DNA of 63,605 bases, the filler included, from Reticulomyxa filosa (taxonomy: Eukaryota > Protista > Foraminifera), in the NCBI GenBank assembly GCA_000512085.1. It is 18 parts of 18 records of this genome, joined end to end, with 100 filler letters (N's around TTAATTAATTAA, not from the genome) between each part and the next. Parts side by side here need not be neighbours in the genome. Positions count along the whole stretch, not along the records: positions 46,785 to 52,778 come from ASPP01008371.1; 17 more parts are not named here. The stretch is one strand, 5' to 3'. The translations under genes and the position numbers were made by a program. Shown here one piece after another: positions 1-63,605 of the stretch. The notes beneath the pieces were generated by a model. That model ran no database searches. It was given only the letters and a program-made list of their open reading frames with translations, and was not told the DNA's origin. The stretch's first letter is position 1; every line of letters starts with the position of its first letter.

Positions 1-1657
1 GGTGTGCATCAAATGTGGATCACGGTATTGCGTTTTGAATAACGCATAGTTTGGAAAAAAAAATCGGAGGTCCATATCATATAATGTGGCTCATGATGGA
101 CAAATTGAAATCGAACAATTGAAACTGGTGAGCTGATGGTTATGGTGATTACATGCGCAACCTATATTCTAAGTTATAATGTTGTTTTTTTTTTATAATT
201 TGATTGAAATATGTATGATCAATACTCACGTATAAAACATAGATCTCAAAAGAATATAATACCTTTTTTATCGAGAAAGTGGCTGTGGTGGTTGCGGTAC
301 CAGTAAGAACAGTAAAGCGAAGTGCAAACAACGACAAATTGATGGCATTTTTGATCACAAATGTTTGACACTTGCCGCAAATTTTTTGTCTTTGTGTGCG
401 AATTGTAGTTGTTTTAATTTTTCTTTTAATGAAAATTTAATGTTCTTCTCCAGTTCATTTGATATCTTGAACAAATTATAATTATCGTAAAAAAAAATTT
501 CTCAACTTTAATATTTTAAATCTAAAAGAGAGGGCATAAGACTGTGTGAAATCACTATTTCTGGCAAAAAAAGATCTCGAGTAGGACTAGATGATAAGAA
601 AGAATATGTATAACAGAATAACAGAAAGGAACAAGAAGATGATAAAGATAATGGCAAGAAAGAAAAAGAAAAGAACTTGGATTGCAAACACAATTAATAT
701 AAGAGAAAATGTGTTCAACTTTTTTTTCCTTTTCACCATAAATAAAAAAAAGGAAATTAATAATATGGTCGAACCATCTTTAAAACAATATTTCCCTTTT
801 TCTTTGGAAAAAACGAGATCATTCCAAAATTTTTCTAAATATCTGTTATCCCTTTCATTTTTGCCATTGAGAATTTGCTGTGCTTATTGTCCATTGTATG
901 AACCATCATCGATTTGACAGTATCCAAATAAGTTGGTGCGATGTTGTGATGTGTAATTTCGAAAAACTAAAGTGACAGCAATCCGCCGTTTTCGCAATAT
1001 ACTCTTTTTCAACAACAATCATCCAATACTGGAGATTGTCTGTGATGTCACATATATAAAATGTTTCGTGATGTATGTAGTACACGCACAATGATCTTTT
1101 TCAGCCAATAAAAAACTGGACTGGAAAGGGATGGAAATATGTTGGACAAGATCGGGGACTGTGAAGAACACTTTGGACATTAACAGGCTCCATTATTTTG
1201 TCTTTGAAATATAGTGATTTAGCATAAGTGCTTTTCAAAAAATTGATACATAATTTATCACTGCCACTCATTGTCAATTATTGTCGTTTGGTACATCTTT
1301 TATAATTGTATTTGCATTTGCATTTGTATGTATATTTTGTAATGGTTTCACCGTTTTCACTTTGAGCCAATTGCGGTGTTTGCATTGAAAACCAAAGCAT
1401 ATCTTATCTTCCGCCTCTTTTCTTGGCTTCACAAATGTTGTTTCCAATGCTCGCTGGTTCGTTTTGTGCTCTTCTTTTTGCTCGCTGTAAATTATCTCTT
1501 GCACTTGTCCATCCTTTCGCTTTGCGTCCAAGGTTTAAAAAAGCAAACAAACACTAAAGTTTGTTTGTAAAAAAGCAAAAGTAAAACCTGCTGTTCAAAA
1601 CTTTTTTGACCAAATTGATTGAAAAGGTTGATAAATAACACGTAACAGAAAGCAAAA

Positions 1658-2491
1658 ATGGCACAAGCATCAAGCGAAACTCCAACAACATCAAATGGAG
1701 CTGCCAGTTCATCCAAGAGTAGCAACAAACATTTCAAAGAAGAAAAGAAACACGGAAGTCAAAAGCGTATGGCATTGCACGAGTACTCCTCAGCAACTTT
1801 GGGAGCAGGAAACATGGCCGAGGCGGTAAAATTGCCAAAGGGTGAAGATTCATTGGAATGGTTGGCAGTGAACGTAGTTGACTTTTTTAATGAAATATCA
1901 TTACTGTATGGCATCATAACTGAGTTTTGCACTGATGAAAGTTGCCCATTGATGAGTGCCGGACCGAAATATGAATACTTGTGGATGGATGGAGTAAAAT
2001 TTAAAAAACCAATTAAAGTGAGCGCTCCCAAATATATTGATTATTTAATGTCTTGGGTTGAAACTCAAATCAATGATCCACAAATTTTTCCAATTGAAGA
2101 GGTTTGGATAACTTTGTTTTTTTAGGAGAAAACAAAAAAAGGGGCACAGGAAAACGTATACGTACCTGAACTTGATTACAAGTTATTTTATCCAACACGC
2201 AAAAAAAAGGGTGTCAAATTTCCAAAAGACTTTAAATCAGTGTGCAAAACAATACTGAAAAGATTATTTCGGGTATATGGACATATATATCATTCGCACA
2301 TTCAAAAAATTGCGCAACTGGACTGTGAAGCTCACTTGAACACGTGCTTTAAGCATTTTATCTACTTCGTCAAGGAGTTTAAGTTGGTAGACGACAGAGA
2401 ATTGGCTCCATTGAAAGATACGATTCAAGCAATGTTGGAAAAAGACGCACAAAAAAAAGTAAAATATCAGGCTAAGTACAACTACGAATAA
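1658..2491 (+). CDS. MOB1: MOB kinase activator (Mob1/phocein family), complete; exons 1658-2101 and 2210-2491
   Basis: Mob1 motifs AVKLPKGED..EWLAVNVVDFFNEI, CPLMSAGPKYEYLW, SAPKYIDYLM and KTILKRLFRVYGHIY..H. Removing the GT-AG intron 2102-2209 gives IFPIEE|GVKFPKDF, matching the family. Confidence 0.95.
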
Positions 2492-3281
2492 CGTATTGTT
2501 TACAAAGATATTACACGTAAACAAACAAACCTTGGAAAGTTTTTGTGGCTGTTATTTGTTTGTTTGAGAAAGGAAAAAGGGAGTAAAAGCAGAGGGAAAG
2601 GGTACTTTCTCTTTTTTCTTTAGTGTTATTTTCTTGAAAGATTCTCTATTTCCTCTTGTTTTTGTTGGTTGAATTTAAAAAAGGACTTTTGCTTCCTTTT
2701 GTAATAAAAGGTTCAATTTCCTTCTCATGAATTGTCGATCCAACAAAAGATGCAACAATTATATGATGGAATCAATTAAACAGTTACAGCATCACATTTT
2801 TCAAAAAACTTGCTCTCAGTTGAAAAAAACAACTCCATCACCTTGTGCTGATCTATCAGGATCGCATTAAAAAACAAGCTTTTGACGAAAACGATAGCCC
2901 AAAAATTTCGTTTGTGAACTTAGTACTTTATTCGAAATTGTAGCAATAAGTATTAAGAATTTTGTAAACTTATCTGTAGGTTTTGTAACAGAGCTCTGAA
3001 AGACTCTTTTAGCTATAGGTCTACATAAAAAAATGTTTTAATCAGAAAATCTGGCATTGTAAATAATCGAATGTTTTGTAGCTTTCGATCTATGAAAAAG
3101 TTCACAAAATAAGCACTTTGCGGAAAATAAGGAAGAGAAACATTTATTTCCTAAGCAAATCCAAACAAAATTCAGATATATGTTATCAACGCGAGGTTGA
3201 CGAAAAGACGAACGTTTTAAGCAATGCGTACAAAAAATTAATTGCTTTGAGAAATGAACAAAGACAGACGGATATATTTGT

Positions 3282-4264
3282 TCATTCAGAGTAGAAAGTG
3301 AGCACATTCTCTCCTGTTCCTCTGATTAACACGGTTGCTCGATTTTCAGTAGTGCGACTCAACATATCTAATACACCAAGATACATTGTGGATTCTTCAA
3401 AACAGGTAGGAAAAGGGGCTGTCACAAAAACGCATCTTTGATTTCGAGAATAGGCATGGATCATCTCAGAGATACGTAGCCAGCGATTCAATTTTGAATT
3501 CCCCCAAATATGGCTATGTTCTTTATTATCCAATTGATAACCTGTCAATTTTGCAAATTGTTCATATGTTTCCATACTTGGCTCACGGCGCCCTGATTTT
3601 ACTGTGTAGGGACCATTGATATTCAATCGAAATTTCTGTAACAATGAAGATAACTCTGCTTTCCATAAATCTATTGATTTTTTAAAATGTTCAGTTTGTT
3701 ATAGTATTTGAAGAAGGAAGAGGAAGAAAGCGGCATAAAAAACAAAAACAAACACAAAAACCTGTCGTATTTTCAATTTGGCCTATTAAATCTTCTGCAA
3801 CTAATCCTTGTCTGGATATTCGGGCAAGTTCTTGCAGCTGCATGGAGGAAGTTTGTCGCTGATGTTTGGCTTGATTTCCAGGTACGAGTCTGTTGCTCTG
3901 TTCGGTACCATCTGCACCAATATCATCATCAGCCACCAAGAATAGTCTCACCATAAAACGTGCATCACGAGTGCTAATATCTTTAGGCAATTTGACGTTA
4001 TTTCGATTCGAAAATTTGTTCTTTTCTTTTGGACCTGCGTTAGCTGAGCTTAATTGTCTCCAAAACCGATCGATGCTCATCAAATGCGGCACAAGTAATG
4101 ACAATCCTCCATCGTCTAATAGCCACCACACATCAATTACAGCCGTTGAACGGAACAAACTGTTCTCCAACAGTTCATTCAGGTTAATATTCACACTGCC
4201 TGATTTAATTTCACCCAGTGGTAATGTTTCCAATCCTCGGCAAATCATAAATCCCATTTTGAAC
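3282..4264 (-). CDS. SLC12 cation-chloride cotransporter (NKCC/KCC-like), C-terminal cytoplasmic part; 5' truncated at contig edge; intron 3761-3671
   Basis: IDVWWLLDDGGLSLLVPHL and the terminal VLIRGTGENVLTFYSE are hallmark SLC12 C-terminal motifs; splicing joins ENTT-D-LWKAELSSLLQKFR in frame. Confidence 0.88.
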
Positions 4265-4317
4265 CTCTTTTTTTTATTTTTTTAAACAAACTACGTAAAA
4301 TTGAAAAATGAAAAAAA

Positions 4318-4417
4318 NNNNNNNNNNNNNNNNNNNNNNNNNNNNNNNNNNNNNNNNNNNNTTAATTAATTAANNNNNNNNNNNNNNNNNNNNNNNNNNN
4401 NNNNNNNNNNNNNNNNN
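4318..4417. other. Artificial contig-joining spacer (N44-TTAATTAATTAA-N44), first of 17
   Basis: Identical 100-bp spacers with a six-frame stop linker at 4318, 6521, 8230, 11375, 15860, 20939, 30337, 32273, 36967, 38861, 39961, 42980, 46685, 52779, 56513, 59635 and 61126. Confidence 0.98.
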
Positions 4418-5499
4418 GTAGTTTTGTTCCAGTTCGCTGGAGGTATCAGCTTTCTTCAATTTATCATTATAGCCCAAAGCAACATGGGACAATTGTTCAT
4501 TAATGTCCCGCAAATTTCTTATCGGCGATTGTTGTGAAGGATATATTCTTTTCATTCATTTTTTTCCAATTGTCTAGTATTGTGCTCGATTACGTGGATC
4601 ACATACTTGCCAAGCAATCTTTTTTGATGGTTGGATCAATTATTAAGTTATGATTCTTCGTTCCATTCTGTCTTTGTCTCTTCTGTCGTTGAGACGACTC
4701 CACTAATGTCGTCATTCGACTATTTACTTCCATGATTTGCTTCTAACACTCTTTCTCTATTATTTTCTTTGAACAAAGGCTACTGACTCTTTGTTCTTTG
4801 TTGTTAAAAAAGAAGCATTAAAAAAACGAACATAAAAAAACTTGAACAATATCCCCCCCATCCAAGACTTTTGGAAATTTTTTTTTAGAAAAAAGTGCTT
4901 TTTTATAAAAATCGGTTCAAAAATGACCCACAAACCACAAAAAATGACCCAATTTTGAAAAACTCAAGAACGTCTCTCAGTAATCACTTTTCATTTTCAG
5001 AAAAAAAAAAAACATTTGATTTGACATTTGGCTGGTCTAGTACTGATTAAACTGGTTCATGTTCTTTTTTTTTTTGATTATCATTCAAAAAAGTCAAATA
5101 AAAAAAAAACATCAACTATTAGAACATGTCTAACAATAAAAAGCACACAAAATTGGACACAAAAAATTATTTATCGAATGCAATGTTAAGAAAATTTAAA
5201 TTTTATTTTTCAAAAAAAAATACGTACAAACATTAATTATTTATTTGAAAACAGTGTACATGTACGTACCAAATAAATAAAAATATTATCAACGGCCAAA
5301 TTCATGTATCTATATATTGACAAGTACACAAACAAAAATTATATTCATGAGACAAAGTACTGCTTGAAAAAAAAAAATTATAGTTAATACCAATGTTTTG
5401 ACCAATAAGTGATATCATGATTTTTCGATTGTCACTAGGATAATAAACAAGCTTGACAAAAGAGAATATTAACAATAACAATCACCAAAATTGCGAGAC

Positions 5500-6520
5500 G
5501 CCAAGCAAGTATGTGGTAATAACTGAAAATCATTTTTTCCATTTTGGGAACTTCTGATGGAATCTATAACAGTGCCGATGATGCCAAGTGCGACTGCACT
5601 TGTCACCTCGTAAACGTAGATGTAAATGATGGCTGCTATTCTTTTGGAGCCATCGACATCCGACTTCCTAGAGGCAGCATCAAAATGTCGATATCAAGTT
5701 CATATATCAACGCCAAATGGGCCACAAGATGCTTGTGTCAAATGTGATTCAGCAGCCGTTTTTCTAATTCATTTATCAAATTTTCTCTATCTTTGGTACA
5801 ATTAATTGATGGCACACTTGATATTTCTATTTTTTTTTTCCCAATAAATAAATACGTATGTACGTATAATGTATACATGTACATAGGCTCATTTAAACTG
5901 CAGCACTTTTTGGAAGCAATTATTTTGACCAACTCTCAGTCTTTGCTTGACGCGATAATGGCCATGTTACAAATGATCAATGTCTGCGCGTGCAATTGTA
6001 TATCGTTCGGTATGGTGATACATCATTAACTTGTCGCGACACATTGCCATGCGAATCACATAGAACGCAGAATGACGACAATTGTAATATCGATTGTTCT
6101 GTCATTTAATCGGCAACAGATAGGAGCCAAATGATGTTGAAAAAGTCAAATATTCCAGGTGCTGTATATTTTCGGTTTCCAACAATTGCTTCAATGTCTC
6201 GTTCCATAATTGCTCTTTGTTCATTGTTTCATTCTGATTATTGTTATCACTATTGTTGCCGTCTGTGTCGATGCTGGAGATATTGTTGAAGTCGATTGAT
6301 ACGATTGGTCCTGTATTCACAGTGTTCTTCTTGCTGCAGTAGTGACTGCAATATTAACACGTGACGTCTCAATTCCTTGAGTTTCCCTTTGAAAAGTGTT
6401 TGCTTGGTCCACACGGCAAACACCAGGGGCAAATGCCGGCCCCGCAATAACGAGTACCGCATTGTTAGTGACAAGGTCTCTGTCTGCGATAAGGACAAGC
6501 CTTTTTTCAGTACATACGCT
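5500..6520 (-). pseudogene. Degenerate coding-like sequence of unknown family
   Basis: Higher GC than the flanks; several protein-like ORF pieces (6250-6498, 6102-6320, 5738-5932) broken by stops and frame changes; an intron-like TA/TG-rich segment at ~5830-5885. Confidence 0.3.
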
Positions 6521-6620
6521 NNNNNNNNNNNNNNNNNNNNNNNNNNNNNNNNNNNNNNNNNNNNTTAATTAATTAANNNNNNNNNNNNNNNNNNNNNNNN
6601 NNNNNNNNNNNNNNNNNNNN

Positions 6621-6900
6621 ACTTGTCACAATTCAAATTGATATTGCAAAATAATCCTAATATTGATATAAATGATTCATGTAATGAACATCGACAAACT
6701 CCATTACATTTGGCAATCAATAATGGACATTGGGATATTACTCGTTATTGTATTGAACAAGGTGCATATATTAATATCAGAGAGGGTGCTGTTAACTCTC
6801 GTCTTAAGAACTCCTTTTGAAAATATCATGAAATATATGATGAAACAAAAAAGAATAAAAACATTAAAGAATATTTAGATGCAATGGAAATGTATAAATG
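6621..6900 (+). pseudogene. Ankyrin-repeat protein fragment, frameshifted
   Basis: DIN...RQTPLHLAINNGHWDITRYCIEQGAYINIR is an ankyrin repeat; the next repeat start (LRTPF) is in another frame and is followed by a stop. Confidence 0.6.
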
Positions 6901-8329
6901 GATATTAAAACAACGTAAAATTTACAATTGCAAGTACACAAGCCATAAAAAGATAATTCCATATTATCACAATTTCTTTACACCAATATAATCGCATCAA
7001 AGTAAACAAGAATCAATAATGTCATTTTTTTCTCCAGTTAATCTTCACGCGCTGAAACTAAATTGCATACAAAGAAATTGACTAGTATTTATTTTGTTCC
7101 CTTTGTTCCAAACTATTTCTATCATCGAAAGAGATTGGACATACTTACTTTATTTTATATGAAAGATATCACTTTTATTTGTTTAATTTTAATAAATCAG
7201 TGTTTTGAATATAATTTAATTATACATCTAAAAAGTTGAAATTGCCACATATAAATTTAAAATTAAGAAATGAAAAACCACAATTTGCATACACAATCCA
7301 TACATTACACTGTTATGTTCGAGTTCTTACAATTGAATAGAAAGAAGAAAAAAACTAGGAGTCAAAATCATTGATCAAACAACTAAGGACCACTTTATAT
7401 TATTGTACATAGACAAAGGGAAGATAATAATAAGAAAAAAGACAAAGCATTTTTTCTCGAGTAATCTTTGAGTCCATATACTTGTTTGAATATTGTACTC
7501 TTGTCAATCGCATCCTGACTTGACTCTTCTTGTTTTAATCCAATACATTTTCAAATAACAAAATATTCGAAATGTTAACAATAGTAATTGTGTTTTTTTT
7601 GTTACATTTGATGTAATGATCCATTTAAGTCTCTTTTCGGTTAGGAAACTTGTATTCTGTTGCTGTTTTCCATCTTTTCTTTTGCGATTATCGTGCATGT
7701 TGAATGTTTGGAATATATTAATTTTCGTTAATTCGTCTTTTTTATAAATGTATCTATCCTTTCGCTTGATGTTTTTTTTTCATTGCTTTATATTAGAATT
7801 ACTACCTTTATCCAACACACTTTGACATATGTTATCGTTCTATTGCGTTATTGTTCTTTGATTTGTAAATTGTTTCGACTCTTTTAGCGTCATACAGTCT
7901 ATTACTTTATTAGGGAGTGATCCATAAGAAAATATTTTGACCCGTAAATCAATCACTTCATTAATCTTCATATTCTTGCAACTGCAACTCACATATTGAA
8001 ACAAGTGCAGCAAATTATTTTGCCGCACTAAAACATCGGACCATCCTTTTGGAGATATGTTCCCGTCCTCATTTCATGTAATTTAATCCTCATATCCTAA
8101 AGTTTAATCAATTTTCACGCTCTTTATTTGCCATTTGCTTATTCCGTTTAAGAGCCGACTTGAAGATGAAATGTATGCGATAGGATCATAGCAATGAACA
8201 TGTTTTGCATCATTATCTATGCCCATATTNNNNNNNNNNNNNNNNNNNNNNNNNNNNNNNNNNNNNNNNNNNNTTAATTAATTAANNNNNNNNNNNNNNN
8301 NNNNNNNNNNNNNNNNNNNNNNNNNNNNN

Positions 8330-11320
8330 GGGAATTTTGATAATCAATGACAACAGCCATTTCCATTCATCAATACTGCCATCTTGTTTTGAAAGCGATT
8401 CAACGACACGAGTTTTCAACTCATTACGAGAGTCATCATCATCCCAACATTTGTCATCAAAATAAAAATAATCAGCCTTGAGTTCCACCAGTTCTTTAAA
8501 TACTTTGCGAAAATCTTTCTCAATTTTATTGTATCGAGAAGGATGAAGGAACCACATCACTTTGCGATGATAACATTTTTCAGTGAATTTCTCACCAAAA
8601 TTGTCAGAATTCCACCATTCTTTTAGCGAATTGGTCAACAGATTTATCCATCGGTCTTCATTCTTTTCAATACTGTAATTGAAGAGTTTAATCCAGGCTT
8701 CCAAATTTTGTAAAGTGGCTGTACCCCTTGCCAACAAGTTTTTAATAATTTTATTCACTTCGTCATCTTCAAATTCTGATTTCTTTTTTGTGTGTTTTTT
8801 TGTTGCTTTGAAGCTTTAATTAAAATTAGAGAAACAGATTGAAATATAAAGAGGCAGAATTTGTTAACATTCCACAAGATATCAATCAAATAAAATACAA
8901 CAGGTTCGCTGTAATCTACTTGTGTATGATAATTCTCAATTGTAGCCAACAATTGATAATCATGCTTCCAACTGTTGTATTTTTTTTTTTTGCACAATGT
9001 TACATAATAATCGCAGATAGAATAAGAAAAAAAAAAAGCATTACATCATCTTTTGTTGTTGCACAAATGGCAGGAAAGCCAAAAAATTTTTGGATGATGC
9101 CACCAATTGGATAAAATTAGAATCGGTTTGGAATTTACTTAAAAATGAATCTCTTCCAGAGACACCAAGTTTATTAAGCTGCTTAAAATATCGATTCCAT
9201 TGCTTAAAATCCACTTGAAATACCATAAACATAACTTCCCAGCATTTATCGGCATTATCAGTTGAACAGACATGATACCACACATTTTTATCTTGCAGGA
9301 ATAAAAATTCCAAAATGGATTGAGACAATTTTTTATCCTTTTGGACAATCAGTAAATCGAGAACATATCCTTCACTATACTTGATAGCAATTCCATCTAA
9401 CTTTCGTATATGTAAATCCGTCTTCAACACAGAAATGAGTTTTTTATCCAAATCATCCTCTTTCCATTCTAAACACTCACTACGTTCAAAAAGTTGCGAG
9501 AAATTAATCATAGAGATGTTGTTTGTGGTAAGTAATGACAAATAGTTCAAACATGGAATGAGAAAAAAGAGATCCCATTTGGAGAGCTTGCTATCGAGAT
9601 ATGGCATTATATCATTGGCCAACATGTCAGAAATAGCCGACACATAACTATATCTGTTGGAGATACACAAAAATACCTCAAACCACCAGGATGACCATTG
9701 TTCTACAGATATGGCAATATCTCCATTATTTTTTAAATATTCTGATTTCCATTTGTGCAATAGTAAATGTTGCAATGCCTTGTTTTTTTTATATATTATG
9801 TTATTCGAATTCTTTTTTTAAAAAAAAGTTTGCAAAACTGATGACAAGTTAATCTCTGTTGCATCAAATTGTTGTATCTTTTTTTCTAATTCTTGTTTTG
9901 GCAAAGCTAATCCTCTTGAGATTATTAGCCCTATATCTTTCTGTGCACGCAGTACAAATTGCAATGTGCCCACATCCTTAGCACCGTCCAATAAATGATT
10001 CAAAATGATCCCTTCTGCTTCAATTTGATTTTGTGCGTTTGTTCGAGTCGGAACGATAAAAATGGAGACATCAGCTTTTATAGTGAACTCACTCTTTTTG
10101 TCTTTGTACTCTGCATAAAGGACTAGTTCTCCTTTCATTGTTGTAACGTCTTTGTAAAAGACAGTGGATGAAATGTTTTGCAGCTCAAATTCTTTTTTAT
10201 TATTATTACATCACAAATTCAAGGTATTAAATGCAACTTTAAAAAAAAAACGCAAGCACATACCCGCATCTTTATCTTCTCTTAATGAAATAAATGGGAC
10301 ATTTGTTTCTGGCTCACAAACATAAATGCGCAGATTCCTTCCACTCTGGCGTTTGTATACAATTTTTTGATACTCTTGCATTAGATTGGTAATCTTTGCA
10401 TCTTCGGTTAACTCTTGAAATGTTTGCACAATTTTCCAACAGCATTTCATTTCTATAGTTTGTTGGAATGGCTTTTCTTTCGACAATTGTACAACCTCTG
10501 ATGGAATACCACATCGGGTTTTTATGCACGCCTCAATCACTTTCTTCGCACAATTGAATGTGTTTTCAGTTGAACTGCTCAAGAGCCATGGTAAGACTAC
10601 ACAAAGAGTAGAAAAAATAAACAATGATACATTTAAAATAATGCACTTAAAAAAAAACACGCATTTTACAATAAACAAAGAAATAACGTATATACAACTG
10701 GTTGCTTGATTAGAAGCATTAAAAGCTTCTAGTGCTTGCATTGCACTTCCCGAAAGCGGGATTTTTCGCATTTTTCGTCTGTCCAAATCCAAATCCAAAA
10801 CAAAACAAAACATATTCAATTGCTTATTATGATTTCACAGAAATAAAGACCAAACAATGGAGTTTGTGCCACCAGCTTCACGTTTATTGGGCGCCATTCA
10901 TTATTTACAAGTCGCAATCGAAATTGTACAATGTCATCTTTTCTTGGCTCCACTTTCGATATTGGAGAAGGTCCAGCTTTCCAAAAGACCACCTTTATTG
11001 TCATGTCCAACATTTTAAAAAATGTGAGCAAAACATGAACATTGTCTTAAATAAGACAAATATCTACAAATAACACACTTTTTGCTCCAATCCTCTTGAC
11101 TGCATTGAAAATGGTACAATGTGAGTAATTGACTCTTTACTCGATACTAAAACATGTGCAGAATATATATCCGGAAATTGAATGTCATGTATTTTCACAA
11201 GGCTTGATTTATTAACAGAATAGCGGTATTTGATTTCATCGCCTTCTTGCATTTCCAAATGTTTCCATTTTTCGTCATTTAGATGAATTACTACTTGCAT
11301 GTTGTTCTATTGCATACCAC
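8330..11320 (-). CDS. Multi-exon internal fragment of a large protein (helical; weakly RNF213-N-terminal-like)
   Basis: Collinear minus-strand ORFs (11064-11300, 10816-11031, 10211-10819, 9818-10138, 9041-9775, 8755-8997, 8330-8758) separated by GT..AG AT-rich introns, e.g. LEQK|VVFWKAG. The family guess rests only on motifs such as WDLFFLIPCLNYL. Confidence 0.55.
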
Positions 11321-12440
11321 TTTTTTTTTAAAAAAAAATAAAGTGTCAATTTTTTTATTTGCAGTATAGATAGTNNNNNNNNNNNNNNNNNNNNNNNNNN
11401 NNNNNNNNNNNNNNNNNNTTAATTAATTAANNNNNNNNNNNNNNNNNNNNNNNNNNNNNNNNNNNNNNNNNNNNTTTATTTATTTATTTAATATTTTTTA
11501 CCTTTCACTTGTCATTATCTTTTTATCTGATAAAACAATTCTATCATTCAAAATTATTGGTTTAATATCTTCTTTTTCTTTTTCTCCTTTTTGTCTTGTT
11601 CTTCTCACGGTTTTATTTTTTGTTTTTGTTGTTCTTGTTTTAGGCGGAGTCAAAAAATGATCACTTCGATAACTCACTTCAAAAGGAAAACCAAGTGTAA
11701 GAGAAGTTGTTTCTGTCAAAGACTGTGTCATTCTTCGGAATTTTTTTTAAGATTTGTTCAACAACTGTTGCTCGTTTTTTCCCCCTTGCAACTAAAACTT
11801 TTTCTTTTATTACTTACAGATCACAACATCAACTTTTTCACTTCATTATTCAAATAAATAAAAATTTAATCATTTGAGACATATGTGTCATAAAAAGACA
11901 GCAATTTGTTTTTTGATATAATATTTGTGCTTTCACGCATAAAAGAAACAACTACCAGATGCCACATTTTTAAGAATTCAGTAAATTATTTTTTATTTAA
12001 AAATCTTTTCTCGATCTGACAAACTGCTTCTGTGATTTTTTGAGGAGTATTGTCAGCAGTAATCGAAATAGGCATTTATCTCACGACATTTGATTCACGT
12101 TAAGATTTATTATTAATGCTGAACAGTGACTGTAATCAATAAATTCTAGCTTTTGCTAGATAAAAAGTGACGTTAATTTCCTTTTTCTTCGAAACCATAA
12201 AAAAATGCTAATTCTTTGACATATTAAAAAGTTCTTTTTAAAAAGGTGTCAATCACCTAAGGTGAAATACATTACTTAAAAATGAGTATACAGGCTTTTG
12301 ATCAATAGCACTTCACCACACATTACAAGAAAAAAAGAGCATCGAGAGTGCAGCAGACCCTTTCGATCGATCAAAGACAAACACCTGATGTATACAAGAA
12401 GAAGAACAAAATAATAAAACGCAAAGGTTGAAATCATTGC

Positions 12441-14680
12441 CTACTCTTCCATGGCTTCTGTTGTCAGCAAATGTTCATGTTCATTTGAATGAAGATGATG
12501 ACTTGGGCTAACTAAGGTAATTCGAATCAACAGCAAAATGACAACGCCAGCACAAACGAGTGCAAGTATCAGCAGTGTGTCATCAGCAGTGATCTTGGAG
12601 GAAATGCTTTCCATGGATGTGGTGGTGAAATCTTGCACCGAGGTTGTGGTTGTGGTTGTGGTTGTGGTACCATTTCCACTGGAAGAATATTTGGTTAAGT
12701 TCAATATCCCGATGCTTTCCATTTGATGGATGGATGGAAATTGAGGAGAGGTTCCATAAGCAAATATAATTGGGATAGTATGGAAATTGCTGCTAAAATC
12801 GTAATAAGGATAATGCGCATCCATGGCCCTTGACAAGGTCATTTGCCTCGTTTGGCTGTCAACAGGCATGTCACTTAAGATTTGCGTCGTTGATGTTAAT
12901 AACGTACCAGGATTATGATATCCCAAAAGTCGCTCCGATACATTGCCAAATCCATCGATGACAATCGCATAGGTGTTGTTCATCTGATTATTTCCAAAAC
13001 CGATTCCATACCTATCAATTTTTTTTTTTTTTTAAATATATTTATTTGTTTACTTGTTTAGTTAATTTTTGCCAACTTTTTCTCTCTCTCTCTATCTATC
13101 TATCTATCTACCTCTTTCTTCTTCCTTGCACTTGTCTACGTACGCACGTGCAACACACTGTGCAAGTGCGCATGCAGTGCATGGAGTATTTGAAATAGCA
13201 ACAGAGTTGTTTTTTTTTTTTTTTGGTTTTTTTTTTTTTTTTTGGTCTGTATAAATTAACCATAAATTGACTGGGCCAGTATAAACGATTTCGACAGTGT
13301 TGCTGTCAGGATAAATAGTCAATTCCACTTGCTGATTCATATTGGCAAACAAGATAAGGGAATCAGTGTAATACGATCCGGAAGGAACACTAGTGGTAGT
13401 TGGTATAGCAGTGGTGGTAGTAGTTGATGTAATAGTGGTGGTAGTAGTTGATGCAGCAGTGGTGGTAGTTGATACGGTAGTGGTGGTAGTTGATACGGTA
13501 GTGGTGGTAGTAGGTGTCGTTGTTGTTGTTGTTGTTGTCGGCGCATTCGTGGACGTGGTAGTAACAATGTCGCCATTGCACGTTTGGAGAAACAAGACCG
13601 CGGTATTTCTATCTTGATGATAGTTTAGAGTTGGTGTTCGTCCATAGGCGAAAATGATTGGAATGGTAGTAAAGTTGCTACTTGCAAAATTGTAATAATG
13701 TGACCCACTCTCGTGTAACGCACGCTGTAATATGACCACACGTGTGCCATTTCCGTCAACTAGTTTCTCGGCCAACAATGTCACCGTTGAATTCAACAAT
13801 ATCCCCGGTTCATGGTTGCCTAACATTCTCTCTGTCACATTTCCATAGCCATCAATTATTATCGCATATGTACCATTCATTACATTGTTGCCAAATCCAA
13901 TACCATACCTTTTTTTTTTTTTAGAAAAAAAAAAAGTTTTATTTTTAAAGTTCACCTTTCTCTCCCCCTTTTTCTACCATTCCCTTCAGAAGTCACTTTT
14001 TGTTGTTGATAATTATCATACCAAACATCCGATGGTCCACTGTACGTCAGTTTCATAATATCTTCGTTCGGATACAGCTGAAGTTCGACCCATTGGTTAA
14101 CGGAAGGAAACAAGGTGGCATTGGCAATGTAACAGTAATTGGACTGGATTGTGGTTGTCGTTGGTGTAATATCAACTGGGATGAGTTGCAACATACTGAT
14201 GTTTCTGTACTCATGATAGGACAGTACTTGGGAACGCCCAAAGGCAAAAATTACCGGAATTTCGCTGTAGTTACTGGTGAAATCGTAATACTTATTGTTT
14301 AGTGCGGATGCGCTCCGGGTCAATAATACTTCTCGTATGCTTTCATTGACGATATTACTTATCACATCCACTGTCTGGTTTAATTCTTCGCCTGGGGCGT
14401 GGTTCCCCAGCTGCCTTTCCGTTACATTTCCCTCTGTTATCACAATGGCATATGTGCCATTCATCACGTCATTGCCAAACCCTATCCCATACCACACATC
14501 CGATGGTCCACTGTACCATATTTTCACTAAGTTTTCGTCTGGAAATATTGTCAACGAAACTACTTGGTTTGAGGGCTGGTACAAACTTTGATTTACCGTA
14601 TAATATACATTTTGACCAAAAATTGGCGTTTGCACAGAAAATAACACCCAAAAACAGAGCCAAGATAGATGAAGCGACAT
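12441..14680 (-). CDS. Type I membrane protein: signal peptide, three DOMON-like domains with Thr-rich linkers, TM helix, His-rich tail; exons 14680-14022, 13908-13261, 13011-12441
   Basis: Three repeats of W-YGIGFG-x3-MN-x-TYA...ER-x-LG-x-H...I-FA-(F/Y)G...H. Hydrophobic N-terminus MSLHLSWLCFWVLF; C-terminal LLILALVCAGVVILLLI. Two phase-2 GT-AG introns restore the frame. Confidence 0.8.
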
Positions 14681-15257
14681 GGAAGAGAAAGGGTGCATAT
14701 AATAAAATACCAAAAACAGCTTGTTTGAAAAACAAACCAAATAGTCCGAACATTAACATCTTTACACATATGTAGTCAAAAAAGAATTCTTTGATTTTCT
14801 GGAAGCTTATTTGTATGAACAATTTATGATAACCAGAATCAAGATGGATGATAACAAGATGCTATTGAGCGCAGAAAAGGTGCGGTTTAACAACAGTGAT
14901 TGTTTAGGTGAAGAGCAACAGCAAAATGGATTACTTAAGATTGAATTTTTTTTATTATAAAAAGTCCAAAAAATTTTTTTGAGAACCGAAACGAAAATAA
15001 AAAAAAGGAATATTTCCTTGTTTGGTTTTATCCCTAATATAACACAAATGACCAAAAAAAAAAAGATACAGCGACCACAAAAATCTAAAAAAGATGGCTG
15101 AGCGAGAAAAATATGTTTTGCTCAACACACGATGACAACAAAAACAACACAACAGCAAAAAAAAATGAAAAAAAATGTTGTGAACATTTATGGAAAGGAT
15201 AAGCACATCCTTTAACTTGTTTACATCAAATCTCTTCGTTCAACAGTAATTTGATAT

Positions 15258-15800
15258 TTAAGGAACGTTTGGATAATTGAAAAGAACGTCTGAACTTAAG
15301 GTTGTGGCTAACTTGAGTTCCCATTGTTGAATGGCAGTTTGCAAGTGCTGAGGGTCTTCTAAAGAGCACAAAAAGACGAAACAATAATTAACCCAGTCAC
15401 GGCCAAAAAGGAGCCATAAATGGCTCAATGCTAAATCGACAGTGGTATAATGATCCAAGTAGCATTCACTTGCAGCAATGAATCGATCTTTTGTGGGTTG
15501 GCTATTCACCCTATTCCCGATTATTGTATATTTAATTTGTTTATTTTGGTGTATGAAGTCGATTTGATTAAGGCAAGATATGCAACACAAACTTTTGGTA
15601 TTGGTATTGTTTCAAAAAAGTCCTTGCAGAGCGAATGTGTTCATACACTTGATCATAACAAGCTTCGTGCCCTCCATTTACATAAACACGCCATTTGAAC
15701 TTGTCAGCATTTGTGAAATCCGCAGCAATAATAATATAGACACAATTTTGTGAAAACACGTGGATTGCAGAAGAAGAATTGGATAAAGTATTGTTATTAT
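15258..15800 (-). CDS. 3' part of a hypothetical protein (two overlapping ORFs, probable frameshift)
   Basis: ORFs 15568-15759 and 15258-15590 follow an Asn-rich low-complexity tract; no recognisable domain. Confidence 0.3.
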
Positions 15801-16022
15801 TATTATTATTGTTATTATTATTATTGTTATTAGTGGTAATAGTAGTAGTAGTACTATCANNNNNNNNNNNNNNNNNNNNNNNNNNNNNNNNNNNNNNNNN
15901 NNNTTAATTAATTAANNNNNNNNNNNNNNNNNNNNNNNNNNNNNNNNNNNNNNNNNNNNTTTTTTTTTTTTTTTTTTTGCGTGCATCATCTTTGTGATAT
16001 AAAAAAAAAAAAAATTTTCAAC

Positions 16023-17185
16023 TTTGAAATTTGCAATATTAAATCTCTCATCAATAACACTTAATTCTTTTTTTATTCGTGTCAGTCCCTTAATCTCTTT
16101 TTTTTCTTCGTCTTGTATCATCCATTTTTTTTCATTTTCTGTTGGCTCTTTGGTCCATTTACTCAGGCTTGTTTTTATATGCGTTGATACTCTTGCTCTT
16201 CCGTCATGACCTCCAATAATGTGTATATACATGTCATTCTCATTCCATATGCCAATACTTCCCCATAATTGAGATGGCATTGCTTGCTCAAATTTCATCC
16301 ACTTGTTTTCTTTTACAAAATATTTGAATATCAAGTTGGAAGTGCCGACATCCGTATCTCCACGTCCGCCGAAAAAGAGGATGGCATCATCGATACACAC
16401 ACAAGCATATCTATTGAACAATCTGATATCTGAGCAAACCCATAATTTATAATATTTCAATTTGTTACTGTCTTCATCATATTTAATTGATAATCCCATT
16501 TCGAAACAAAATAACACTATTTCACTTTTTTTTTATTTTCATTGTCTGGTATTAACGCAAGACAATGATAATAGATCTCATTCTCCCCAATTGGTAAGAT
16601 ATCATGTTTCATATGCTGAAATGTGTCCAAATTGAATACTGTAATATTCCTTGGATAATAAGTGATAAACAGTAAGTGATTATTACTCCCACCGATCACG
16701 CCTCGTACCCCAGTATAATTATCTTCATCTCTTCCAATGCAAATTGGATTGTTGTGATTATCGGTAAAATGAATCCACTCATTATAAGGCTCTTTTTGTT
16801 CGATTTGAGATTTTTCTTCTTTTGTATCGTTCCAAACGCTCACATATTTCATCACAAATGCACGCTTTTTCTCACTTTTGTTTTGTCCACCAAAAGATAA
16901 CAAAGTTAGAGCATTTGAGTTGTTGTCATTCCTAAGCTTCATTACACAGTGTCCTGCAAATATCATATCCTTTGGATAAGAACAAATGCGCTTGTATTGG
17001 TTTTTAATTAAATGGTAGGAGTAACAGTTGTTATTTTCGAAACCTCCACAAATTAGGATTTCATCTTTGTGAACCACAGCTTGGCTAAGGAAAACCGAAG
17101 ACGGCAAAGAAGTCAAAGTTTCAAAGGAACCAGCGTTGGAATTTGATTCTGATTTGATATCAGTTTTCTCCATTTTTTGTGTCAT
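16023..17185 (-). CDS. Kelch-like beta-propeller protein, first exon; frameshift in a 9-nt homopolymer at 16526-16534; downstream exons lost at contig edge
   Basis: Paralogous to 18869-19981 and 48451-49617 (FETLTSLP, EILICGG, CYSYH, GHCV, LLSFGG, IGGSNNHLLFITYYP, ILFFGG, IHIIGG). The two ORFs join as SEIVLFCFEMGLSI. Ends at a phase-0 GT donor at 16022. Confidence 0.8.
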
Positions 17186-17665
17186 GATCAATAATAATTG
17201 ATGTCAAAATCAACCGAATTTTTTATTATTCATAAAAGATTAACAAGTTTGAAGGGACACCAACACGAAGGACAAATTTTTTCTTGGAAAAGAATCAGAT
17301 AAATTTATGAAGAATTTTTCAAGGGAAAATTCAATGATAAGAAAGGGCATCACTATTTATCAATAAAGTTTAAAAGTATAGTACAAATGACCTTGGAAAG
17401 TGAATGAAGAAAGGAATAGCATTTTGTGCAATGCAGAATAAGTCATCTTAATAAAGAAATGAATGTATATTTTCGATTTGATGAAATAACAATAACGTGA
17501 TTTATAACACTTTTTGGTATGTCAGTTCTTTCTGCACAATGGTGTATTTGATTTTACCATTTCTACCCTTTCAAAACACTGACATAAGACAAAGTTAAAA
17601 AAAAAAAAAAAAAAAAAAAAAAGAATTAGACAATTTTTGGTCATTTTTGTTTAAAAGAGCAATTT

Positions 17666-19981
17666 TTATCTGTGAAGTTTCTTTGAGCTCTTTGCAATAC
17701 TTTCCCATAGATGAATTATTCCATCATCAGAAAGTGAAACAATGTTGTGTCCATCTTGGGAGATGTGGACACTTAATACAGCTGAAGAGTGTCCTTCCAA
17801 TCTTTGTATTTCAACACCTAGTTCCGCATCCCATAAGCGAACTGTTTTGTCTTTTGAGCATGATACAATAGTACGACTATCTGATGAGAATTTTAAATCA
17901 GTGATATAGCCTGAATGCCCCTGCAAAACAATGACATCATTTCTGGATTTCAAGTTGTATATTTTGATTACATTGTTTTTTGAAGAGAATGCAATATTGC
18001 AACAGTCCGGAGAAAACCGACCCTCAATATTTTCAGCATATTCTGGGAATTGATGAACAATTTTGTACGAATGTGTGTCCCATATTTGCACACGTTGTTT
18101 AGAGAATGCGACAAACAATTGTCCATTTGGTGAAAATTGAACAAATCTTGTTATCCCTGAATACGTAAGTCTGTTGGTCTCTTCTCCAGATGTCGTATCC
18201 CATAATCGAATTCCATCGTATGAGGCGGACACAATAGTATTACCATCTTGTGAAATCTGACATCCAAGAATATTGAAGTAATGTCCTTGGAACATTCGTA
18301 CGATTACACCTGACCGTACATTCCAAAGTCGAACTATAAAATCTGAACAAGAGACAACCATATTTCCATCGGATGAAAAATGCACATCATTTGGTTTTGC
18401 CGAATGCCCTTGCAAGACTTGCCATTGTTCTCGATGTACCAAATTCCGTACGTGAATTGTATTATCCGGTGAAGCCATCACAACTGCAGTGCCATCTGAT
18501 GAAAATTCAGCCTTGTCCACGGACCTCAAGAATGCAAGAAGAGTTCTTACCGATTTGAAGTATGTCAGCTATGTTTGTTTTTTTTTTTTTTTTTCCCCTT
18601 TTTGGATTGCTTTTCAAATGCAAGCATCATATTACAAAAAAAAAAAAAAAAAGTAACCAAGATATATTGTGAAATGATGACATTGAAGTCATCAATCCAT
18701 CCTTTTTTAATAAACAATATGCGATTCCAATGTTTGATTATCATGTCAATTTCCTTTCGTCTCTTTGTGTGTGTGTGTGTGTGTGTGTTTATTCTTTCCT
18801 CGGTCATTGTAGTATTTATATTAACCAAATAACTTGCCATTGCCATTCAAAAAAAAAAAAAACCCAACTCTTAACACATTAATTTGAAAGTTATTACTAA
18901 TTTTTGTCAATTCAATTCTCGTTTGTTCAATCTTTTCTCTCTCTTTTTCGTCGTTGATCCACTTCCTTTCCTTTTCTGTCTCTTCGTTCATCCATTGGAT
19001 TACACTTGTCTTCCAATGTGTTGTCAGTGGACTTATCCCATCGTGTCCTCCAATGATATGCACATATGTGTTGTCTTCATTTCCATACGATAGTCCGAAA
19101 CAATCGCTCATTGCAACGGGCAAAGTGTGTTCAAATTGCATCCACTTATCTTCAGTTATGGAATATTTGTGCACTGTCTTGGAGGCCCCAATGTCAAAGT
19201 CAATATATCCACCAAAAAACAAAATGACATCACCGATCGACACATAGGCATATCTATCGAGTGCTCGGATTGTCGAGCAAACATATAATCTATCAAATCG
19301 AAATGAACAATCTTCTTCTTCTTCTTCATACACAATTGATAATCCAATATCCTTGCAAAATAACAGCATCTCTGTCTTTGTCTTGGACACAAAACAATGA
19401 TTTGATATCTTACCACTACCAATCGGCAAAGTCGTATTACACACATGTCTACCATTCTCTAAATCAAACACATCGATATTGTTTGGATAATATGTTATAA
19501 ACAACAAATTATTCTCTTTTCCACCAATCAATGCACGTATTCTGCTAAAATCACTTTGCTTGATGCCAATGCTTATTCGATACTTCTTTTTGTCCACAAA
19601 AGGTATCCATTGATTCAAATTCTTTGTTTGCTCGCTCTTCATTCCGTCATTACAATTGTCATCATCCCAAACGCTCACATAATTCATTATCAACGTATGC
19701 TTCTTATTCTTGGTACCACCAAACGATAGCAATGTTACATATTTCGGATTGTCGGATACAAGCTTTATTACGCAGTGACCATTTAGCTTGGCACTTGTCG
19801 GATAAGAACAGATATGCCTATACTGGTTTTTGACGGTATGATAGGAATAACAATCTTTTTTGTGTTTAACTCCACAAATAAGGATTTCATTCTTGTAGAC
19901 TACGCATTGGCTTTGATAAAATGGAGTATACAATGAGGCTAAAGGCTGAAAAAACGATGTGGGAGCAGTATTTGATTTCAT
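17666..19981 (-). CDS. Kelch-propeller + HW/GW linker + WD40-propeller protein, complete; exons 19981-18869, 18762-18658, 18568-17666
   Basis: Kelch GG repeats in exon 1; exon 2 encodes RRKEIDMIIKHWNRILFIKKGWIDDFNVIISQYIL; exon 3 has about 7 WD40 repeats (LQGHS...FSSDG...VSCS.D.TVRLWD). Both introns are GT-AG, phase 0 and in frame. Confidence 0.85.
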
Positions 19982-20362
19982 TTAAGGGATTAATAATTTA
20001 GACTTTTTTGTTAAAAAACACGTGGAAAAAACCTTTCACTGTAGTGTTTACTTTATGCGTAATTATTTGTTAGTATTGACCATTTACTTCTGATTTAGCA
20101 CTAAAAAACAATGCATGTATCGCTTTTTGTATTTTGGTTATGTATGGTAAATTATTAAAATAACATAAGTTTCATCTATCCGGAGCCAGAAAAAAACCTT
20201 TATATACAAAAATTGATTTTGTTATTTTAAGACTTCTGAGTGTTGCCAGCAGCAAAATAGAGCTTTTAATCACAACAGTTACGGGGGGGGGGGTGGAACT
20301 TCCGTTCTTCTTTGTTGAAGTGTAGATTTTTTTTTGGACTGTTCCAACACATGAGATCATAA

Positions 20363-20913
20363 ATGGATAATCGCTTGTGTCGAAATTGTCATAAAGCTGA
20401 AATTGATAGCTTGCATAAGTACCCAGAACAGATTTGCAAACATTGCATAAGGCGTTTGAGCCGTGTTTACTGTTTCTACTGCAAAAAAGACTTTCACAAA
20501 TTAGAGCTCGATTTGTCCAACAAAAATATATGTTGGAAATGTCAAGAATCGCTAGAAAAATTTGGCCCTCCTAAAAGGTTAACAGCAAATTACGTACACT
20601 AGTGAGAATTTTTTTATTGTCCTTTTTTTTTTTTTTTATGTATTTATTTATGTTTTCGTCTTTTATAAGGAATCAACAAAATGAACAGTTGTGGCATATG
20701 TGAACTGCAATCAGCATTTAACGAGCAATTGTGTCGGCACTGCACAAAACACAAGGCTCGCCTTGGAGATCCCATTGAATGTGGGGGCTGTCGAAAGAGA
20801 TGTGCCTGGAAAAAAACAGATGGTTCCATGGACAAATTGGGGGGCAAGAATCTTTGCTTCGTGTGTACTCGTGAGTATAAATTACAAATCCACCGAGAAA
20901 CAGTTAAAAAAAC
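20363..20913 (+). CDS. FAM76-family Cys-rich protein, 5' part; intron 20578-20688
   Basis: CxxC array with the FAM76 pattern: ICWKCQESLEKFGPPKSCGICELQSAF...CRHC...LGDPIECGGCRKRCAW...GGKNLCFVCTREYK. 3' truncated by spacer. Confidence 0.8.
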
Positions 20914-21063
20914 GTATACTTTTTTTTTTTCGCCCTTTNNNNNNNNNNNNNNNNNNNNNNNNNNNNNNNNNNNNNNNNNNNNTTAATTAATTAANNNNNN
21001 NNNNNNNNNNNNNNNNNNNNNNNNNNNNNNNNNNNNNNAAAAAAAAAAAAAAAAAAAAAAGGT

Positions 21064-24000
21064 GTGAAAAAATCATTGATTACACGTACATTTTCCGGCG
21101 CGAATTTGATGAGTAAGCTCCCGACGTTGAAAACAGGAAGCAAAAGCCCGATGACGGTTGGGAACACTCCATTGAGTGAAAGCGACACGGGTGTAAGAAA
21201 GCCATTGACGGCGATGATGGACTCACCATTGCAAAGCCGTCTGAACACGATAACGACGTTTGGATTGCCTCGACGTCGGAACACAGAAAAAGAAAGCAGC
21301 AGCGGCGGCGGTGATGGTGGTGGTGGTGGTGGCGGTGGCGGTAGCAGCGGCAAAAGCGTGTTGAAAACGGCACAAATGATGAACTTGAAAAGCCCATCGA
21401 AAGCCAGTATTAAACGCATGAATCGGCGTTCGACCCCTCGCAATCGTCCTCGACAACAACAATCACACGCACAAGCACAATCACAAGTGCAAGTGCAAGT
21501 GCAAAAAGTACAATCCATGCAGCAAGTGCAACAATTACGATCACCCAAAAAACAACAACGCCGACGTCAAAAACCACAACCAAGTCCCAGACAAAAGCAA
21601 CAGCAACAACAACAACAACAGCAACAACAACAGCAACAACAACAACAACAACAACACAACACAACAACAACAGCAACTACAACAGCAACAACAACAAAAA
21701 GCTCAAAAGAGACCACGAACACGGTCATCCTCTCCTCCTTTGCGCAGGACAAACAAGTTGATCTCCGCTCAGGAGTGGACGCAGCCATCGGATGACCATA
21801 AACCCATTGTGAGACACAATACGACCATCACTCTTGGTTCCATTGTCACGTTGGAGGCGACTCGCAATGGCGTTGATACTTTTGAACGAAGACAGAGGCG
21901 ATACCAACGACAAGGTACTGATGTCGATTATATTTATTATGACGATGATGATGATGGTGATGATGATGATGACGATGATGATGAGGATGATGATGATGAT
22001 GATGATGATGACGATGATGATGATGACGATGATGATAATTCCGATGAGGATGAGAATGAAAAGGGTGATGATGAATACGACGAAGAGGAGTATCCTGAAC
22101 CAAAGACTACTCTCAAATTGACATTGAGTCGACGAAACTCGGAGAGCACACACACCACGAGTTCAATGGCAGAGCGCCATGGCCACAAGCTCGAGCGTAG
22201 ATTCTCTTCTGCAGAGCGTCCGTCCGACTATTCCGATGACAGTTTGATGACGATGACAATCCTGCAAGAAAACTCCTTGAACAGCAAGACTATGCCAATG
22301 ACAATCACAAGAATGACAATAATAATGATAATAATAATAATGATGATGATGATGATGAAGAGAGTTTAGATGATGAGGACGACGAAGATGACGAGGAAGA
22401 CATGAAAGCACATCGACATAAGCCAATGCATAGTGACAGTGCGCTTTTGACGAAAGATCAGCCAGACAAACAAAAACCAAGCCAAAGACGAATTGACGAT
22501 GACAGCAACAATGGCCGTAGCAATTTCAAAAAAACCCATAAAAAAAATACATCCTTTTTGACCATCGACGTTAGAACAGACGATCGGACGCGTCAAAATA
22601 ATAACAATAAAAATAATAATAACAATAATAATAACAATAACAAGAATACCACATCCAAAAAAAAATATAAGAACGCATCCTCCATTAAAAAAAGTACCTT
22701 TGAATGTAGTAGACGACAATCAAATGGCGACAGTTGCAAATGTGTCAAAAAAGAATTATCGAACGATATTGAAGAACAAGCCCATCTCCACTCCACAAAG
22801 CAGCAGTCACGATATAACCCCAAGTCCAACCACCCCAACTCCAACTCCCAATTCAAATTCAAATTCAAATCCAAATCCAAATCCAACACCAGCACCGACT
22901 CCAAATCCGACGCCAACTGCTGTTGCAGACAGCGTCACTCCAGTCACACCCACTACCAAACGCACAAGCGAGGGTCAAAACAGCAGCAAAACAAGCAGAG
23001 ACAGAGACACCACTGCCAACACGACGGTGAAAAAAAAAAGGGGACAAACTCTTGAACATATTACTTCGCCAAAACTGCCGCAACAGCCACTCCAAAAAAA
23101 GCCCGTTGCGAATGGAAACAACACCGCGCGGCCTTTTGCCCAATCTTCGCCGCCACGACGAGGCCACGACGAGAAGAGTCACAGCCCCGACAAAGGCGAC
23201 CGTTTGATCCAACGAAAACAGTCGCTTGCGGCAGAACAACGTTTGAAAACGGAACGCTTGAGTATTTCACATACGGACCTTGCCAACGGCGCTTCAGACA
23301 GTGATTTTGTTGATGGTATTATAATACTTCTTATGTGCATCTCTATATATTTATATACACATACGTATACATATACATATATGTATGTGTATATAATATC
23401 GCCGTTCTTGTAAACATGTCGTGATCAAATGTAATGAAATGGGGATGGATAAACAAATAAAAGAAACCCCAAAATCACCAGGGACGACACTCTCGCGGAC
23501 AAAGAATGCAAAGATTCGTGTTCCCACATCGTCAGTGAGGCCTCGCAGTGGTAATGTGACGCAGGCCAATATGAACCGCAAAGCAAAAAGTTCGGAGTGG
23601 AAAGTGGATGCGTCGCCAAGGAATGCTGACGCCGACAAACATAAAGGTGCGAATAATATGCGCAACCGCAGCAATATTGCCAATGCAAAAAAAACCCAAA
23701 GCTAATTCGAAATGAGGACAAGAAAGAGAAAGACAAAGACAAAGACAAAGAGAAAGAAAAGAAGAAAAAGAAGAATACCAACAACAACAACAACAACGAT
23801 GACGACAACAACAACAACAACAACAATAACAACGGTAACAATGAAAATATCAACTCGAAACAAACGCAAGACACAACGGTAAGCAAGCAGAGCAAAGCGA
23901 AGAGCGTAAACAGAACCAGTGCAGAGTACCTTCGCGTGGAGCCACTTTCGCCACACCTTGATAACAACACCGAGGCAAGAGGTCGTAGTCACTCGGCTTC

Positions 24001-25080
24001 CACACCGACCGAAAGCGAAAAGCTCCAAAAAAAGAAATTGCAAAGTACAAATGAAGAGTTTTTTGTTACTACAGGTTTGTTTATTGTTTTTTTTTTTAAT
24101 AACGTATAAAAAAAAAATTTAAAAAAAAAATGAAAAAACAAGGTCGTGTGCAATATTATCATTTGCAGTTCACTCGTGAACGTGCAGTGAGTGCAGTGGA
24201 AGATATCTTGTCGTCTGTGAAAGAAAGGAAAAAATCGAATCCTCCTCCACCTTTGAATGAGTACTTAAGCCGGAAAGATGAAAACGCAAAACAAAAGAAT
24301 CGTCCCTTACCCAGGAAACCAATGAAATATATTGTTGAGTTGACAAGACGACCATTTGGGTTTGACATTGTTTCTTATCCTCATCGTAACCAAAGTCAAA
24401 TGAATAATTATATGAAACATGCTTCGTCCATGTCCTGGCCTTCCCCTTTTTTGAGGGCAGAGTTGGGATTGGATCAAGCTATAATCTCTTCTTCTTCTCC
24501 ACATCCACGACAGCATCACTATCACGCGATGACAATGAGTGATTCCATAGATACAGGCATGGAAATTGATATGAAATTGGACACACCTCGGAATGATCTT
24601 CACGACTCTGCCGACAAATATCACACTGAAATTAATCGTAGTATCACTTGTCACATGAATATCCTATCCTTGAGAAAACGTCCATCAACGCTTATATTAG
24701 CAACATCGAACCAAATGTGTCGTTTGAAATTTATGAAGGGTCCATGATGATTTCTATTAACGGTAAAGATGTCGTTGGAATGTTATTTAAAGATATTCAC
24801 GAAATGCTCGGTACTGAAATGTTACCAATTCGATTGGAATTGGCAAAAGTTTGGTTGTTTTTTTTTTGGTGAAGGGACACAGAAAAAATATTTAAAAATA
24901 ACAATTATACAAAGCCACCAAAACCGCGAGCAATGACATCCTTGCACACTCCGAGTGGTTTGCATGGTGAGTCCCCACGACTTTCCAATCCGCAAACAAC
25001 TAGATCAAAGGAAGAAGAAGAAACAGAATCAAAATCTCAGAAAAAATCATTTTGGTCGAACGTGTTCAGTAGACGCTAGT
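21064..25080 (+). CDS. Large low-complexity protein (poly-Q, poly-D, poly-N, Pro/Thr) with a C-terminal PDZ-like domain; several apparent frameshifts inside repeats
   Basis: Successive ORFs join if single-base slips in the CAA/GAT/AAT repeats are corrected (e.g. QQQQKAQKRPRTRSSSPPLRRTNK). PDZ elements: IVELTRRPFGFDIV and AYISNI...EGSMMISINGKDVVGMLFKDIHEML...LPIRLEL. Intron 24075-24142. Confidence 0.6.
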
Positions 25081-25889
25081 TTTTTTCTTTTTATTATACA
25101 GAGCTGTTTCAATAGAAGTATTGACCGCTTCAATTCTGTTTGCAGGTGTTTTGCTTGTTTTGAGTTGAAAATAAAGCAAAAATTACCAGCAATTTGTTTA
25201 CTTTATTATTTTTTTCCCATTTATTTTGTATCGGTATATTTGTTTGTGTAATTATTTTTTTTGGTGTATTTTTCATTTTTTTCCCTCTAATTTGTCTTTC
25301 TTTTTTTTTTCTCTTCTTTTTTGTGCAATATCTGTGTTTTACAAGAGATCAAATACATACCATTAATCTTTTTTTCCAAGTAGCACTAGAAAAATTTAAA
25401 AATTAATAACAAATAATTTTGTTTTCAATTCATGAATGATAATGGCATCAGGCCTCCATTTATAAAAAAATATGACGTAGATTTCTGGAATTAAAACCTC
25501 AATCCGAAAAAGTTTTCTTGAATTTTTTTAAACTTTCCCAATATGTTTGGGTTTACGAGTTATTTTTTGATTTGACTTGTCGAGGCAGGACTTCATCAAA
25601 AACAAAACATCTCAAAACAGGTAACAAGTATCAAAACATTCGCACAAAAAAATAGCCCACAAAATAAATCTCCAACAATTCTACCTTAAAAAACGAAAAA
25701 CATACACTCTTTGAATGCGAGATTGAAAAGACAATCAAAATATCTTATTGGTTTTTTAAATTGTAACAAAATGGAAATATGAAGTCTTTCTGAAGGCCTG
25801 ACGACAAAGACACAGTTGTTAGGGGGAGAAAGGGAGAGGAAATAACTAAATCCAAAAACTTAAAATCAATGCACACATCATTAGTTTAC

Positions 25890-28800
25890 TTATTGTTTCA
25901 AATCTTGATTTCCATCAAGGTTTGAAAAATGATCAAAGTTGCCCAAGAAATTGGAAAATGGGTGCTTAAAATGAACCAAAGACTGTTTGTTGTTGCTTGA
26001 GTTTTGCATTTGTGAATTGGCGGCATATTGAAAACCATTTCGATAGGGGCTCGGTCCCCATATTCTAATAGTGCCATCATCAGATGCACTCGCCAGCAGG
26101 TAGTTATCGACAGGATTCCAACTCACACAATTTACTACGTTTGTATGACCACTCAAAACTGCGACATCTTTGCCTGTTGATTTGTTCCAAATGTAGACTT
26201 TGCAATCTTCACTTCCGGAGCAAACAAAGGCATGTCCGCTAATATTATCTATTTTTGAATTGGGTTGGGTTTTGGATTGAATAAAATTGATTTCATGATC
26301 GGGTATTTTTAGTAAATGATTATCTAAAACAGCATCGTCCAGCACCCCTTCAAATTTACTTTTCGTTTTGGAAGAGGCGTTATTGGTTAGTGTTGTATCG
26401 GAACTATTATTGCGACGATTCAAGCCAGAGCCACCTGCGGCTTTGTCATCCATTACCCTATCACTATCATATCTGTTGTTGCCATTGTCTTTGGAAGTCT
26501 TGACACCATTTGGATCATTTGTCAAATGTGGCATCTTTGATTTGAGATGTGTCCTTGGGAGTGATTGAATATGATCAGCTAAATGGCGTCTAAAATTCAG
26601 TTTAATAAAAAAAAAACAAACAAGCAAAGTACAAAGATTATTTTGTAGTGTGTAATGAAAGAGGGGACAACAAGTTTAACACACAATGGCGTGGTTAAGG
26701 AATGAGAGAAAGGAATTTTCATATGTTGCAGTTCTTGTTCAGAGTAATGTGATTTGGAGAAATGCGGCAAAGTAGCAAATCCATTATCGTATGCTGTTTG
26801 TGTGGAATATTCCGAGTCGGACTTGGATGGACGAACAACAAACCCGCCAAAGCCACAGCGGATAATATATCGTTCTTGATCAAAGCCAGTAAAATGCTGG
26901 ACCAACTCGAGCGTTTCCAAATCATACAATAAAATGATGCTTTTGTAAGTGTAGACAGCCTCTCCATGATTGAATCCGGTAGCGGTCATAGGTTTGCCGC
27001 CATGACGATGTAATTTATCAAAAGCGCCAAGCCGTCCCAGATGACTCGGTTTGGAGTCGTAATACGAGGGCAGTACATGTCGAAACAAAACAGAAATGAG
27101 CAGATATTGTCCAGTTTCATCGACACTCAAATCGTTAACCAGAAAGTAAGTCTTTTCCAAATACGTATCCAACACATGACCCATGCCACTAGTCAGCATA
27201 AATTGACTGCGGACCATTTGCGAGGTTCGATCGAACTCTCCATCGCCACTGTTGCCATTCCAATGTGTCTTCCAACAACTTCGATTGCGCTCTTCCAAAA
27301 ACTTTTCGTTTTCTGCAATTTGTTTGTCAATCGTGGCATGCTCTTGCATGTCGTTGTTTTCATTGTCATTGTCATTGTCACGGCGTGCGTTTGAATGGCT
27401 GCCCGACGAGGCTGCGCCATAGATGGCGTTGAAAGAAAGATTATTGGGCATCAAGGATTTCCAATACAAGCGATGCAAGATTTCAATGTTCGAATAACTG
27501 CCGTAATTGTCAAACGACGTCCATTCGGGTGTCAATGCCGTTGTCTTGTCTTTGGTGTCAGTAGACCCTGTTGTACTTTTTTTGCACTTTTCAATGTAAT
27601 GAGATGGCACAAAGTCTGTGGGCAAATTGTTCAAACGAGCTGTCGTTTGATTCGTTTGTTTAGAAGAAGAAGAAGAAGAAGAGGAGGAGGAAGCGTTCGT
27701 CTTTGCATTGGATTCATTCCTTTGCTTTTGAATTTCAGTTCTCCAATGCTGCTTATATTTGTCTTTGAAATATTGTTTCAACAGTGCATTTTGATTGGAT
27801 GGCAGTCCGGGAATTGGATATAACAGTTCATCGCAGGATTGATTCGGGCCATACACAATTGCAAACAAGTCATCGGATAAAATGTCTTGTCGAATTGTCA
27901 GGCAATCATTTTCGTCAAATAATTTCCAATGACTCTCCCTTCTTTTTTTTTTTTTTTGGATATGATTTGTGTTTGAAACAAATATGTTTATGTGAGAACC
28001 ACAAAAAACAAAATAATAATAATAATAATAATATATTTTTAAAAAAAACCCAGACTTCTGACTTGGAATGTTTCTTTTTCGTACATTTGTCTCTGCATCT
28101 AATTGGATACATCCGAACCCAGCGACTGTTGACGGTGACGAATAAGCGATTGTTGGAAATGAGCAAATGTGAAAACAAATAGCAAGTGTTATGAACCAAA
28201 GTCATGACTTTGGCGCCGTTGGTGGTGTCGAACAAATCGATATTGCAATGGTGTGCAGTGACCACCAAGTGTTGCGAGTCGCACGTAAAGCAAGCCGAAG
28301 GTTCTCGCAAGTAGTCTGTTAATTTGCACTTTAACTTTCCGGTTATGTACGTGGATTTGTTGTTGAGTTTCGTACTCTTGTTGTTACATTTCAACAAGTG
28401 CCACAAATTGATCATTGCCCGCAGCACACGTCTTTTGTGTTTTTATTATTGTTCGTTTTGTTGTTTTTGTTACCATTATTATTATTATTATTATTATTAT
28501 TATGAGTAATGTCGTCTCGGTCATGATCATTTTCGTCCACATCCATTGTCTGCTCTTTGTGTTTGTGTCGATCTGGAAAACTGCCTCGTACCTCTTCAAT
28601 TGTCAGCACATAGTGCTTGTTCTTTGACACGCTGACAAATGTCACTGCGTGTTTGTGTGATAAACTGCCAAGCAAAGGAATTGGGTCCTCTTGCAATGGA
28701 TTGAGATTATCTCCGTCGAGTTCATCACCGTCTTCGTCATTCTCCTCGTCGTCGACCCCGTCGTTATTTACCTTTTCTTCTTTTTCTTTTTCCTTTTCTT

Positions 28801-30315
28801 CTCTTTCATCATTATCATCATCATCATCATCATCATCATTATCTTCTCCTGCTTCCTCTGACTCGTTTTTGCGACTTCCTTTTGGATGGTACTTATCCCC
28901 GACATTATCGTTGTTCTCTTTATCTGCGGAACTTTCTTTCACATTCACTGGGGATTTGTCTTCGATCCATTGCTTGATTCTGCTATCCTCTGCGCTGTCA
29001 TTGCTTTCCGCAGAAATAACGGGCAAATCCGATGGAATGTGCGGCTGGTAATTCACCGGAGCAATAGACAACGGAGGATTAGTCATTAGAACACGATTGA
29101 AATCGTAGATTAAACATTTGCCATCGCTCGAAGCTGATAGCATCCAGAGTCCATCACTTTCAAATAATATATGTGTACAAATACATTGTATATAATGTAT
29201 ATATTGTATATAATGTATATATTGTATATATGTTATTTCTGTTCATCGTTTTATGTGAACATGCTTTTAATGATAATAAAAATAAGAAAAAAAAAAAAAA
29301 GATAATCTTTGTTTTTGTTTTTGTTTTTTTTTTCCTTTCCACCATCCATGTATGTAACTGGGAGAAGACACAATGGAGCACTTCATCGGTATGATCGTGC
29401 AGTAAAAAATACGTGTGAGTTGGTATTTGTGATTGGTTTTGATTGAAGGAGTGGATTGGCAAGGGATGGTAGTAATCAAAGACATCCGAGTGGCTGCTGG
29501 CGTGGTGTTGATGCAATATGCGATGATGTGCCGTCATGGGGATGCACCATTTTTTGTGTTTGCCAATGGGCTTGACCGACAATTGCAAGTGACTATCGTC
29601 ATTCAATGGATTACTGTATGCTACCAATGGTCTTGTTATCGACACACTGGGCAATCTTAGATTCAAATGATTCGATTTCGTCATTTGAGTTCGAATGTTC
29701 TTTGTTTCAAACAAGCGGACATCGAAACAATGGTGTATATATATGTATATGTATATGTATATATATATATATTGCCATGATATTCATTTATATGTTTATA
29801 TGTATTTCAAAAATGATAATTTGAAATTAAAAAAAATAAACTTGATCAATAATATGTAAAAGTGAATTCTTGGCAATGACTTGTGGATTAACACAAGAAT
29901 TGGAAAGAAACAAAGGCCTCAAAGCTTGAGCCAAGCATTTTCGAGAATGTCGAATTCCAAGCCAATTAAGTTCTCTCATTTCTTGTCGGATTTCCTTTGC
30001 GTTAGCTGATAGTATCATTTTGGTAAGCTTGGATAATCTCCACATTGGATAAAATGACAACAAAGGGGCATTATTGCCACCAGCATTGATACTGCTATTA
30101 TTAGGATTGCCATCATCACCATCATTATTAGTAGTAGTATTGTTGTTATTGCCATTGTTGTAGTTATGATCCTCAGCGAAATCGTTTCCATTGCCAACGT
30201 CCAACGACGATGGTTCTCGATAGTATTCATTCATTTCGTTGATCAAAGGAGACAATTGCTGTTGCAATATTGTCATTGCCAATAGTAATTCGTCATTGTA
30301 TACATGTTCCAAGCA
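25890..30315 (-). CDS. WDR26: WD repeat-containing protein 26 / GID7 homologue (CTLH + WD40), multi-exon, 5' truncated
   Basis: CTLH-type region (LEHV...[12 protein letters not shown]...SRKCLAQAL...LLHIIDQ), then [23 protein letters not shown] and [14 protein letters not shown]...[15 protein letters not shown]...[16 protein letters not shown], all typical of WDR26. Confidence 0.88.
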
Positions 30316-31617
30316 CCTTTTTTTTTTTTTAAAAAANNNNNNNNNNNNNNNNNNNNNNNNNNNNNNNNNNNNNNNNNNNNTTAATTAATTAANNNNNNNN
30401 NNNNNNNNNNNNNNNNNNNNNNNNNNNNNNNNNNNNTAATGTTTTTAGTTGATTTTCCTTATGGCATTGGATCAACTAGAGCTTAACATAGTTTAGATGG
30501 AAATGCAAGAAATTTAGAAAGAGTGCGCATCCAAACCAGCAACGTATTTTTGGAGCTCGTATCCTCCTTTCCCAAATTGGTTTCTTTTTTGCAGTGTTCA
30601 ATTTACGGAATCGGATGGCAAAGGTACAATGCCAACAAAACAGCGAAAGGATGATTGTTTCCTTCTTGGATTTACAAACTGTATGACGACAAGGTGATCA
30701 CTGATTGTGAAGACAAAAGTGACTCTGACAAGAACAATGCATTAAAAAAAGAAGGAAATACCGTAATGTCAAACAGTTTTTTCGCGCTCCGCCTATCAAG
30801 AAAGTCAGGATGATGAACATTCGTCGCAAAAGAAGCGCGATCATAAATAAACTGCCCATAAGCACAGTAAGCGTTCTAAACGTCGATACAAAGATGAAAA
30901 ATTCAAGTTTTGCTATTTTCCCCCCCCCCCCTTCCTCAGGTACGTATATATGTACATATGTGTGTACGTTACTTCTGATAGAAAATTTTTTCGTGATATG
31001 GGTGATTTGGAACACAAAACTCAAATTAATGATGCTAAGGACTGAAAACTTTCAAACACTTCTCAAAAGACGAAAAGAAAAAAAACAAACATTCCAAACG
31101 TAAGTTTTCTCATCGTGATAGTGGGAGTAGACAATGATAGTGTGATTGTCATCGCCGAAGACATAAAAAGAAAAAAATCAAGTGGCCGTAAATCTGAAGA
31201 AAAATCTGTTAAGAGTGACAAACGTAACAGTCACAAAAACAACCGTCATCCAAAAAAAAAAAAAAAACTCAAAAGGTAAGTAAATAATGACTCAACACAA
31301 ATGATATCAATATTGCTGCAGGATGGTGTTTCATTACATTGAATGGCCATAAATCTAACACCATTTGCGAGACTTACAAATTAGCTAATCATAACGTTGT
31401 TTGTGTTAATATGTTGCATTATTTAACAGGTTTTTTTTAATAATTAATTTGGTTTTCAACACTATATGACATAATATAATATATGTTGTGAAAACAAAAA
31501 CAGCTTACAATGAAAACAATAATACATCTTTCAAATTCTAATAATTAATTTATTATTTTTAACTTGTTTTACCAACGACAGCATCGAAATTTTAATGTTC
31601 AAATTAACAAAAACGTC

Positions 31618-31735
31618 TACAGTAGGTTGCAAAGAAAACTGAACGTCTAAAACATATCTTATGATGATAATTGATTTTATCAATTATCATCATAAGATAT
31701 GTTTTAAGCATTCAGTTTTCTTTCAACCTACTGTA
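31618..31735. mobile_element. Palindromic miniature inverted-repeat element (Tc1/mariner/pogo-type MITE candidate)
   Basis: TA-CAGTAGGTTG...CAACCTACTG-TA. Perfectly complementary blocks of 12, 13 and 28 bp around a 3-nt loop; CAGT termini with flanking TA. Confidence 0.6.
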
Positions 31736-32372
31736 TATTCATATCGCAAATATTTCTGTAAATGTGAAAAAGTTACTACGTTTAAATAACTCAGGAACAA
31801 AGGGAATATATTTTTTGATGAATTTTTGAATAAAAATTAAAAAACAGAACATGAAGTTTAATGCACCGAAAACGAAGTAGTATAGTACAAGTTCGGGAAA
31901 AAATACACTTATGTACTGCTTAAACACTATACTAGTCATGTTGTTTCTGCAGTCCAGTAGAAGAATTGTGGTCAGCATGCGCACCACTGTCTTGATTGTA
32001 TCAGTTGCTCATGAATGATCCAGCCCAGTGGTCATCATGAGCTAACCACACTCCGTTTTTTTCTGAAAATTTTATATTTTTTTTGAGAATTTATGCGAAA
32101 ATTGATGAAAATTGCATTTTTTATAAAAAAAGCATTTATTTTGCTTAGATATATGAAAAATTGATTCGAAACTGAAATTTAATCTTTTTTCAAAATGTTG
32201 ATGAATTGCAATATTGTCTTGTGATCAGTTAATTAAAAAGATAGAATAAAATGAAATTCACATTAACTTTTTNNNNNNNNNNNNNNNNNNNNNNNNNNNN
32301 NNNNNNNNNNNNNNNNTTAATTAATTAANNNNNNNNNNNNNNNNNNNNNNNNNNNNNNNNNNNNNNNNNNNN

Positions 32373-33010
32373 AATTTATTTTTTTGTGCATCATTTGTAG
32401 GTGTTTGAGAAAGTAATTCTTCCAAAATAATAGTTTGTAATTCGTTTTTTGCAGTTTTAAATTCTTCTTCGGTCATTTGTCCAAGAGTTAGATGTGGTGT
32501 ATAATGAGAAGGTAAATTTCTTTCTTCTTCACATAAACAAGTAACTTCTTTATTATCAGAAGATTGAAGAATATGATTTAAACAATCAAACATATATTTT
32601 TGAATATATCTAAGACGATAACCACTTTGTTTATCTGGAATAAGATAACAATATTGTTTTCCAGTGCCATGATATCTTTCAAATGTTTCAAATACTAATT
32701 CAAATTTTTGTAAATATTCATTTTCTTTTTCTTTTTTGTAATATTGAATTGCTTCTGTCATTATTGCATAAATTTCATAAAAGATTTCTTGAGGAAGAAA
32801 TGGAAAAAATAAATGTACATGGGAAAGATTCGTAATTGCTCGTTTATCATATTTTCCACGTATCTTTGTTAATATTCGAAATATTGGATCCTCTTTTTTT
32901 GGACATACACATACTACACTATCACGTAAACATCGTCTTGATTTCAGTTCATATTTTTCCAATACTTTTTCAGGAATTTGTATTTGTGGTAAACATTGAG
33001 CAAATTTTCT
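32373..33010 (-). CDS. 2H-phosphoesterase (2'-5' RNA ligase/LigT-like) domain, partial
   Basis: Two His motifs, SHVHLFFPF and YTPHLTLGQ, about 110 aa apart, preceded by SVVCVCP...IRGKYDK, the layout of eukaryotic LigT-like domains. Confidence 0.7.
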
Positions 33011-34039
33011 ATAAAAAAAATGAATGACTAAAAAGGTCAGTGACAAGGGCCTTTAAGAACTTTTCCAAGTTCCGTTTAAATCTTTTTTTTTTGTTTTCAT
33101 TTTCTTTTTGTTATTAAAACAAGAAAAGTTATAAAAGGATGGTTCAATAAGTTAAATGATTTTTTGTTTTGTATAAGTTAAATGATGACAAAATAACCTA
33201 GCTCATCCTGAAACGACCTCAAATTAAACGACATCGAAACTGTCGTTAATGAGGTGAAGAGTTGGCTGAACTCTTTCAATTGTTTTTAATTTTTGTTTTT
33301 TCTTAAAAGGAAATAAAAACAATTGTTTGTTTGTTTTATGAAAATAGAAATAATTGCACTGCGGCTTTTCGCACTTAAAAGATAGTTCGCGGTGAAAAAA
33401 TTTTGCCTGTAGCAACATTACAAAAAAATGTTTACTTTCGCATACAATAACGTGTTGGCGAGATCATTTTCATTTTACAAAGTGAGTTTTTTTTTTAGTC
33501 AATTTCCTTAGCACAATCGTGTTTAAGAACACTTTTGTGAAACAATTTTTTAGAATAGTTTGAGTAATTTTGCTTTTAATGTACACTAAATCTCTTTTCA
33601 GCCAGTGATCTTTATTTTTCAGCGTTTTCTTATAACTCTTCCAAGAAATATAACAGATATTGCCCGCAATACAATGATACAAAATGCTTTTGTAAAATAA
33701 GAAGCTAACGTTTTTTAGTGATTTAAAAAAAAGTGTAATAGCTGAAATGGTATTTGTTAAAAAAATTAAAGTATTTCATAACAAAGCTATTTACAATGGT
33801 TTCTATGTTTATTGTTTGCTGTGATGTTCCTTGGCGCTTTTGTGATCCGTGCAATAGTCATAATGCGAAGTCCTTTTGTTAAAAATCACTTTTTGATTAA
33901 GTTTGTCTTTGCCAAACGGAAAAGCTATTGGAAATGAACTGATCAGGTTTAAGAAAATGGATTGTTCTCTCGAACAATCATGGAATTGTGTACAAAATTT
34001 TATCAAAAAATTTCCAAACATTTTAAAGGCATTTTACTG

Positions 34040-36866
34040 TTAATTTTTTGGTGAATTTTCACGGATGAATTGAGTTGCTTGCTGTACCAGCATCAAACAC
34101 ATGCCAACTTCACCATAAAATTTGACGCTATTACTAACAAAGCGATCGATATAACCCAATCGCATGTGGATGTCTTTAACACGGGAATGGACAATGACCC
34201 AGACCATGACGTCCATGTAGTCATCTCCACACAAGAGGAGGTTAGGATCTCGGGAATACGTTTGCGCGCACGGGTTGATGGCATGAACAGATTGCAAAAA
34301 GTAGTGAAGTATATCACTTGGAACACGTTGTTGCATAGCCTCATGAAAATATGCGATAGCCTCAAAATAAGGTGCACCAGGATGAACCATTCCATTCTTA
34401 CGTGCCAATTCACTATTCATTTGTTTCAAGATGGACTTTTCCATTTCCACGCTTGCAAATGACTTGCAAAACTGTGCCTGGATGCCCAATTCCTGTTGGG
34501 TTAATTCTCGCATCCATTGACAATTGCGATTGAACGTCTCATCCCATTCCTTCTCCTCCTTCGTATAAAACACTTCCCAAATCGGGTATTTCACCAAGCG
34601 GTTCTCCTTTGCAATCGTGTATGTCAAATAAGGAAAGGCTAGCCGTTCCAGGAACAAGCGCAGAACATGTTGGTAACAATCATATGCCTCTTGATATTCT
34701 CTCGTGAAGCGTTTGCCAACACTGTATTTGTAATTGATTGTTTTATTTGTATTTTTAATGCTTTTATACACATATACATATATGTATATGAAAGTTTTGA
34801 AAGACTTCTCCAAAACTGATCAATGTATTTGTTTTGAATCGTAATAACAGGATACTCTTTCAAAATGAGAGAAGTAATAGTCTCAAGGAACGCGACAATT
34901 TCGTTTGGAGGCATGATTCCATTTCCATAATGCGTCATCTCCTCCAGCTCATTGTCCATCTCTTTGCTTTCTTTCTTTTCATTGTCTTTCGGAGTTTGTG
35001 CCGCTGCCGCTGCCGCAGTCTGCACACGCTTCAAATTTTTCGTCTCAAATTCGTGGTGCCAATTGCGATATTGCTTACCTTCGACATATCTGTCGTCCGT
35101 GATTAAGCTATTGAACTCATGCTGTGCTTTCTTTTCGTCCTTTGGATGATAATGATATCCGCGTGAACGAGGCGCAGTACTCATTGACAGTGCTTCTTCC
35201 AACAGCCCTCTATTTTTTATTTTTATTTTTTTTTTTGTCCCATGTTTTATTATAAATAACAATAACAAAAAAAAAAATATTTATATTTATTAGTTATTAG
35301 TTATTATAAAACAAACCGATAAGCAGTGGCTCTATCTTGTTGGGTTTGTCGGACTTCGATTTTTTTTTGTAGCTCCAAATATTTTTGTTTGAGATTTTGT
35401 TCCACTTCAATCAAAGTGGGGATAGACTCTTCAATCTTCATCACCTCTCTCGGCAACGGCAAGTTTTCAGGGTCTCGAAACACATAATTGGAACTCTCGT
35501 TACTGACGACAAGGATATTGCTACTGTCGTCGTTGTTGTCCACATTCCTTTCTTCGTCTACGCCCAACAGGTCGTCCTCTCTTGGTGAATAGAACGTGTT
35601 GGGTAGTGCTTCGTCTAACTCAAGGCCTTTCATGTTATCCATTTTTTTTTGTGCATGTGTATATTAGCAATGTGACAAACATTACCAATTCAATCCATTC
35701 AAAACAAACAAACAAATAAACCAAAAAAAAAATAAACAAAACTTCCTCTATGATATGTGGTGGTGACATCGACGCTGAGAGACTTTTTTTTTTGCATTTT
35801 GTACGGACTTCCGTTAACATTGGATTCCACCGTTTGCACACTAAGCTGGGGCTCAAACAGCTCATTTTTTACAGACTCTAAATCACCGCCATCCAACACA
35901 AACTGCAACTTGTTTACAAATGTTTCGTACGTCTGCAAACGATGCATCTCTAACTCGATTTTCGAGGTTAGTAATAAAAATTTACTTTCATAATAAGCTC
36001 GAGCCATATTCTCCGCCTCTTTACCATACATACATACATACATATGCATATGTTTATTTATTTCATCATATGCATAGTTCATTTTATAACAGATAGACAA
36101 ACATTAACCTGTTTGGGACCATCTCTTCCATTGTTTTATATCTTGATGCATTTGATGACGTTCATTGTGTAACTCCATTTGATATTGTGTTATCTTTGCT
36201 TCCTTTTTATTTGTTTGTTTGTCGTTTGTTTTTTTTTTTTAAAAAAAAAAAAAAAAGAGAGAGGAGAATTCAGTTTTCAAAGCTCGAAAAACAAGGGAAG
36301 CGATGATGCAGCAAAACTTGTTTTCTAATGTACTCTTTCAATAAATCCGAGTAGTTGCTAAAGGCCTGTCTGTTTTTGTCACTCCAACTGACCACGGTGC
36401 TAACCACCAAATCGATGATCGATCCCCTCCGATTGATGCTTTTTGGTTTCCCACCCACATCTATTTCGGGTTTAGTCTTGTCCGTTTCTTGGTCAGCATC
36501 AGTGCGTCGATGATTCGTCACATTTTCCACCTTCGTCCTCTCAAAAAAAAAAAAAAAAGTCCCCTCGAGATCTTAAAATTGTAAATATGTATACATATGC
36601 ATATATACATATACATATATGTATGTACATATATGTATATGATAGATAAGATATATTACTTCATTGTCGACAGGACTTGCCATCTGCTTTTTATTATCGA
36701 TGGAACCCAGATCAACACTCTCCGTGGTTTTTGGAGTGGAGCCCTGTTTGGAGACTTTTCTGGAAAAGCTTGAGACCATACGATGCAAGAAAGACGGCTG
36801 GCGTTCATTGGCGGAAGGCCTTTTGTCACTGTTTGATAATGGACTGGTCGCCTTACCTTTCGGCAT
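34040..36866 (-). CDS. VPS9-domain Rab5-family GEF, multi-exon
   Basis: C-terminal VPS9 signature LCGDDYMDVMVWVIV...RLGYIDRF...GEVGMCLMLVQQATQFI; upstream coiled-coil exons are collinear on the minus strand. Confidence 0.8.
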
Positions 36867-37789
36867 TTAGCCATAGGTGATGAGAGGAAAGGAGGGGGGG
36901 GGATTAATAGCATATGCATAAAACAAATTTTTTTTTTTTTTTTGTATGCATACAATATCCAAAAAANNNNNNNNNNNNNNNNNNNNNNNNNNNNNNNNNN
37001 NNNNNNNNNNTTAATTAATTAANNNNNNNNNNNNNNNNNNNNNNNNNNNNNNNNNNNNNNNNNNNNTGTAGATTGTATGCTTCGGAATGGAACAAGTGCT
37101 GAACAAATGAGAATTCAAGCGATTGGTATCGAACTCATTGTGTCAATACGACCGCCATAGACAAATTCGACCAACATTTTTTGCAAAGCATCACAAGGGA
37201 TTTCGCTGTTATGATCGATATTGTCTCGCCCTTTGGCGCCAAGCGGTCAATCCATTCGTCCAGTGTATCCATCGCGCAGGATTTATCGGTCTCACTAAAT
37301 TCAAATGCCTTTGGATCAGCCAATGGGCTCGAATCGTAAGCGCTCCAACACCACTGCATGCAGCCAGGCCAAAAGTACGTATAAGCGGACCACGTTCCCA
37401 CGGCGCATGTTCGTATGCGAGAAGTAAGAGTAAGCGCCATTGACGATTCTCTTTGTCTTTGTGTGTGTTGTTTTTTTTTTTATAATATTCCTTCACGTCA
37501 CAGTCTTGGAATTCGGGCAAGGACTCTCCGGCTTGCAATACGTGATGGGCAAAATGTGCATGAAGGCAGACAGGTCGAACTGGTATAAGAAATGAATGGA
37601 CGATAGTGCCTCCCCCAGCAAAAGTATAGTCTGGTGCACGCACGAGCAAAAAGGCGAGTAGAAACGGCTGGCATCCTCAGTCTTTTGTAGAAATATGTTC
37701 GGATTGATCAGCCTTTTCTTGGATGGCCTTGACCTTGGCCTTGTGCTTCAAATTCTTCAATGTGGTCATCACGTGGCCCGCTTCCATTT

Positions 37790-38860
37790 TTGAATGAGCA
37801 CCTGATGATAGGTAATGTTGTAATAACCAATATACGTCAAAAAAAAGGCAGTGGAAATGAGACAATCTCCAACCAAACGTATTCAATTCTGTCTTTCGAA
37901 GCTGATGGTGGCTTCTCTTGCGACAGGTCTTGCAGCAGCTGCTTGGCACGCGTGCCATCGATTGTTGCACCTGCATCATTTCGTGCATTTTGGCGTATTC
38001 GGCTTTGTACTCTTTGATTGTACGGTTTCCAATTTGCACCACCACATGCTTGTGATGACTTGTTCATCAGCTCGTATTGCAAGTCAGGGGTTCTCCAAAT
38101 ACTTGCTCACACGACTTCGTTGCTTATCTGCAATCGCGTTCGTATCAAAGTTGAGAATCGACTGAATAAACTCTTTGTTCGCCACTGCCTTAATCATTCC
38201 CGTCGGGTCGTTTGCGTCAATCTTCCAATTCAACAGAATAAACACTGCTTACAATGTCAACTTCACTCGCTCTGGGGGGGGAGGGGGGGGGGACACGGAC
38301 TTCTCATGGCTCTGATTTCGTCCAACTGGCTCTTTTTTTTTATATTCGACACTGACTGGCGTGCCAACTCCAATGCTGGCTTGGCTTGCGCCGTAATCAT
38401 CGCCATTTCCTTACTAATCTCTTCCTCCACTCGGATGGCCTCCTCTCTGGACTTGGTCACCTCTTGCTCCGAGTGCATCATCTGGTGCAGCTTTTCGTCA
38501 GCAATCCGCTGCTGCTCCGGCAGCTGTGTCTCCCTTTTCATTCAGGTCGAGCTGTCGCTTTTCCACCTTCTCCTCCTCCTCCTCCTCTTCCGTCTCGTGC
38601 AGGATCTTCAGTCCGACGCTCAAATGCCGCTGCAGTTCATCGAGATGCTGTTGCTTTTCGTCGGATCAGGTCCAAGTAAGTGTTTGAGCGTTATATGTAC
38701 GTGGATCGGGTCATGGGTCATGTAGTTCTTGGCCAGGTATTGTGTTGTAGCTCCTCCTCCTCCTCCTCCTCCAGCCAGTGACTTCACCGGGCGCGAGCAG
38801 CGCATTCATGCGTTCCAGGAACGCACTGTGCAAGATATTGGGGATTCGTCGACACAAGAA
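37790..38860 (-). pseudogene. Cytoplasmic dynein heavy chain (stalk region) pseudogene fragment
   Basis: AKPALELARQSVSNIKKKSQLDEIRAMRSP resembles the dynein stalk/MTBD entry and RTIKEYKAEYA resembles the second stalk coil. The frame is broken by many stops and shifts and appears internally deleted. Confidence 0.65.
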
Positions 38861-39074
38861 NNNNNNNNNNNNNNNNNNNNNNNNNNNNNNNNNNNNNNNN
38901 NNNNTTAATTAATTAANNNNNNNNNNNNNNNNNNNNNNNNNNNNNNNNNNNNNNNNNNNNACTTTTTTTTTAGATCAACAAAGGGGAATGAAAAATTGAA
39001 TTGAGTAAGGAGAAGTGCAACTTGCATTTTATTGATTAAAAAAAATACAAATTTTTAATGTTAAATAAATTATG

Positions 39075-39960
39075 CTACCCCCAAATACGAACAGGGCCAT
39101 TGGCAGAACCATAACATAGACTGATATTACTATTACTTTTGGTTTTCTTCTTTGACTCTAAAAATTTAAGACATATTATTCCACGACTTTCTTTGATTAC
39201 ATACAATTCTTTCTTATTTGATCGAATATCCCAAAAACGAATTGTATTATCCAATGATCCAGAACATATCACATTAGAAATACCACCAATTTCGCTATTA
39301 TCTACTACAAATGGTGAATATCCAACAGACATTATACTATGTAAATGTCCATTAAATAATCGAATTTGTTGACCAGATCGAATATCCCATAAACGAACAG
39401 TTGTGTCTTGTGATCCAGATAATATCATATCTCTTAATTCACTTGATCCATACTTTACACTAAACACAAAACCATTATGTCCTTTGAATAAAATAAATTG
39501 TTTAGTTGTTTCAATATCCCATAAACGAATACTATTGTCCAATGACCCAGAACAAATGGTATAACCATTACCACCAATCACGCCCATACTATTACTTTTA
39601 TTATTGTCATTACTTTGCAATGGTGAAATATCCACACACCAAATCCGATTTTCATGTCCATTAAAAACATGTAATGATTTGGGTGTTTCAATGTCCCATA
39701 AACGAATTGTTTTGTCAGACGATGCAGAACACAAATATTTACCACCATTAAATGGTGAAAATTCAATTCCATTAATCGAGTTTATGTGTTCGTCAAATAC
39801 TTTCACTTGTCGATTATCTTTGATATCCCAAAAGCGAATAGTTTTATCATATGATGAAGAACAAATAACATTACGACGATTACTATAACGGTGATATGAT
39901 GAAAATTTTACACATAATACAGAGCTTGAATGACCGTTGAATAATTGAATTTGTTTGTTA
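39075..39960 (-). CDS. WD40-repeat protein (lineage-expanded family), 3' part
   Basis: Repeats of FNGH...CSGSLDNTIRxWD, including the family-typical GVIGGNGYTICSGS insertion; ends GPVRIWG*. Confidence 0.9.
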
Positions 39961-40105
39961 NNNNNNNNNNNNNNNNNNNNNNNNNNNNNNNNNNNNNNNN
40001 NNNNTTAATTAATTAANNNNNNNNNNNNNNNNNNNNNNNNNNNNNNNNNNNNNNNNNNNNCATATTTTCAATTCATTCATTCATTTATTAATTGATACAA
40101 AAAAG

Positions 40106-41322
40106 ATGCGGGAAGTGTCAACAAGTGATGAAATATCTATCAAATCGACTGCCTCCAAAGTTGTACTGCAGTACGTGCCAAGACGTATACCGTCTGCCAA
40201 TTGGCGAGTTATTTCCAAGTCAAGTCACATGTCCTCTGTGCGATTTTGAAATTGTCAAATTCGCCGAAAAAGAACGCTCCTTTTCTCGTAGTCGTCCTTC
40301 GGGGACCACGTCAGAAAGACGTTTACATTTTGTCCCCATTGCTATGCCTCTCCTCCTGGGACCTCCGATGAACAAGAGCATGTCCCTCAAGACGCAGATA
40401 CGGGCACAGATACAGGCACAGATACAGGCACAAAGGGCAAAGATACAGGCACAAAGGGTAAAGATAAAGCGGCAACGAAAACCAAAAAATCTAACAAAAA
40501 ACCACTGACCGAAGAGGAAATTTGTGAAATCAATATTGAAAACTTGAGCGTTGGAATGAGTTGCAATCGCTGTTGGAAAAGCGATTGTCAGCTATCTGCA
40601 AAGAATAACTTCATCAAACCTTGCGACCGCTGCAACAAGACCAACACAAATGACACCGATTTCGATTATTCCGTTAGCACACACAATTACAAATACTATG
40701 TCCTCAATCCCATGTCCAAATGGAACATTTCCTGCAACAATCCGAGATGTACTAATGCCATTCAATTCAGTCCCAATGCCAAGAGTTTACATTTTCTTCT
40801 TTTTTTTTTAAAAAAATAAAAATAAAAAAAATTTGCTTTGTTGTGTTTTGTAAAGGCGTAAAAATAAATACCAAACAAAATTGTCCCACTTGCAATGCCA
40901 GACTTTTGGATATCGAGTTCTTACCAGACGGAATCCCTCCTTCAATTAAAGAAAAACTCAAAGAAAGCTATGTGTTCATTGGATGCATCTTTTGCGAGGA
41001 AGGATTCAAAGAAATTTCGCAACGCAATATCTCATTGAGTCTGACGTACCCTTCTGCTCAAGACACTTTCGGATTCCAAGGACAAGACACCATGGGAGAG
41101 GAAGAGCAAGAATTTCATGAAAGAGGGCCGGGAGGCCGTTCAAGACCAAGAGGAAGAGGAAGGGGAATAGGACGAGGCAGAAGAGGAGGAAGTAGAGGAA
41201 GAGGAGGAAGTCGTGGTCGAGGCAGAGGCAGAGGCAGAGGAGGTGGAAGAGGGAGGGGAAGAGGAAGAGGCAGGGGTAGAGGTAGAGGAAGAGGAAGAGG
41301 CAGAGGACGCGGTGGGTATTGA
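40106..41322 (+). CDS. TOP3B: DNA topoisomerase III beta, C-terminal zinc fingers and RGG tail; frameshift near 40300-40320; intron 40785-40855
   Basis: RCGKCQQVMKY..LYCSTCQDVYRLP..CPLCDFEIV, FCPHCYASPP, GMSCNRC, WNISCN, CPTCNARLLDIEF and IGCIFC occur in the same order as in the TOP3B C-terminus, followed by an RG/RGG tract. Confidence 0.85.
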
Positions 41323-41987
41323 GATTAATTATAAAAATGTTCTTTTTCATTAATATTTTTCTTTCCCCCCCAAGTGATGTTCGTGAAAATGACTTATTTT
41401 GTGAGAATTTTGGTAAAATCTACTGAATTTGTTGTTAGCATCAAAATCTTTATTCAATCACTTTTCATGCAAAAAACAATTACTTCTCAACTCTTTTGTA
41501 AATTTTCATTAAAAAAAAAAAGCACCTGACTGTTTTGAAACTAACAAGATTGTTTTGTCAGGTCATGTCAAAGAAAAGTAAGAATTACCTAAAAGCTATC
41601 ATGTAAAGTTTTAATATTTGTTCTGGCTTGATATCCATTAATATCAGTAATTTTTGAGACATTATTTGTGTTGAAAGTCGCACTACAGATCCTTACTTTA
41701 GCTTAATATTAGATCAGTACCTCCATCAAGTTGATGGAACGGCCCTCTAGGTGACTGGTGAGAAAAAAAAGATTGCAACAAAAGATTTTATCAACACATA
41801 CTGCAAAACAAAATTCTTTAAAAAATCGAACATGAACCCGATCATTTTAACCCACGCCCAAGCAATTACTCGAAAGAAAATGTCAAATTCAAACTTCTGT
41901 ACAATTAATTGATGGTTTCCATCTCTTGTTTCACTTTGTCTTGTTTTTTTATTAACGTGCAAAAAAAAAAAGTAAAACATGACAAGT

Positions 41988-42935
41988 TTAGTCTTCCTTG
42001 GATGTTTGTATGCTATCAGTCGAATCGATTTTTGTTATTTTGCGTGTACCTATATACAAAAGTGTCATAATAAATTAAAAATATGACACATTATGGCATA
42101 CCACATTCGTGCACATAATATATATATATGTATATATAACTTTTTTTGTTATCAATTTCTTTCAATGCTCTTGTCCCCGTTTTGGTTTGTTGTAATTGTG
42201 CTCGAAGTAGTTCTTCAACAAGGTTCATTTTTGTGGATAATTGTTGATATTGTTGAAAAGATACTTGTGTATTTGTAGCGCCAATACCAGCAGCAGCCGA
42301 AGAAGGTGCAGCGACACCTATTGTTGCCAAACGAGTTTCCATATCGGTTTGCTGTTTCTTTTCTTCAGCTTCTTTCATCAAAGCTTCCCATTCTTTTTCG
42401 GATAATTTTCCGTTTTTATCTTTGTCATGTTCATCAATAAACTTTTGTGCATCTTCGACAGTCCATCCTGTTTTGTTTGCCAACTCGTGTGCGTCTAGTT
42501 GTCCATCTCCATCTTCATCCAAATCAGCAAGCGCCACGTTTCTTAGATTTTTAAAGATTTGTTGTATTCGCGCCATAGCTCCTCGCATTCCAAAGAATCC
42601 CAAGCTAAGTTTATCTTCTTCGCTCATTTCTTCAATTGTCTCGCCATAGGCTTCGGACAAAATAGCGATGAACACATTGGTTAGCACCAAGAGCATTAAG
42701 ATGGACCACGCCACGTAATACACAGACCCCCATGTACGACTGCTCAGTTGCAAGGCATCATAATTTACATCTCCAATCACAAATCGAATCATATTGAAGA
42801 ATGCAAATATCAATGATCGAAAGTCATCGACATCACTGGAAAAAGCCATAAATCCGCAGAAGCCAAATCCAAAGAAGAATATTACCAAGACGAGTATAAA
42901 CATGAGTAAGTCTTGTCCAGCTTTGCCTAAGTTGT
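41988..42935 (-). CDS. Polycystin-2-like (TRPP) channel: S5-pore-S6, two EF-hands and coiled coil; 5' truncated; last exon ~42049-41988
   Basis: FRSLIFAFFNMIRFVIGDVNY and LLVLTNVFIAILSEAY match the PKD2 pore and S6. EF loops DEDGDGQLDAHE and DKDKNGKLSEKE. Confidence 0.85.
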
Positions 42936-43542
42936 CAAATAATAATAATAATAAAAATTATATTTACAATATAAATATANNNNNNNNNNNNNNNNNNNNN
43001 NNNNNNNNNNNNNNNNNNNNNNNTTAATTAATTAANNNNNNNNNNNNNNNNNNNNNNNNNNNNNNNNNNNNNNNNNNNNGCTATGACGTGCTTTTCTGAT
43101 TCTACTCTTTGATACTTGGAGAGTTCGTCCCACACTTTGTCCGTTCCATACTGCACACTACTTTCTAACACATCTCGAAACGAAAATTGAAAAGCACGTT
43201 TTGCCATCCACTCGTTTCTGGCTTTTTCAAACACTCCCCTTTTTGTTCTTCGGTTGTCTAGACTTACTAATACTAAAAGATTTCACATGAAAATTACTTA
43301 ACATTACTTTTTTTGTCATACATTTTTCATATATAAAAAAAAAAAAAGTAAATTAATAAATTATTTTGAAGGAATATATGTGCTAATTGGTACAAATATC
43401 AAAGATTATTTATCAATTAAAAGCTCTTTCAAGTTGAGTATGCATTTTTATTTTGACAACGTCAATTTGACGCCAGAAAGGATCAAAAGCAGGTTACAAT
43501 ATTATATTTTCATCCACTTTCAATTAGTGCAAAATATTAGGC

Positions 43543-45403
43543 ATGACAGAAGATTGCCAATTTATTGAAAGAGTGAACAAAATGCTGAATACATGCAATT
43601 TACCAACTGAGTTTTCTTCACTGACTGATATCCAAGAAAATGCATCATCTGTTTGCGTTGCCGTTTTAGAACAGCTATTCCACAAAAACTCAAAGGTAAA
43701 AATCTTGTGTTTAATCATATACTTATGAACATTTTCTTCATTTAAAACTTGCAAATGATCTGAAATTACTTAACTTTCACAAGTCATTTCAATACACTAT
43801 TTTTATTTAAAGAATGCCACATTTTGTTAATATAGATATCCAATTTATGAATGTTATGTGTTGAAATAGATATCAATAGAGATCCTAAAAATCAAGCAGA
43901 TCATATACATAATGCAAGTATTTTTTTGAAAACTCTTGTCGACTTTTTAAATGCTGAGAGTACTTATATTAATTCTGCCGATCTTGGAACTGGAAAGATG
44001 GATGCTTTATTGCAAGCTATAATTATCTTGGAAAAATTGTTGTACTCACATATTCCTGGTAAGTTTAAGACTTATTTTTTTAAAATATTTGGAAATACGC
44101 AATTCATTAACTTTATCTTTTGTTGTCAACATTTTCTAAATTTATCTAAAATAGTTTTTTGCATAGTAAAATCACTATTTTAAACATTTCTTTGTGAACA
44201 CTCAAAAAATAAGCACAAAGATGTTCTGTTTGTTTGTAAATTGTCTTTTTTAAGAGAATAAAGAAAATCTTGAGGCATGGTCTTTGTCACAATCAAGTAA
44301 AGAAAATCTTACTGAAAATGGCACAAATCGAGAAAATGAAAGCCATCCATTATTTCCGCAACAAGTTCCAGAAAAAACTTTACCTTTGGACAATGCTTTC
44401 GACACCAATCAACCAGCAGTTGTAACAACGGCCAAACTAGTTGCGTACTTTAATTTAGTGAGTTACTTTCGTTAATATTAAATAAAAAAATAATACATAC
44501 AAACAAAGAACGAACAAGTCCCACTGTCAAAGGACTTATCAACGAACTCACAAAATCAAGCAGGTGATGACGATGATCAAAATCAAAGAGAGCTGGATCA
44601 AACTTTGTCACAAAAAAAGGAAAAAAAAAGCAAACCGAAAAAAAAGAGCTTTCATGAACAATTACCAAATTCTTCAAAAACGAATCTAAATAAAATCGAA
44701 AAAAAACAAAATTTCTCAACTCAAAAAAAATTAAAGAATCAGAACTTGTCTTTTCTACGAAAAAATTTTCAGTCAACACCCAAAAAAGAACCCAAAACCC
44801 GTGAACAAGCACTAATTCAGTTGCTTACAAAAAAACAGAATGAAAAAACATGCACAGATCTGAAATGGTTGTTAAAAATGGAATCAGTAATTGAACAAGG
44901 AGTATTATTACGCACTGTTAATCAAAACTTTGATGAAGAATCAACTTTGCAAAAAGTTTATCAGGAAACACAAAAACTAGAAAAAAAAATTTTACAGAGT
45001 TGTTATCAGGAATACAAAGAAAAGCTTAAACAGCTTCAAGAAGATCTAAACAACAAAACTCAGGGCATTCAAAATTTGTATGTTTCATGTTGCTTTTAAT
45101 TAGAAAAAAAAACAAAAATCCAAATGTTTTTCTTTTTTGCAAACTAGTTTCAGAGACCAGTATGATATTTTAGAACAAGAATTGGAAATGAGAAGAAAAA
45201 TAAACAAAATGGAAATACTTCATGAAAAGAAAGAGCTAAGAAGTATTAAAAAAGCCATTCAAGAAAATCGAAATAACCAACTAGAAAAATTAAGTGAGAT
45301 CATTCGAGATGTAAACACAGGTCCACAGCAAAACCAAACAAAATTTAAAAAAGCAGTGCAACAAATACTTTCTCAAAGAGGTTTAGGAACTATTCAAAAA
45401 TAA
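43543..45403 (+). CDS. Centrosomal protein CEP95-like, multi-exon
   Basis: The N-terminus (FIERVNKMLNTC...PKNQADHIHNA...YINSADLGTGKMDALLQAIIILEKLL) and C-terminus (FRDQYDILEQEL...QLEKLSEII) parallel the conserved ends of CEP95. Recognised from memory, not aligned. Confidence 0.6.
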
Positions 45404-45859
45404 AGAAAAATGTTGAAAAAGATATCTTCTAACACAAGTACGTTTTTTATGTTACTCTTTAAAATTGTTTATTTTTATTGTAATCTTTTTTAGTGTTGAT
45501 TTTTCAAAGATACGGAATGTTTTAAGTTTTACATAGTGTGACGAAAGCAGAGGGGGGGGAGGAAGGAAAGGGGGAAAAAAAGGAGATAATACTTTTTCAT
45601 CCAAAAACAAATTAAAAAACGGAAAAAAACAAAAATTATCATTAGCGCAATCAATTTGAATGTTTTTGTGTTACTTTTGATGCGTTCCAACAATCTGCAA
45701 ACAAACGCAACATTTCACACAAACGAGGGAGGAGGAGTTATTTCCATGAATTTTTCAAAATCTCAAAACTGTCCTTTTTTTTTTTTTTTTATCTCTTTCC
45801 CTTTTGAACGCATTATTGATTTATTTTTTTGGGTTTGTTTGTTTGGTAGAAAAAAATTA

Positions 45860-46582
45860 TTACTGTTGAGGATAAGACAAAGATCCCTCACTACTGTCAA
45901 TTGCTTCATCCTGATCGTGTTCTTCGGCATCACTCCACATTTTGCCTTGCAATTCAATGGCATCAGTAGTGTCGACATAAGGATCAGGAAAGTCGCTGTA
46001 AACTTTGTCATAAAAGACTTTATTTTTGCCTTGTCTTTTCCCTCGCAAGCCAACCCACAAGTGCATCTTAGCACAGCATTGGCACACTTGCAGCCAAGAC
46101 TGAAGATGTGAGTGTTTGGAGGTGTTTTTGGCACGTCGATGGAACCCACTCCAAGTGAGAATCGAAGACACAGAGGATTGTATGCCTGGGGCATAACGAG
46201 AAGGCCATGGATTATTGTGAGCATGGTTATGTCCGACATGGTCATACGAGTCATTTCCTTTGAGCTTACTCCAATTATAGCCAATGACACCCAGTGTGCA
46301 TAACACATAGCCAATCAAAGAATTGACTGTGAACTGGTGATTGAAAATGGCCCAAGAGCAAAACAATATCAAGAGTAATTTAATTCCGCCAGTCACGCAC
46401 AAAGTCAATGCACTCCATTCGCCTATCAGAATTATCTCACACCAATTCAACCCTAAGGCCAATATGGCACTCACCCAATAGCCGCCAATCATCCTCCATC
46501 CATTCTTCTCGTCTGTCCAAAGCGTTGATTCTTTCATTGTCGTCATTTCCAACCCCTTTTTTCGTTGTTTTCCATCAACCAA
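45860..46582 (-). CDS. Nucleotide-sugar/triose-phosphate transporter family (SLC35C2-like), 3' part
   Basis: TM helices with the DMT/TPT pattern: AILALGLNWCEIILIGEWSALTLCVTGGIK...IFNHQFTVNSLIGYVLCTLGVIGYN. Confidence 0.75.
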   Translation of the reverse strand: MVDGKQRKKGLEMTTMKESTLWTDEKNGWRMIGGYWVSAILALGLNWCEIILIGEWSALTLCVTGGIKLLLILFCSWAIFNHQFTVNSLIGYVLCTLGVIGYNWSKLKGNDSYDHVGHNHAHNNPWPSRYAPGIQSSVSSILTWSGFHRRAKNTSKHSHLQSWLQVCQCCAKMHLWVGLRGKRQGKNKVFYDKVYSDFPDPYVDTTDAIELQGKMWSDAEEHDQDEAIDSSEGSLSYPQQ

Positions 46583-46603
46583 TCAAACAAGTCTTTTTTT
46601 AAA

Positions 46604-46636
<33 letters not shown>

Positions 46637-47013
46637 TTATTTTGCATTTCTCGTCTTACAAACTCAAACGATTGAAATTACACANNNNNNNNNNNNNNNN
46701 NNNNNNNNNNNNNNNNNNNNNNNNNNNNTTAATTAATTAANNNNNNNNNNNNNNNNNNNNNNNNNNNNNNNNNNNNNNNNNNNNAAAAAAAAAAACACAG
46801 CAGATTTATCATGATAAACTGAGACATTCTAATAAAAAGTAAAACAAATAGTAAAAATAAAATCTAAAACCTTTCAAAAATTCAAAAAAAATTAAAACAA
46901 GATAAAAATGACTAATTGAATCTATTGTGCGTTTCAAGTATTTGAAATAAAAGGATTCAATCTAAAAAATTCTCAAATGAATTACTTACTTACTGTTTGC
47001 TAAAAAAAAGCTT

Positions 47014-49617
47014 TTATACAAGCTTTCTTTGCTGAAATGAAATGTCATAATCAATAGTGTCTTGACTTTCCACACAATACCATTCTCCACCTCCTTTTTT
47101 CTTAATATCTTCTCGAATTTCCCTTAACATCTGGCTCAAGGGATAACCAATCTTGTATTTTGAAACAACCGTATTTTTCACGCTTTCACTAAATAATGAC
47201 AAATCACCTACTTGATAGCCTTTTGTTGTTGACCATATCATTAAAAATCCATTGTCATTATGTATATTGTTTTGTTCTTTTCCTTGCTTTCCTTTTTTTT
47301 GAGTACTACTTGTACTTTGAGGAACATTACTACCACGACAGACATCAATAATAAATATCTTAGGACTATCCTTCAAAGATTCCATTTCATGAGAATTAAA
47401 TGAAGAGCGTATTTTATCTATTGATACATATTTTCCATCACTCGTTACTAATACATCTCCTTCATCACCATGTCCTGAAATTATCATTATCAGTGCATCG
47501 TACTGGTTTTTATTTTTGTGAAGCTTATGATTAAAAACCAATTCAGCCAAAAATTCATTCACATCATCTTTGTTCATCTTGGACTCTTCATTGTATACAA
47601 ATTCATAATGCAATTCTTGTTCAAATATATATTTAAAATTATTGATATCAATATCTTTGGCACTTTCGAGATTGGGCCATTTATTGTTGTCTTCATATTC
47701 ACTAATGGCAATCATTACCACCAATGCATTTTTTATTGCTTTTGTTTTTCCAATAACTAATGGTTGTTGCAATGGATTCCAAAGTATTTTAAATGTAGGT
47801 TCATTATTTTCAAACTCTCTCTTCACAGCTTCATCTGACTCAATAATATTATCTTTCATATTAATCAATTCAAGCTTTAAATGTTTATCTCTCATTTTTT
47901 GGAAATGTTTCAATTCTAAACAATTGTGACTTTGACGGAGAAGTTCTTCAAATGTCAATATTTTCATTTTGATTAATTTTTTACTCTCATCGATTATCAC
48001 ATAAGCTTTGAACTATATTATATTTCATAAAATCAAATCAAAAATAAGATTTATACATTATTACTTAACTTCTTCTTCTTCTTTGCTGTCTTGATTGGTC
48101 TATTTATCAAATAACACAAATGCAAATATCAACATGCATCGCTATAATAAGCTAAAAAAATCTAACAAAGGCAAGAAAAGCTTCAATGGAAAAACGAATA
48201 GAAGTGATATCATCTTTTGCGATTTCACATTTCCATTTACATTCATTCAATAACCATACCCCAAATTGTTCATTTGACATTGTTTTAAACTTTCCAATTA
48301 TCTCAGTTTTATCTTTTTGTTCTCTTTTATTCCACCATTCCATCCATGTTTTGTTTTTTTCCTATTTTTATTTTTTTTGTTTAACATATATATTATTAAT
48401 TTATTAATCGAAAATGAATTTTTATTTTCCAGTTACAAAGCATGCCCAACATTGGTATCTTTTTTCATTTTGTTTTGTTGTTCGTCTTTCTCTTTTTTTA
48501 CTATTTTGTCTATTTCATTTTCCTTCTTTTCTTTTTCTTTTTCCACTTTCAATTCAATTCTATTTTTCCTTTCTTCTTCATTCAGCCATTGATTCACCTC
48601 AGTTTTCATGTGTGTTGAGCTGCTTTGTTCCCCATTCAATCCTCCGATAATATGTGCATACGTGTTGTCTTCACTCAATATTGCAACACAATCATATAAT
48701 GGACTGAGTAAAGTGTTTTGAAATGTCATCCATTTATTTTCTCGAATTGAATACTTGTGCACCAATTTCGAAACGCCATTGCCATCTCCGCCAAAGAACA
48801 ACATGACATCATTGACATACACATATGCATATTTACATAATGGTGCAATATCATCACAAACAGGTAATTTATGATATCGAAAAGTATTGTTGTCTTCATC
48901 ATATTTAATTAATAATCCTGTTTGTTGATGAAACAGAAACATTTGAAAATTGTGTTTATTTTTTTCTTTATTTGTTTTCATCATCATTTCTTGTCCTTGT
49001 CTACTTTCTGACTTTGATACAAAGCAATGATAAAATATTACATATATCGAAATCGGTAAAGCATCGCCTTTGATAAATTGAAATGTACTTAAATCAAACA
49101 CACTAATATTATTTGGATAATAAGTGATAAACAACAAATGATTTTTGCTTCCACCAATCAATGCACGCACTCCTACATAATCATCTTCATCTCTTCCAAT
49201 AATAATTGGATAATTGTGATTGTCTGTGAAAGGAACCCATTTATTGTAATTACTTGATTTGCTTGCTTTATTCACTTCATTGTCATTGTTGTCATTACTC
49301 CACACACTCACATATTTCATCACCAATGTATGCTTTTTTATACACGAAGATCCGCCAAAAGACAACAAAGTAATTTGGTTGCTGTCTTTGTTGTTATCTA
49401 CTAGCTTCACTACACAGTGCCCATTTAATGCGATATCACTTGGATACTCACATATAAACTTGTATTCGTTTTTGAGTGTATTATAAGAATAGCAACATCT
49501 TTTCCCTCGACCGCCACAAACGAGGAGTTCATGTTTGTATTGCACACATTGAGATTGATCAAGTGGGGTAGGCAAATCCTTCAAACCTTGAAAAAGAGCT
49601 GTGCTCTGATTACCCAT
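47014..49617 (-). CDS. Kelch-propeller / caspase-family (C14) protease fusion, complete ~796 aa; exons 49617-48451, 48361-48167, 48099-48070, 48012-47014
   Basis: Three phase-0 GT-AG introns give one open frame. N-terminal Kelch repeats; C-terminal caspase fold (NALVVMIAISEY, catalytic IISGHG and KIFIIDVCRG, p10-like GFLMIWSTTKGY...SLF). Confidence 0.85.
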
Positions 49618-51243
49618 GTCGCTAATATTACTGATTTTTTTTTTTAGTGTTTTTAACTCTTTTTTTTAAAAAAAAGGAAGCGTGACAACCTTTCGAAAAA
49701 AAAAAAATCTAACAAAAAAAAGGTACGTTACATGGACGTTTTTTGTTTGGTTAATCAAACAAAAAGACTTCACATAATTTGAATAAAAACTAATCTGGTC
49801 ACGTAGTAATAAAATTAATTAAACTTTCTGTCGCATAGTAATACAAGATGGCAACATCAAACTAATAAGCAGAAATAATTATTTGCTGAAAGTATCCATC
49901 ATGTAACTATCCTTGAAGTGTTAAATGGAACTTATTTGTGCAAAAAAAAATGAAAATAGGGATAAAAGTAATTAAGGCCAAAGCTCAGCAATTAAATTTT
50001 GAAAGTAGCTTAATGATAAAATATAACTTTGTCGTCATATAATGTGCGATTTTTCATGTTTGGAAAAAGGATAATAATAGATTTTTAATCTAATGGCAAA
50101 CATAATGATAATTGATTGCCTTGTGATCGAAGCAAGTTGAACATAGAAGATCGAAAACACTAACAAATTTTTGTTTATATACCTCTTCATAGCTCAACAA
50201 TTTCTCGGTTTAAACTTGTAAATCTGTTCACTTAAACACTACTATATCAAGATCAAGATAAGATTAATTATCTCTGGTCAACAATACCTATTAAAACAAA
50301 TCAACGAAGAGATAATGTTTTCATACTGAGTAAAGCTTTGGCCAAAAAAAAAACCCAAAAGGAAAACACTAAAAAAAGTTCTGCAACTGGTTCTTGAACT
50401 GGAAAATATTTGCATGAATACAAGATTTATGAGTATTTTATTTTATAATTCTTTTCCACAATATTGAACGCATAAAATTGCAACATGAACACATTTAAAA
50501 AAATAGATTTATAGAATTGGATGGTGGCAAAATTAAGGGAGTTATTGAATCAATATATATTAGCAAAAAATAAAGAAGATATTGAAAGCTGTTCGCAATT
50601 ATTAAGTAATAGTTATTTTCCATTTGACAAAGAACTGCAAGAAAAGAATAAAATCAAAATATTCCAAAAAATTTGAACGATATTCATCAGGAAATAGCAT
50701 TAAATGATCGATACAATGTGATGTAATTGAGCCAATATTTTTGAACTAATTTCATGCAGCAATCTAAATTGTGTACATAGATATCAGAATTGAAATAGCA
50801 ATTTCGTTGACTTTGGTAATGGAAAGAAAAAATTTTCTTCAAAGTGACGACAAAAAATTTATACAGCAGTGGTTGATTCAACAGCTTTTAATGGTAAAAG
50901 GAATTATCTATCACTAACAGGATCATTTTTGGCATAATTAAAAAAAAGATGTTTGCGCAAATCATTAGCCAAAATGTTGGACACGTTGACAAAGCCAAAA
51001 TCAAAATTTGTCTATTTCAGACATAGACAAATATGATATTGTATTTTATTATTCAAGCCAAAATAATAGTTTACATCTTTTTTAAGTGAAAAGATGTACT
51101 TTATGTGAATTTATTTTATGCTATCAGAATTTTTTTGGTTTGTTAAAAAAAACACTTCAATAATTTGCTTTTGTGCTCCGTTCTTTTTGGGCAAGAATCA
51201 ATGCAAAAAAAAAGCAAGACAAGCAAAAAGCATTTCATTTGTT

Positions 51244-52760
51244 TTATGATCTCCAAATTCGGATTTTACAATCTCTAGAACCTGACACAATTATATTTCC
51301 ATTTCGTGAAACGTCCACACATGTCACAAAATGGTAATGTCCTTTCAACGTTTGTAGTTCTATTCCTGAGTCTACATTCCACAATCGAATTGTATTATCA
51401 TTTGAACATGATACAATAAATTTACCATCTGGAAAATATTTTACATCGTTCACATGACCCGAATGTCCTTTTAATGTCTTCCATTCTCTTTCTGTTTCGA
51501 TATTCCATATTCGAATTGTTTTATCCAATGAACATGACACAATACATTTGCCATCTGGAGAAAATTTTGTACGTGTTACACGATTAGAATGATCTTTAAA
51601 TTGTTTTAATGTTTCACCAGATTTTATATCCCACAGACTGATTGTTTTATCATTTGATGATATAACCATTTTACCATCCGGTGAAAATTGTGTATTCAAT
51701 GTATCTTTTGAATATTTTGATATTTGTTTCATTTCTATTCCAGAATGTACATCCCATATTTGTATTGTATTATCTTGAAAAACCGATATAATATACTCTC
51801 CATTAGGAGAAAATTCTAGGTCCAATATCTTGAAATCTCTTTTAAATTTCATTACTTTAATTCCTGTGCTAACACTCCATAATCGAATTGTCCCATCACT
51901 TGAATATGAAACGACAGTATGTCCATCTGGTGAAAATCTTGCAGCAATGACCCGATCGGTATGTCCTCTGAAAATTTGAAGTTGTTTCCCCGATGCAATA
52001 TCCCATATTCGAACAGTATTATCATCTGATGCCGAAACAATCTTGGGGCTATCTGCTGAAAACCTTACACTATTCACTGTACTGCTATGCCCTTGTAAGA
52101 CCATTAATAATTCAAAACCTCGTATCTATTTAAAAATGAGAATCACAAAATAACAATCGTTTATATGTAAAAAAAAAAAATAACACTATTTAACATATTT
52201 GATAATAATTTTGCTAAAGTCATTGATCCATCCTAATTTTATCTTTGAAATTCGAATCCAATGTTGTATGACAATTGTTAGTTCATGTTTCGACTGGTCA
52301 CACATTATAAAATGTATTTGTGTTTAATCAAAAAAACAATATAATAATTCTGAAAAGAATATTACCAACTGTAGGACATCCATCAATGCATTCACTTTTG
52401 TTTTCACATGCGTTGATACTATACTATTTTTATCATCAGTTCCCCCAATAATATGTATATAAGTACTGTCTTCATTCAATATCCCAGAACACTTATACAA
52501 TGGAATGGGCAAAGTGTGTTTAAATGTGACCCATTCTCTTTCTTGAATTGAATATCTGTGCACTAATTTTGAGACAGCTGATTTATTATTACTAAACCCA
52601 CCAAAGAATAAGATATTATTATTGACATACACATATCCATAGTAATGATATTGTGAAATATCGTTACAAACAAATAGTTTATGAAATTGAAAATAGTTGT
52701 TATTTTCATCATATTCAATTGATAGTCCTGTCTTTCTGCAAAACAACAACATTTCATAAA
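51244..52760 (-). CDS. Kelch + HW/GW linker + WD40 protein, 5' truncated; exons ...-52366, 52293-52195, 52125-51244
   Basis: Kelch half (ILFFGG, IHIIGG), linker exon SKHELTIVIQHWIRISKIKLGWINDFSKIIIKY and seven WD40 repeats; phase-0 introns in frame. Confidence 0.85.
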
Positions 52761-55552
52761 TTTTTTTTTTTTTTTTTTNNNNNNNNNNNNNNNNNNNNNN
52801 NNNNNNNNNNNNNNNNNNNNNNTTAATTAATTAANNNNNNNNNNNNNNNNNNNNNNNNNNNNNNNNNNNNNNNNNNNNGAATAATTTGTCTTTTCGTCAA
52901 ACATTCAAACATTATATAATATAAAAAAGCGATTTTCCTTTTAACCGTATATGTATTGTTTCTTGGATGCGCTGGGACGCAGAATAGAAACAATCAAACA
53001 AAAAGATGATCTTTCAAAAATTGTTTTTGTGTCTATTTTATGTTCTTTTAATGGCTCTTTGTTTTGGATAAAATGAATACCTAATCTTATTACCTTCCAA
53101 CATCAAAAACAACAAAGTATTGTTGAAAGATATTATAAATAACAATTGACCAACATCAGTGTGATTTTACCTTTTTTTATCATGTTTGTTTCATAAAAAA
53201 CCAAACTACTTTTTTGGAGTCACTCCAATTCATATTAGAGTTTTTTTAGAGGAGAAATAAGTCACATACGTGATTACACAATTTTTTTTAAATTTTATAA
53301 AAAAAGTTTATTTGTATTGTATATCTTATACAAAGTTGTTTTGGTTACAATAAAATTCATTTTAAACTTGAATTGATATTGTTTCATTTTGAAAATCAAT
53401 GAAAAGAGCAAAGTAAAACACCTGTGCATATATCCAACAAAATAAAAAAGAAATGTATCAGAGACTTATAACTGACCTTTTAACAAAACAAGTTTATTTT
53501 TTTTGTTTTATAGTTGAGATATTTTGCATAAGAATGACAAAGTACTTGAATGTTCCAATCATGGTAATATTTTTTTTCATTAACTCGTTTTCAAAATAAA
53601 ACATACTTTATTAAAATATCTTTTTTTATTTTTTAGTTGAATCAATCTTAGATAATATACTATCCTTTTTTTTCATCTCTATCACGATCAACAGTTAAAG
53701 TGGTATATTCTCCAAGTAAAAATAGTCTAATTCATTTATTTGCTCATCAATAAAAACTTCCACTCCATTTTTTAGACATGGAAAAACGAGAAATGAGGTC
53801 GTGTGTTAACAATTTTTGTCATATTTAAACATAGTGTATCTTACTCTTTTTCTTTTTATTATTTCTTGTTCAATCTGGTCATTTGATCTTTTTTGCAAAC
53901 CAATTATCTCTCTTTTCAATTTTTGGATGTCCTGTGTTAATGCAATTACTTTTTCATCTTTTCACCTTTTAAATCATTCATTTGATTTAATTTTTTTTAA
54001 CAATTATTAAATTAAATTAAATGAAAACCACAAAAATATCGTTTACAAAGCGCTTGGAAATTGATTTGAGCGCTTTAGAGAATGTTTGCTTTGTTAATTG
54101 TGGGTAAATATTCCAAGAAAAAAAAATTTAGTTTATTGGAAAAATAAGCACTTAAATATTGTCGGGACTATTGTTTGAAAAGTTCAGTGCCTATGCCTTT
54201 GGAGGTTTAGGAAGTCAGTTTGCAATTTCGTTATTCTTGCAAGCCAAACCTATATCCACAAACAATACATTTAAGAACATACATGCAAGAAAAAAATTTT
54301 AAAAAATAAAGCAAAAAAATCAGGTTACTCATTCAAAAAATTGTCATTATTTTATCATCACAAACAAATTGTACTTGGTAAATGAAATATGTCTAAACTG
54401 GATTTGAAGGACCATGCGATATAGCACTCCCTAGACCGCAAAGCGACATTAAACAATAAACTTAAACAGTAAATATAGTCATAATGCAAATTTTTTTAAG
54501 ACATCATACCGAAGAAAGAGAAAATATTCTTTACAAACAAATAAAACAAACAAAACTAGAGTTTTTTGGATTGAAAATTGGGAAACAAAAACTGTTCTAA
54601 AAAAAGTTTTTTTTTTTCCTAGTATGAGTTTTGTTCAGTGCCATTAATTTGACACAATTTTTGGTTGTCTGTTCATTTTTTTTCTCTTTTTTTTCTTAAG
54701 ACGTTTTAAAGCTATATTGCTGCGTTGTGGTTTTAATTTTACTAAATTTGGTCTCACAAACTTAATTGAGAATAGCAATTAAATCAAAATTGTTTCCTTT
54801 TCAATAGAAAAGGGAAATTATTTTTTCATTTAAATTTGAATACATAAAAAGTTGATTTGCTGTTTTATTTGAGTATTTGAATTTAATCACCATTATTCCC
54901 TTTATTTTATTTTATGTGTAATGCTTAGCTTATGGATAAACTATCTCCGATTTTGGAATTGCATGTAGTTGTCATTCAATGGCGCGATATTACGTACATT
55001 CCATAAATCGATTGTCATACGAATTTGTACATTTTGTTGTAAATAGGAGAATAACCGAGATTGTTGTGTATGTTATTGGTATGATTATGCCGTCCAATGT
55101 TTTGTTCAACGTCATTGTATATCAGCGTTTTAAGAGGGGAAGTAATGTCGAACATACCATGTACTGCTCATTTGTTGGATCGAATTGTTTTTATGACTAT
55201 TGAAATCCGAGTGAGTTTGCCAGCGGACTATCTGTCATCCATTCCAAGTCGATCAAGGCAAAGTGTTGATTTGAGCATTCTGCAGCAATGGCGACTGAGA
55301 TATCGTCTTCAAGTTCTTTATATTCTTCTTCTTTTTGTTTTTTTTGTGTGTTGATAGAGATTCTAAAATGGATTTTTTTATTTGATATTCGGATTCTCCA
55401 CAAAACATTGCACTAGAAAATACTTTTTATTTTTTATAAATATGAAAAGTCTATTAGCATTGGAATTCGAAACAAAGTGGGTCAATTGAACCACAATATA
55501 AAACTCAATAACAAAGCAACTGTTGATGATTGAATTATATGGACTCAATGAT

Positions 55553-55743
55553 ATCGTTTTTGGAATATTCGATCAAATAGGAATCAATTGTATGTGATCA
55601 AATGAGACAGAGGAATAATTTTTTTGAAATCTTTACAATTAAAAAAGAATGAAAAGAAGAGAAAAATCAATGGTGATATTGATTGTTGTATTAATTTATG
55701 TTACAGTTCACGTGGGGGTTTTATCCGTATCTGGGGATATTGA
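55553..55743 (+). pseudogene. Remnant of the WD40 family C-terminus
   Basis: Translates as RFWNIRSNRNQLYVIK*DRGIIFLKSLQ...INLCYSSRGGFIRIWGY*, homologous to the end of the 39075-39960 protein, with an in-frame stop and no intact upstream ORF. Confidence 0.7.
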
Positions 55744-56737
55744 AGATATCTTGTTGGATGATCAGTTTTTTCATTTACACTCTTAATCACCGTGTTGAAT
55801 CTTCACTTTTAAAATTGACTTTGATAATAAAATGTATTAAACAAGTTGTTGAGACAAAAATCATATAACTGTGGTGTGTTATTCAAATTCAATTATTTAA
55901 GCTTAAACAAACAAAATACATTAGCGTCAAAATAAAATCGAATGCTTGTTCAAATGCTATTTAATTTATACCTATTCATATGGAACTTTCAATTGTTTCG
56001 AGAGTAAGTTCATCAATTCTGAGTGACTGGGAATATGTGGTGATTATTCATTCAATGCATTTGATTTACTGTCACCTTTTACTTTGTTTGTACTTCCACG
56101 CATTGTACATTTATTTAAATTTGGATAACATGATCAATCCTTTACAATCGGTAACAAATTTCTATCACAAAAAGAAAGACATGATTTATTATCAATGCAA
56201 TATAAATGTTTCATACTTTCTTCGCAATCAATGTCTCTAATTTTGTTAAATTTTAAATAAATCCTTTTAACCGTTCTTCATTTTGATCAATATTAAAACC
56301 ATTCCATTAAAAATATGCAACTAAACATGCGTGCATCAAATCACATTTATCCTTTAGATACGGTGGATTCAATAAAACTGCTTTCGTCCATCGATTATTC
56401 ACCATCACAAAAATAAATTCTAATATTTTATATAACCTTAAACGAATAAAATGATCTTTATAACCAATCACTAAATTTAACAAATTTAAAATCCAAAAAT
56501 CACGAACAAATANNNNNNNNNNNNNNNNNNNNNNNNNNNNNNNNNNNNNNNNNNNNTTAATTAATTAANNNNNNNNNNNNNNNNNNNNNNNNNNNNNNNN
56601 NNNNNNNNNNNNAAAAAAAAAAAAAAAAGGGGCCCCTAATTTTTTTTTTTTTTTTTTTTTTTTAAAAATTATTAGGGGCGAACAAAAACTCCCCTTGAAA
56701 AAGGGGAACACGATTGCAATAGAGGCCTTGCTATTTT

Positions 56738-58130
56738 TTGGGAAGGATCTTCAGCTCGACGGGGGATGAGAAACTGAACTCGAACGGAATCGATTTGGAA
56801 GGGGACTGGGACAATTCGGATGGAAAACGAGTTGCACTAAATGTTTCGCAGCTGGCAGAATACGCATTGTTCCCAGGGCAAATTGTAGTGGTGTATGGGA
56901 CCAATACCAATGGTGCGGAAATCTTGGCAAGGGCTATTTATTCCAATGCCGCTTTTCCTAGGTATTTGGACTGTCGTGCTCCACGTAAACTATTGGATCC
57001 CTTCAAAGACACTTCGCTGCAAGTCATGATTGCTTGTGGCCCTTTCACTCACTCTAATTCTTTGCAATTTTATCATTCACCTTTTCATGAATTTGCTAAT
57101 ACTGTTATTCAACGCAGACCTCACGTTGTCATTTTGGTTAATTTTTTTTTTCTTCCCCCTCCTCCCCCCCTCCCCCAAATGTGCACCCAATCAAAATATT
57201 TTTTATTTGGTTTGTTTTTTTTTTTTTCAAAATTACAAAAAAGGTTGGCCCATTCACAGACCGGTGCAATGAACTGATAAAAACCAATAAAGTGACATCT
57301 ACCTTCCAAGAGATATTCGAGTCACTGTTGTTGCAGTTCGTAACGTGCCTGCATTCCGCAGGTGTGATTGCTGAAATCGTGCTGATCCCTTCTCCTCAAG
57401 ATATTCATCACAGCGTTGCTTATCCACAGCCTGCGTATCACTTGAATGTCACTTGGATCAAAGAAGAAATGAAATATTTTGCACAACGCGTGCATTGCTT
57501 CAGCAATCCTTGTCAATTCTTCATCAACGAGGTTGGTTTTGGTGTCAATTCCGCCGATTTTTTGTTGCACTGTTTTGGTGCTGCCTTAACAAAAAAGTTT
57601 GAATTTCTTTTTTTTTTTTTTTTTTGGTGGAGCACTTCAAAATTTAATTCCAAACAAATTAAAAAAAATCTTTTGTTGCATTTGGTGAAAACAGAAGCGA
57701 TACCTCAAAAAAGAAGGGCTATCAAATTGCAGCATCGCACTGTATTCATCAACAATGGTAAGTTGTTACATTTTCATCGGGTTTTTTTTTTTTTTGCCTT
57801 TTAAATAATCAGTCTTTCTTTACGATTTTTGTATACAAAAGCTTTTATCCCTTGGAGCCTTGTCACCCATCTGTTCGGAAAGATTTTACCCACAGAATTC
57901 ACTTGTACATGACGTATACACCTGATATTTTGATTTTGCCATCGGTCATTAATCACTTTGCCGATATAATTGACGAAGATGTGCTGTGTATCAATCCCGG
58001 CATGTTGACAAAGAGTAATAAGAGAGGGACATATGCCGTTATTACAATATGTCCACCCTCTGATGAAGAAAAAATGCTAAAAAATTTTGATCTAAATCAA
58101 CACATTAAAACAGAGATTTTGCGGATTTGA
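56738..58130 (+). CDS. POLA2: DNA polymerase alpha subunit B, 5' truncated, multi-exon (intron 57137-57243 and others)
   Basis: Motifs ALFPGQIVVVYGTN, VMIACGPFT, PHVVIL|VGPF, LIPSPQDIHH..YPQP, SNPCQFFIN, FYPL, PDILILPS and CINPG. Confidence 0.92.
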
Positions 58131-58342
58131 GATTGTACTAGCTTTCTCTAATATTGTTAACTTGATTTTTAAAAAGGTTGGCCAGGCTAGTGAAGAGACA
58201 TCACAGTTTTCCATCAAAAGTGTTTTTTTTGGAAAATTTTTTCATTGAAAGAGTTTGCTGGGTTATAATTGAGGCTCATAAAGTTCACAATCAAAAAAGG
58301 GTTAAACAATTCACCAATACTTTTACCACGTGACAAAAACTT

Positions 58343-59634
58343 TTACGTCAATTCATTTAATTTTTTATCAGCACAAAACATTAAAGCATGCAGCCAAAGT
58401 ACAAAATCATCGAAATTGGCGGCAAATAGCAAATATGCTCGCTTTGACACTCTATTTCAATTCACAAAGTTTTTTCATAGTGAAACATAATTTTGAAGAT
58501 GAAGATTTTCCTTAACTCTACTCCAGAGATTTCAAAACATAGGGCATTTTTGTCAACCACGCGAACAGCCCTCCCTCGTAATGCAACAGGTGGTCGCAAT
58601 GATTCGTCCTTGTTATGGTAGGCTTGGAAATTCTTTGTTTGTTGTTAATTTATGTGAAAATGAAGGAAAATCAACGTATGAAAGAACAAGTGATGTAACA
58701 AAATTTAACTTTGTAATATGACAATCTTTCTTTTTCAATAACAAACCATCGCAACTTTAATGAGGAACGTGCAAAGATTCCTTCTTTGCCCTCACCGCGT
58801 TTGATTAAATATCCCATGCGCAAGGGTTCTAGTTTTGGCACTGCATTTCTGTACGCCTTGAATAATATGCACTGCATTCGCATTTTATCTTCCGGAGATA
58901 AATGGGAGTATCCCGGTACACGAACGCTGGGCTGGACATTATTGCTCATTAACTCCTTATAGCTGGGTGTGGGGCTCGGATTGTCTACATCACCTTGTGA
59001 TAATGGAAAACTTTCATGATCGACATTTTCAAGCATTTTACGGGCGTCTTTGCCCATCTGACTGATTTCTTCACCCGACACTTGTGTGTGCAAGTCCTTA
59101 TCAAATTCAAGTTTGATCACACCTTGCTGAATTTTCCGAGCTGTTTTTGTCAGCAGTTGGATATCGGTTACATCTTTTGGATAATTTTGCAATATTGCAA
59201 TTGCAGACATGTCCTTTTTTTCGAGTAGTTTGTCTCGGCTTTTGTTTATGTAGTGTATTTTGTGATATTTTTTTCTCTTTCCCCCTCCCCTCTTCTCACT
59301 ACTTACGGAGAAAAGAAAGAAACAAATTGAAACTAAACATATTGTAAATCATAGCTATAGAAATGTAATCAATGAATTCAAAAAGAGAATGAGAAGAAAA
59401 CAATTCATCCCACAATTTTATAGTTTGATCGATATGAAATTCACGACTGAATAACACGCGAATCCAACGTAGCAAATACAATTGAGGTTGCAACCCAAGG
59501 TTTTCGAAATGGGAGTAAATATGCAAATCGAAATGCTTGAGCAGCTTGTGTTGGATGTAGTGTAATTTCAAATACAATGATCCGTTGAGGCCACTGTCGT
59601 ATAATCCTTGATTGAACAAAAAGCGCTCGCATTT
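58343..59634 (-). CDS. Rab-GAP TBC-domain protein (TBC1D5-like C-terminal half) with a C-terminal PH domain; 5' truncated
   Basis: TBC: LQPQLYLLRWIRVLFSREF...LWDELF. PH: RMGYLIKRG...KLRWFVI...LSYYK, continuing in further exons CFEISG and RAYLLFAANFDDFVLWLHAL to a stop at 58343. Confidence 0.82.
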
Positions 59635-60702
59635 NNNNNNNNNNNNNNNNNNNNNNNNNNNNNNNNNNNNNNNNNNNNTTAATTAATTAANNNNNNNNNN
59701 NNNNNNNNNNNNNNNNNNNNNNNNNNNNNNNNNNTCACAGGCCATTATACACATATATATGCACGCGTCTTCCTCGATATTTATCATTTGTTTCTCACTG
59801 TGCTTTTCAAATGCCTCTTGACTATTGTTCGGTGGTCAGACGTTTTGAAAGGCAAATTCAAAGCCCACTACTACAACAACAACAAAAAAATATCTTATTT
59901 ACTACAATGCTATAAAAAACAAATTTGCAGTATGCTGCGATACTCGTTTTTTTTTATTGGTTTGTTTGTGATACCATTATCTAGAGATTTTGTTACTGCT
60001 TTTACACTTTTTTAAAAAGGATATTGTTGAACTTAGCAAAAAAAAAAAAAAACAACATCTATTTCAAGTAATTTGACTCAGATCGGGTAACTCTCAATAG
60101 TATAAAAAAATTACTTTGCTCAAATACAACATTGAAAACTGTATTTAAAAAAAATTTGACTGTCTCAGGGAAGTTAACACGTTAACATTAGCCAGTGAAG
60201 AAAAATTAAAAATGAACGCGAGAACGGGTAAAATTATAAAAAAATTTTATTTAATTGTATATGCAAACTATTGGAAGCATGAATAAAAGCACAGCGGCTG
60301 GTGATCCAAAACGACCGAGTATTTCCCAAGGCAAAGGCAAGGCATTAAGTTACTGGGTTGCGAAGGTCTGTCATGTGGAAGGAGGGAAAGAGGATAGGGG
60401 AAGAAAAAGAAAGCAAACTAAAAAAAAAAAAACCCAATGCAGATTCCAATTTGTCTGGCAAACGAATGGTTTAGCAACAAGTATCCACCAAATCACGTGT
60501 TAGGACAAGTAACCTCAACTCCTCAGCCCAACGTAAAAAAAAAAAAGAGATAAAAAAACAAAAAAAAAACAATATAAACAATGGCCAAAACAATATGCAA
60601 AAGAACTTACAAATTGCAAAAAAAAAAAAAAAAAACGAAGGGGACAAGATATTAAATTACATTTAAATGCAACAACAGCAGGAACGACGACCTCAACGTT
60701 AA

Positions 60703-61100
60703 ATGTGGGGATCCAGCAAAGCGAATATGCGTCCCGTGATGGGTGGTTCAAAGACGAGTATTAATAATAATAATAATAATAATAAGAGTGCATTCTCAAT
60801 TCCGATGGATTATCACATGAAAGTGAAGTCGATAAACCAGCGCGTGAACGTGAAGCACGGAGAGTTGACGCAGTTGGGCGAGGACCGGTATTTGATATTT
60901 ATCGACAGACCGCCGTTCGTGGAGGGCCACGAGGTGGAGATCATGGACGACTCCACTCGCGAGTACGTGAAAGGGCTGATCGTCAGAGTCCACGACGACC
61001 GCACATGTGACGTCAAGTTGCAAAACGGCCGAATAAGAACCAAGGTCCCAAGCTTTGAAATGCAATTACTTCAAAACGATTCAAAAGCAGGTTTGCAATC
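60703..61100 (+). CDS. Hypothetical protein exon with a Tudor/SH3-like barrel
   Basis: GC-rich ORF; FVEGHEVEI...YVKGLIVRVHDDRTCDVKLQNGRIRTKVP fits a Tudor/Agenet-type beta barrel; truncated by spacer. Confidence 0.5.
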
Positions 61101-63159
61101 CTTTTTTTTTTTAAAAAAAAAAAAANNNNNNNNNNNNNNNNNNNNNNNNNNNNNNNNNNNNNNNNNNNNTTAATTAATTAANNNNNNNNNNNNNNNNNNN
61201 NNNNNNNNNNNNNNNNNNNNNNNNNCAACATTAAGTTCTCTTGTGCTGGATCACATAAATGCACCAAGCAACAGCGTGTGTACACACTTTTATCGTGCAC
61301 AAAAGATGTCCCTTGTTTTAGGATGGATATACATTGGTAGGGATTGTTCAACACAACGAATTCAAATTGGGGCGGATATATTGTATCCCCAAAGTGGACA
61401 CATAGTTGCACCAAGTTGGTAGAAAAAAAAGTATAGCCCACCAATCTTGCCAAGTGTTCAACAGCTATCTCCTGCTCAAATGTTGTTAGTGTAAACACAC
61501 TTTTCGCATGCCCGGAAGTATTCTGTCCTCTTGGAGTATCAGGCAACCGTACGAAAGACACACAACACCCCGTTTCGGTGGTTGTTCAGTTCAAAAACCT
61601 GATTTTAAGAGGAAAAAACAACATTCAGTTCCAAATTTGGCAATGGACACGTCTGATTTGACTCAACATGTTCGGTCTAAAAAAATTATTGCAAAAACCA
61701 GAAAAACCCTTTAACTGAGGATTCTCCTTCAAAACTGTCGCAATGGTAAAAATAATATATTTGGTAAGCGTATGACAGAAATGTGTTCTTCTGAAAAAAA
61801 TGAGTAACGATATCACTTCTGTTCGTGGTTATCTCTTGTTTTAGTCCATATGGATCAATTATTTTTTTTTTAATATGTACGAAAATTTTATCAGTACCTG
61901 CCACTTTGTGACAAACAACTATAATTTTTTGTTTGCTACGCACGATCAAACTGTTCTGTTGAAGATCAGGCCAATTACATTTTTGATTATCGTATTGTGT
62001 AATATTTTTATAGCTTAGCCTTTTGCACCTTTAGCTTGTTTCATTTCATTTAATAATATCATAAGAGAAACTTTCTTAAATAACAATAAGACTCAGATTT
62101 TATATTATTATAAAAATTAAAACATTCGATAAGTAACACATGCATAAATTGATCGTTTAAATTAAAAAATATTTATAATAATATTTTTTATTCAGTCTAA
62201 CAAAATATTTATAATTAACGTTATTGAAACGATTTTACAGGTTTTTTACTTTTAGTTCTAACAATAGAATTTATGTGTATCAAGTCCTATTTTAATAGAA
62301 CTATACATCACACAAAGAAATGTTACAACCACTTGTAAAACTTTGCGTACAACAAAAAAGTACATTACTGTGATAAATTTAATGTAATGTTTTGTTCTTA
62401 GCACGATCTCTTAATATACTATTTTGATAAGTATTTGTTGTATTACTTGTTTTGTCATCCAAAATTTATTTGAACAGACATCTGTTGGCAAATTTCATAA
62501 AAAGTGAAAGCAATCATGAAAACAGAGTAGAAACAAGTTTATTGAAATCATCGACAAATCTTTTTAGAATGTTACCGAAATAAGCATTGCCATATTATCG
62601 ATTCCCTAAAAGTTCAGCTATAAGAATTTCTTTTCTTCAACGATTGAATATTAGCTTTACGAAGGGTAACATCTAAAGCACATTGTTTTTTGGTTTGTCG
62701 AAATTTTTTCGCTGGACAAAATTTCCACGTTCACGCTTGCGCAAATTCGAGAAAACTTTGTACTTGAAAAAAGCGCTACTATTGGTCTTGTTTTTTTTTT
62801 TGGTGGTTGAGATTTTTTAATCTTAAAATTGAAGACCAAACTTTCATGAAAGCTTTTTAAAGAAATATTACATCTGATAATCAACACAAAGAGGCACGAT
62901 CCACTTTACATAAACGATGGCAAGTTTGTTTAATCTTTTAGCGATTTGTGTTTTCAATTGGTACGGTGATACATTCACTAACAAAAATAATGTACAATTA
63001 TCTATTTCTTGATGCCTCCGAGTCCCTTTCTGTTCTGTTTACACTTTTCTTGACATCAGCTAAGCTCATTACAGTTCGAATGAAAAGGGCCATTCGAACT
63101 TGCTTTTTTTTTTCATCGACGAAAAGGACACATAAAGAAACGTGTTCAATGTGGTCATA

Positions 63160-63605
63160 TGGCAAAAGCCATTATGATTTTTTAAAAATCATTGATCCAA
63201 CCAATTCGAGTCACTTCATATCGACTCCAATAATCGACGACCGTGTTTTATTCAGTTTTGGAAATATGTGGATACATCTCTATCTACAGTGTGTCCATGG
63301 AAACAATGAAAAGGGACAAAAAGGAAACCGAAACAGAACGCTGATGAATTCTTTTTGTCCAAACGACATAGTGTTTAGTTGTCGCATTAAAATTGTCACT
63401 CCCACCAATGATATGAAGACTTGTGTCATTTTTGTAAATGCGAAAAGGTAAGCCAAGTTGCGAATCGAGCAATGTGCCATTTTGAGTATCATACATTTTG
63501 ATAGTATTCTTGCGTTTGTAAAGCTTGTTTGTGCCTCTCAATATGACAATGGCATCATTCAAACATACAACTCCATAATGCAGCAAATCGTAGATCAACA
63601 CATTC
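63160..63605 (-). pseudogene. Degenerate Kelch + HW/GW-linker family member
   Basis: Kelch remnants (YGVVCLNDAIVILRG, SLHIIGG) followed by the linker exon NTVVDYWSRYEVTRIGWINDF*KIIMAF, which carries an in-frame TAA. Confidence 0.6.

What the first reader, a model, noticed from the sequence alone, without database searches (positions are those of the whole stretch)
47014..49617. Kelch-propeller receptor fused to an intact paracaspase-like protease
Seen: four exons splice into one ~796-aa ORF in this order: MGNQST (fits the N-myristoylation consensus MGxxxS/T), Kelch propeller, charged coiled coil, small Trp-rich helical domain, ~75-aa adaptor, and a C14 protease with intact His (SGHG) and Cys (DVCRG). 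Established: Asp two residues before the catalytic Cys (DxC, not caspase QAC), plus absence of the caspase S1 arginines (here NLESAKD and GYQVGD), is the meta/paracaspase pattern, predicting Arg/Lys cleavage. Inference: a membrane-tethered sensor-adaptor-protease in one chain, analogous to innate-immune or death signalling receptors, in a non-animal protist. Caspase-like genes in this lineage are not new in themselves; the Kelch-sensor architecture is what I do not recognise.
Basis: partly seen in the sequence, partly recalled or inferred. Interest (0 to 1): 0.85.

Follow-up and report, generated by a model that had tools for sequence, protein, structure and literature searches.

The report
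Kelch-propeller caspase-like protease of a foraminifer
This Reticulomyxa filosa gene very likely encodes one 796-residue chain joining a variable-faced Kelch propeller, through oligomerisation-type modules, to an intact caspase-fold protease whose pocket looks built for Arg/Lys; it belongs to a large family that is annotated but, in the papers searched, undescribed.

Summary
On the minus strand, four phase-0 exons (49617-48451, 48361-48167, 48099-48070, 48012-47014) are each open and add up to 796 aa.

The piece is R. filosa contig ASPP01008371.1. GenBank splits the locus into a Kelch gene and a caspase gene. The fused model is better supported:
- Four mapped paralogues have an intron at the same position, and the GTT donor lines up in all five genes.
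- The annotated start Met of the caspase gene lies inside a conserved Trp motif.
- At least 17 fused Kelch+C14 models exist in this genome.
- A Bolivina protein and an uninterrupted 731-aa environmental ORF carry the same architecture.

No RNA run was available, so splicing is not directly shown.

Domains:
- A six-bladed Kelch propeller. Its B-C and D-A loops are the most variable positions among 90 paralogues.
- A coiled coil.
- An unidentified Trp-rich helical domain.
- A beta-grasp domain closest to PB1 (fold evidence only).
- A protease closest to animal caspases (Z 27; MALT1 Z 21) with His and Cys intact.

Two of the three caspase S1 residues are conserved Asp, as in MALT1, and a [KR]G pair is conserved in the intersubunit linker.

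The myristoylation idea is weak, because only 36% of the paralogues scored have Gly at position 2. Function is inferred throughout. I rate it a new variant of a known kind.

The parts
48451..49617 (-). Exon 1 (389 codons). Holds the start MGNQST, the six-bladed Kelch propeller (aa 9-340, about 49593-48598) and a charged coiled-coil helix (aa 347-389, about 48579-48451).
   Evidence: Open frame. AF2 pLDDT 90.8, pTM 0.88. Foldseek top hits are all Kelch propellers. The N-terminal FQGLKDLP strand reads as strand D of blade 6, by motif and strand order.
48362..48450 (-). Intron 1 (89 nt), GTTGGG...AAATAG, phase 0. GenBank treats it as the spacer between two genes. The stop at 48433-48435 lies inside it.
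   Evidence: The GTT donor is invariant and aligned with the annotated donors of four paralogues. The in-frame TAG just before exon 2 is the acceptor.
48167..48361 (-). Exon 2 (65 codons): Trp-rich helical domain with four main helices. Family unknown.
   Evidence: Open frame. Model pLDDT 88-97. KTWMEWW matches the family motif KKWxKWW, which starts upstream of the annotated Met. No Pfam or PDB sequence match.
48100..48166 (-). Intron 2 (67 nt), GTTAGA...AATAG, phase 0.
   Evidence: Annotated in RFI_11496 and mapped.
48070..48099 (-). Exon 3: a 30-nt micro-exon encoding the acidic linker TNQDSKEEEE.
   Evidence: Homologous linkers occur in paralogues.
48013..48069 (-). Intron 3 (57 nt), GTTAAG...ATATAG, phase 0.
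47773..48012 (-).
   Evidence: VIA-align hits: MEKK3 PB1 Z 8.3 (rmsd 2.2, 72 aa), MEK5/MEKK2 8.1, Par6/PKC-iota 8.0, Bem1 7.8, p62 filament 7.7. No sequence match to PB1.
47017..47751 (-). Caspase-fold protease domain. Catalytic His codon at 47472-47470 and Cys codon at 47340-47338. The disordered intersubunit linker, carrying QKKGKQGK, lies at about 47316-47266.
   Evidence: PF00656, E 1.8e-22. Caspase-3 Z 27.4, caspase-9 26.5, MALT1 21.4. S1 columns counted. [KR]G in 50 of 63 linkers against 19 expected.
47014..47016 (-). Stop codon TAA. The true C-terminus is ...FQQRKLV.
   Evidence: Paralogues end at the same point. The extra 3' exon annotated in RFI_11496 has no counterpart in paralogues.

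Best explanation
The locus is one gene of the foraminifer Reticulomyxa filosa. It encodes a 796-aa modular protease.

Shown:
- The N-terminal half is a six-bladed Kelch propeller. Its scaffold is conserved across hundreds of paralogues, while its B-C and D-A loop face is the most variable part.
- The C-terminal domain has a caspase fold with intact His and Cys.

Shown by models only:
- A coiled coil, a Trp-rich helical domain and a PB1-like beta-grasp lie between the two.

Inferred mechanism:
1. Binding of an unknown ligand to the variable propeller face, or clustering through the coiled coil and the PB1-like domain, brings protease domains together.
2. This activates them by proximity, as death-fold filaments do for initiator caspases and for MALT1.
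3. The enzyme cleaves after Arg or Lys rather than Asp. Two of the three caspase S1 residues are conserved Asp, at the positions of MALT1 D462 and E500.
4. It probably processes itself at the conserved [KR]-G in the intersubunit linker.

The gene belongs to an exon-shuffled repertoire. All mapped introns are phase 0 and fall at domain borders. The same Kelch head is joined to PB1-caspase or to WD40 tails. The same PB1-caspase tail is joined to Kelch, TPR or TRAF-zinc-finger heads, and one Hsp70 model, cut at its contig end, carries the PB1-like segment. A role in non-self or damage sensing in this giant syncytial cell is speculation.
For: Identity of the piece: contig ASPP01008371.1, carrying RFI_11496 and RFI_11497.

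Fusion:
- Four open phase-0 exons.
- A homologous intron 5-9 codons before the Trp motif in four mapped paralogues.
- The GTT donor is invariant in the DNA alignment of all five genes.
- The conserved motif extends upstream of the annotated Met.
- Fused models: P0052 and others, and at least 17.
- Bolivina argentea P0109 has Kelch+C14.
- An uninterrupted 731-aa Kelch+C14 ORF lies on a JGI contig.

Domains.

Variable face: B-C loops average 2.46 bits against 1.28 for other loops (p = 4e-7). Thirteen of the 25 most variable positions are in B-C loops, and nearly all the others are in D-A loops.

Pocket:
- HMMER alignment to caspase-3.
- Asp at the Q161 position in 64 of 68 sequences and at the R207 position in 45 of 68.
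- These positions correspond to MALT1 D462 and E500 (PMC4626109).
- [KR]G is present in 50 of 63 linkers against 19 expected after shuffling.
Against: - No transcript evidence. No RNA run was listed, and every R. filosa fused model comes from one genome annotation, which splits this locus.
- The donor GTTGGG differs after GTT from those of the paralogues (GTTAA/GTTAG).
- The third S1 position (R64 equivalent) is Glu here but is not conserved (Pro in 32 of 68).
- The PB1 assignment has no sequence support, and Z of about 8 is at the level where the tool warns of a common arrangement.
- The Trp-rich domain is unidentified. hhalign against foraminiferal SAM domains gives probability 0.1%.
- The same Kelch head is also fused to WD40 repeats, which could themselves be the sensors. 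That weakens a simple 'Kelch senses, protease acts' reading.
- Paralogues are related by descent, so the conservation counts are not independent.
Confidence: 0.7

Rival explanations
1. The locus holds two separate genes, as GenBank annotates it. One is a Kelch plus coiled-coil protein of about 394-430 aa ending at the stop at 48433. The other is a helical-PB1-caspase protein starting at Met 48343. They might act together in trans.
For: The NCBI models RFI_11497 and RFI_11496 are separate. Many family members are annotated as Kelch-only proteins of 340-400 aa. The donor GTTGGG is less typical than those of the paralogues.
Against: Only 89 nt separate the two models. The annotated Met cuts a conserved motif whose upstream residues are encoded right up to the acceptor. 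The donor is positionally homologous to four annotated donors. Fused products exist in paralogues and in other foraminifera. Many Kelch-only models may be split in the same way.
Confidence: 0.12
2. It is a true Asp-specific caspase that executes an apoptosis-like death programme, as implied by papers that call the R. filosa proteins caspases.
For: The closest sequences and folds are animal caspases. Klim et al. 2018 place the R. filosa proteins as sister to animal caspases (PMC5982838).
Against: The caspase-3 residues R64, Q161 and R207 that hold the P1 Asp align with Glu, Asp and Asp here. Asp is conserved at the latter two positions across the family. These match the Arg-binding residues of MALT1. 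The linker conserves [KR]G rather than an Asp site.
Confidence: 0.08
3. It is an unexpressed or decaying copy in a highly repetitive, rapidly amplifying gene family, with no function of its own.
For: The family is very large and many database members are fragments or lack catalytic residues. For example, Cys is absent in 8 of 68 and His in 6 of 68 aligned sequences. No expression data could be obtained.
Against: This copy keeps all four reading frames open over 2.4 kb. It also keeps both catalytic residues, the splice signals and the conserved core of every domain.
Confidence: 0.1

Closest known systems
Animal caspases (MEROPS C14A; caspase-3, -8, -9)
   Same: Best match in sequence (PDB caspase-3, E 2e-8) and in fold (Z 26-27 over about 225 residues). 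They share the His/Cys dyad, an xxCRG pentapeptide and a large subunit-linker-small subunit layout with a disordered linker.
   Different: The S1 residues are acidic instead of Arg/Gln/Arg. The pentapeptide is DVCRG, not QACRG. The N-terminal region has no CARD or DED. It has instead a PB1-like beta-grasp, a Trp-rich helical domain, a coiled coil and a Kelch propeller.
MALT1 paracaspase
   Same: Asp or Glu at the two S1 positions equivalent to D462 and E500. It is a caspase-fold protease attached to oligomerisation modules and presumably activated by induced proximity. TRAF-type modules occur on paralogues and foraminiferal relatives (zf-TRAF in P0040, MATH in P0159).
   Different: The structural match is weaker than to caspases (Z 21.4 against 27.4). 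There is no death domain and there are no Ig domains. No equivalent of D365 could be established.
Metacaspases and bacterial orthocaspases fused to repeat domains
   Same: A DxC motif and an expected basic P1 preference. From my own knowledge, prokaryotic C14 proteases fused to WD40 or TPR repeats are known, and TPR+C14 occurs among the R. filosa paralogues (P0055, P0311).
   Different: Fold similarity is lower (Z 13-18). The motif is CRG, not CHSG.
R. filosa paralogues such as RFI_21820 (P0052, 781 aa), 'caspase-3' P0301 and 'caspase-8' P0302
   Same: The same full architecture, with 57-72% identity in parts. They are already deposited as single gene models.
   Different: They are only automatic annotations. 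None is described functionally in the papers searched. This locus is split in the annotation.
PB1 domains (p62, Par6, MEKK3, Bem1)
   Same: The best structural matches to residues 67-149 of the C-terminal model. The family motif IIESDExV resembles the acidic OPCA stretch.
   Different: No Pfam or PDB sequence match. The Lys on strand 1 is present in this copy (FKAY) but is not conserved in paralogues.

Membership tests
Peptidase C14 (caspase-fold cysteine proteases) | Match to Pfam PF00656 above the gathering score | tested here: met
   80.6 bits against a cut-off of 21.4, E 1.8e-22.
Peptidase C14 (caspase-fold cysteine proteases) | Catalytic His-Cys dyad | tested here: met
   SGHG and DVCRG align with the caspase-3 His and Cys. 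His is present in 62 of 68 and Cys in 60 of 68 family members.
Caspases proper (C14A, Asp-specific) | Closest relatives by sequence and fold are caspases | tested here: met
   All 60 PDB matches shown are caspase chains, 59 of them caspase-3. Z is 27.4/26.5/25.9 for caspase-3/-9/-8 against 21.4 for MALT1. The nearest Atlas clusters are all animal caspases.
Caspases proper (C14A, Asp-specific) | Basic S1 pocket: Arg64, Gln161, Arg207 (caspase-3 numbering) | tested here: not met
   The aligned residues are Glu, Asp and Asp. Asp is conserved at the latter two positions.
Caspases proper (C14A, Asp-specific) | Cleavage after Asp | not testable with these tools
   Needs an enzyme assay.
Paracaspases (MALT1-like) | Acidic S1 residues at the D462 and E500 positions | tested here: met
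   Asp292 and Asp339 in the numbering of P0001. Equivalence taken from PMC4626109.
Paracaspases (MALT1-like) | Death domain and Ig domains flanking the protease, and closer kinship to MALT1 than to caspases | tested here: not met
   No such Pfam hits. The model shows helical and beta-grasp domains instead. MALT1 ranks below seven caspase entries.
Kelch beta-propeller | Six-bladed propeller fold with Kelch repeat motifs | tested here: met
   AF2 pTM 0.88 with 24 strands. The top 50 Foldseek hits are Kelch-type propellers. A GG doublet ends strand B in blades 1, 2, 5 and 6 (read from the sequence).
Kelch beta-propeller | Pfam Kelch family above the gathering score | tested here: not met
   The best score is 26 bits against a cut-off of 50. 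Kelch_6 scores 19.1 against 25.3. Paralogues carry precomputed Kelch hits.
PB1 domain | Beta-grasp fold closest to PB1 structures | tested here: inconclusive
   The five best hits for residues 67-149 are PB1 domains, at Z 7.7-8.3. That is the level where the tool warns of common arrangements.
PB1 domain | Sequence match to PF00564, or to solved PB1 domains | tested here: not met
   None of 26 family members hits PB1 at E up to 10. A family profile finds no PB1 in the PDB.
N-myristoylated proteins | N-terminal Met-Gly with Ser/Thr at position 6 | tested here: inconclusive
   MGNQST fits in this copy. Gly2 is present in only 38 of 105 paralogues scored. GenBank places the start 36 codons upstream. 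The modification itself cannot be tested here.
SAM domain (for the Trp-rich helical domain) | Profile similarity to SAM domains | tested here: not met
   hhalign probability is 0.1% against foraminiferal SAM domains. There is no Pfam or PDB hit. The only lead is a language-model score of 0.84.

The most novel reading that the evidence does not exclude
Foraminifera carry a large, diversified repertoire of single-chain 'sensor-polymeriser-protease' receptors. These would be built on a caspase-clade protease retuned to cut after Arg or Lys. Activation would come from PB1-type rather than death-fold polymerisation. A Kelch propeller with a hypervariable face would do the aiming. They would serve as an innate-immune or self/non-self system in giant syncytial cells. 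That would be an independent invention of inflammasome- or MALT1-like logic outside animals.
Probability: 0.2. Interest if true: 0.85.

Novelty: new variant of a known kind. Interest (0 to 1): 0.6.

Why it matters
Caspase homologues of R. filosa are used in the literature as evidence for ancient 'caspases' and as outgroups for animal caspase trees. If their pocket is basic-specific and their activation modules are PB1-like rather than death-fold, that changes how these proteins should be read.

They would then be a lineage that shares the caspase scaffold but has paracaspase-like chemistry and its own activation logic. That bears on how substrate specificity and proximity-induced activation evolved in this protease clan.

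The Kelch head, variable on its ligand face and combined with swappable tails in hundreds of copies, is the kind of pattern seen in immune or allorecognition repertoires. It gives a concrete, testable entry point into cell-autonomous defence or death control in Rhizaria, where almost nothing is known.

It also flags a systematic splitting of genes in the only R. filosa annotation.

Tried and rejected
- RNA evidence: the look-up of sequencing runs listed no run.
- The Glöckner 2014 genome paper is not held in the library.
- Trp-rich domain: no Pfam hit. A profile search of the PDB gave only a spurious 23-residue match to the peptide hormone GIP. The language-model SAM lead was not borne out by hhalign.
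- PB1 by sequence: no hit with single sequences, with all 26 family members, or with a family profile against the PDB.
- Alternative first donor GTAACT at the stop codon: rejected, because it is phase 2 and no acceptor restores the frame.
- Alternative first donor ATA|GTAAAA further upstream: phase 0, but not GTT and not aligned with the paralogue donors.
- A transcript-derived copy of this very gene: searched for with the full-length paralogue P0052. Only genome-annotation proteins were returned.
- The joined 796-aa model was deliberately not assembled, searched or folded as one chain. Exons were used by reference, together with the stored protein P0001, which covers exons 2-4.
The equivalent of MALT1 D365 therefore stays open.
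Full report
**What the piece is.** The caspase exon matches GenBank protein RFI_11496 at 100% and the Kelch exon matches RFI_11497 at 100%. Both are from Reticulomyxa filosa, a freshwater naked foraminifer. The piece is the whole 5,994-bp contig ASPP01008371.1 of assembly GCA_000512085.1, reversed. It has 29% G+C.

**Checking the observation.** The gene lies on the minus strand. I translated each proposed exon by reference and all are open in phase 0:

| Exon | Coordinates | Codons |
|---|---|---|
| 1 | 49617-48451 | 389 |
| 2 | 48361-48167 | 65 |
| 3 | 48099-48070 | 10 |
| 4 | 48012-47014 | 332 + stop |

The searches used the exons by reference and the stored protein P0001, which covers exons 2-4.

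**One gene or two?** GenBank annotates three genes on the contig:
- a Kelch-tail plus WD40 gene;
- a 430-aa Kelch gene ending at the stop at 48433;
- a 450-aa caspase gene starting at Met 48343.

Exons 2-4 and their two introns are therefore already annotated. Only the first junction is in question, and several lines support it.

1. I mapped four paralogues with fused annotated models onto their contigs. Each has a phase-0 intron 5-9 codons upstream of the Trp motif (KW.KWW). Almost every mapped donor begins GTT and the acceptors end in AG, mostly ATAG.
2. In a DNA alignment of the five genes the GTT of the donor is invariant and in register. Here it reads AAT|GTTGGG at 48450.
3. Exon 2 encodes EKNKTW before the annotated Met. 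This matches the family motif KKWxKWW. The codon just upstream is the TAG of the acceptor. The annotated start therefore cuts a conserved domain.
4. Intron 1 is 89 nt. The introns mapped in the paralogues span 60-148 nt.
5. Fused products are common.
   - P0052 (781 aa), P0054, P0057 and others carry Kelch plus Peptidase_C14.
   - A search with P0052 returned 82 long family members. About 17 are Kelch+C14 and about 30 are Kelch+WD40.
6. There is evidence from outside this annotation.
   - Bolivina argentea protein P0109 (EukProt) has Kelch repeats followed by C14.
   - A 2,268-bp JGI environmental contig carries an uninterrupted 731-aa Kelch+C14 ORF.

What is missing is RNA from R. filosa itself. 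No run was listed.

**The annotated ends look wrong.**
- The 36-codon 5' extension of RFI_11497 has no counterpart in paralogues. Most paralogue models start at M-[G/S/A]-N-[Q/R].
- The extra 3' exon of RFI_11496 replaces a C-terminus (...FQQRKLV) that matches the ends of the paralogues.

**Kelch propeller.**
- Pfam finds Kelch families only below their gathering scores.
- The AlphaFold model built on 92 sequences is confident (pLDDT 90.8, pTM 0.88). It has 24 strands followed by one long helix at residues 347-388.
- Foldseek's best matches are all Kelch propellers: KLHDC10, LZTR1, NS1-BP and KLHDC2/3, with E down to 4e-13.
- Reading the repeats against the Kelch motif, the N-terminal stretch FQGLKDLP is strand D of blade 6 and closes the ring.

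**The Kelch family is very large, and its variation sits on one face.** The search returned 355 hits with E ≤ 0.001, and all 120 listed are R. filosa proteins at 54-68% identity. I measured per-position variability across 90 R. filosa paralogues:

| Region | Mean entropy (bits) |
|---|---|
| Strands | 0.81 |
| A-B loops | 1.17 |
| C-D loops | 1.10 |
| D-A loops | 1.50 |
| B-C loops | 2.46 |

- B-C loops differ from all other loops together (1.28 bits) with Mann-Whitney p = 4e-7.
- Thirteen of the 25 most variable positions fall in the 29 B-C loop positions. Nearly all the others are in D-A loops.
- From my own knowledge of the KEAP1 and KLHL structures, those two loop sets form the ligand-binding face of Kelch domains.
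The paralogues are related by descent, so the test is indicative only.

**Middle modules.** The model of P0001 residues 1-400 is confident (pLDDT 91).
- Residues 1-64 form four main helices rich in conserved Trp. I could not assign them to a family. A language-model lead to SAM domains (0.84, below the level the tool calls meaningful) failed a profile-profile test. Foraminiferal relatives of the protease do carry genuine SAM domains, alongside MATH, RGS-kinase and GGACT modules.
- Residues 67-149 form a beta-grasp. Its best structural matches are five PB1 domains at Z 7.7-8.3: MEKK3, MEK5/MEKK2, Par6/PKC-iota, Bem1 and the p62 filament.
- The family motif IIESDExV resembles the acidic PB1 motif. 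There is no sequence-level match to PB1, so I call the domain PB1-like with moderate confidence.

**Protease.**
- Peptidase_C14 matches at E 1.8e-22.
- The PDB sequence matches shown are all caspase chains, nearly all caspase-3, at E 2e-8.
- Fold comparison:

| Structure | Z |
|---|---|
| Caspase-3 | 27.4 |
| Caspase-9 | 26.5 |
| Caspase-8 | 25.9 |
| MALT1 | 21.4 |
| Metacaspases | 13-18 |

- The nearest ESM Atlas clusters are animal caspases.
- His (SGHG) and Cys (DVCRG) are intact.
- HMMER aligns caspase-3 R64, Q161 and R207 with Glu, Asp and Asp.
- Across 68 family sequences, the Q161 position is Asp in 64 and the R207 position is Asp in 45. The R64 position is not conserved: Pro in 32, Lys in 10, Glu in 7.
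- A published structural comparison equates caspase-3 Q161 and R207 with MALT1 D462 and E500, which hold the P1 Arg. It places MALT1 D365 slightly further along helix 1 than R64 (PMC4626109).
- A conserved K-[D/E]-x-D at the start of helix 1 might play the D365 role. That is my inference only.
- The disordered stretch between strands 4 and 5 (pLDDT below 50) corresponds to the caspase intersubunit linker. It contains [KR]G in 50 of 63 sequences, against 19 expected from shuffled linkers and a maximum of 31 in 1,000 shuffles.

Together these findings predict cleavage after basic residues and self-processing at a basic site.

**Membrane tethering.** MGNQST fits the N-myristoylation consensus. 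Among the 105 paralogues whose family-type start could be scored, residue 2 is Ser in 47, Gly in 38 and Ala in 11. Myristoylation cannot be a family-wide feature and remains untested for this copy.

**Family logic.** All introns mapped confidently are phase 0 and fall at domain borders. In P0052 the Trp-rich exon is duplicated as two symmetrical exons. Heads and tails are recombined:
- The Kelch head is joined either to WD40 or to the PB1-like plus caspase tail.
- The PB1-like plus caspase tail is joined to Kelch, TPR (P0055, P0311) or zf-TRAF (P0040) heads.
- P0093 joins an Hsp70 head to the PB1-like segment. Its model ends at the contig edge before any protease.
- The neighbouring gene on this very contig is a Kelch+WD40 member.

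**Mechanism.**
- Shown: the domain set, the intact dyad, the acidic pocket positions and the variable propeller face.
- Inferred: activation by induced proximity through the coiled coil and the PB1-like domain, Arg/Lys specificity, self-cleavage at [KR]G, and ligand recognition by the propeller.
- Speculative: a role in defence, allorecognition or controlled sacrifice of cytoplasm in a giant multinucleate cell.
- A caution: the same head is fused to WD40 repeats, so which end senses is open.

**Literature.** R. filosa caspase homologues are known and are treated as sister to animal caspases (PMC5982838, PMC10565124, PMC10959488). PMC5982838 contains no mention of specificity, pocket or aspartate, and uses 'domain architecture' only for AIF proteins. 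No held paper mentions Reticulomyxa together with Kelch. The architecture is therefore deposited but not described in the papers I could search.

**Verdict.** I rate it a new variant of a known kind, of moderate to good interest.

Noticed in passing
window 51244-52752, minus strand: The neighbouring gene is a paralogous Kelch head, cut off by the contig edge, followed by a seven-repeat WD40 propeller with very regular repeats. GenBank joins them into one 455-aa model. About 30 other R. filosa proteins show the same Kelch+WD40 pairing.
   Followed up: partly
L001-L005 (R. filosa contigs) and window introns 48450-48362, 48166-48100, 48069-48013: Almost every intron mapped in this gene family begins GTT rather than the usual GTA/GTG, ends in AG (mostly ATAG), is 57-148 nt long and is phase 0. 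This is an unusual donor consensus and may explain split gene models in the annotation.
   Followed up: partly
window 49618-50057 and 46809-47019: The GenBank models look over-extended. RFI_11497 adds 36 N-terminal codons upstream of the family-typical start. RFI_11496 adds a 50-aa low-complexity 3' exon beyond the stop used by paralogues.
   Followed up: partly
P0040, P0055, P0311, P0093 (R. filosa proteins): The PB1-like plus caspase tail is also fused to a TRAF-type zinc finger head and to TPR heads. An Hsp70 head (P0093) carries the PB1-like segment, but its model ends at the contig edge.
   Followed up: partly
P0159, P0171, P0153, P0087, P0109 (Nonionella stella and Bolivina argentea, EukProt): Other foraminifera have related C14 proteases combined with MATH+SAM, SAM, RGS+protein kinase, GGACT and Kelch. 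Domain shuffling around this protease is therefore foraminifer-wide.
   Followed up: partly
L006 (JGI 3300030740, Ga0265460_10006982, 2268 bp): An environmental contig of 32% G+C carries one uninterrupted 731-aa ORF with Kelch plus C14, 41% identical to this gene over the matched C-terminal part. It lacks the Trp-rich and PB1-like domains. The organism is unknown.
   Followed up: partly
L002 1559-2068: In paralogue P0052 the Trp-rich helical domain is present twice, each copy on its own phase-0 exon. This is a clean example of exon duplication.
   Followed up: no
window 49618-49650 and paralogue N-termini: Gene models that start too far upstream read through a conserved stretch (...NI[N/S][N/D]M) just before the family start codon. 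The 5' flank is therefore conserved among paralogues, which fits recent amplification.
   Followed up: no
L002 3518-4886 and the end of L003: WD40-repeat genes also lie next to the Kelch-caspase paralogues on two other contigs, which hints that family members are clustered.
   Followed up: no
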